From positions 1-34,529 of the forward strand of contig CAYTNO010000001.1 in NCBI GenBank assembly GCA_964439125.1: a stretch of 34,529 nt of DNA. Reading direction: 5' to 3'. The DNA comes from an uncultured Woeseiaceae bacterium (lineage in GTDB: Bacteria > Pseudomonadota > Gammaproteobacteria > Steroidobacterales > Woeseiaceae). The position numbers were made by a program, and so were the translations under genes. The notes beneath the pieces are model-generated. The model saw nothing but the letters and a program-made list of their open reading frames with translations. It was not told the DNA's origin and did no database searches. The number at the start of each line of letters is the position of its first letter. The stretch's first letter is position 1. Positions 1-34,529 of this stretch are shown here, in pieces.

Positions 1-537
1 CGTCACCCCGAATTACGTTTTTCTATCTCGTACACAACGCGACCCAAGCGACGCAACGAGGCAGACGGCGTCGATTATCTGTTTGTCGACAAGGGCGAAT
101 TCACGCGGCTACGAGATACCGGCGCACTGCTAGAGTATGCCGAGGTGTTCGACAACTATTACGGCACCAGCCGTGAACAGGTCAGTCAGCACCTGGATGC
201 CGGCCACAACGTCGTCCTCGAAATCGACTGGCAGGGCGCGCAGCAAGTGCGCGAATCGATGCCCGAATGCATTACGATTTTCATCATGCCCCCTTCAGTC
301 GCCGAACTTGAACGCCGATTGCGCAGCCGCCGCACTGACAGCGATCGCGTCATTAATCGCAGGCTGCGAGATGCCCTCAGCGACATGTCCCACTGGGGAG
401 ATTTCGACTATGTCGTCATCAATGATGATCTTGAGACGGCCGTGGCCGAGCTTGAGGCGGTTTTTGCGGGGCGGGGCGCGTCAAGCGCAACCGACAATGA
501 AGCCCTGAGGCACGCCGTCAAAGGTGTCATTGGCTAA
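1..537 (+). CDS. gmk: Guanylate kinase, 5'-truncated by the window edge
   Basis: Frame 1 is open from nt 1 (RHPELRFSISYTTRPKRRNEADGVDYLFVDKGEF...AEVFDNYYGTS) and continuous with track ORF 145..537. The S-x-TTR-x-x-R-x-x-E-x-x-G-x-x-Y-x-F and YYGTS signatures fit guanylate kinase. The gmk-rpoZ-spoT order supports the call. Confidence 0.9.
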   Translation, partial: RHPELRFSISYTTRPKRRNEADGVDYLFVDKGEFTRLRDTGALLEYAEVFDNYYGTSREQVSQHLDAGHNVVLEIDWQGAQQVRESMPECITIFIMPPSVAELERRLRSRRTDSDRVINRRLRDALSDMSHWGDFDYVVINDDLETAVAELEAVFAGRGASSATDNEALRHAVKGVIG

Positions 538-618
538 ATAACTTTTTGGAATAAGGGGTAGCCAAGGCCCGCGTCGGCGCTGTATGGTGCCCGCCGACCT
601 CACATCAGGAACAAACGC

Positions 619-900
619 ATGGCTCGTATTACGGTTGAAGACTGCCTCGGCAACATCAATAACATCTTTGAAATGGTGCTTGTCGCCGCAAAACGCGCCC
701 GTCGCGTCGCACATGGTGCCGAGCCGATGGTCGACCTGGAGAATGACAAGCCAACGGTGGTCGCGCTTCGCGAGATCGCGGAGGGTCACGTTACGCCGGC
801 CATCCTCGAGGAAATCGATCAGCCGCCCGTCGAAGAGTTCATGACTCCCGAGACGACGGAAGACGTTCTCCCTGTTCGCGGAATTTCGATCGGCGACTAA
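619..900 (+). CDS. rpoZ: DNA-directed RNA polymerase omega subunit
   Basis: 93 aa. The N-terminus [30 protein letters not shown] is the canonical RpoZ start. It sits between gmk and spoT. Confidence 0.95.
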
Positions 901-972
901 AGCACGCTTTTTTTAGTCCCAAAGCGGGGCTTTCGCACCTGACATTCCCTGTAACGCAGGTATGATCAGGAG

Positions 973-3129
973 ATGGATTACGCCGCAACTCTATTGGCAA
1001 AACTGCCGGGCGCGTCAAGACGCGACCACGGTCTGCGGCGCCTGCTGGAAACCCTCGAGACCTATCTGCCACAGGAGCAGATAGAGACCGTGATGCAGGC
1101 CTACGAATTTGGCGCGCACGCTCATGACGGGCAGACGCGCCAAACCGGTGAGGCCTACATCTCCCACCCGGTCGCAGTCGCACAGGAACTGGCCGAGATG
1201 CACCTCGATGCACAGGCCGTCGTAGCCGCATTGCTCCACGACGTCGTTGAGGACACGTACGCGTCGATTGCCGACATCGAAGAGAGATTTGGCGGCGAGG
1301 TCGCCTTGCTGGTCGATGGCGTCAGCAAGCTGGATCAAATCCAGTTCCGTGATCGTGCTGAGGCTCAGGCCGAAAGTTTTCGAAAAATGATGCTCGCGAT
1401 GATCGAGGACATTCGTGTCATTCTCGTTAAGCTGGCTGACCGCATGCACAACATGCAGACCCTCGGTGCCATGCCCCCGGAAAAACGTTCGCGTATCGCG
1501 CGTGAAACGCTCGATATTTATGCGCCCATAGCTAATCGACTCGGCATTAACCGTTTCAAGGTTGAGCTTGAGAATCTCGGCTTCAAAAACCTTTATCCAT
1601 ATCGCTATCGCGTTCTCGAAAAGACGCTGCGCCGCAGCCAGGGCAGCCAGCGACAAATGGTCAAGAAGATAACGGAAGAGTTCGTTTCGTCTCTTGCCAA
1701 CGAAGGAATTAACGCCGAGGTTATGGGCCGCGAGAAGCACCTCTACAGCATCTACAAGAAAATGCTGGAGAAGAAGCTACTGCTGAATGATGTCGTTGAT
1801 GTTTACGGCTTCCGGATTATCGTTGATGACGTTAATGACTGTTACAAAGTGTTAGGCATCGTGCATGGGTTGTACAAACCAATGCCCGGAAGATTCAAAG
1901 ACTACATCGCCATACCGCGCATCAATGGCTACCAGTCCCTGCATACCACGTTGTTTGGCCCGAAGGGGCAGCCCCTCGAGGTACAGATTCGCACGCGCCA
2001 TATGGATCAGGTCGCTGAATCGGGCGTCGCGTCGCACTGGCAATACAAAGCGGGCGACAAATCCGATGCAACGCCGCAACGACGTGCACGGGAGTGGCTC
2101 TCAAACCTCGCCGAACTGCAGGGCACGGAGACTTCCGAAGAATTTCTTGAAAGCGTCAAGGTCGATTTGTTCCCCGACAAGATTTACGTCTTCACGCCGA
2201 AGGGCGACATCATGCCGCTACCTAAAGGTGCGACGACGGTGGATTTTGCTTATGCCGTGCACACCGACGTCGGCAATCGCTGCGTCGCAGCGAAGATCAA
2301 TCGAAACCTGGTTCCACTCAGAACACCGCTGCAAAATGGCCAAACAGTAGAGGTCGTCACCAGCCGCGGCGCCCGGCCAAACCCGAACTGGTTATCTTTT
2401 GTCCGCACAGCCAAAGCTCGAAACTCTATTCGCACACATATGAAGTCGATGCGCTCCAGCGAGTCGGTTGACCTCGGCAAACGACTGCTAGATCGCGCAC
2501 TTAAAGATCTCGATTCATCGCTGCGAAAGATTGGCAAGGTTCGTATGAATGCTGCTTTGGACGAGCTTGGGTTCAACAACAACACCGAACTATTCGAACA
2601 GATCGGGCTCGGCGAGCGGCTGGCACCGCTGACCGCCCGCTTCCTTCTTGGCGCCAACGAAGAGGGTCAGTCCGAGCCGACGACAACCAGTCTCGTCATC
2701 GCGGGAACGGAAGGCATGGTAGTAACGTACGCGCGGTGCTGTCACCCGATCCCCGGTGACGAAGTAATGGGTTATCTGAGTTCCGGGCGAGGCATTGTTA
2801 TTCACCGTAATAACTGTGGAAACCTTATCAATTTCCGCAAACAGCCGGAGAAGTGGATCTCGGTCGGCTGGGAGAAAGAAATCGGTCGCGACTTCTCCAG
2901 TCAGATTCAGGTCGACACAATCAACAAGCCCGGCGTACTCGCCGAAGTTGCCGCAACAATCGCAGACAGCAATTCGAACATCGAGCAGGTATCCGTGTTG
3001 GGTCGGCATGAAGACTGCTCGATGCTGTCATTTCTTTTGCAGGTGCGTGACCGCACCCACCTTGCCCAAATAATGCGCAACGTGCATAAGATGCCAAGCG
3101 TCATTCGTGTAGCACGCGACTGCGCCTGA
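973..3129 (+). CDS. spoT: Bifunctional (p)ppGpp synthetase/hydrolase (RelA/SpoT homologue)
   Basis: 718 aa. HD hydrolase motif (HPVAVA...LHDVVEDT), synthetase motif ([26 protein letters not shown]), and TGS and C-terminal ACT-like regions. Lies downstream of rpoZ. The start is slightly uncertain: AGGAG abuts the ATG at 973, and the N-terminus is about 20 aa longer than E. coli SpoT. Confidence 0.92.
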
Positions 3130-3166
3130 TCACGGTCTCAACAGAATAAACAGCACAGGAAATTCG

Positions 3167-3547
3167 ATGAGCAAGCATGCTATTCATAGCGAAAACGCGC
3201 CCGCCGCAATCGGCACTTACTCGCAGGCTATCCGCACAGGTGACCTTGTGTTCCTCTCCGGCCAGATCCCCCTTGACGCGGCGACGATGGAAGTCGTTGA
3301 GGGCGATTTCGAAGCGCGCGCACGGCAGGTTTTCGAAAATCTAAAAGCCGTAGCTGCGGCCGCAGGCGGCGACCTCAACCAGGTCGTCAAGCTCACAGTT
3401 TTCCTGACCGACCTCGGCAACTTCGCGACAGTAAACAGCGTGATGGAAGATTATTTCGACAAGCCATTCCCTGCGCGCGCGGCGGTCGGTGTTGCTTCTC
3501 TCCCCAAGGGTGTCGACGTCGAAGCGGATGCAATCCTCGCCCTGTAA
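3167..3547 (+). CDS. ridA: RidA/YjgF-family reactive-intermediate deaminase
   Basis: 126 aa. Contains [21 protein letters not shown] and VEADAILAL, typical of the RidA family. AGGA lies 6 nt upstream of the ATG. Confidence 0.9.
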
Positions 3548-5615
3548 CCTCGAATCAGCACTGACCGTACTTAACGGCGTCGGGCCCGCACTCGCGAAAA
3601 AGCTCGAGCGGCTTGGCCTGTATCGCGTCGAAGATCTTCTTTTCCTGTTGCCATTGCGATACGAGGATCGAACGCAGATGGTCAAAATCGGCGCGCTTCA
3701 GCCAGGGAAGCGATGCCTGATCACGGGCGAAGTGTTGCTGGCTGAGGTGGCATTCCGTGGTCGCCGCAACCTGCTGGTTCGCATCGACGATGGCAGCGGC
3801 CAGATCACGCTGCGATTCTTTCATTTTTCGCGGCAGCAACAGGCGCAGTTTCGACCGGGCGCCCATGTCACCTGTTTCGGTGAGGCTCGTAAGGGCGCGG
3901 CAAGTCTGGAAATGATTCATCCCGAGTACCGCATTCTCAAAGAGAACCAGGACGCCGAGATTAACGAAAGCCTGACGGCGATATACCCGGCCACGGAAGG
4001 GGTGCAACAGGGCCGCTTGCGCAACCTCACGAACCAGGCACTACGCATAATGGGCGACGCCCCGCCATCCGAACTGCTACCGGAAAGCGTTCGCGAGAAA
4101 CTGGATCTTCCGGTGCTTGTTGACGCGATCGCGTATTTGCACAGGCCGCCGCCCGATGCGGACGTCGCGCGAATGATCGAGGGGACGCACCCGTGCCAGC
4201 AGCGGCTCGCTTTCGAGGAGTTGCTCGCACATTACCTTAGCTTGCGGAATCTGCGCGCACTCGCGCAGACCGAGAGCGCAAGGGCGCTGGCCGAAGGCGG
4301 TTCCCAGGTAGAAAAGTTCATCGCCGATCTGCCATTTACGTTGACGTCGGCGCAGCAACGCGTCGTTGACGAAATTCTTCAAGATCTGGCGGAACCGCAT
4401 CCGATGATGCGTTTGATCCAAGGCGATGTGGGGTCCGGTAAAACGGTGGTGGCCGCCATCGCGTGCCTGAAGGCGATCTCATGCGGCGTTCAGGCTGCAA
4501 TCATGGCGCCTACCGAGTTACTCGCCGAGCAACACTGGCGTAGTTTTGGTGACTGGTTTCGACCGCTTGGCATTGAGCCAGCCTGGCTCAGTGGCAGTCA
4601 ACGAGCCGCCGCCAGACGCGAAGCGCTTGCATCAATTGCGGACGGCAGTGCCGGTCTGGTCGTTGGCACGCACGCCCTTTTTCAGGAGGGCGTTGAGTTT
4701 CAAAACCTTGCGCTTGTGATTATTGACGAACAGCATCGCTTCGGCGTTCATCAGCGTGTGGCCCTGCGCGAGAAAGGTGTCACGGAGCACGGCCATCCCC
4801 ACCAACTCGTCATGACAGCAACGCCTATTCCGCGCACGCTGGCGATGGCCGCTTACGCCGACCTGGACACTTCGATAATCGACGAATTACCTCCCGGGCG
4901 ACAGCCGGTTTCTACCGTTGCTCTTCCCGACGCGCGCCGCGAAGACGTTGTCGCACGGGTGCGAACTGCGTGTCAGTCCGGTCAGCAGGCGTATTGGGTC
5001 TGCCCGCTCATCGAAGAGTCTGAAGTGCTGGATTTCGAGGCCGCCGAGGTCCGCTACGAAATGCTCGTGCAGGCTCTGCCTGACCTGCGTATCGGCCTCG
5101 TTCACGGCCGCATGCGTCCCGCCGAAAAGGAACGCGGCATGCAGGCGTTCAAAGACGGTCTCATCCAGTTACTTGTGGCCACAACAGTCATCGAGGTTGG
5201 CGTCGACATACCTAACGCGAGCCTGATGATCATCGAGAACGCTGAACGCATGGGCCTTTCGCAGCTACACCAGCTGCGTGGGCGCGTGGGGCGGGGCACC
5301 ACGCAAAGTCACTGCGTGCTTTTGTACAAACCGCCGCTGGGGCGGCTGGCACGCACCCGACTCGCGGTACTGCGCGATACCAATGATGGCTTTGTTGTTG
5401 CCCAACGTGACCTCGAGCTGCGCGGTCCGGGTGAACTGCTCGGCACGAAACAGACTGGCTTGCCGGAGTACCGTATCGCCAACCTGGTTCGCGATGCGGA
5501 GTTGATGCCGCAGGTGCAGGCGGCGGCAGAGTCGGTGCGTCGTCTTGCGCCAGACAGCGCCGCGGCAATTGTGCGCCGCTGGCTGGGTGATGCCAGCCGT
5601 TATGGAAAGGTCTGA
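3528..5615 (+). CDS. recG: ATP-dependent DNA helicase RecG
   Basis: N-terminus [35 protein letters not shown], Walker A GDVGSGKT and the DEQHRFG box. The track ORF begins at a GTG at 3489 inside ridA. I prefer the ATG at 3528 by alignment with the E. coli RecG N-terminus. The start remains uncertain. Confidence 0.9.
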
Positions 5616-5634
5616 CTTCTGGTAACGTAACGCG

Positions 5635-6537
5635 ATGAAGAACGTCCTCTCCCCACAGGTGAAGCAAAGCGTAATCACGCAGCTGCGCAACTACGCCAAG
5701 CTGATGCGCATCGACAAGCCCATCGGAATCTGGCTGCTGATGTGGCCGACCTTATGGGCACTGTGGCTGGCAGGAAAAGGACACCCCGATCAATGGCTGT
5801 TTGTCATTTTCGTGCTGGGCGTTTTCATTATGCGCTCTGCCGGCTGCGTGCTGAACGACTATGTTGACCGCAAAATAGATCCCTACGTCGAGCGAACCAG
5901 AACAAGGCCGATTGCGTCCGGTGCGGTTGCGCCCGCCGAAGCACTTGTGCTGTTTCTCGCCCTGTCGTTAATAGCGATTGGCCTCGCGACGATGCTCAAC
6001 AGACCCGCACGCCTGCTCGCCATTGTCGCTGCAGGTCTAACGATTGCATACCCGTTTATCAAGCGCGTCGTGTCTATTCCGCAGTTAGTTTTGGGCGCCG
6101 CATTTGGTTGGGCCGTGCCGATGGCTTTCGCGGCGCAAACCGGTGAAACACCGCAGCTCGCCTGGCTCGTGTTTGGTGCGGCCCTTGTTTGGGCTGTGAT
6201 CTACGATACGTTCTATGCCATGGTCGATCGCGAGGACGACCGCAAAGTCGGCGTCAAATCGACAGCGCTGCTTTTCGGTGAGGTCGATCTTTTTGTCATC
6301 GCCGGCCTGCAGTTGCTGATGCTCGTTGCACTGACTCTCGTTGGTATGCGCGCCGAGCTTGGGTTCTGGTACTTCGCGTCCGTCGTCGGCGCCGCTGCAC
6401 TTATGGCTTATCACCAATGGCTCGCACGCGATCGTCAGCCGGCCGGTTGTTTTGCGGCGTTCTTGCACAATCACACCATCGGTCTCGTCATCTTCGTTGG
6501 CATCGTTTTGCACTACACTTTTACGCCCGGGCTATAG
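5635..6537 (+). CDS. ubiA: 4-hydroxybenzoate polyprenyltransferase
   Basis: 300 aa polytopic membrane protein with NDYVDRKIDPYVERTRTRP (the UbiA NDxxDxxxD motif) and a second D-rich motif YAMVDREDD. Confidence 0.9.
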   Translation: MKNVLSPQVKQSVITQLRNYAKLMRIDKPIGIWLLMWPTLWALWLAGKGHPDQWLFVIFVLGVFIMRSAGCVLNDYVDRKIDPYVERTRTRPIASGAVAPAEALVLFLALSLIAIGLATMLNRPARLLAIVAAGLTIAYPFIKRVVSIPQLVLGAAFGWAVPMAFAAQTGETPQLAWLVFGAALVWAVIYDTFYAMVDREDDRKVGVKSTALLFGEVDLFVIAGLQLLMLVALTLVGMRAELGFWYFASVVGAAALMAYHQWLARDRQPAGCFAAFLHNHTIGLVIFVGIVLHYTFTPGL

Positions 6538-7258
6538 CGAGCACGCTGACACGTTCGACACCGTTTTCGAGTAGCACGCGTGCCAGTTGGCCGCAGGTTT
6601 CCCCGGTCGTAATAACATCGTCAACGATCAATACATGTTGCGCACTGATCTTGCCGCGCACGGCGAAAGCCGACTCCAGGTTGCCATGTCGATGCCTCGC
6701 GTCCAGCGCGCTTTGATAGGGCGTTGCCCGCGTTCGTCTGACGTTAGCCAATATCGGTAGCCCCGTGTTCAGCATGAGTGGTTTACATAGCTCCTCGGCC
6801 TGGTTGAAGCCGCGCGTGGCCTGTCTGTGCCAGTGCAGTGGCACTGCGACGAGCGCGTCGATGTCGTCCGCCAGATCAACCATGGAATCTATCAGCAGGC
6901 CTGCAAATGCAGGAACGTAGTCGAGCCTGCGGTTGAATTTCAGCGCCTTTATCGCTGCGTCTGTCGGAAACGCGTATTCGAGCCTCGCGATCGCCGCAAC
7001 GAACGGCGGCGGGCGTGCCTGGCACGCGGCGCAGTGGACGCCCTCCGGCAATGTTGTGCTGACCGGCGAGGCACAACGCCCGCAGCTATACTCGACTCGC
7101 GGAAGATCCGCATAACAGCCGCTGCAGATAGAGGCCTCATCCGGCGGCGAGCTCATGCCACAGAAAACGCAATGCCTCGGCATCAGCGCCACGTCGATAT
7201 TGCGAACTGCGCCGGACAGGAAATTTGCGACTCGCTGCATGACAGGTCTAAATTGCAT
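6521..7258 (-). CDS. comF: ComF-family phosphoribosyltransferase-domain protein
   Basis: N-terminal Cys-rich zinc-finger-like region (CVFCG...CSGCY...CGRC...CAAC) and a C-terminal PRT motif (VLIVDDVITTGET). The start is taken at the ATG at 7258 (MQFRPVMQ...). The 372-aa track ORF is an upstream extension running into bioC. The 3' end overlaps the ubiA stop region by 17 nt (convergent). Confidence 0.8.
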   Translation of the reverse strand: MQFRPVMQRVANFLSGAVRNIDVALMPRHCVFCGMSSPPDEASICSGCYADLPRVEYSCGRCASPVSTTLPEGVHCAACQARPPPFVAAIARLEYAFPTDAAIKALKFNRRLDYVPAFAGLLIDSMVDLADDIDALVAVPLHWHRQATRGFNQAEELCKPLMLNTGLPILANVRRTRATPYQSALDARHRHGNLESAFAVRGKISAQHVLIVDDVITTGETCGQLARVLLENGVERVSVLAIARA

Positions 7259-7361
7259 CGCGGAATTATCCTGACCATCACGCATGTCGTGCCATCCGCG
7301 TAAGCGCGGGATTCGTCGATAAAGCGTGATAACGTAAAGCGATAGCCTACGAGTACGCACA

Positions 7362-8225
7362 ATGAACCCCACGGACGACAACTCGCAGCTGAATCTTGGA
7401 GATGTTCGGCGCCGCTTCGATCGTGCCGCCTCTGGTTTTAATGCCGTCGATTTCGTCCACTCCGCAACGCGCGAAGGGCTGCTAACGCGACTTGCGCCCA
7501 TGCTCATCGACGCAAAGACCATTGTCGATCTCGGCTGTGCGACCGGAGCCGGGGGTAGGGCGCTCTCAAAACAGTTTCGCCGCGCCCACATCATTTCCAT
7601 TGATCTGTCACAACAGATGCTGCGACAAGCGCAGCACAAGCGCTCCCTTTTGGGCCGCAGGTCTGTGCTTCAGGCGAACGCAGCCGCATTACCGCTGGCT
7701 GCACATAGCGTTGACCTTGTTTTTGCCAACCTGTTGTTGCCCTGGATCAGTGACCTGACCACATTATTCACCGAGCTTAGCCGTGTCTTGCGAAAAGACG
7801 GGCTGTTCATTTTCTCGGCGCTCGGACCCGACAGCCTGCGGGAGTTGCGCCAGGCGTGGCGCGGCGTTAGCGACGACGCGCACGTTAATCTCTTTCCGGA
7901 CATGCATGACATCGGCGATGCCGCCGTGCGCTCGGGGCTCCGGGATCCGGTGCTCGACGTTGACCGCTTGCGAGTCAGCTATGAAAAACCGGAGGCGTTT
8001 TTTGCCGACCTGACGGCGCTGGGTGGGCGCAATAGCCTGCAAAATCGATCACGTTCGCTGACCGGGAAGGTCCGCTTTGGGGCCATGAAGGCCGCCCTGG
8101 CAGAGTCCGGCTCACTGACTCTCGACCTGGAGCTCGTTTATGGCCATTGCTGGGGTTCCGGGGCATCACCGGCAGGCGCTGAAGTGCGCATCGACGCCGT
8201 TCAAATCGGCCGACGTAAGCGCTAA
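7362..8225 (+). CDS. bioC: SAM-dependent methyltransferase, BioC-like (malonyl-ACP O-methyltransferase)
   Basis: 287 aa. Contains RRRFDRAASGF..., SAM motif I (IVDLGCATG), LRELRQAWRGVSDDAHVNLF and a C-terminal LELVYGHCWG. These are collinear with E. coli BioC as I recall it. No other bio genes are adjacent. Confidence 0.65.
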   Translation: MNPTDDNSQLNLGDVRRRFDRAASGFNAVDFVHSATREGLLTRLAPMLIDAKTIVDLGCATGAGGRALSKQFRRAHIISIDLSQQMLRQAQHKRSLLGRRSVLQANAAALPLAAHSVDLVFANLLLPWISDLTTLFTELSRVLRKDGLFIFSALGPDSLRELRQAWRGVSDDAHVNLFPDMHDIGDAAVRSGLRDPVLDVDRLRVSYEKPEAFFADLTALGGRNSLQNRSRSLTGKVRFGAMKAALAESGSLTLDLELVYGHCWGSGASPAGAEVRIDAVQIGRRKR

Positions 8226-8458
8226 TTTGGTTGCAGCGCAACAATTCTTCCGGCAGCCTCGATCAGGATGTTCGTAAGCCGTTGTAAAATCAGGACTATT
8301 CAACAAGCGTGCGGAAACTCTAGGATTGCATGGGCGGAGCTGTTTCAGTAAACTTCGCTGGCTTTTTTGCCGGTGAGGCAAGACTCGCCGCAAAACAACC
8401 CTGCACCTGCGGGTTTTTGGATATGAGCGCCCCTCTGGGGACGCTGGGTGAACAATCG

Positions 8459-9268
8459 ATGATACGAAAAACTATTTTGAGCTTGCTCGGCCTCGGCTGG
8501 GCAGGTGCGGCGATCGCTGACTGGGAACTCAACATGCCCAGGGGTGTTACCGACCTCAGCGCAGAAACTTACGATCTGCATATGCTGGTCTTCTGGATCT
8601 GCGTAGTGATCGGGATTATCGTTTTCGGCGTGATGGCCTGGTCGCTGATCATGCATCGCAAATCGAAAGGTGCGGAAGCGGCGACATTTTCGCACAGCAC
8701 CATGGCCGAAATAATCTGGACGGTTATTCCCGTTGTCATTTTGTTGGCCCTGTCGATCCCTTCTGCCGAGACGATGATCAAACTCGAAGATTCGCGCGAC
8801 CCCGACATCTCGATTGTAATCACTGCTTATCAATGGAAGTGGCATTACAAATACCAGGATGAAGACCTCGAATTCTATTCCAGCCTGGCGCGGCCAAGTG
8901 TCGAGGCGCGGCCAAAAGGTTCGGGCAGTGATCCATTTGCCGTGGAAAATTATCTCCTCGACGTCGATCGTCCACTCGTTGTGCCGAAAGGCAAGAAAGT
9001 ACGCTTGCTGTTGACCTCGAACGACGTCGTCCACGCCTGGTGGGTGCCGGAGCTGGCCATTAAGAAAGACGCAATTCCGGGCATCGTTAACGAAACGTGG
9101 TTCCGAGCCAATGAAACGGGAACCTATCGGGGCCAGTGCGCCGAACTCTGCGGCAAGGATCATGGCTATATGCCAATTGTTGTTGAAGTCGTTGAGGCCG
9201 ATGCTTACCAGGCCTGGGTTGAGACACGCACAGATAGCAGCGCTCAAGTCGCGCGGATGGAGAAGTAG
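8459..9268 (+). CDS. coxB: Cytochrome c oxidase subunit II (aa3-type, no fused cytochrome c domain)
   Basis: Signal peptide MIRKTILSLLGLGWAGAAIA, two TM helices, and the CuA site HAWWVPE...CAELCGKDHGYMP. The start is taken at the ATG at 8459, not the track start at 8330. Confidence 0.9.
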   Translation: MIRKTILSLLGLGWAGAAIADWELNMPRGVTDLSAETYDLHMLVFWICVVIGIIVFGVMAWSLIMHRKSKGAEAATFSHSTMAEIIWTVIPVVILLALSIPSAETMIKLEDSRDPDISIVITAYQWKWHYKYQDEDLEFYSSLARPSVEARPKGSGSDPFAVENYLLDVDRPLVVPKGKKVRLLLTSNDVVHAWWVPELAIKKDAIPGIVNETWFRANETGTYRGQCAELCGKDHGYMPIVVEVVEADAYQAWVETRTDSSAQVARMEK

Positions 9269-9270
9269 GG

Positions 9271-10863
9271 ATGACTACCGCTGTAGCAGACGCGCATGAT
9301 GATCACGGCCCGGCTAAAGGAATAAAGCGTTGGTTGTTTACGACCAACCACAAGGACATCGGCACGATGTACCTTGTTCTGAGCCTTATCATGTTCTTCG
9401 TCGGCGGCTCGATGGCGATGGTCATTCGCTCCGAGCTCGCCATACCGGGCCTGCAATTTGTTCATCCCGAGTTCTTCAACTCAATGACGACGATGCACGC
9501 TCTCGTGATGGTGTTCGGTGCTGTCATGCCCGCATTCGTAGGCCTCGCGAACTGGATGATCCCGATGATGATCGGCGCGCCGGATATGGCGTTGCCAAGA
9601 ATGAATAACTGGTCGTTCTGGATTCTTCCGGTTGCCTTCGGAATGCTGATTTCGACCTTGTTCATGCCCGGCGGTGCGCCCGCAAGCGGCTGGACAATGT
9701 ATCCACCTCTCGTTTTGCAGACCGGCGACGCCTTTCCGTTTTTAATCTTCTCGATTCACCTGATGGGCCTGAGTTCGATCATGGGCGCGATCAATATCAT
9801 CGTAACCATTCTCAACATGCGGGCACCGGACATGTGGCTTTTGAAGATGCCAATGTTCGTCTGGACGTGGTTGATCACGGCGTATCTTTTGATCGCCGTA
9901 ATGCCCGTTTTGGCGGGCGCCGTTACGATGTTGCTGACCGATCAGTTCTTTGGCACGAGCTTCTTTCTCGCGGCCGGCGGCGGCGACCCCGTCATGTTCC
10001 AGCACATCTTCTGGTTCTTCGGCCATCCCGAGGTGTACATCATGATTCTGCCGGCGTTTGGCGTCGTCTCAGAGATCATCCCGACATTCTCGAGAAAGCC
10101 GCTGTTCGGCCATGACTCAATGGTGTACGCCGCGTCGTGTATTGCGTTCCTGTCGTTTATCGTCTGGGCGCATCACATGTTTACGGTTGGCATGCCGCTG
10201 TCGGGCCAGTTGTTCTTTATGTTCGCGACAATGCTGATTGCGATCCCAACCGGCGTGAAGATCTTCAACTGGGTTGCCACAATGTGGCGCGGCTCCATGA
10301 CGTTTGAAACACCGATGCTGTTTTCGCTGGCTTTCGTATTCCTGTTCACGATCGGTGGATTCTCCGGCTTGATGCTCGCTGTTGCGCCGGCCGATATTCA
10401 ATATCACGACTCTTACTTTGTCGTTGCTCATTTTCACTACGTGCTGGTGCCAGGATCCGTATTCGCAATTATGGCCGCCGCGTATTACTGGCTGCCGAAG
10501 TGGACGGGGCACATGTATAACGAGACTGCCGGAAAATGGCATTTCTGGTTATCGACCATCTTCGTCAACCTCACGTTCTTCCCAATGCACTTTCTGGGTC
10601 TCGCGGGAATGCCGCGACGCATCCCCGACTACTCGACCCAGTTTGCCGACTTCAATGCCATGGCCAGTGTCGGTGCGATCGGCTTCGGCTTGTCGCAATT
10701 GGTCTTCGTGTATGTGCTGTTGACGTCAAAGCGCGGCGTAAAAGCGACCGACAGGGTTTGGGAGGCACCACGTGGTCTCGAGTGGACCGTGCCGTCACCC
10801 GCGCCTTACCACACGTTTGACACGCCACCGAAACTGCGTGTCGCCCAGGAGTCTTTCGAGTGA
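9271..10863 (+). CDS. ctaD: Cytochrome c oxidase subunit I
   Basis: 530 aa. Contains TTNHKDIGTMY, WAHHMFTVGM and FHYVL, the hallmark haem-copper oxidase subunit I motifs. Confidence 0.97.
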   Translation: MTTAVADAHDDHGPAKGIKRWLFTTNHKDIGTMYLVLSLIMFFVGGSMAMVIRSELAIPGLQFVHPEFFNSMTTMHALVMVFGAVMPAFVGLANWMIPMMIGAPDMALPRMNNWSFWILPVAFGMLISTLFMPGGAPASGWTMYPPLVLQTGDAFPFLIFSIHLMGLSSIMGAINIIVTILNMRAPDMWLLKMPMFVWTWLITAYLLIAVMPVLAGAVTMLLTDQFFGTSFFLAAGGGDPVMFQHIFWFFGHPEVYIMILPAFGVVSEIIPTFSRKPLFGHDSMVYAASCIAFLSFIVWAHHMFTVGMPLSGQLFFMFATMLIAIPTGVKIFNWVATMWRGSMTFETPMLFSLAFVFLFTIGGFSGLMLAVAPADIQYHDSYFVVAHFHYVLVPGSVFAIMAAAYYWLPKWTGHMYNETAGKWHFWLSTIFVNLTFFPMHFLGLAGMPRRIPDYSTQFADFNAMASVGAIGFGLSQLVFVYVLLTSKRGVKATDRVWEAPRGLEWTVPSPAPYHTFDTPPKLRVAQESFE

Positions 10864-10976
10864 CATCCGACGAAGCACAAAGACGCAGGAATATACGTCG
10901 TACCGCAATCATCATGACCAGCGTTGCCATCACCTTTTATCTTGGTTTTATCCTGATGGGCGTACTGCGAGCTTAG
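10860..10976 (+). CDS. Small single-TM protein (38 aa) between ctaD and ctaG; likely cytochrome oxidase small assembly protein
   Basis: Not in the ORF track because it is under 60 aa. A GTG at 10860 overlaps the ctaD stop (GTGA). Translation: MTSDEAQRRRNIRRTAIIMTSVAITFYLGFILMGVLRA, a positively charged N-terminus followed by one hydrophobic helix. The stop lies 3 nt before the ctaG ATG. An alternative start is the ATG at 10914. Confidence 0.5.
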   Translation: MTSDEAQRRRNIRRTAIIMTSVAITFYLGFILMGVLRA

Positions 10977-10979
10977 ACC

Positions 10980-11540
10980 ATGAGTTCATCCGACCAGCAA
11001 CCGACCGAGTCGAACCGCATGCTAGTGGGTAAGTTGTTTGCCTTTACGCTGGGCATGTTCGCGTTTGGCTTTTTGGTGTTGCCGCCGCTTTACGATGTGT
11101 TCTGCGATATCACCGGATTTGGTGGGCGCACCAACACCACCGCCGCAGCCGCCACTGAGGCGCCCGATTTATCGCGCACGGTTCGCATCGAGTTTATGAC
11201 GACCGTCAACGAATACGGGCTGTGGCGTTTCTCTGCCGACAAAGACAGCATGGAAGTGCATCCAGGCAAAATGTATTTCGCGACGTTCACCGCAGAAAAC
11301 CTGTCGAAAGAAGACCGGGTCACTCAAACTGTGCCCAGCATTGCGCCCATATCGGCAAGCGAGCACTTCAAGAAGATCGAGTGCTTCTGCTTCACAACCC
11401 AGGCGTTCGCAGCCGCTGAAGAGCGCGCGTTGCCGCTGCAGTTCATCGTCGACCCGGATCTGCCCGACCACGTAGACACGATCACGTTGTCGTACACCCT
11501 ATTTGATACAGAGATCAGCTATGTCACAGACGCAAGATAG
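10980..11540 (+). CDS. ctaG: Cytochrome c oxidase assembly protein CtaG/Cox11
   Basis: 186 aa. N-terminal TM helix and the Cox11 copper motif CFCFTTQ. Confidence 0.9.
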
Positions 11541-12387
11541 TTATTACGTTCCCCACGGTAGCCACTGGCCTATCGTCGGCTCTATCGGCTTGTTATTGCT
11601 GATGGTGGGCGTTTCTACCTGGCTTAACGGTGCGGATGCGGGTTTCTGGGTAATGATGTCGGGCGTTGCCGTCATGATATTCATGCTGGCGGGCTGGTTT
11701 GGAACCGTTATCGGCGAGAATGAGAACGGCCTTTACAACGAACAGGTCGACAAGTCTTTTCGCATGGGCATGTTCTGGTTCATCTTTTCCGAGGTAATGT
11801 TCTTCGCAGCGTTTTTTAGCGCGCTTTTTTACGCCAGAAACATGTCTATCCCCTGGCTCGGTGGCGACAGCAACAACTTTTTCACCAACCTGCTGCTTTG
11901 GTCCGGTTACGAAAGCACCTGGCCGACCAACGGCCCGGGAGAGATTGGGGGCGACTTTGAGGTAATGGGTCCGTTTGGCCTGCCCTTGATCAATACGGCA
12001 ATTCTGTTAACGAGTAGCGTCACGGTTACGATCGCTCATCACGCACTGCTCGCGGGCAAGCGCAACATCCTGACTGTGTTCCTCGCCGCGACGTTTTTGC
12101 TGGGCTTCTTCTTCGTATATCTGCAGGGCGTAGAGTACGTCGAAGCCTACGAACACATGAACCTGAAGCTAACGACCGGCATTTACGGTTCCACCTTTTT
12201 CATGCTAACGGGCTTCCACGGCATGCACGTTACGCTCGGTGCGATCATGTTAACGATCATCTGGTTGCGCGTGGTCAAGGGACACTTCACGCCAGACAAG
12301 CACTTCGCCTTCGAGGCGGTCGCCTGGTACTGGCACTTTGTTGATGTCGTCTGGGTTGGGTTGTACGTGTTTGTTTATTGGATGTGA
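11521..12387 (+). CDS. coxC: Cytochrome c oxidase subunit III
   Basis: [18 protein letters not shown]... and [13 protein letters not shown]...[10 protein letters not shown]. The start is taken at the ATG at 11521, which overlaps the ctaG 3' end by 20 nt. Confidence 0.9.
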
Positions 12388-12443
12388 TGGCGCACAGCGT
12401 TGCAGGCGGCCTGTGCGACTTGCCAGCTTCTGCGGAACTCGGA

Positions 12444-12638
12444 CTAAGCCGCGATCCAGCCGAACTTGAACGAAGCGACCAGCAAAAGCACCAAAAGTAT
12501 CGATAGGCCCACGCGCACTTTCAGGGCGGTCAGCAGGCGCGGTGATTCCGGATGATCCTTGTCCTTGACCATGAAAAACAGCCCGGAGAAGAGGGCGAGC
12601 ACTATCGCCGCAAGTAGAACCAGTACAATAGTTTTCAT
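12444..12638 (-). CDS. Twin-transmembrane-helix small protein (DUF2909-like)
   Basis: 64 aa: MKTIVLVLLAAIVLALFSGLFFMVKDKDHPESPRLLTALKVRVGLSILLVLLLVASFKFGWIAA. Two TM helices. GGAG lies 6 nt upstream of the ATG at 12638. As I recall, this family accompanies cox clusters in gammaproteobacteria. Confidence 0.65.
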   Translation of the reverse strand: MKTIVLVLLAAIVLALFSGLFFMVKDKDHPESPRLLTALKVRVGLSILLVLLLVASFKFGWIAA

Positions 12639-12674
12639 GACCATCTCCAAGCGTCGACAATAAGCAATTATATC

Positions 12675-13388
12675 GTGAACGAAGCAATCAAAAAGAAAAT
12701 CCTCGGTTGGATTCCGTACGTAATTGGCGCAGTGCTCGTTGTGCAGTTTCTGGCACTTGGGGTCTGGCAAATCTATCGTGGTCTTGACGCAAGCGCCGAG
12801 AGGCGAGCTTTCTCGTCGCAGGCCGGTTTCGCCTCATGGTCGGATGGCATGGAGGTTCGCTCCTTCCAGAAACTCAAGGCGACCGGCCAGTTCGATGAGC
12901 AGCACCAGTTCTTGCTCGAAAACATCATTATTAACAGCCGCTACGGCTATTACGTCCTGACACCACTCATCGTCGAAGACGGTGCGCCCGTATTAATCGT
13001 TAATCGTGGCTGGGTTGAACGCACAGGCCAGGACTTTGATAGCAGCAGGATCGCGCTGAAAAGTGCGCGCGTCACTGTCACAGGACGTGCCGGCTCACTG
13101 CCAAGGGCTGGTTACCGGATGGGCGATGCAATAATCGCCGACACTTCCTGGCCCGTGCCTGCGGTGTATCCGGAGCTCGCCGATCTTGAAAAAGCGCTTG
13201 GCCGCGATGTTCAGCCTTTCGTCCTGCTTATGGATCCGCAAGACGAGCTCGGCTATTACCGCCACTGGGTACCTGAGGAAATGGGCCCTGGCAGACATTA
13301 CGCCTACGCTTTGCAATGGTTCGCGATGGGAATAGTGCTTGCCGGCCTGCTGCTGTGGAATTTTCGCAAGCGCGGTCTGGAGTCATGA
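12675..13388 (+). CDS. SURF1-family cytochrome oxidase biogenesis protein
   Basis: 237 aa, GTG start. N-terminal TM followed by LGVWQIYRG, then VNRGWVE, and a C-terminal TM after YALQWF. This is the classic SURF1/Shy1 layout. Confidence 0.8.
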   Translation: MNEAIKKKILGWIPYVIGAVLVVQFLALGVWQIYRGLDASAERRAFSSQAGFASWSDGMEVRSFQKLKATGQFDEQHQFLLENIIINSRYGYYVLTPLIVEDGAPVLIVNRGWVERTGQDFDSSRIALKSARVTVTGRAGSLPRAGYRMGDAIIADTSWPVPAVYPELADLEKALGRDVQPFVLLMDPQDELGYYRHWVPEEMGPGRHYAYALQWFAMGIVLAGLLLWNFRKRGLES

Positions 13389-13963
13389 ACGACCCGGCAC
13401 GACAGCGGACAGGGCGGCTGCAGCTCCTGCTTGTTGCGGCTGTTTTCCTCGGCCCGTTACTCGTCGCCGCATGGATGTACTACGGCGGTGGCTCGGTGCA
13501 ACCTCAGGGCAGAACGAATCACGGTGCTTTGCTGGAACCCATCGCCAATCTCGCCGAAGGGCTGCCGGACTCTGCGATTCACGCGCATTACCAGCAAAGC
13601 TGGGTGTTGCTGTATTCGCACGACACCACCTGCGACGCTAACTGCAGGGACGCGCTGTACACGTTGCGCCAGTCTCGTCTGATGCTCGGTAAGGAGATGG
13701 ATCGCCTGACCCGCGTTTTCTTGCACGGCAATACGCCGCCCGATACAGTGTTTCTGGCCGAAGAGCACGCGGGCCTGGTGACGATAGAGGATGGCAGTCT
13801 CACCAGACTGCTGCATAACAAGAAACCTGCGGATCTCCCGGCGAATGGCTATTACCTGATCGACCCTCTCGGCAATCTTGTAATGTATTTCCGACCGGAT
13901 CTCGATCCTTCTGAGATGGTCGATGACGTTAAGCGCTTGCTTAAGTTATCGCGCATCGGCTGA
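13385..13963 (+). CDS. Membrane-anchored thioredoxin-fold protein, SCO1/SenC-like (function uncertain)
   Basis: The ATG at 13385 overlaps the SURF1 stop (ATGA). N-terminal TM helix (LQLLLVAAVFLGPLLVAAWMYY). WVLLYSHDTTCDANC contains a CxxxC motif at the position of the SCO1 CPDVCP. YYLIDPLGNLVMYF resembles the SCO1 YLIDP block. Confidence 0.55.
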   Translation: MNDPARQRTGRLQLLLVAAVFLGPLLVAAWMYYGGGSVQPQGRTNHGALLEPIANLAEGLPDSAIHAHYQQSWVLLYSHDTTCDANCRDALYTLRQSRLMLGKEMDRLTRVFLHGNTPPDTVFLAEEHAGLVTIEDGSLTRLLHNKKPADLPANGYYLIDPLGNLVMYFRPDLDPSEMVDDVKRLLKLSRIG

Positions 13964-13974
13964 CGGGCGCTCAA

Positions 13975-14877
13975 ATGAACACGAACGTGGAGACGTACGC
14001 GGACTGGCGTGACTATTACGAGCTGACAAAGCCTCGTGTCGTCATGCTGATTGTGTTCACGGCCATCGTTGGCATGTTCCTGTCAGTACCCGGCTGGCCC
14101 GGCGCCGCAGCACTGATTTACGGCACGCTCGGTATCGGACTGGCCGCATCGTCAGCAGCTGTGTTCAATCACGTTGTCGATGCGCGCATCGACATTCAAA
14201 TGATGCGTACGCGCGGCCGCCCCCTGCCGCAAGGAAAGCTGACCGAGAAGTCGGCGCTCGTCTTTGCGTCAGTGATCGGTATCGTAGCAATGATCATCCT
14301 TACGTCTCTCGTTAACACACTGACCGCTGTCCTGACCTTTGTTTCCCTGATCGGCTACGCCGGCGTTTACACGATGTATCTCAAGCGTGCGACGCCGCAG
14401 AATATTGTCATCGGTGGCGCGGCCGGTGCAGCGCCTCCAATTCTTGGCTGGACCACCGTGACGGGCGAAGTAACCAGCAGCGCTTTGCTACTCTTCCTGA
14501 TTATCTTCCTTTGGACACCACCACATTTCTGGGCGCTGGCCATCGCAAGAAAGGAAGAGTACGCGAAGGTCGATATTCCGATGCTTCCTGTGACGCATGG
14601 CGAGGCCTACACGCGGTTAAATATTCTTCTGTACACCATCCTGCTTTTTGTCATTACGATCATCCCGTACCTGACCCGCATGAGCGGCGTTATCTACTTG
14701 CTGTCGGCAATCGTCCTTGGCGTTGCTTATCTCATTTACGGGATTCGGATGTGGCGCGATCACGATGATCTCGAATTGCCGATGAAGTCGTTCAGGTTTT
14801 CAATTTCTTATCTTGGATTACTTTTCTCCGCACTGCTGATAGACCATTACTTCCTGTTCCAGCTAAATCTCTGGTAG
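13975..14877 (+). CDS. ctaB: Protohaem IX farnesyltransferase (haem O synthase)
   Basis: 300 aa polytopic protein. NHVVDARIDIQMMRTRGRPLP and WTPPHFWALA are typical of CyoE/CtaB. Confidence 0.93.
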   Translation: MNTNVETYADWRDYYELTKPRVVMLIVFTAIVGMFLSVPGWPGAAALIYGTLGIGLAASSAAVFNHVVDARIDIQMMRTRGRPLPQGKLTEKSALVFASVIGIVAMIILTSLVNTLTAVLTFVSLIGYAGVYTMYLKRATPQNIVIGGAAGAAPPILGWTTVTGEVTSSALLLFLIIFLWTPPHFWALAIARKEEYAKVDIPMLPVTHGEAYTRLNILLYTILLFVITIIPYLTRMSGVIYLLSAIVLGVAYLIYGIRMWRDHDDLELPMKSFRFSISYLGLLFSALLIDHYFLFQLNLW

Positions 14878-14976
14878 CGGCAACAAAGCAAGCGTCGTTT
14901 CGGCCGTGGCTTCGGATAATTATTGCCAACCCCACCCTTGCCGTGCGCGCATCCAGCGCTACACTCAGCGCTTCTT

Positions 14977-15516
14977 ATGAGTAACGCTAACCGAACTCAG
15001 GCTTTTGAGCGTCTGGTGCGACCGCACTTCGACCGTTTGTTTCGACTCGCGTGGCGCCTGACGGGCGCCAAGGCAGAGGCCGAAGACCTGTTTCAGGAAT
15101 TGTTGATCAAGGCGTTCGGCCAGTTGGACGACCTTGTAGCAAAGGACGAGCCCGGAGCGTGGCTGTGCCGCGTTATGTACAACCTGTTTATTGACGAGCA
15201 GCGCCGCTTTGCGCGTCGCCGCATGCTTACCGTCGAAGAGGGGCAGCTCGCCGGCGACGGGATTGCGGGCCTGGCCGGCCCTGACGACCCAGCTTACGAC
15301 CATGCCCGTTACGAGACTCTGAAGCAACTGGACGCGGCGCTCGCCCAATTAAGCGATGAACACCGTACTGTAGTGCTCCTGCACGACACAGAGGGCTACA
15401 AATTATCAGAAATACAAGAACTTACCGGCATACCAGTTGGCACAATCAAATCCCGACTGCATCGCGCCAGAGCACGTTTGCGCGAAATTCTCACCGAAAA
15501 CGGAACCATTTCCTGA
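14977..15516 (+). CDS. ECF-type RNA polymerase sigma-70 family factor
   Basis: 179 aa from the ATG at 14977. Region 2 (FERLVRPHFDRLFRLAWRLTG...AEDLFQELLIKAF...WLCRVMYNLFIDEQRR) and region 4 HTH (VVLLHDTEGYKLSEIQELTGIPVGTIKSRLHRARARLRE). Confidence 0.88.
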   Translation: MSNANRTQAFERLVRPHFDRLFRLAWRLTGAKAEAEDLFQELLIKAFGQLDDLVAKDEPGAWLCRVMYNLFIDEQRRFARRRMLTVEEGQLAGDGIAGLAGPDDPAYDHARYETLKQLDAALAQLSDEHRTVVLLHDTEGYKLSEIQELTGIPVGTIKSRLHRARARLREILTENGTIS

Positions 15517-15551
15517 AGCACTGCGTGTAAGAGACGAAGCAGGATGAAATC

Positions 15552-16097
15552 ATGATAAAAAACGACATTAATCAACCGATTGGCGATGATAGTGAGATTC
15601 AGGCGCTGTTAAAGGATTACCCGATGCCCGAAGCTGCAACAGGATTCTACGACCAGGCGCTGGTGCGGGCGACGCACGAAGGATCGCGCCGGCAACGCAA
15701 TCGTTGGTTGATGACCGGGTTTGGCTCAGCGATCGCAGCAACAATTGCTATTTGGGCAATTAGTAGCGTGCTTCTGACGACACCTGACTTGCCAAACCCC
15801 GCGGCCACAATTCCGGGTGTCAGCATTGCCCTTGAGCAGCCGCGCACCGTGAACCTGGTTTTTGCGTCTGCAACGTCACTGGATAGCGCGACGCTGACTG
15901 TGTCGCTACCCGCCGGCATCGAGCTCGATGGCTTTCCGGGGCAGCGCGAGATTACCTGGGAAACCAGCCTCAACAAAGGCAAAAACCTGTTGCCGTTGAC
16001 GCTTGTCGCCCTTAGTCCGGCCGGCGGTGAACTGCTTGCCCGCCTTGAACATGACGATCGCGACCGGACTTTCCGTTTGCTTGTGGATGTAACCTGA
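15552..16097 (+). CDS. Single-pass membrane protein, putative anti-sigma factor (position-based)
   Basis: 181 aa. About 50 aa of cytoplasmic N-terminus, a TM helix (WLMTGFGSAIAATIAIWAISSVLL), and a periplasmic domain of about 105 aa. Starts 35 nt after the sigma gene, with AGGA 8 nt upstream. No HxxxCxxC zinc anti-sigma motif is visible. Confidence 0.5.
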   Translation: MIKNDINQPIGDDSEIQALLKDYPMPEAATGFYDQALVRATHEGSRRQRNRWLMTGFGSAIAATIAIWAISSVLLTTPDLPNPAATIPGVSIALEQPRTVNLVFASATSLDSATLTVSLPAGIELDGFPGQREITWETSLNKGKNLLPLTLVALSPAGGELLARLEHDDRDRTFRLLVDVT

Positions 16098-16140
16098 GAA
16101 CCGACCGAAACGGATTCGGCGGTGTTATTGGAGTAAGGAC

Positions 16141-16632
16141 ATGAAACATTTCAACGTATTTATCGCGACGCTCATATTGACTGGCCTCGCCTTTCTTCCG
16201 GCCACGGCGTGGGCCGATGACGATGACTGGGATGACCTCGACGTAACAATGGAAATCGTCGATGACCTCGCGAGTGTCGGAGATACCATCGCGAGAATGG
16301 AGGGTCCGGGGGACGTCGTCGCAGATAGCGGTGATGATTTGGATGGTGTTTCGGACGACGGTTCGGACGACGATTCAGATGATGACAGGACCGATGGTTC
16401 GAACGACGACAGCGCCTCGGACGACGACGAAGGTGAGATGGACAGCGAGGACGATGAAGCGTCCGAGTTCGAGGAAGAGGACGGCGACAGCTTCGCGGAC
16501 GACCACGACTTCGAGGACGAAGATCTCGATGACGAAGACGACTTCGAGGACGAAGAAGGCGAAGACGTCGACGATGACGACGATGACGACGATGACATGG
16601 ACGATGACGGCCTCGACGACGACGCGGTCTAG
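16141..16632 (+). CDS. Secreted hyper-acidic (Asp/Glu-rich) low-complexity protein
   Basis: 163 aa. Good Sec signal peptide (MKHFNVFIATLILTGLAFLPATAWA, AWA-D cleavage site). The mature part of about 138 aa contains about 60 Asp and 17 Glu, only 2 Arg and 1 His, and no Lys (hand count). GGAG...AAGGA RBS lies upstream. An intrinsic terminator follows. Confidence 0.75.
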   Translation: MKHFNVFIATLILTGLAFLPATAWADDDDWDDLDVTMEIVDDLASVGDTIARMEGPGDVVADSGDDLDGVSDDGSDDDSDDDRTDGSNDDSASDDDEGEMDSEDDEASEFEEEDGDSFADDHDFEDEDLDDEDDFEDEEGEDVDDDDDDDDDMDDDGLDDDAV

Positions 16633-16680
16633 TCCGAATTGAGCCTTAAAACGGGCGCAATCGATGAGTTAATGCCAAAT

Positions 16681-16714
16681 CCCTCCGAAAGAGCCCTTTC
16701 GGGGGGATTTTCTT
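16681..16714 (+). terminator. Rho-independent terminator after the acidic-protein gene
   Basis: CCCTCCGAAAG-agcc-CTTTCGGGGGG forms an 11-bp stem (one G-U pair) with a 4-nt loop, followed by ATTTTCTT. It lies 48 nt after the stop at 16632. Confidence 0.7.
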
Positions 16715-16799
16715 GCGCCACGTCATAGTTTTTAGGGGTACAAAGCCGGTACCCTTGCCAGTCTACATAACGCGGACCATCAGGAGCTTGGGCAAGCCC

Positions 16800-18410
16800 G
16801 TGATACGTGCGACAACACACCAACTAAGATCCTTCGCGGCGATAGCCTTGCTGGCGATCTCTTTGTGCCTGACGCCCGCGTTAGCGGCGACCGCGCAGGA
16901 CGCATTCGAAGACGGCAACCGGCTGTTCCGCGACGACCTCTACTGGGCGGCATTACTCCGCTATCGACAGGCCGAGGAAGCCGGCATGGACACGCCGCTA
17001 TTGCACTACAACACCGGCGTCGCCCATTATCGCGCCCAGCAACATATTCGCGCTCGCACCGCGCTGCTCAAGGCGGTTCAGTCGCCGAGCCTGCGTGTCA
17101 TTTCGCAGTACAACCTCGGTTTGACCGCACACGCGCTTGGCGATGTTGATGACGCCCTCCACTGGTTCCGGCAGGCTCGCGACCAGCAAGAAAACGAGAA
17201 GATCCGCGAGTTCGCCATTATCGCAATTTCACGCCTGCAGACTGAGAGCAAAGCATCAGACACTATTCTCGTGCGTGTGAAGAAACGGCGTAAAGAGAAA
17301 AAGGTTGGCGATTTCGATCTGCACGCGATTGTCGGCTTCGGCAGCGATGACAACGTATACCGCTCACCCAGCCAGCCATATATCGATTTTTCTGACCCGG
17401 CCTTGCCGCTGGTAACGCCGGAGGAGGTCTCGGGCACCTACCTGCCCGTCGACCTGTCCGCCAAGTACTCCGTTAACAGCCTCAGGTTCGAGTCTTTCTT
17501 TGGTGAATACCGCCTGTCCGGCCGCTACTACCCGGACGAGGAACTCGACAATGCCAACGAGTTCAGCCACGAAATTCGCTTTGGTAGTGAATTCGACCGC
17601 AAGCAAGGCACACGCGAGCGCGAAGTCTATAGCGCATTCGCAGTTGCCCAGCATGATGAGACCTACTTTGATCCTGATGATGGCGGGGCTCGCGCTGTCG
17701 ACGGAGTGCTAATTGATGATCGCTTCAACTACGTACGCTACGGGCCGGAGATGCGCTTTCGTCAGTCGCATGAGCGCCTGTCGGTCGGTATGCGGATCAA
17801 AGGTCAGCTTTGGAACTACGACAAGACCGATGTCGTGCCAGAGTACGACCACGAGTACTTTGAGCTCGGCGCAAACGTGCAGTACCGCTTCACGAGATTC
17901 TCTCTGTTGCGCCTGACCGTTGATGCAACCAGCCGTCGCTTCGGTGACCGGCCATCGTTTGATCTCGACGGCCAACAGCTCATCACCAATAAGGAGCTGC
18001 GGTACGACTACCTCTACCTGGGTTTGCTCGCCAGACAGCGCATTACTGAGCAGATGTGGTTTGGATTCGGCTACGAGCATACGAGTCGCACCGACAAATT
18101 TGAGGGCTACAACGACTACACACGGAACGGCTACACGTTTGAGTTCAGCTGGTCTCCGAGCCCGCGATTCGAACTCGATCTGGATGCTTACTACCGCGAT
18201 TACGATTTCCCGAACGCTTTCGCGTTCAACAATCCCGTCGCCGGGCCAAAAACTCTCGAGACGGCATACGGCCGCCTTACCGGCACATTCCGCATGACTC
18301 CGCACCTGCACCTGGTTGCCGAAGCGCTGTACCGCGAATCTGTATCGACCGACATACGTATCGGCTACGAACGTAAGCGCTACTCAATCGGTCTTCTTTG
18401 GCGACAATAA
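16800..18410 (+). CDS. Outer-membrane protein: N-terminal TPR-like domain plus C-terminal beta-barrel (14-16 predicted strands)
   Basis: The GTG at 16800 gives the signal peptide VIRATTHQLRSFAAIALLAISLCLTPALA-ATAQD. TPR-like helices (AFEDGNRLFRDDLYWAALLRYRQA..., YNTGVAHYRAQQH..., YNLGLTAHALGDVDDALHWFRQA), then a basic linker (KKRRKEKK), then about 350 aa of alternating amphipathic strands rich in Y/F/R/D (e.g. MWFGFGYEHTS, NGYTFEFSWS, RYSIGLLWRQ). The track start at 16713 (TTG) lies inside the terminator U-tract. The start is uncertain. Confidence 0.72.
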   Translation: MIRATTHQLRSFAAIALLAISLCLTPALAATAQDAFEDGNRLFRDDLYWAALLRYRQAEEAGMDTPLLHYNTGVAHYRAQQHIRARTALLKAVQSPSLRVISQYNLGLTAHALGDVDDALHWFRQARDQQENEKIREFAIIAISRLQTESKASDTILVRVKKRRKEKKVGDFDLHAIVGFGSDDNVYRSPSQPYIDFSDPALPLVTPEEVSGTYLPVDLSAKYSVNSLRFESFFGEYRLSGRYYPDEELDNANEFSHEIRFGSEFDRKQGTREREVYSAFAVAQHDETYFDPDDGGARAVDGVLIDDRFNYVRYGPEMRFRQSHERLSVGMRIKGQLWNYDKTDVVPEYDHEYFELGANVQYRFTRFSLLRLTVDATSRRFGDRPSFDLDGQQLITNKELRYDYLYLGLLARQRITEQMWFGFGYEHTSRTDKFEGYNDYTRNGYTFEFSWSPSPRFELDLDAYYRDYDFPNAFAFNNPVAGPKTLETAYGRLTGTFRMTPHLHLVAEALYRESVSTDIRIGYERKRYSIGLLWRQ

Positions 18411-18478
18411 TTAGTTAGTTGGAATAATTTCTGTTTGCTAAGATGGCGCGCTCTCACCAGGCCGCCTAAGCCCTCCCG

Positions 18479-20641
18479 ATGGACGTCACGCCGATCCTCG
18501 AATCTCTTAACGACGCTCAGCGTCAAGCCGTCACTGCGGCCGCGGAACCCATGTTGGTCATCGCTGGCGCCGGCAGTGGCAAGACGCGTGTGCTTGTTCA
18601 TCGCGCAGCATGGCTGATCGATGTCGAAGGCATCTCGCCGCATAGCTTGCTGGCCGTGACCTTTACCAACAAAGCTGCCGCAGAAATGCGCGGTCGCATC
18701 GAGGCTCTGCTCGGCACGCCGGTTGGCCACCTGTGGATAGGCACGTTTCACGGGCTTGCACATCGCCTGCTGCGCCGGCACTGGCGCGAAGCGGAGCTAC
18801 CGCAGAATTTTCAGATCATCGACTCGGATGACCAGCTTCGGCTAATCAAACGCCTGCTGCGCGGCATGGATGTCGATGACAGCCTCTGGGTACCCCGGGA
18901 AATTCAATATTTCATTAACGCGCAAAAGGACGAGGGCCTGCGACCGAAGCATCTCGATGACGAGGGCGACCCGAATCGACGCCAGATGATTGCTTTTTAC
19001 CAAGGCTATGAAGAGGTTTGTCAGCGCGGCGGGCTGGTCGATTTCGCAGAGCTGTTACTGCGCGCCCACGAGCTTTGGCGCGATAACGCCGAACTGCTGG
19101 CGCACTATCGACGTCGCTTCGCACATCTGCTCGTCGACGAATTTCAGGACACGAACGCCATTCAATACGCCTGGCTGCGGTTACTCGCGGGAGACAAGGG
19201 CGTGCCCTTTGTTGTCGGTGACGACGACCAGTCTATCTATCGCTGGCGCGGTGCCCGAGTTGAGCATATTCATCGCTTCCAAAAGGACTTTCCATCCGCC
19301 TCGCTGGTCAAGCTCGAGCAAAACTACCGTTCCACAGCGACGATTCTGAATGCGGCCAACGCCGTTATTGCGAACAACAGTTCACGCCTTGGCAAGAATC
19401 TCTGGACCGAAGGTGCCGACGGCGAACCGATTCGCGTCTACTCCGCTTACAACGAACGTGATGAAGCGGATTTTATAGTCGGTCGCCTGCGCGACTGGAT
19501 AGCCCAAGGCAACCTGCGTGCCGACTCGGCCATACTGTATCGATCAAACGCACAATCTCGCGTTCTTGAAGAGGGCCTGATCAACGCTCGCATACCGTAT
19601 CGCGTTTACGGCGGCCTGCGTTTTTTCGAGCGAGCCGAAATCAAGGATGCGCTTGCGTATCTCCGGCTGATTTCAAACCGCGATGACGATTCGTCTTTTG
19701 AGCGCGTCGTCAACCGTCCGACTCGCGGCATCGGTGCCCGCACAGTTGAGATAATGAGGTCCTACGCGCGTGCCAACAGCTGTTCGATGTGGCGCGCGGC
19801 AGGGGCAATCGGCAGCGACGAACTCAATAGCCGCGCCGCGAATGCCGTACTCGCATTTTTGAACCTGATCGAAAAAATGGCGCGGGACGTTGCCGAGCTA
19901 GGTCTACAGGAAAAAGTTGATCACGTTATCTACGCCAGCGGCCTGGTGGATCTGTTCAAGAAGGAAAAGGGCGAAAAAGGCGAAACACGTGTCGAGAACC
20001 TGCTCGAGCTCATCAGCGCGGCGAAAGGTTTTGAGCGAGACCCTGCAGAGGAAATGTCGGAGCTGGACGAGTTCCTGTCGCATGCGGCACTCGAAGCCGG
20101 CGAGGGTCAGGCGGATGCGTGGGAAGACTGTGTGCAACTAATGACGATGCACTCCGCTAAAGGTCTCGAATTCCCGCTGGTATTTCTGTCGGGCATGGAA
20201 GACGGGCTATTCCCCCACCAGCGCTCCATCGCTGACCCTAGCGGCCTCGAGGAAGAGCGACGCCTCTGCTATGTAGGAATTACCCGCGCCAAGCAATTGC
20301 TGTACATCACCCATGCCGACCAGCGTCGTTTGCACGGTATGGACAATTTTTCTCAACCGTCTCGCTTTATTTCCGAGATACCGGATGAGTTCGTCGAAGA
20401 GGTTCGCCCGCGCGTACAGGTCTCAAGGCCGATGCGCTCTGCATCCCGGCGCAGCGTCAAATCGACGGCTGGCAACGAGCTTGGCATCCGGCTTGGGCAG
20501 AGGGTGCGGCACGCCAAGTTTGGCGAGGGCGTCATCCTCAATTGCGAAGGCCAGGGCGCGCACGCGCGCGTCGAGGTTAATTTTGAGACGGCCGGCACAA
20601 AATGGCTTGTTCTGAGCTATGCGAATCTCGATCTGATGTAA
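18479..20641 (+). CDS. uvrD: DNA helicase II
   Basis: 720 aa. Contains LNDAQRQAV, Walker A AGAGSGKT, DEFQDTN, VGDDDQSIYRWRGA and YRSN, plus a C-terminal RVRHAKFGEGVI domain. Confidence 0.95.
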   Translation: MDVTPILESLNDAQRQAVTAAAEPMLVIAGAGSGKTRVLVHRAAWLIDVEGISPHSLLAVTFTNKAAAEMRGRIEALLGTPVGHLWIGTFHGLAHRLLRRHWREAELPQNFQIIDSDDQLRLIKRLLRGMDVDDSLWVPREIQYFINAQKDEGLRPKHLDDEGDPNRRQMIAFYQGYEEVCQRGGLVDFAELLLRAHELWRDNAELLAHYRRRFAHLLVDEFQDTNAIQYAWLRLLAGDKGVPFVVGDDDQSIYRWRGARVEHIHRFQKDFPSASLVKLEQNYRSTATILNAANAVIANNSSRLGKNLWTEGADGEPIRVYSAYNERDEADFIVGRLRDWIAQGNLRADSAILYRSNAQSRVLEEGLINARIPYRVYGGLRFFERAEIKDALAYLRLISNRDDDSSFERVVNRPTRGIGARTVEIMRSYARANSCSMWRAAGAIGSDELNSRAANAVLAFLNLIEKMARDVAELGLQEKVDHVIYASGLVDLFKKEKGEKGETRVENLLELISAAKGFERDPAEEMSELDEFLSHAALEAGEGQADAWEDCVQLMTMHSAKGLEFPLVFLSGMEDGLFPHQRSIADPSGLEEERRLCYVGITRAKQLLYITHADQRRLHGMDNFSQPSRFISEIPDEFVEEVRPRVQVSRPMRSASRRSVKSTAGNELGIRLGQRVRHAKFGEGVILNCEGQGAHARVEVNFETAGTKWLVLSYANLDLM

Positions 20642-20690
20642 ACTATCGCCGTCAGCGTGGTTGGCTGCGCTGTGAGGCTTGATAAGAACA

Positions 20691-22067
20691 ATGAAAATTC
20701 TCATTCTCGGCGCAGGCCAGGTTGGTTCATCAGCGGCGTATCACTTGTCGCGCGAAGAGGCCAACGAAGTCACGGTCGTCGACAGACGCTCCGACGTCTT
20801 GCGCGAACTGCAGGATCGTCTGGATATTCGCACCGTAGTTGGCCACGCCGCATATCCCGAAGTTCTCAATCGTGCAGGTGCCAACGATGCGGACATCGTT
20901 GTGGCGCTAACCGACTCCGATGAAACGAACATGATCGCGTGCCAGGTGGCTTACACCTTATTTCATACCCCGACCAAGATCGCTCGCATTCGCTCTGCCG
21001 ACTACATGAATTCCAAAGACCTGTTCACGCAAGACGCCATTCCCCTCGATGTGCGTATCAGCCCCGAACAGCTGGTTTGTGAATACGTCGAACAACTGAT
21101 TCTTTTTCCGGGCGCGTCACAGGTACTCGATTTCGCTGATGGCAGAGTCCGGCTGGTCGGCGTGCGGGCAGACAGGGACGGGCTTCTCGTCGGCCAGCGC
21201 ATCGCTACCTTGAAGGAACACATTCCCAACTCCGAGGCTCGTATCGCGGCCATTTATCGCAAGGGCAAGTCGATTGTTCCGGATGGAGACACCGTGATCC
21301 AGGAAGGCGATGCGGTCTTTTTTATCGCCGATCGTAAAGACATTCGCGTCTTCATGAGTGAGATGCGTCGGCTTGAAGACCCGGTGCGCCGCGTTGTCAT
21401 TGCCGGGGGCGGAAATATTGGCGTGCGTCTCGCACTCGCGCTCGAGCAAACTAACCAGGTTAAGATCATCGAGCGCGACCCAAAGCGTGCCCGGCACATT
21501 TCCGAGCGACTCAACAAGGCGATCGTTCTGGTTGGTGATGCCGCGGACGAAGAGTTACTGCTGGAAGAAAATATCGACAATGTTGATGTCTTCTGCGGAC
21601 TGACCAATTCCGAAGAGGCCAACATTCTCAGTTCCATGCTTGCCAAACGTCTTGGCGCCAACAAGGTGATGGCGCTGATCAACAGGGCATCGTATGTGGA
21701 TCTCGTCGAGGCCAGCACGATCGACGTTGCCATTTCGCCCCAACAGGTGACTATCGGGTCGTTGCTTGCCCACGTCCGCCGCGGCGATGTTGTCAAAGTG
21801 CATTCTCTGCGTCGCGGCGCTGCGGAAGCCATTGAGGCTATCGCACACGGCACCGCGGACGAGTCCAGGGTTGTCGGCCGCAAACTCGAGGATATCGATT
21901 TGCCGAAGGGCGCCTCAATCGTCACGCTGGTACGTAATGGCCAGGTCATCATTGCGCACCATGACACCGTTATCGAAACGGATGACCATGTCATTCTCTT
22001 CCTGACCGATCGACGCAAGATCGAAAACCTGGAAAATCTGTTCCAGGTTGGCGTTTCTTTCGTCTAG
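20691..22067 (+). CDS. trkA: Trk potassium-uptake system NAD-binding protein
   Basis: 458 aa from the ATG at 20691 (MKILILGAGQVGSS). A second Rossmann repeat (VVIAGGGNIGVRLA). This is the tandem RCK architecture. Confidence 0.93.
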   Translation: MKILILGAGQVGSSAAYHLSREEANEVTVVDRRSDVLRELQDRLDIRTVVGHAAYPEVLNRAGANDADIVVALTDSDETNMIACQVAYTLFHTPTKIARIRSADYMNSKDLFTQDAIPLDVRISPEQLVCEYVEQLILFPGASQVLDFADGRVRLVGVRADRDGLLVGQRIATLKEHIPNSEARIAAIYRKGKSIVPDGDTVIQEGDAVFFIADRKDIRVFMSEMRRLEDPVRRVVIAGGGNIGVRLALALEQTNQVKIIERDPKRARHISERLNKAIVLVGDAADEELLLEENIDNVDVFCGLTNSEEANILSSMLAKRLGANKVMALINRASYVDLVEASTIDVAISPQQVTIGSLLAHVRRGDVVKVHSLRRGAAEAIEAIAHGTADESRVVGRKLEDIDLPKGASIVTLVRNGQVIIAHHDTVIETDDHVILFLTDRRKIENLENLFQVGVSFV

Positions 22068-22082
22068 GGTCCAGAACAGCTA

Positions 22083-23534
22083 ATGAACTGGACGGTAGTA
22101 CAACGAATCCTCGGCCTGCTACTGATGATGTTCAGCCTCACGATGCTGCCGCCGATCGTTATCAGCATTATTTTTGCCGAACCATCCTGGCTGCCTTTTG
22201 CTGAGGGTTTTGGGCTAACGCTGGGTGCCGGTCTGATTTGCTGGTTACCCGTGCATCGCTCGCGCAAGGACCTTCGATTGCGTGATGGCTTCCTCGTCGT
22301 TGCTGCATTCTGGACGGTACTGGGCACGTTCGGTGCCGCACCGCTGTACTTCGCCGACTCAATAACAATGTCGTTTACGGATGCCGTGTTTGAGTCGATG
22401 TCCGGGCTGACGACAACCGGAGCCACGGTTTTGACTGGCCTCGATGAATTACCCAAGTCGATTCTTTACTATCGCCAGCAATTGCAGTGGCTAGGCGGTA
22501 TGGGAATTATCGTTTTAGCGGTTGCTGTATTGCCGATGCTCGGCGTCGGTGGCATGCAGCTGTATCGGGCAGAAACGCCGGGGCCGGTCAAGGATACAAA
22601 ACTTACACCGCGCATTACTGAAACTGCCAAGGCGCTGTGGTATGTCTACCTGGCCTTTACGATTGCCTGTGCGGCAAGCTACCTGGCCGCGGGCATGGGT
22701 TGGTTCGACGCGCTGTGCCATGCGTTTTCTACCGTCGCGATCGGTGGCTTCTCGACCCACGACATGAGCATGGCGTATTTCGATAGCACCGCTATCGATA
22801 TTGTGGCCATCGTTTTTATGTTTGCCGCGGGCATCAATTTTTCTTTGCACTTTTATGCATGGCGTTACGTTTCGGTCAAGCACTATTCGCAGGACACGGA
22901 GTTCCGCGCGTATGCGGCCATTCTGCTCGTACTATCGGTGCTGGTCATCATGGGGCTGTTTCGTCACCAGGTTTACGCATCGCCCGGCGATACTATTATC
23001 AACGGTCTGTTCCAGGCCGTATCGATCGCAACGACAACGGGCTTTACGACGGCAGACTATGCGAGCTGGCCCGCGGCATTGCCAGTCGCCCTGATTTTCG
23101 CAAGTTTCATCGGCGGTTGTGCCGGCTCGACTGCGGGTGGCCTCAAGGTTATTCGCGTTCTTTTGATCTACAAACAGGGCGTTCGTGAAATCAAACGCCT
23201 CATTCATCCAAGCGCCGAAATCCCTGTCAAACTGGGCACCAAAGCGGTTCAGTTCAGGGTTGTTGACGCGGTCTGGGGTTTCTTTTCTGTCTACATCGTC
23301 GTGTTCGTTGTCCTGATGATGGCAATGATGTTGACCGGGCTGGATCAGGTCTCGGCATTCTCGGCCGTCGCTGCGACCCTGAACAACCTCGGGCCAGGGC
23401 TCGGCGATGTTTCCTCCGGCTTCATGTCACTGACTGATGCAGGAAAATGGACCGCCGTTGCCGGCATGCTACTTGGCCGGCTGGAGATATTTACCTTGCT
23501 CGTACTTATTACGCCGACATTCTGGCGTCATTGA
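22083..23534 (+). CDS. trkH: Trk potassium-uptake system membrane protein
   Basis: 483 aa polytopic protein with selectivity-filter-like MSGLTTTGATV, STVAIGGFST and IATTTGFTTAD. Lies immediately downstream of trkA. Confidence 0.93.
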   Translation: MNWTVVQRILGLLLMMFSLTMLPPIVISIIFAEPSWLPFAEGFGLTLGAGLICWLPVHRSRKDLRLRDGFLVVAAFWTVLGTFGAAPLYFADSITMSFTDAVFESMSGLTTTGATVLTGLDELPKSILYYRQQLQWLGGMGIIVLAVAVLPMLGVGGMQLYRAETPGPVKDTKLTPRITETAKALWYVYLAFTIACAASYLAAGMGWFDALCHAFSTVAIGGFSTHDMSMAYFDSTAIDIVAIVFMFAAGINFSLHFYAWRYVSVKHYSQDTEFRAYAAILLVLSVLVIMGLFRHQVYASPGDTIINGLFQAVSIATTTGFTTADYASWPAALPVALIFASFIGGCAGSTAGGLKVIRVLLIYKQGVREIKRLIHPSAEIPVKLGTKAVQFRVVDAVWGFFSVYIVVFVVLMMAMMLTGLDQVSAFSAVAATLNNLGPGLGDVSSGFMSLTDAGKWTAVAGMLLGRLEIFTLLVLITPTFWRH

Positions 23535-23544
23535 GACGCTGCGA

Positions 23545-24063
23545 TTGAGCGACTCGGCACCTCGTACAGACCGGAATCTGTTCGATCGAATCAGCAGCAT
23601 TAGCGGGCGCGCAATATCCTGGATGACTCTTTTCATGGTTGTCATCACGGCGATCATCGTCGTGATGCGCTATGTATTCGACGCCGGGTCTATCTGGATG
23701 CAGGAGCTGGTCATCTGGATGCACGCCGCCGTGTTCATGGTCGGTGCTGCGTACACATTGCTTCATGAAGAGCACGTTCGCGTCGATATTTTCTATCGGA
23801 AGATGAGTCCTCGTGGTCGGGCGCTGGTCGACCTGCTCGGTGTCACGATTTTTCTGCTGCCATTGTGCGGCTTTCTTGCCTTCAAATCGTATGACTTCGC
23901 CGCGGCATCATGGTCTGTCCATGAGATATCCCGCGAACCCGGCGGCTTGCCCTATCCGGCGATCCCCGCGATGAAGTCCATCGTCATCCTGATGCCTGTC
24001 GCGGTCGCCCTGCAAGGCATTTCACTCATGCTGCGTTCGTTGGCAGCCCTACGGAATAAATAG
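23545..24063 (+). CDS. TRAP transporter small permease (DctQ/FcbT2-type)
   Basis: Four-TM protein (LFDRISSISGRAISWMTLFMVVITAIIVVMRYVF...). The stop lies 2 nt before the dctM-like ATG. The true start is uncertain: a TTG at 23545 or a CTG at 23539, just after the trkH stop. The track start at 23437 lies inside trkH. Confidence 0.72.
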   Translation: MSDSAPRTDRNLFDRISSISGRAISWMTLFMVVITAIIVVMRYVFDAGSIWMQELVIWMHAAVFMVGAAYTLLHEEHVRVDIFYRKMSPRGRALVDLLGVTIFLLPLCGFLAFKSYDFAAASWSVHEISREPGGLPYPAIPAMKSIVILMPVAVALQGISLMLRSLAALRNK

Positions 24064-24065
24064 CG

Positions 24066-25439
24066 ATGGAGTGGGTCGCTCTACTTTTGTTCCTCTCCGT
24101 TGTCATCGTCTTGCTCGCGGGTTTTCCGGTTGCATTCACATTGGGTGGCACGGCGCTGGCGTTTGCGGGTATCGGCGCACTGACGGGCGATTTTAACCAG
24201 GCGCTATTGTCGGGTTTGCCCAATCGGATTTTCGGCATCATGAATAATGAGACGCTCATTGCGGTGCCGCTGTTTGTTTTCATGGGCGTCACGCTGGAGC
24301 GAGCGCGAATTGCCGAGGAGCTGCTCGAAACGCTAAGTGGACTATTCGGCTCTTTACGTGGCGGCCTCGGCATTTCAGTGACAGTGGTTGGCATGTTGCT
24401 TGCGGCAAGCACGGGCATTGTTGGCGCAACCGTTGTCACAATGGGTCTGTTGTCGCTTCCCACAATGCTCCGTCGTGGCTACTCCGCTGAGATTTCTGCC
24501 GGCACGATCTGCGCTTCGGGCACGTTAGGCCAAATTATTCCGCCATCGATCATCCTTGTCATGCTCGGTGACGTGATGACGTCGGCGTATCAGCAGGCGC
24601 AGCTTGAAATGGGCGTCTTCTCGCCAAAAACGGTTTCGGTCGGTGACCTTTTTGCCGGCGCACTGATCCCTGGTTTGTTGCTCGTTTTCCTGTACATCGT
24701 CTACATCGTCGTTGTCGCTTTCCTGCGGCCAGACATCATGCCGGCGCACGAGCGGGAGCCAGGAGAAAGCATCGGCTTTCAGCAGATACTGGGTGCACTG
24801 CTGCCCCCACTAACGCTGATTTTCGCTGTGCTCGGTTCGATCCTCCTGGGCGTTGCCACGCCGACCGAGGCAGCCGGCGTGGGCGCGATGGGTGCATTGG
24901 TTCTTGCCGCGTTGCGTCGCCAGATAAATCTCGCGCGGCTGCAACAGATCATGCGAAGCACGCTCAGGATCAGCAGCATGGTGTTCCTGATTCTGATCGG
25001 TGCATCGATCTTCTCTCTCGTATTTCGCGGTTACGGCGGCGACGATGGTGTGCGCGCAATACTTGGGTCTCTTCCCGGCGGTGTCGTTGGCGCTGTTATC
25101 GTTGTAATGCTTGTGATGTTCCTGCTTGGCTTCGTCCTCGACTTCATAGAAATCACGTTTGTCGTCGTACCGATCGTCGGGCCCGTGTTACTGGCAATGG
25201 GTCTCGACCCGGTCTGGCTCGGCATTATGATAGCGATAAATCTGCAGACCTCGTTCCTGACGCCGCCTTTCGGTTTTGCGTTGTTTTATTTGCGTGGCGT
25301 CGCGCCGCCCGAAGTTACGACAGCACAGATTTATCGCGGCGTGATCCCCTTCGTGGCGATTCAGCTTTTTGCATTGCTGATGCTTAGCCTTTTTCCGGAT
25401 CTGGTTACCTGGCTACCAAACAAGATCTACGGTAGCTAA
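24066..25439 (+). CDS. TRAP transporter large permease (DctM/FcbT3-type)
   Basis: 457 aa polytopic protein with typical DctM-family blocks (IAVPLFVFMG, GQIIPPSI, TPTEAAGVGA, TPPFGFALFYL). Confidence 0.92.
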   Translation: MEWVALLLFLSVVIVLLAGFPVAFTLGGTALAFAGIGALTGDFNQALLSGLPNRIFGIMNNETLIAVPLFVFMGVTLERARIAEELLETLSGLFGSLRGGLGISVTVVGMLLAASTGIVGATVVTMGLLSLPTMLRRGYSAEISAGTICASGTLGQIIPPSIILVMLGDVMTSAYQQAQLEMGVFSPKTVSVGDLFAGALIPGLLLVFLYIVYIVVVAFLRPDIMPAHEREPGESIGFQQILGALLPPLTLIFAVLGSILLGVATPTEAAGVGAMGALVLAALRRQINLARLQQIMRSTLRISSMVFLILIGASIFSLVFRGYGGDDGVRAILGSLPGGVVGAVIVVMLVMFLLGFVLDFIEITFVVVPIVGPVLLAMGLDPVWLGIMIAINLQTSFLTPPFGFALFYLRGVAPPEVTTAQIYRGVIPFVAIQLFALLMLSLFPDLVTWLPNKIYGS

Positions 25440-25460
25440 CACGTTCGAAATTGAGCCTGA

Positions 25461-26555
25461 TTACAAATCGCGTGTCTTCAGGTTAGCCCATTCTGTGGTG
25501 CGCTGGTTCTCTGTCGACTTTTCGAGGAACGCGTAATAGGAGTTTGCGATTTTTCTCCATGCTGGATCGACCGCAGAGATTTCGTCGACAATGTCCTTCG
25601 TATGCGACTTCAGCAAGCGCAAGACCTCATCGGGATATGGGCGCACTTCCACGTCCGGATCGTCCATGAGCTGTTGCAAGGCGATTGCGTTGCCATGAGT
25701 GTATTCCGCCATCATGTCCGTGGTGATCGACTGGCAGGTTATTTCGACTATCGCCTGTAGGTCCGGCGGCAGCGACGCCCAGGCGGTCGCGTTGATCATC
25801 AGCTCCAGTCCCGCGCCCGGTTCCTGCCAACCCGGGTAGTAATAGTACTTCGCTGCTTTATGCAGTCCAAAGGCAATGTCGTTGTAGGCGCCGACCCACT
25901 CGGCCGCGTCGATCGTACCGGTTTTCAGGGAGGTAAATACTTCGGCGCCGGGCATGGCTATCGGTGTGCCGCCCGCGCGCTTGATGACCTCGCCCCCAAG
26001 CCCCGGAATGCGCATTTTCAGTCCCTTGAGATCGTCAATGGAGTTAATTTCCCGGTTAAACCAGCCACCCATTTGCACGCCGGTATTGCCACACGGAAAC
26101 GGCACGATGTTGAAAGGCGCGTAGAGTTCCTGCCACAGCTCCAGACCACCGCCGTAATGTAGCCATCCGCTGAGCTCGAGGTGACTCATGCCAAAAGGCA
26201 CTGCCGTAAAGAACTGCGCGGCGGCAATCTTGCCCTTGTGGTAATACGATGCGTCGTTGCCCAACTCTACCGTGCCACGACTCACTGCATCGAAACACTC
26301 GAATGCGGGAACGAGCTCGCCACCGCCGTAGACCTTGATTTTGAGACGACCGCTCGACGCTGCCTCGACGCGCTCTGCGAAGTTATCCACAGCGATGCCC
26401 AGCCCCGGAAACTTGGGCGGCCAGGATGTAACGCACGACCACTCAAAGGTCTCTGCGGGCTGACCGAGGCCTTTTTCACACTCAACGCTTTCCGGGCTGC
26501 ACGCCGTAACTCCAGCGGCCGCAGCAAGGCCGCCTACGAATTGTCTTCTTTTCAT
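25461..26555 (-). CDS. TRAP transporter substrate-binding protein (FcbT1/COG4663-like) with a twin-arginine signal
   Basis: 364 aa. The N-terminus is MKRRQFVGGLAAAAGVTAC. Family-typical blocks include WPPKFPGLG, NDASYYHKGK, GNTGVQMGGWF and AAEWVGAYND. It is convergent with the Q/M genes. Confidence 0.9.
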   Translation of the reverse strand: MKRRQFVGGLAAAAGVTACSPESVECEKGLGQPAETFEWSCVTSWPPKFPGLGIAVDNFAERVEAASSGRLKIKVYGGGELVPAFECFDAVSRGTVELGNDASYYHKGKIAAAQFFTAVPFGMSHLELSGWLHYGGGLELWQELYAPFNIVPFPCGNTGVQMGGWFNREINSIDDLKGLKMRIPGLGGEVIKRAGGTPIAMPGAEVFTSLKTGTIDAAEWVGAYNDIAFGLHKAAKYYYYPGWQEPGAGLELMINATAWASLPPDLQAIVEITCQSITTDMMAEYTHGNAIALQQLMDDPDVEVRPYPDEVLRLLKSHTKDIVDEISAVDPAWRKIANSYYAFLEKSTENQRTTEWANLKTRDL

Positions 26556-26764
26556 TGCGGTTCCTGTTGACTGCGCTCAAGTGTATTGGCTGTCGCGCGT
26601 TAAGCCAATGTCACCCTTGCGCCTGCACCTTGCCCCACGTCGCGATCGAAATGCACAGAAGATCGCCCACAAAAACCCACTAATGCATCATCTCTATATG
26701 GGTGGGGCAAATACTATACTTTCGTCAATTTAATTGCCCAGCCGTGGTGTTTTAGTACAAATTA

Positions 26765-26788
26765 GGCCCCGATCGGTTGATCGGGGCC
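26765..26788. other. Perfect 10-bp GC-rich hairpin (GGCCCCGATC-ggtt-GATCGGGGCC) in the long intergenic region
   Basis: Read directly from the sequence. On the minus strand it is followed by TAATTTGT (terminator-like). On the plus strand it is not followed by a T-tract. Its function is unknown. Confidence 0.5.
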
Positions 26789-27004
26789 CGTTCCGTCCTT
26801 GGTCCGGCCAGAGGGGCGGCGCCCCGGATCGGCCGTCCATGGCTTGATCCTGTGGCGGAGCTCGCCCTGACCACGCTGGAGAAACCCCACCCACTGGCCG
26901 GTCCGGTGACATTGGCAGCTTTCGCTCGCCACTATGGCTTTCATATCTCGTTGATGCCTTAATAAAGGCGTCGACTGCCGGGTTTTTAAGGAAATCACCA
27001 ACAA

Positions 27005-27442
27005 ATGATTGGACTGCTGCAACGAGTGACGCAAGCCAGCGTCAGCGTGGATGGAGCGCTGATCGGCCAGATCGGGCGTGGGCTGCTCGTGCTCGTGGCG
27101 GTGCATCGGGACGATGTTAGCGCCGATATCCAGCGCCTCGCGGACAGGATTCTTGGCTACCGGGTGTTTCCCGACGCCGACGACCGCATGAACCGCAGCC
27201 TCGTCGACGAAAATCTGGGGCTGCTGCTGGTTCCGCAGTTCACCCTGGCTGCAGACACGAAGAAGGGCACACGCGCGAGCTTCACCAGGGCGGCGGCGCC
27301 GGAAATGGGCGCAGCGTTTTTCGAACGCCTGGTGGACATATGCAAAAAGCGACTCGATAGCGTTGAAACAGGGCGTTTTGGTGCCAATATGAAGGTTACG
27401 CTCACCAACGATGGTCCAGTGACGTTTTGGCTTGAAACCTGA
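27005..27442 (+). CDS. dtd: D-aminoacyl-tRNA deacylase
   Basis: 145 aa. MIGLLQRVTQASVSVDG...GLLVLVAV and the C-terminal NMKVTLTNDGPVTFWLE are characteristic of Dtd. Confidence 0.93.
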   Translation: MIGLLQRVTQASVSVDGALIGQIGRGLLVLVAVHRDDVSADIQRLADRILGYRVFPDADDRMNRSLVDENLGLLLVPQFTLAADTKKGTRASFTRAAAPEMGAAFFERLVDICKKRLDSVETGRFGANMKVTLTNDGPVTFWLET

Positions 27443-27544
27443 TCAGAGGTATTGCGGTGTGACGCCGACACGGTATTGTGCGGTCTTTGGCGCTATTATT
27501 AACCACGAAGAATCACTACGGGGCGAGGCCCCAGGAGTTAAAAG

Positions 27545-27778
27545 ATGTTATCCAACATCGGCCCGGTTCAACTGCTGATCGTGCTTGCCATCGTACTCGC
27601 CATTTTTGGTACGAAACGTTTGCGCACGCTGGGCTCCGATCTCGGCAGCGCTGTAAAGGGATTTCGCTCGGCAGTGAATGACGCCGAAGCCACGACCGAG
27701 CAACTTTCGGAGTCATCGGACAAAGACGCTGACTTTGACAATACGCCGGTTGACGAGACCCACGACCGCAAATCCTGA
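27545..27778 (+). CDS. tatA: Twin-arginine translocase subunit TatA
   Basis: 77 aa. TM helix followed by [29 protein letters not shown]. Confidence 0.9.
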
Positions 27779-27789
27779 GTCGCTCTGAT

Positions 27790-28161
27790 ATGTCCGGGAT
27801 CGGCTTTTCGGAACTCCTTATTCTATTTATGATCGGGCTCATCGTACTTGGGCCCGAGAGATTGCCACGCGTTGCGAACCAGCTCGGCACCTGGCTCGGA
27901 CAAGCCAGGCGCATGACGCGTGTTATGAAGCGGCAACTGGAGGAAGAGCTGGATCTCGACGGCAACCCGTTGAGCATAGAGCCGCGCGCCTCTCAACCAA
28001 CACCAAATGACGACGACACCTATTCGCCTATGCACGACCCATCGAAGATGGCGAAGACCGAGCTTGATGCCGAGCCAGAGGTCGAACCAGAGGTCGAACC
28101 AGAGGTCGATGCAACGCCCGACCCGGAGCCGGTCGACGACGAAGAAAAGAAAGACGCGTGA
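27790..28161 (+). CDS. tatB: Twin-arginine translocase subunit TatB
   Basis: 123 aa. MSGIGFSELLILFMIGLIVLGPERLPRVANQLG, followed by an acidic C-terminal tail. Confidence 0.88.
   Translation: MSGIGFSELLILFMIGLIVLGPERLPRVANQLGTWLGQARRMTRVMKRQLEEELDLDGNPLSIEPRASQPTPNDDDTYSPMHDPSKMAKTELDAEPEVEPEVEPEVDATPDPEPVDDEEKKDA
28072..28107 (+). repeat. Tandem 12-nt repeat (gaRccagaggtc x3) encoding (EPEV)3 inside tatB
   Basis: gagccagaggtc gaaccagaggtc gaaccagaggtc, read directly. In frame, within the disordered TatB tail. Confidence 0.85.
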
Positions 28162-28928
28162 GTAAAGAGCCCGACAAAGGCGAAGACCTTGCAGAAGGGA
28201 CCTTGCTGTCGCACCTCATCGAGTTGCGTGGTCGACTTTTAAAAGTTGCGGCCGCTGTGGTTTTTGTTTTTATCGCGCTGCTGCCTTTTGCGAGGCGAAT
28301 TTTCTCGCTGGTCTCCGCGCCGCTTCGCGAACTTTTGCCCGGCCAACAGATGATCGCGACCGAGGTTGCATCACCCTTGCTAACGCCCTTCAAGCTCACA
28401 TTTTTTGTGGCGCTTTTTATCGCCATGCCAGTGGTCTTGTACCAGGTCTGGGCATTCATAGCGCCGGGGCTGTACAGAAAAGAAAAGCACTTCGCCTTTC
28501 CGCTTCTGGCGACCAGCATTTTACTTTTTTATCTCGGTATTGCTTTCGCCTACTACGTTGTCTTTCCGCTAATGTTCGGTTTCTTTACCTCGGTAGCGCC
28601 GGAAGGTGTGGAGGTCATGACCGACATCTCCCACTTCCTGAGCTTTATCACGATGATCGTGCTCGCATTCGGCATTGCGTTCGAAGTGCCTGTGGCAACC
28701 GTGCTGCTCGTTTGGACCGGCCTCACCAACGTCGACAAGCTCAGCAAGGCACGACCCTATGTGTTCCTGGGCGCATTCGTCGTCGGTATGTTTCTGACAC
28801 CTCCCGACATCATCAGCCAGACCTTGCTCGCTGTTCCTGTCTACCTGCTTTACGAATGCGGCATTATTATGTCGCGCGTATTTACAAAAAAGCCCGAAGA
28901 GGCCGAGGAAAGCGCGCCCGTCAAGTAG
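28158..28928 (+). CDS. tatC: Twin-arginine translocase subunit TatC
   Basis: 256 aa. The GTG start overlaps the tatB stop (GTGA). Contains LLSHLIELRGRLLK, six TM segments and FLTPPDIISQ. Confidence 0.93.
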   Translation: MSKEPDKGEDLAEGTLLSHLIELRGRLLKVAAAVVFVFIALLPFARRIFSLVSAPLRELLPGQQMIATEVASPLLTPFKLTFFVALFIAMPVVLYQVWAFIAPGLYRKEKHFAFPLLATSILLFYLGIAFAYYVVFPLMFGFFTSVAPEGVEVMTDISHFLSFITMIVLAFGIAFEVPVATVLLVWTGLTNVDKLSKARPYVFLGAFVVGMFLTPPDIISQTLLAVPVYLLYECGIIMSRVFTKKPEEAEESAPVK

Positions 28929-29009
28929 CACGTTACGCCTTAAATAGTGTTTAATGCCTAACCCAAGCTGCGAGCTTTCCGCAGTGCCGGTTAATGTTCG
29001 GGGGAATTT

Positions 29010-30821
29010 ATGACTGACTTGGTTGCCGCCGCGGTGGACGGGCAAAGCAATGACGACCTTTGGGGCCACCCGAAAGGCCTTTACGTTTGCTTCACCACCG
29101 AGCTTTGGGAGCGCTTTTCATTCTACGGAATGAAATACCTGCTGCTTCTGTATCTCACCAAGTATCACCTGTTTTCCGATGGCGACGGCCTGGACGTGCT
29201 TGGTTCGTATGCCGGTCTCGTCTATGCGCTGCCGGTAATCGGCGGCCTGATAGCGGATCGCTATCTCGGCATGCGTAAGTCCGTCCTGTTTGGCGGTATC
29301 CTGCTCTCACTTGGTCATTTGTTGATGGCAGTAGAGGGCTTTAAAGCCATCAATTACGCCGCCGGAACTGTGCTCACAGAAAGCCTGACGCTCGCCAGCG
29401 GCGAGATACTGGTCGCCGGCACGATGTTGTCCGAAGCGCTGACCTTCCGAGACACAGCCGCCCTCAACGTTTTCTATTTTGCGCTGGCGCTTATCGTCAT
29501 GGGTGTCGGCTACCTGAAGCCGAACATTTCAACGATCGTTGGCAAGCTGTACGGCAAAGATGACCCGCGTCGTGATTCGGGCTTCACGATCTTCTACATG
29601 GGCATCAATATAGGCTCGTTCGCCGCCACGCTGCTTTGCGGTTGGCTTGGTGAGACATTTGGCTGGAAGTATGGCTTCGGTGCGGCTGGTGTCGGCATGA
29701 TCATCGGTCTGATTTCATTTTCCTATGGGCAGAGATTTCTCCACGGCCACGCCGAGCCGTCGGATCCCGAGCAACTGAAGCAAAAGGTCTTCGGACCGAT
29801 AAACCGAGAGTGGTCGATCTATCTCATGAGCCTGCCGGTCCTGGGCGTGTTCTGGCTGCTGGTGCAGCACGAACCTATTGTTCTCCTGACGCAAAACGTG
29901 TTCCTGATCTCGGCCGTAGTTGGCATCATTTTGTATTCGATGATTCATAAAAAGGCCGCGGGCAGCAACACCTTCGCCTATATTTTTGCGGCCGCTGCGA
30001 TAATTCTCGGTTCTTATTCTGCCGCCGCTAACCTCGGCTTCCTGCCGGGCAACGAAATGGTGGTCGAATACACGGTTTACGCGGCGATTGCGCTGATCGT
30101 GGCCTTTGTGGTGTACGGCTTCAAGACGCACAACTCCGATGAGCTTGGCCGCACGGTCGTACTCATGTTCCTGATCCTGACGACCGTGGTTTTCTGGGCG
30201 CTGTTCGAGCAGTCCGCCGGCTCGATGACCTTGTTCGCAGATCGCGTTGTCGATCGGGAAATCGGCGGTGTAACTGTTACGGCCGCGCAATTCGGCTCAC
30301 TGAACGCGGGCTTCATATTCCTGCTTGCCCTGCCGTTCGCGTGGCTCTGGGTATGGCTCGCAAAACGCAACCTCGAGCCACCGACACCGGTCAAGTTTGG
30401 TCTTGGCATTATCCAGGCAGGCCTTGGTTTCGGCGCCCTCGTTTTCGGCGCACAGTTCCCGGACGCTGCGGGCAAAGTTGGGATGATCTGGCTGGTTCTT
30501 GCTTACCTGCTGCACACAACGGGTGAGCTGTGCTTGTCACCGGTCGGCTTGTCCGCCGTAACCAAGCTATCGATTGGCAGGGTCGTCGGCGTCAGTATGG
30601 GGACGTGGTTCCTGGCGACGGCGCTTTCAGAAACTGTCGCCACTCGGCTCGGCAAGATGGCAGCAGTCAACACCCACGGTGGTGAAGTCGTAGACTCAGC
30701 CGGCGCTTTGGCGACCTACACACAGCTGTTCGAGTTCCTGATGTATGTCGGTCTCGGAGTGGGCGTGCTCGTTCTGCTCGTTTCTCCGCTGTTGAAGCGC
30801 GGCATGCACGGCGTGCATTGA
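29010..30821 (+). CDS. Proton-dependent oligopeptide transporter (POT/PTR2 family)
   Basis: 603 aa. The PTR2 signatures ELWERFSFYGMKYLLLLYL and FYMGINIGSF are present. Polytopic. Confidence 0.9.
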   Translation: MTDLVAAAVDGQSNDDLWGHPKGLYVCFTTELWERFSFYGMKYLLLLYLTKYHLFSDGDGLDVLGSYAGLVYALPVIGGLIADRYLGMRKSVLFGGILLSLGHLLMAVEGFKAINYAAGTVLTESLTLASGEILVAGTMLSEALTFRDTAALNVFYFALALIVMGVGYLKPNISTIVGKLYGKDDPRRDSGFTIFYMGINIGSFAATLLCGWLGETFGWKYGFGAAGVGMIIGLISFSYGQRFLHGHAEPSDPEQLKQKVFGPINREWSIYLMSLPVLGVFWLLVQHEPIVLLTQNVFLISAVVGIILYSMIHKKAAGSNTFAYIFAAAAIILGSYSAAANLGFLPGNEMVVEYTVYAAIALIVAFVVYGFKTHNSDELGRTVVLMFLILTTVVFWALFEQSAGSMTLFADRVVDREIGGVTVTAAQFGSLNAGFIFLLALPFAWLWVWLAKRNLEPPTPVKFGLGIIQAGLGFGALVFGAQFPDAAGKVGMIWLVLAYLLHTTGELCLSPVGLSAVTKLSIGRVVGVSMGTWFLATALSETVATRLGKMAAVNTHGGEVVDSAGALATYTQLFEFLMYVGLGVGVLVLLVSPLLKRGMHGVH

Positions 30822-30919
30822 GCGATTTAACGAAACAGGAAGCATAAAGCTGCGGCTGGTAGCGACGCGGCTGGCCGGATTGCGTAAACTCTGCAAAACA
30901 AAAAAGCGGGGAACTTCCC

Positions 30920-32467
30920 ATGTCAGAAAAACAACTAAAAGCCAGCCTTGGCACGCGCATGCTCGCATCGGTTGAGCGCATCGGCAACAAACTACCTGAC
31001 CCTGCGGTGCTGTTTATCGTACTGCTATTCGCCGTCTGGGTTTTGTCGTGGCTGATGTCCTACGTCTCCATCGCCGCCATCGACCCGCGCACGAGCCAGC
31101 CGATTGTCATTAATAACCTGCTGTCTGGCCGGGCCTTCACCGAATTTCTCTCGGTCATGGTCACTAACTTTTCGCACTTTCATCCGGTTGGCGTCGTGCT
31201 CATCGCGATGCTCGGCATTGGAGTCGCGGAGCACACCGGCTTTATAACAACCGGCATTCGCGCCTTGTTGAATGTAACCGCAAAATGGCTGCTAACGCCG
31301 ATGGTCATTCTCGTCGGCATCGTCAGCCACTCCGCGGTCGATGCTGGTTACGTACTGGTTATTCCGCTGGGCGGTGTTATTTTCTATGCCGCTGGTCGCC
31401 ATCCACTGGCTGGTATTGCCGCCGCATTTGCCGGTGTTTCCGGCGGTTTCTCGGCGAACTTCGTGCCGTCATCGCTTGATCCGCTGTTGCAGGGCCTGAC
31501 TCAGGCAGGCGCGCAGATCCTCGATCCGAGTGTTCTTGTAAACCCGCTGAACAATTACTTCTTCACAACCGCTTCCTCGGTACTGATCGTGGGCCTCGGC
31601 TGGTATCTGACAGACAGAGTCGTTGAGCCGCGCCTGCAGGGCCTGGAAGTTGACGGTGACGCGGAGGACTTACCCGAAGTTCACGACATCAAGGACAACG
31701 AGCGCAAGGGCTTGCGTTGGGCGCTGGTGTCAATGGTTCTTGGTATCGTCCTGTTATTTGCGACGGCCCTGCCCGAAGGTTCGGCCTGGCGCGCCCCGGG
31801 AAGTGACGAGTTGACAAGCGGTGCCGCGCCAATGATGCGCTCCATCGTTTCGCTGATTTTCCTGTTGTTTCTCGTACCAGGCGTCGTGTTTGGTGTTGTT
31901 TCGGGTTCAATGAAAAGCGCAAAGGACATGATTGACGGCATGACCCACGCCATGCACAGCATGGCGTACTACCTCGTCATCATGTTTTTCATTGCCCAGT
32001 TCGTCTATGCCTTCAACGTCTCGAACCTGGGCGTCTTGCTTGCGGTACAAGGTGCTGCCGGCCTGGCGGCACTGGCGCTGCCGGCCGCATTCACGATCGT
32101 CGGCATCGTGTTGCTGACAGCAGTCGTCAACATTTTCGTCGGCTCGGCAAGTGGCAAATGGGGGCTGCTCGCACCCATCTTCGTCCCCATGTTGATGTCG
32201 CTGGGCATATCGCCTGACCTTACGCAGGCCGCGTATCGTGTGGGTGACTCTAGCACCAACATCATTACGCCTTTGATGCCGTACTTCCCGCTGGTCGTGG
32301 TCTATTGTCAGCGCTATGTGAAAAACACCGGCATCGGCACCGTTACCGCGATGATGCTGCCCTACTCGATGTGGTTCTTGCTCACGTGGACGATCTTCCT
32401 GCTGCTGTACTTTATGATCGGCTTGCCGCTTGGCATCCAGGCGAGTTACACCTATCCGGCGAGCTAG
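30920..32467 (+). CDS. abgT: AbgT-family transporter (p-aminobenzoyl-glutamate / antimetabolite efflux family)
   Basis: 515 aa. VERIGNKLPDPAVLF, AAGRHPLAGIAAAFAGVSGGFSANF and APIFVPMLMSLGISP...YRVGDSSTNIITPL are collinear with E. coli AbgT as I recall it. Confidence 0.88.
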   Translation: MSEKQLKASLGTRMLASVERIGNKLPDPAVLFIVLLFAVWVLSWLMSYVSIAAIDPRTSQPIVINNLLSGRAFTEFLSVMVTNFSHFHPVGVVLIAMLGIGVAEHTGFITTGIRALLNVTAKWLLTPMVILVGIVSHSAVDAGYVLVIPLGGVIFYAAGRHPLAGIAAAFAGVSGGFSANFVPSSLDPLLQGLTQAGAQILDPSVLVNPLNNYFFTTASSVLIVGLGWYLTDRVVEPRLQGLEVDGDAEDLPEVHDIKDNERKGLRWALVSMVLGIVLLFATALPEGSAWRAPGSDELTSGAAPMMRSIVSLIFLLFLVPGVVFGVVSGSMKSAKDMIDGMTHAMHSMAYYLVIMFFIAQFVYAFNVSNLGVLLAVQGAAGLAALALPAAFTIVGIVLLTAVVNIFVGSASGKWGLLAPIFVPMLMSLGISPDLTQAAYRVGDSSTNIITPLMPYFPLVVVYCQRYVKNTGIGTVTAMMLPYSMWFLLTWTIFLLLYFMIGLPLGIQASYTYPAS

Positions 32468-32477
32468 AGGCCTTTAG

Positions 32478-34529
32478 ATGAAGGATTTTGAAAAACTCGG
32501 CGCGTTCTACCTCGGTAAACGTTTCGACACGGAGGCAGACCGCCTCACCGAAGAGCTGGTCTTGTACGATGCCAAAGACCTGACAACGCATGCTGTCATC
32601 ATCGGCATGACGGGGTCGGGGAAAACCGGGCTCGGTATTGGTGTTCTTGAAGAAGCCGCGCTTGATCACATTCCGGTTATCGCCATCGACCCCAAAGGGG
32701 ACATGGGCAACATCATGCTCACGTTCCCGCAGCTGCGGGCTGAAGACTTCCGGCCATGGGTTAATGCTCGTAGCGCGACGGACAACGGCCAAACGCCAGA
32801 CGAGTTCGCCGCAGGCCAGGCTGCGTTGTGGAAAAAGGGGCTCGGGCAGTGGGGCCAGACCGGAGCGCGTATCGGTCAGCTACGCAAAAACGTCGACATG
32901 GCAATCTACACGCCCGGCAGCAATGCCGGGCTGCCGATTTCTGTGCTGCAGTCCTTTGCTGCCCCGGATGCGGCGCTCATTGACGACGCTGATCTCTATC
33001 GCGAGCGAGTCCAGGCTACTGCCACCGGCATCCTGACCTTGCTCGGTATCGATGCCGATCCCGTCGCGAGTCGCGAACACATTCTAATTTCACGGCTGCT
33101 GGATCACTCCTGGCGCGAAGGCCGAGGCCTCGATGTTGCGAGCTTGATCGGCGAGATCCAGGATCCACCGATAACGAAAGTCGGTGTCATGACGCTCGAC
33201 TCCTTTTTCCCCGCAAAAGACCGCTTCGCGCTCGCGATGCGCCTGAACAATCTGCTGGCGGCACCGGGCTTTGAGGCCTGGATGCAGGGTGAACCGCTCA
33301 ATGCGAAGAGCCTTCTCTACACGGCCGAGGGCAAGCCGCGAATTTCGGTAATGTCGATCGCGCACCTCGATGAGGCGCAGCGCATGTTCTTCGTTTCGAT
33401 GTTACTCAACGAGCTAATCAGTTGGATGCGTGCACAGCAGGGCACGTCGAGCCTGCGCGCAATTCTCTACATGGACGAGATCTTTGGCTACATGCCGCCG
33501 GTCGCAAACCCGCCGTCCAAGAGACTGTTTTTGACCTTGCTCAAACAGGCTCGCGCTTACGGGCTGGGGCTGGTGCTCGCGACACAAAACCCCGTCGACC
33601 TCGACTACAAGGGGCTTTCCAATACCGGCACCTGGTTTATCGGCCGGCTGCAAACCGAGCGCGACAAAGCGCGGGTCATGGAAGGGCTCGAAGGCGCGAG
33701 CGACGGAAACTTCAACAAACAAAAAATGGAGCGAACGCTCGCCGGCCTCGGCAAACGCCGCTTCCTGTTACACAACGTGCATGAAGACGAGGCCGTCGTC
33801 TTCAACACGCGCTGGGTCCTGTCGTATCTTGCCGGGCCGTTGACGCGCGACAGCATCAAGGCCCTGATGTCGAATATTAAAGCGAAAGGCGCTGCTGCGG
33901 TACGCAAGATAAGCAAGCCCAAGCGCAGTAGCGAGTCCATCGCGCCGGCTTTGCCACCATCTGTTGAACAATATTTCGTGCCGGGCACGGGCGAGGGCGT
34001 TGTTTATCACCCACGGCTCATCGCTGCGGCGGAGATCGCCTACAACAGCGTACGCAATAACATCGAAGACGAGCGCGCCTGTGTTTACACGGTGGAGTTC
34101 GAGGATGGCCCTGTCACTGTCGACTGGGACAATAGTGACGCCGTTGAAATCAACATCGACGACCTCGAGGATCGCGGCGAGGAAGATGCAACGTACGTAG
34201 AGTGTCCCGCTTGCGCTTCTGTTGCGAAGAACTACACGGCGTGGAAGAGGGACTTCAAACGCTGGTTGCGGCAAAACGAGACGATTTCACTGTATCGCAG
34301 CAAGCGCTTCAAGCTGTCTTCGGAATCGGGTGAGGCGGAGGGGGACTTTCGCGCGCGCCTGCAAACCGTCGCCAATGAAAAACGCGATCAGGCCGTCGCC
34401 AAAATTCGCAAGCGCTACGCAAGCAAGGTCACCACGCTGGAGAACCGCCTGTTGCGTGCGCAGCAAGCTATCGGCCGTGAAACGCAACAAGCGACCAAGA
34501 AGAAACTCGACACAGCCGTATCATTTGGC
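32478..34529 (+). CDS. HerA/YjgR-like P-loop NTPase of unknown function, 3'-truncated by the window edge
   Basis: Absent from the ORF track. The ATG at 32478 (GAGG 7 nt upstream, 10 nt after the abgT stop) opens 684 sense codons with no stop up to nt 34529. Translation: MKDFEKLGAFYLGKRF...THAVIIGMTGSGKTGLG (Walker A, 32604-32627), IAIDPKGDM, ILYMDEIFGY (Walker B, about 33465-33479), LVLATQNPVDLDYKGLSNTGTWFIGRLQTERD. This is followed by a non-ATPase region with CPAC and a K/R/Q-rich coiled-coil-like segment. Confidence 0.8.
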   Translation, partial: MKDFEKLGAFYLGKRFDTEADRLTEELVLYDAKDLTTHAVIIGMTGSGKTGLGIGVLEEAALDHIPVIAIDPKGDMGNIMLTFPQLRAEDFRPWVNARSATDNGQTPDEFAAGQAALWKKGLGQWGQTGARIGQLRKNVDMAIYTPGSNAGLPISVLQSFAAPDAALIDDADLYRERVQATATGILTLLGIDADPVASREHILISRLLDHSWREGRGLDVASLIGEIQDPPITKVGVMTLDSFFPAKDRFALAMRLNNLLAAPGFEAWMQGEPLNAKSLLYTAEGKPRISVMSIAHLDEAQRMFFVSMLLNELISWMRAQQGTSSLRAILYMDEIFGYMPPVANPPSKRLFLTLLKQARAYGLGLVLATQNPVDLDYKGLSNTGTWFIGRLQTERDKARVMEGLEGASDGNFNKQKMERTLAGLGKRRFLLHNVHEDEAVVFNTRWVLSYLAGPLTRDSIKALMSNIKAKGAAAVRKISKPKRSSESIAPALPPSVEQYFVPGTGEGVVYHPRLIAAAEIAYNSVRNNIEDERACVYTVEFEDGPVTVDWDNSDAVEINIDDLEDRGEEDATYVECPACASVAKNYTAWKRDFKRWLRQNETISLYRSKRFKLSSESGEAEGDFRARLQTVANEKRDQAVAKIRKRYASKVTTLENRLLRAQQAIGRETQQATKKKLDTAVSFG

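Follow-up and report, generated by a model that had tools for sequence, protein, structure and literature searches.

Several described bacterial systems resemble parts of the locus analyzed here. In the TPR-plus-porin exporters (AlgK/AlgE, PelB, BcsC and PgaA), periplasmic TPR repeats are joined to or placed beside an outer-membrane barrel of 16–18 strands, and in AlgE a polyanion passes through an arginine-lined pore. Slam proteins (type XI secretion) combine TPR repeats with a DUF560 barrel of 14 strands and translocate surface lipoproteins. ECF sigma factors with class I zinc-binding anti-sigma factors form the pairs SigE–RseA, SigH–RshA, SigW–RsiW and SigL–RslA. Two further systems are alike in working principle alone: curli, in which the dedicated outer-membrane channel CsgG (with CsgE and CsgA) passes unfolded protein without ATP, and Fec (FecA–FecR–FecI), in which an outer-membrane protein signals to an anti-sigma factor through the latter's periplasmic domain. 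We detected no sequence or fold relationship of our cassette to either one, CsgG being a lipoprotein nonamer rather than a TPR-barrel and FecA a plugged TonB-dependent receptor of 22 strands.

The window (the whole stretch of DNA analyzed, 34,529 nucleotides from an uncultured Woeseiaceae bacterium) contains a cassette of four plus-strand genes at 14977–18410, which encode, in order, a sigma factor, a membrane protein (gene 2), a polyacidic protein (gene 3) and a TPR-barrel (gene 4). The flanking genes are a UbiA-family, ctaB-like gene (13975–14877) and uvrD (18479–20641), assigned by tblastn to loci whose genes have PF01040 and UvrD Pfam matches, respectively. When we re-derived the reading frames, gaps and flanks, the layout given in the sequence-only reading proved accurate, with 35 nt between the sigma gene and gene 2, 43 nt between genes 2 and 3, a terminator 3′ of gene 3, and gene 4 starting 86 nt past that terminator, where about 85 had been estimated. 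The sigma factor, which that reading had recognized as the sole characterized family of the four, was also the only one with clear Pfam or NCBIfam matches. The barrel and the membrane protein fell outside families with an established unrelated function in Pfam, NCBIfam, Foldseek and family-consensus searches, and a literature search found no described system with this four-gene composition, as had been supposed.

The same composition recurred across genomes. We scored the 99 TPR-barrel loci for which 2.4 kb or more of upstream DNA was available. A sigma gene, a homologue of gene 2 and an acidic ORF were all present in 89, and four of the other ten had been missed in scoring, L090 because of an N-gap and L014, L085 and L089 because their acidic ORFs fell under the D/E cutoff, which brings the count to about 93 of 99. 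Five loci had gene 3 and the barrel alone, without sigma or gene 2 at the locus, and one had a gene-2-like protein and the barrel alone; in L088 a gene-2-like periplasmic domain adjoins the barrel, with no acidic gene adjacent. Gene order was kept in about 90 loci, although these are related by phylogeny, so that the locus counts overstate independence. Insertions occurred at the ctaB–sigma and barrel–uvrD borders, never within the block. In Woeseiaceae-type genomes the cassette lay nearly always at one chromosomal place, and at six loci (L086, L089, L090, L091, L092 and L093) it occurred without the ctaB and uvrD flanks, in about five distinct contexts because L086 and L089 have a common neighborhood. 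The barrels of these six loci are ~30–47% identical to one another and 32–38% identical to Woeseiaceae-type barrels. The four genes are thus a real module and not chance synteny.

The first gene (14977–15516, plus strand) encodes an ECF (group 4) sigma factor of 179 amino acids, with Pfam matches to Sigma70_r2 (9.8e-13), Sigma70_r4_2 (2.2e-16) and Sigma70_ECF and a score of 82.7 bits against NCBIfam TIGR02937 (cutoff 42.9). Its closest solved structures were Mycobacterium tuberculosis SigE (1.9e-25) and SigH, Bacillus subtilis SigW, and SigL, which places it nearest to the sigma factors governed by class I anti-sigma factors. Orthologues of 170–197 amino acids occupied the equivalent position in every cassette lineage. 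Upstream, we read a candidate sigma-70-like promoter, TTGCCG-16 nt-TACACT (14938–14965, plus strand), which ends 11 nt 5′ of the sigma ATG; because no Shine-Dalgarno sequence is present either, the transcript would be near-leaderless. A corresponding pattern, TCCTTG(T/C)..N17-18..TA(C/G)ACT, was conserved 5′ of the sigma gene in 42 distinct Woeseiaceae-type sequences, and the gene's own promoter looks sigma-70-like by sequence. We identified no ECF-type promoter.

Gene 2 (15552–16097, plus strand) encodes a predicted single-pass inner-membrane protein of 181 amino acids, with a cytoplasmic remnant of ~52 amino acids, a basic stretch (RRQRNRW), one hydrophobic transmembrane helix (~53–75) and a periplasmic beta-sandwich of ~100 amino acids (~90–181; AlphaFold2 pLDDT 67–83 for this C-terminal domain). 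It had no match in Pfam or NCBIfam, and a Foldseek search with the C-terminal domain gave complement C3/C5 macroglobulin domains as top matches (E 3e-5). Among its orthologues, those of L034, L051, L019, L086, L089, L090, L091 and L092 carry HxxxCxxC and PF13490, and the distant ones lie directly 3′ of the sigma gene, as in the known ECF/class I pairs. The motif was present in 21 of 23 copies outside the Woeseiaceae type but missing in 78 of 81 copies within it, and the window protein lacks both the zinc ligands and two to three helices that a class I anti-sigma domain has. Orthologue comparison thus indicates that gene 2 is a descendant of a zinc-finger (HxxxCxxC, ZAS) anti-sigma factor whose N-terminal half was lost in the window's clade. 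Its earlier description as anti-sigma-like holds for its ancestry, whereas the zinc-binding half of the domain is absent from the window copy. Unlike the known pairs, gene 2 also carries a periplasmic beta-sandwich without a family match; this domain is acidic (computed pI 4.6), and no other part of the cassette is as well conserved.

Gene 3 (16141–16632, plus strand) encodes a putative secreted protein of 163 amino acids, with a signal peptide predicted to be cleaved after AWA. The mature part contains 77 D/E in 139 residues (55%) and only 2 K/R, its pI is about 4, and it consists of a conserved motif, DDWDDLDVTMEIVDD...ARMEGP, followed by a low-complexity D/E tail. Although gene 3 had no Pfam or NCBIfam match, alignment across 78 loci revealed a common plan of signal peptide, [DE]L[DE]VTM.V.DD...EMRGP and acidic tail, with tails of 45–69% D/E and total lengths of 118–223 amino acids. 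The motif was also found in the distant loci L086, L089, L091, L092 and L093, and a further lineage carries the variant DDLDVDSFDVLDD with SDSED repeats. Judged by these alignments, gene 3 is a protein family defined by a signal peptide, a DLDVTMEVLDD-type motif and a variable polyacidic tail.

Gene 4 (GTG at 16800 to 18410, plus strand) encodes a predicted outer-membrane TPR-barrel of 536 amino acids. An AGGAG lies 5′ of the GTG at 16782–16786; we rejected the mechanical ORF start, TTG 16713, because the signal peptide follows the GTG. After the signal peptide come a periplasmic TPR domain (~33–164) and a 16-strand beta-barrel (~170–535), as seen in the AlphaFold2 model (m799ed7543a12, pLDDT 76.6), which shows helices at 33–164 and then 16 strands. 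Pfam gave TPR_2 (5.3e-8) and a weak OMP_b-brl match, and more than 1,200 homologues were annotated solely as 'hypothetical' or 'TPR repeat protein'. A Foldseek search with the model placed BcsC first (9b8a, E 6.7e-9, TMq 0.35) and porins, AlgE and PelBC after it, but these matches are generic, with TM-scores of ~0.35. The TPR arm is basic (computed pI 9.6). Assigning lumen-facing residues by strand alternation rather than from coordinates, we counted ~15 R/K against ~6 D/E among conserved positions, the invariant or near-invariant basic ones being R238, R242, R313, R332, K334, R371, R379, R412, R414, R430, R442, R466, K484, R498 and R512; total lumen charge is balanced at 24+/23−. The predominance of Arg and Lys among the conserved lumen residues recalls AlgE. 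In other respects gene 4 departs from the TPR-plus-porin exporters: its TPR arm is short (about 130 amino acids), neither BcsC nor PgaA models in Pfam and NCBIfam matched it, the window has no nearby synthase, glycosyltransferase or c-di-GMP receptor gene, and the constant neighbor is instead a gene-encoded acidic protein together with an ECF pair. With Slam, gene 4 shares a signal peptide, a short TPR domain, a C-terminal barrel, a similar size and an adjacent putative cargo gene, and two distant family members pass the PF04575 threshold (27.0 and 27.7 bits, cutoff 22). However, neither the window barrel nor the family consensus matched PF04575, the modeled barrel has 16 strands, and gene 3 has neither a lipobox cysteine nor a C-terminal beta-barrel cargo domain.

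Between genes 3 and 4 an intrinsic terminator (16677–16714, plus strand) closes the unit of sigma, gene 2 and gene 3. Its 15-bp stem (16677–16691/16696–16710) is followed by UUUUCUU to 16714, and it folds at −23.5 kcal/mol (z = −4.2), a value that none of 200 shuffled sequences equaled. A hairpin with a T-run stands at the equivalent place in the aligned Woeseiaceae-type loci and in the distant L086, L092 and L093. Beyond it, the non-coding stretch 16715–16773 (plus strand) contains three conserved blocks that are candidate promoter or operator elements: A, GCGCCACGTCATAGTTTT (16715–16732); B, CCGGTACCC (16746–16754); and C, TCTACATAACGC (16762–16773). Of 86 loci, 73 have the pattern CGTCAT[AG]GT[TA]T 5′ of the barrel gene, and in 1.02 Mb it occurred only twice elsewhere; a search of the blocks for conserved RNA structure gave 0 pairs, and no Rfam family matched them. 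Because a strong terminator intervenes and the blocks persist in the five loci without sigma and gene 2, control of the barrel by the cassette sigma, which the sequence-only reading had suggested, is unproven.

The wider barrel family offered a second line of evidence. Barrel-only paralogues, which are 26–31% identical to the window barrel, had the trio of sigma, gene 2 and gene 3 in none of 27 loci, and fusion of TPR repeats to the barrel correlated perfectly with presence of the trio. Directly 5′ of the barrel-only paralogue, 28 of 38 loci encode a TM-anchored TPR protein of ~640 amino acids. Further 5′, these RloB/RloC-type operons encode a protein resembling ATP-grasp alpha-L-glutamate ligases (TIGR02291, 9.3e-80; PF14397) and an inactive transglutaminase of the 7TM type (RloB model, 1.2e-49; PF14402). 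A study of Pseudomonas connects RloABC with glutamate-rich peptides and with hypo-osmotic tolerance, although the published description of the operon includes no TPR or barrel gene (PMC12239564). The two contexts share the barrel family, TPR repeats and, likely, a polyacidic peptide, but ATP-grasp and transglutaminase genes are absent from the window and its polyanion is ribosomally encoded. By this analogy, which stands at two removes because a polyacidic product of RloB/RloC-type operons is itself putative, a polyanion theme common to the barrel family would support a conduit or anchor role.

We tentatively favor, at somewhat less than an even chance, a model in which the four genes form one functional unit, controlled by the ECF sigma factor, and the TPR-barrel conducts the polyanionic protein across the outer membrane or anchors it there. 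The gene 3 product, made on ribosomes and exported by Sec, would be an intrinsically disordered polyanion (net charge about −75), and its N-terminal motif (DLDVTMEVLDD...EMRGP) would serve as a docking handle. Gene 4 would be its dedicated outer-membrane partner, the basic TPR arm capturing the acidic protein and the Arg/Lys-lined 16-strand barrel allowing the acidic tail to reach the cell surface or to be exposed there. Since an inside-negative Donnan potential and the binding of seawater Mg and Ca outside would pull the chain outward, passage would need no ATP source. Gene 2, through its membrane anchor and periplasmic beta-sandwich, may report the state of the device to sigma via the anti-sigma remnant, and sigma may then tune how strongly the cassette, or envelope genes unlinked to it, are expressed. 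That the barrel might export or anchor the polyanion had been suggested from the window alone, and the idea has gained indirect support from the TPR fusion, the paralogue operons with ATP-grasp genes and the modeled electrostatics, in which conserved lumen residues that are mainly Arg/Lys and a TPR arm of pI 9.6 face a gene 3 protein of pI about 4.

Gene 3 could instead act in the periplasm by modulating the anti-sigma protein, in a way comparable to RseB/MucB or CpxP. Its acidic tail would then sense cations or cationic compounds, the barrel would be an outer-membrane sensor partner (as FecA for FecR) or a regulon member, and nothing would be exported. The descent of gene 2 from a true ZAS anti-sigma factor, the exceptional conservation of its periplasmic domain, the enclosure of sigma, gene 2 and gene 3 in one terminator-closed unit, and the direct coupling in L088 all fit such signaling, and the basic TPR arm could bind the acidic gene-2 domain. 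We nevertheless consider this unlikely, at perhaps one chance in a few: in five genomes gene 3 and the barrel persist although sigma and gene 2 are missing from the locus, it is polymer-type operons, not regulators, with which the barrel-only paralogues are associated, and in most of the clade the anti-sigma domain is shortened while the periplasmic domain is kept, which suggests a role for gene 2 beyond signaling. Somewhat less probable is that gene 3 remains in the periplasm as a non-diffusible polyanion, equivalent in protein form to anionic osmoregulated periplasmic glucans. There it would set the Donnan potential and buffer Mg, Ca or trace metals, while the barrel would be a porin for ions or solutes that keeps the polyanion near its mouth by means of the TPR arm. 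The extreme charge and variable low-complexity tails indicate that bulk charge, not sequence, matters in gene 3, the hosts come from marine sediment, hypo-osmotic tolerance is a trait associated with the related Rlo system (PMC12239564), and the potassium-uptake genes trkA and trkH lie just 3′ of the locus, a synteny that may be incidental. Yet a plain porin needs no TPR arm, whereas the fusion tracks gene 3 and gene 2 exactly; a conserved-arginine lumen suits anions over cations; and the barrel-only relatives behind a long periplasm-spanning TPR protein, a layout of polymer-export machines, would go unexplained.

It is very improbable that the barrel exports an exopolysaccharide in the way of BcsC, PgaA, PelB or AlgE and that the acidic protein is unrelated to it. 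BcsC was the top structural match, with AlgE and PelBC also among the matches, NCBIfam gave weak EpsL matches, and some homologues carry PF10082; but the family consensus matched PF10082 over its last 53 residues only, no glycosyltransferase or synthase gene adjoined the barrel in any context examined, and its most constant neighbor is gene 3. Inherited synteny without functional coupling, from a chance placement between ctaB and uvrD in one family, would account for the nearly fixed chromosomal place in Woeseiaceae-type genomes, but it is scarcely credible given the other flanks in distant lineages, break points on both sides of the block with none inside, and the absence of the trio from all 27 barrel-only loci.

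On the conduit-or-anchor model, the cassette probably serves envelope charge, cation or osmotic homeostasis, and it represents a conserved and previously undescribed gene set of marine-sediment Gammaproteobacteria.

The four genes of the cassette lie on the plus strand in the order sigma factor (14977–15516), gene 2, an anti-sigma-like membrane protein (15552–16097), gene 3, a secreted polyacidic protein (16141–16632), and gene 4, the TPR-barrel (GTG at 16800 to 18410), with gaps of 35 nt between sigma and gene 2 and 43 nt between gene 2 and gene 3. The mechanical ORF of gene 4 opens at a TTG at 16713; an AGGAG is found at 16782–16786, and the signal peptide MIRATTHQLRSFAAIALLAISLCLTPALA comes after the GTG. 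Between genes 3 and 4, folding energy identified a plus-strand terminator with a 15-bp stem (16677–16691 and 16696–16710, then UUUUCUU; –23.5 kcal/mol, z = –4.2, with none of 200 shuffles folding equally well), from which 86 nt lead to the start of gene 4. ORF and folding analysis thereby bore out the four plus-strand ORFs, the gaps, the terminator and the gene 4 start claimed in the sequence-only reading. A Ser-rich ORF of 157 amino acids on the minus strand (16125–16598) was rejected as a gene, being a mirror artefact of the GAC/GAT/GAA repeats of gene 3. The cassette is flanked by a ctaB-like UbiA-family gene and uvrD, and housekeeping genes make up the rest of the window (spoT, recG, a second UbiA-family gene, trkH, a TRAP transporter, POT and AbgT). 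A megablast search against plasmids returned no match to the region, and thus no hint of a mobile origin.

Homologues of the barrel number more than 1,200 in a set of 5.8 billion proteins, and the named ones come from MAGs of Woeseiaceae or unclassified Gammaproteobacteria, where their labels read 'hypothetical' or 'TPR repeat protein'. When each GTDB species was represented by a single genome, the barrel turned up in 188 species; the best 80 of these 188 were Woeseiaceae-type MAGs, among which sigma, gene 2, gene 3 and the barrel followed one another in this order nearly everywhere and no insertion fell within the four-gene block. Most Woeseiaceae-type genomes examined contain the cassette. 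Additional DNA occurs in the ctaB/sigma interval of many loci (e.g., L011 and L048; L-numbers denote loci from other genomes and metagenomes) and in the barrel/uvrD interval of L001, L012, L021, L070 and L073, the insert of L001 (7996–10962) encoding a 431-amino-acid porin-like protein with a coiled-coil N terminus, ZnuA and an ABC-3 permease. Five loci (L020, L064, L067, L078 and L080) have gene 3 and the barrel, with sigma and gene 2 missing.

Because synteny within one family might simply be inherited, we turned to distant relatives of the barrel, using an exhaustive representative search (1,259 proteins at E ≤ 1e-3) followed by a further search and contig look-up. Full-length relatives from the representative search showed 31–41% identity. 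In six loci the cassette is flanked by neither ctaB nor uvrD (L086, L089, L090, L091, L092 and L093, of which L086 and L089 have a common neighbourhood), and their barrels are ~30–47% identical among themselves and 32–38% identical to those of the Woeseiaceae type. All six have an ECF sigma, a gene-2 homologue and a TPR-barrel, and all have an acidic signal-peptide protein except L090, whose matching position is an assembly gap; a further locus, L088, has a gene-2-like membrane protein immediately 5′ of the barrel, without a sigma gene. When loci with at least 2.4 kb of upstream sequence were pooled, the complete trio of sigma, gene 2 and gene 3 was present at 89 of the 99 TPR-barrel loci (four of the ten apparent absences being detection misses) and at none of 27 loci with a barrel-only paralogue, which lacks the fused TPR domain. 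The Fisher p value for this pattern, 1e-19, is indicative only, the loci being related; despite their kinship, the pattern of the trio going with TPR-barrels is unambiguous. The proposal that the four genes co-occur in other genomes thus passed its test, both in this count and in the flank-less distant loci, and we consider it scarcely credible that inherited synteny explains the arrangement.

Some distant loci have neighbours that were not seen in the window's clade, the Woeseiaceae-type loci. Near the barrel or convergent to it, genes with a TonB_C domain are present in L086 (7592–10018), L088 (8767–9408), L089 (7752–8861) and L093 (6992–7576), and a response regulator and histidine kinase follow in L086, L089 and a comparison contig, P0468, with a DAHL domain in the kinases of L089 and P0468. 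These TonB_C and two-component neighbours may reflect either lineage synteny or a functional link. Closely 3′ of its barrel, L090 has a gene for a Trypsin_2–PDZ_2 protease.

As the sequence-only reading had recognised, sigma is the sole cassette gene with convincing family matches in Pfam or NCBIfam. It matches PF04542 and PF08281/PF04545 over residues 13–79 and 116–170, scores 82.7 bits against TIGR02937 (cutoff 42.9) and has no Pfam or NCBIfam match to a sigma-3 domain; with sigma-2 and sigma-4 only, and a score over the cutoff, it is an ECF (group 4) sigma-70 factor. Scores against NCBIfam equivalogs all fell far under their cutoffs (the best being SigE, 118 versus 265). The main text of Casas-Pastor 2021 names no ECF group with matching gene context, and SigV is the sole sigma factor mentioned in a Woeseiales transcriptome paper. 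Upstream of the sigma gene, on the plus strand, we read a candidate promoter comprising TTGCCG (14938–14943), a 16-nt spacer and TACACT (14960–14965), which stops 11 nt 5′ of the ATG, with no Shine–Dalgarno sequence at 14938–14979. The TTGCCG-16-TACACT-type pattern is kept across the clade along with an upstream AAAnTGCCAA element and looks sigma-70-like, which would imply a near-leaderless mRNA.

Gene 2, which lies directly 3′ of sigma as a ZAS protein should, had been called anti-sigma-like, and its orthologues clarify in what sense this holds. An upstream alignment of divergent loci revealed an H-x3-C-x2-C motif in gene 2 of L034 (4611–5249, 212 amino acids; ...LDAHVDSCNTCRQT...), and the motif occurs in the orthologues of L019, L034, L051, L086, L089–L092 and 16 metagenome loci; several distant orthologues are already annotated as PF13490 zf-HC2. 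Among bounded ORFs, it is present in 21 of 23 gene-2 copies outside the window's clade and absent from 78 of 81 copies within it, and likewise from that of the window. There, the sigma stop (15516) and the gene 2 start (15552) are 35 nt apart, with a stop codon in frame seven codons 5′ of that start, which leaves no space for the motif ahead of gene 2. With the motif in its orthologues and absent from the window, the window protein is thus a descendant of ZAS proteins rather than a member by zinc motif, and the anti-sigma designation stands by descent and falls on the zinc motif.

What remains of gene 2 is a cytoplasmic segment of ~50 residues (LLKDYPMP..GFYDQALVRATHEGSRRQRNRW), a TM helix and a periplasmic domain. 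The cytoplasmic segment is nearly invariant throughout the clade, and this conservation is compatible with a short anti-sigma domain; in size the segment is presumably like short class II anti-sigma domains such as that of CnrY. Along the structural model, a basic stretch and a single hydrophobic helix precede a C-terminal beta-sandwich at ~90–181 (pLDDT 67–83), and the periplasmic domain has a pI of 4.6. The sandwich is Ig/macroglobulin-like, with MG domains of complement C3/C5 as the best Foldseek matches (E 3e-5), and these matches are generic and provide no functional lead.

Gene 3 has an AxA-type signal peptide that lacks a cysteine, and a disordered, acidic tail; Asp and Glu account for 77 of the 139 residues of the mature protein, and Lys and Arg for 2. 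Across 78 loci the family consists of a signal peptide, a conserved block of ~30 residues ([DE]DL[DE]VTM[EI]V[LIV]DD...[IL]..[MI]..M.GP) and a D/E-rich tail that varies in both length and sequence, giving proteins of 118–223 amino acids with 45–69% D/E. The motif extends to the flank-less loci, as GLDVTMEVLDD in L086, GLDVTMQVLDD in L089, DDLEVTMSV in L091, DDLEVMMEV in L092 and DDLEITMEVID in L093, and in another lineage DDLDVDSFDVLDD precedes SDSEDSDSED repeats. That the head is conserved while the acidic tail runs free suggests a handle for docking joined to an effector of bulk charge. Valine or isoleucine is enriched at the last or penultimate residue of gene 3 (64% versus 16% background), and this C-terminal pattern might be a recognition tag of the PDZ or TPR-clamp type.

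Several peculiarities of the tails were also observed. Gene 3 proteins often end in DD[VI]x0-1-COOH, with endings such as DDDAV, DDNV, DDVI and EIVD (16618–16632 in the window; L003–L085). Tails of the SDSEDSDSED type, which replace plain D/E runs in L112 (4043–4390), L119 (3973–4371) and L130 (3208–3633), bring to mind the acidic proteins with Ser/Asp repeats that take part in biomineralisation in eukaryotes. On the 2.7-Mb contig of L001 (5187–5585), the acidic gene turns into a K/R-rich repeat tail through an apparent frameshift within the acidic repeats.

The DNA between the terminator and the barrel gene is itself conserved. DNA conservation defined three plus-strand blocks at 16715–16773, namely block A (GCGCCACGTCATAGTTTT), directly 3′ of the terminator, block B (CCGGTACCC) and block C ((C)TGACATAACGC). 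Of 86 loci, 73 have the core of block A 5′ of the barrel, with just two occurrences elsewhere in 1.02 Mb, and 'TCATnGTnT' and 'ACATAA' are invariant in the blocks of 14 divergent loci. An RNA element was rejected because the barrel leader had neither an Rfam match nor conserved pairs, and we therefore take the blocks to be DNA-level signals. When an ECF-type motif (–35 AAC, –10 CGT) was sought upstream of sigma and the barrel across lineages, the barrel blocks proved readable as an ECF-like promoter (TCATAGTTT, 16–18 nt, CGGTA) and also as a sigma-70-like one ((T/A)(T/A)GCCG-16/17-CATAAC); the spacing is wrong for sigma-54. The blocks are retained in the five loci without sigma and gene 2, which speaks against a strict need for the adjacent sigma, unless the pair has been relocated in those genomes. 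A hairpin terminator separates gene 3 from the barrel in L086, L092 and L093 as well, which makes the division into two units a conserved feature too.

The AlphaFold2 model of gene 4 (mean pLDDT 76.6, medium confidence) places TPR-type helices at 33–164, followed by 16 beta-strands. Family searches matched TPR models and, weakly, OMP_b-brl and EpsL, and the top Foldseek match was BcsC (E 6.7e-9, TMq 0.35), with general porins, AlgE and PelBC ranking after it. No NCBIfam model of BcsC or PgaA matched the window barrel, and on the strength of the model the likeness to BcsC is one of architecture, with no specific relationship. PF04575 (DUF560, Slam/T11SS) matched neither the window barrel (E ≤ 1) nor the family consensus, and its threshold was passed by just 2 of 27 distant members. 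We therefore rejected Slam identity for the window barrel and the consensus, the two passing members being weak cross-hits within the barrel superfamily; moreover, Slam/T11SS cargo is a lipoprotein or has a C-terminal beta-barrel domain, and gene 3 fits neither description. PF10082 (BBP2_2) likewise had no match to the window barrel at E ≤ 1 (EpsL scored 15.4 bits versus 275), matched only 7 of 27 distant members, and matched the consensus just in its last 53 residues, the C-terminal strands. A PDB profile search with distant barrels returned TPR proteins only. These profiles place the barrel in the general superfamily of outer-membrane beta-barrels, with no specific family that fits.

Lumen-facing residues were chosen by strand alternation, without coordinates, and their conservation was assessed over 28 homologues. 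Fifteen basic positions predicted to face the lumen are invariant or nearly so (R238, R242, R313, R332, K334, R371, R379, R412, R414, R430, R442, R466, K484, R498 and R512) alongside about six conserved acids, so the conserved set is mostly basic; counted over all lumen positions assigned in this way, the charges balance (24+/23–). The TPR arm has a pI of 9.6.

The most economical reading, to which we give slightly less than an even chance, makes the TPR-barrel the partner of the acidic protein in the outer membrane. The basic TPR arm would bind gene 3, through either its conserved handle or its tail, and the basic-lined barrel would let the acidic tail through or retain it, while the periplasmic domain of gene 2 would sense the device and relay its state to the ECF sigma through the reduced anti-sigma segment. 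On general grounds, a polyanion of about –75 could be driven outward by an inside-negative Donnan potential over the outer membrane together with Mg/Ca binding outside. In a less probable reading that we nonetheless take seriously, the module would serve signalling only and gene 3 would be a periplasmic modulator; in its favour, gene 3 shares a terminator-closed unit with the ECF pair, and against it, five loci keep gene 3 and the barrel without sigma and gene 2. The acidic protein could also be kept in the periplasm with the barrel acting as a porin, an improbable alternative against which stand the mostly basic conserved positions of the lumen. That the barrel is a polysaccharide exporter and gene 3 unrelated to it is very improbable: gene 4 does combine a TPR module with a predicted 16-strand barrel, as synthase-dependent exporters with their porins of 16–18 strands do (BcsC, PgaA, PelB, AlgE/K), a likeness of architecture only, but those exporters have an inner-membrane polysaccharide synthase in the operon, and the cassette neighbourhoods examined have none.

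The partnership between barrel and acidic protein gains a possible parallel from the barrel-only relatives (~400 amino acids, 26–31% identity in the representative search). A metagenome scan with these yielded 80 loci, among which the long, TPR-fused forms again had the trio and the 38 short forms never did. Instead, 28 of the 38 short forms have a TPR protein of ~640 amino acids with an N-terminal TM helix a median of 4 nt upstream; further upstream, 22 have an ATP-grasp protein (TIGR02291 'alpha-L-glutamate ligase-like', 9.3e-80; PF14397), and 21 have a 7TM inactive transglutaminase (RloB model, 1.2e-49; PF14402). A conserved four-gene operon is found at L110 (418–6068), and also in L095, L099, L102, L103, L138 and ~30 other metagenome loci; its order is RloB-like transglutaminase, RloC-like ATP-grasp protein, TM-anchored TPR protein and, last, the barrel. 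This operon looks like a synthase-dependent exporter for a poly-amino-acid polymer, and by analogy its barrel may be the outer-membrane exit of Rlo-type systems. RloB and RloC of Pseudomonas aeruginosa work with secreted retropepsin-like RloA proteases, which cut glutamate-rich sequences; the system is required for hypo-osmotic tolerance, and its authors consider poly-alpha-glutamate a possible substrate (PMC12239564). Taken with the cassette, the Rlo context points, by analogy, to two branches of one barrel family, each pairing TPR repeats with a probable polyacidic peptide, which would probably be made by the ATP-grasp enzyme in the barrel-only branch and encoded by a gene in the cassette branch.

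Each part of the cassette is of a known kind, be it the ECF pair, the outer-membrane protein of TPR plus barrel or the disordered acidic protein. We rate as new their combination, which would make a TPR-porin device for exporting or anchoring a polyanionic, gene-encoded cargo, together with an ECF sensor. The earlier statement that no system of this composition has been described agrees with the main text of the ECF classification paper, literature searches, Pfam, NCBIfam and the PDB, where we found none. A bolder and, on balance, doubtful proposal is that the cassette and the barrel-only sister family together form a new class of exporters for polyanionic peptides. In that case the cassette would encode a hitherto unrecognised pathway of the outer membrane that serves gene-encoded, disordered polyanionic proteins alone, in which the TPR arm docks the N-terminal handle, the tail is drawn electrophoretically through the arginine-lined barrel and is released or shown as a surface polyanion brush, and a cut-down anti-sigma factor monitors the process; the barrel-only sister would supply the outer-membrane exit missing from the RloBC-type ATP-grasp systems, which produce poly-amino-acid polymers.

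If the reading of the barrel as partner of the acidic protein is right, the cassette would represent a new way to move a protein across the outer membrane or to fix it there, using a charge-matched pore with the envelope's own potential as the sole obvious energy source. Gene 2 would be a natural anti-sigma factor minus its zinc-binding half, still under strong selection. For RloBC-type operons, which influence how Pseudomonas tolerates antibiotics and forms biofilms, the reading would also offer a hypothesis of what they make and by which route it exits. In marine sediments, few bacteria are as abundant as the Woeseiaceae-type Gammaproteobacteria. Gene 3 would define a new class of bacterial polyacidic proteins, which may govern the charge of the cell surface, the binding of cations, encrustation with minerals or the osmotic balance.
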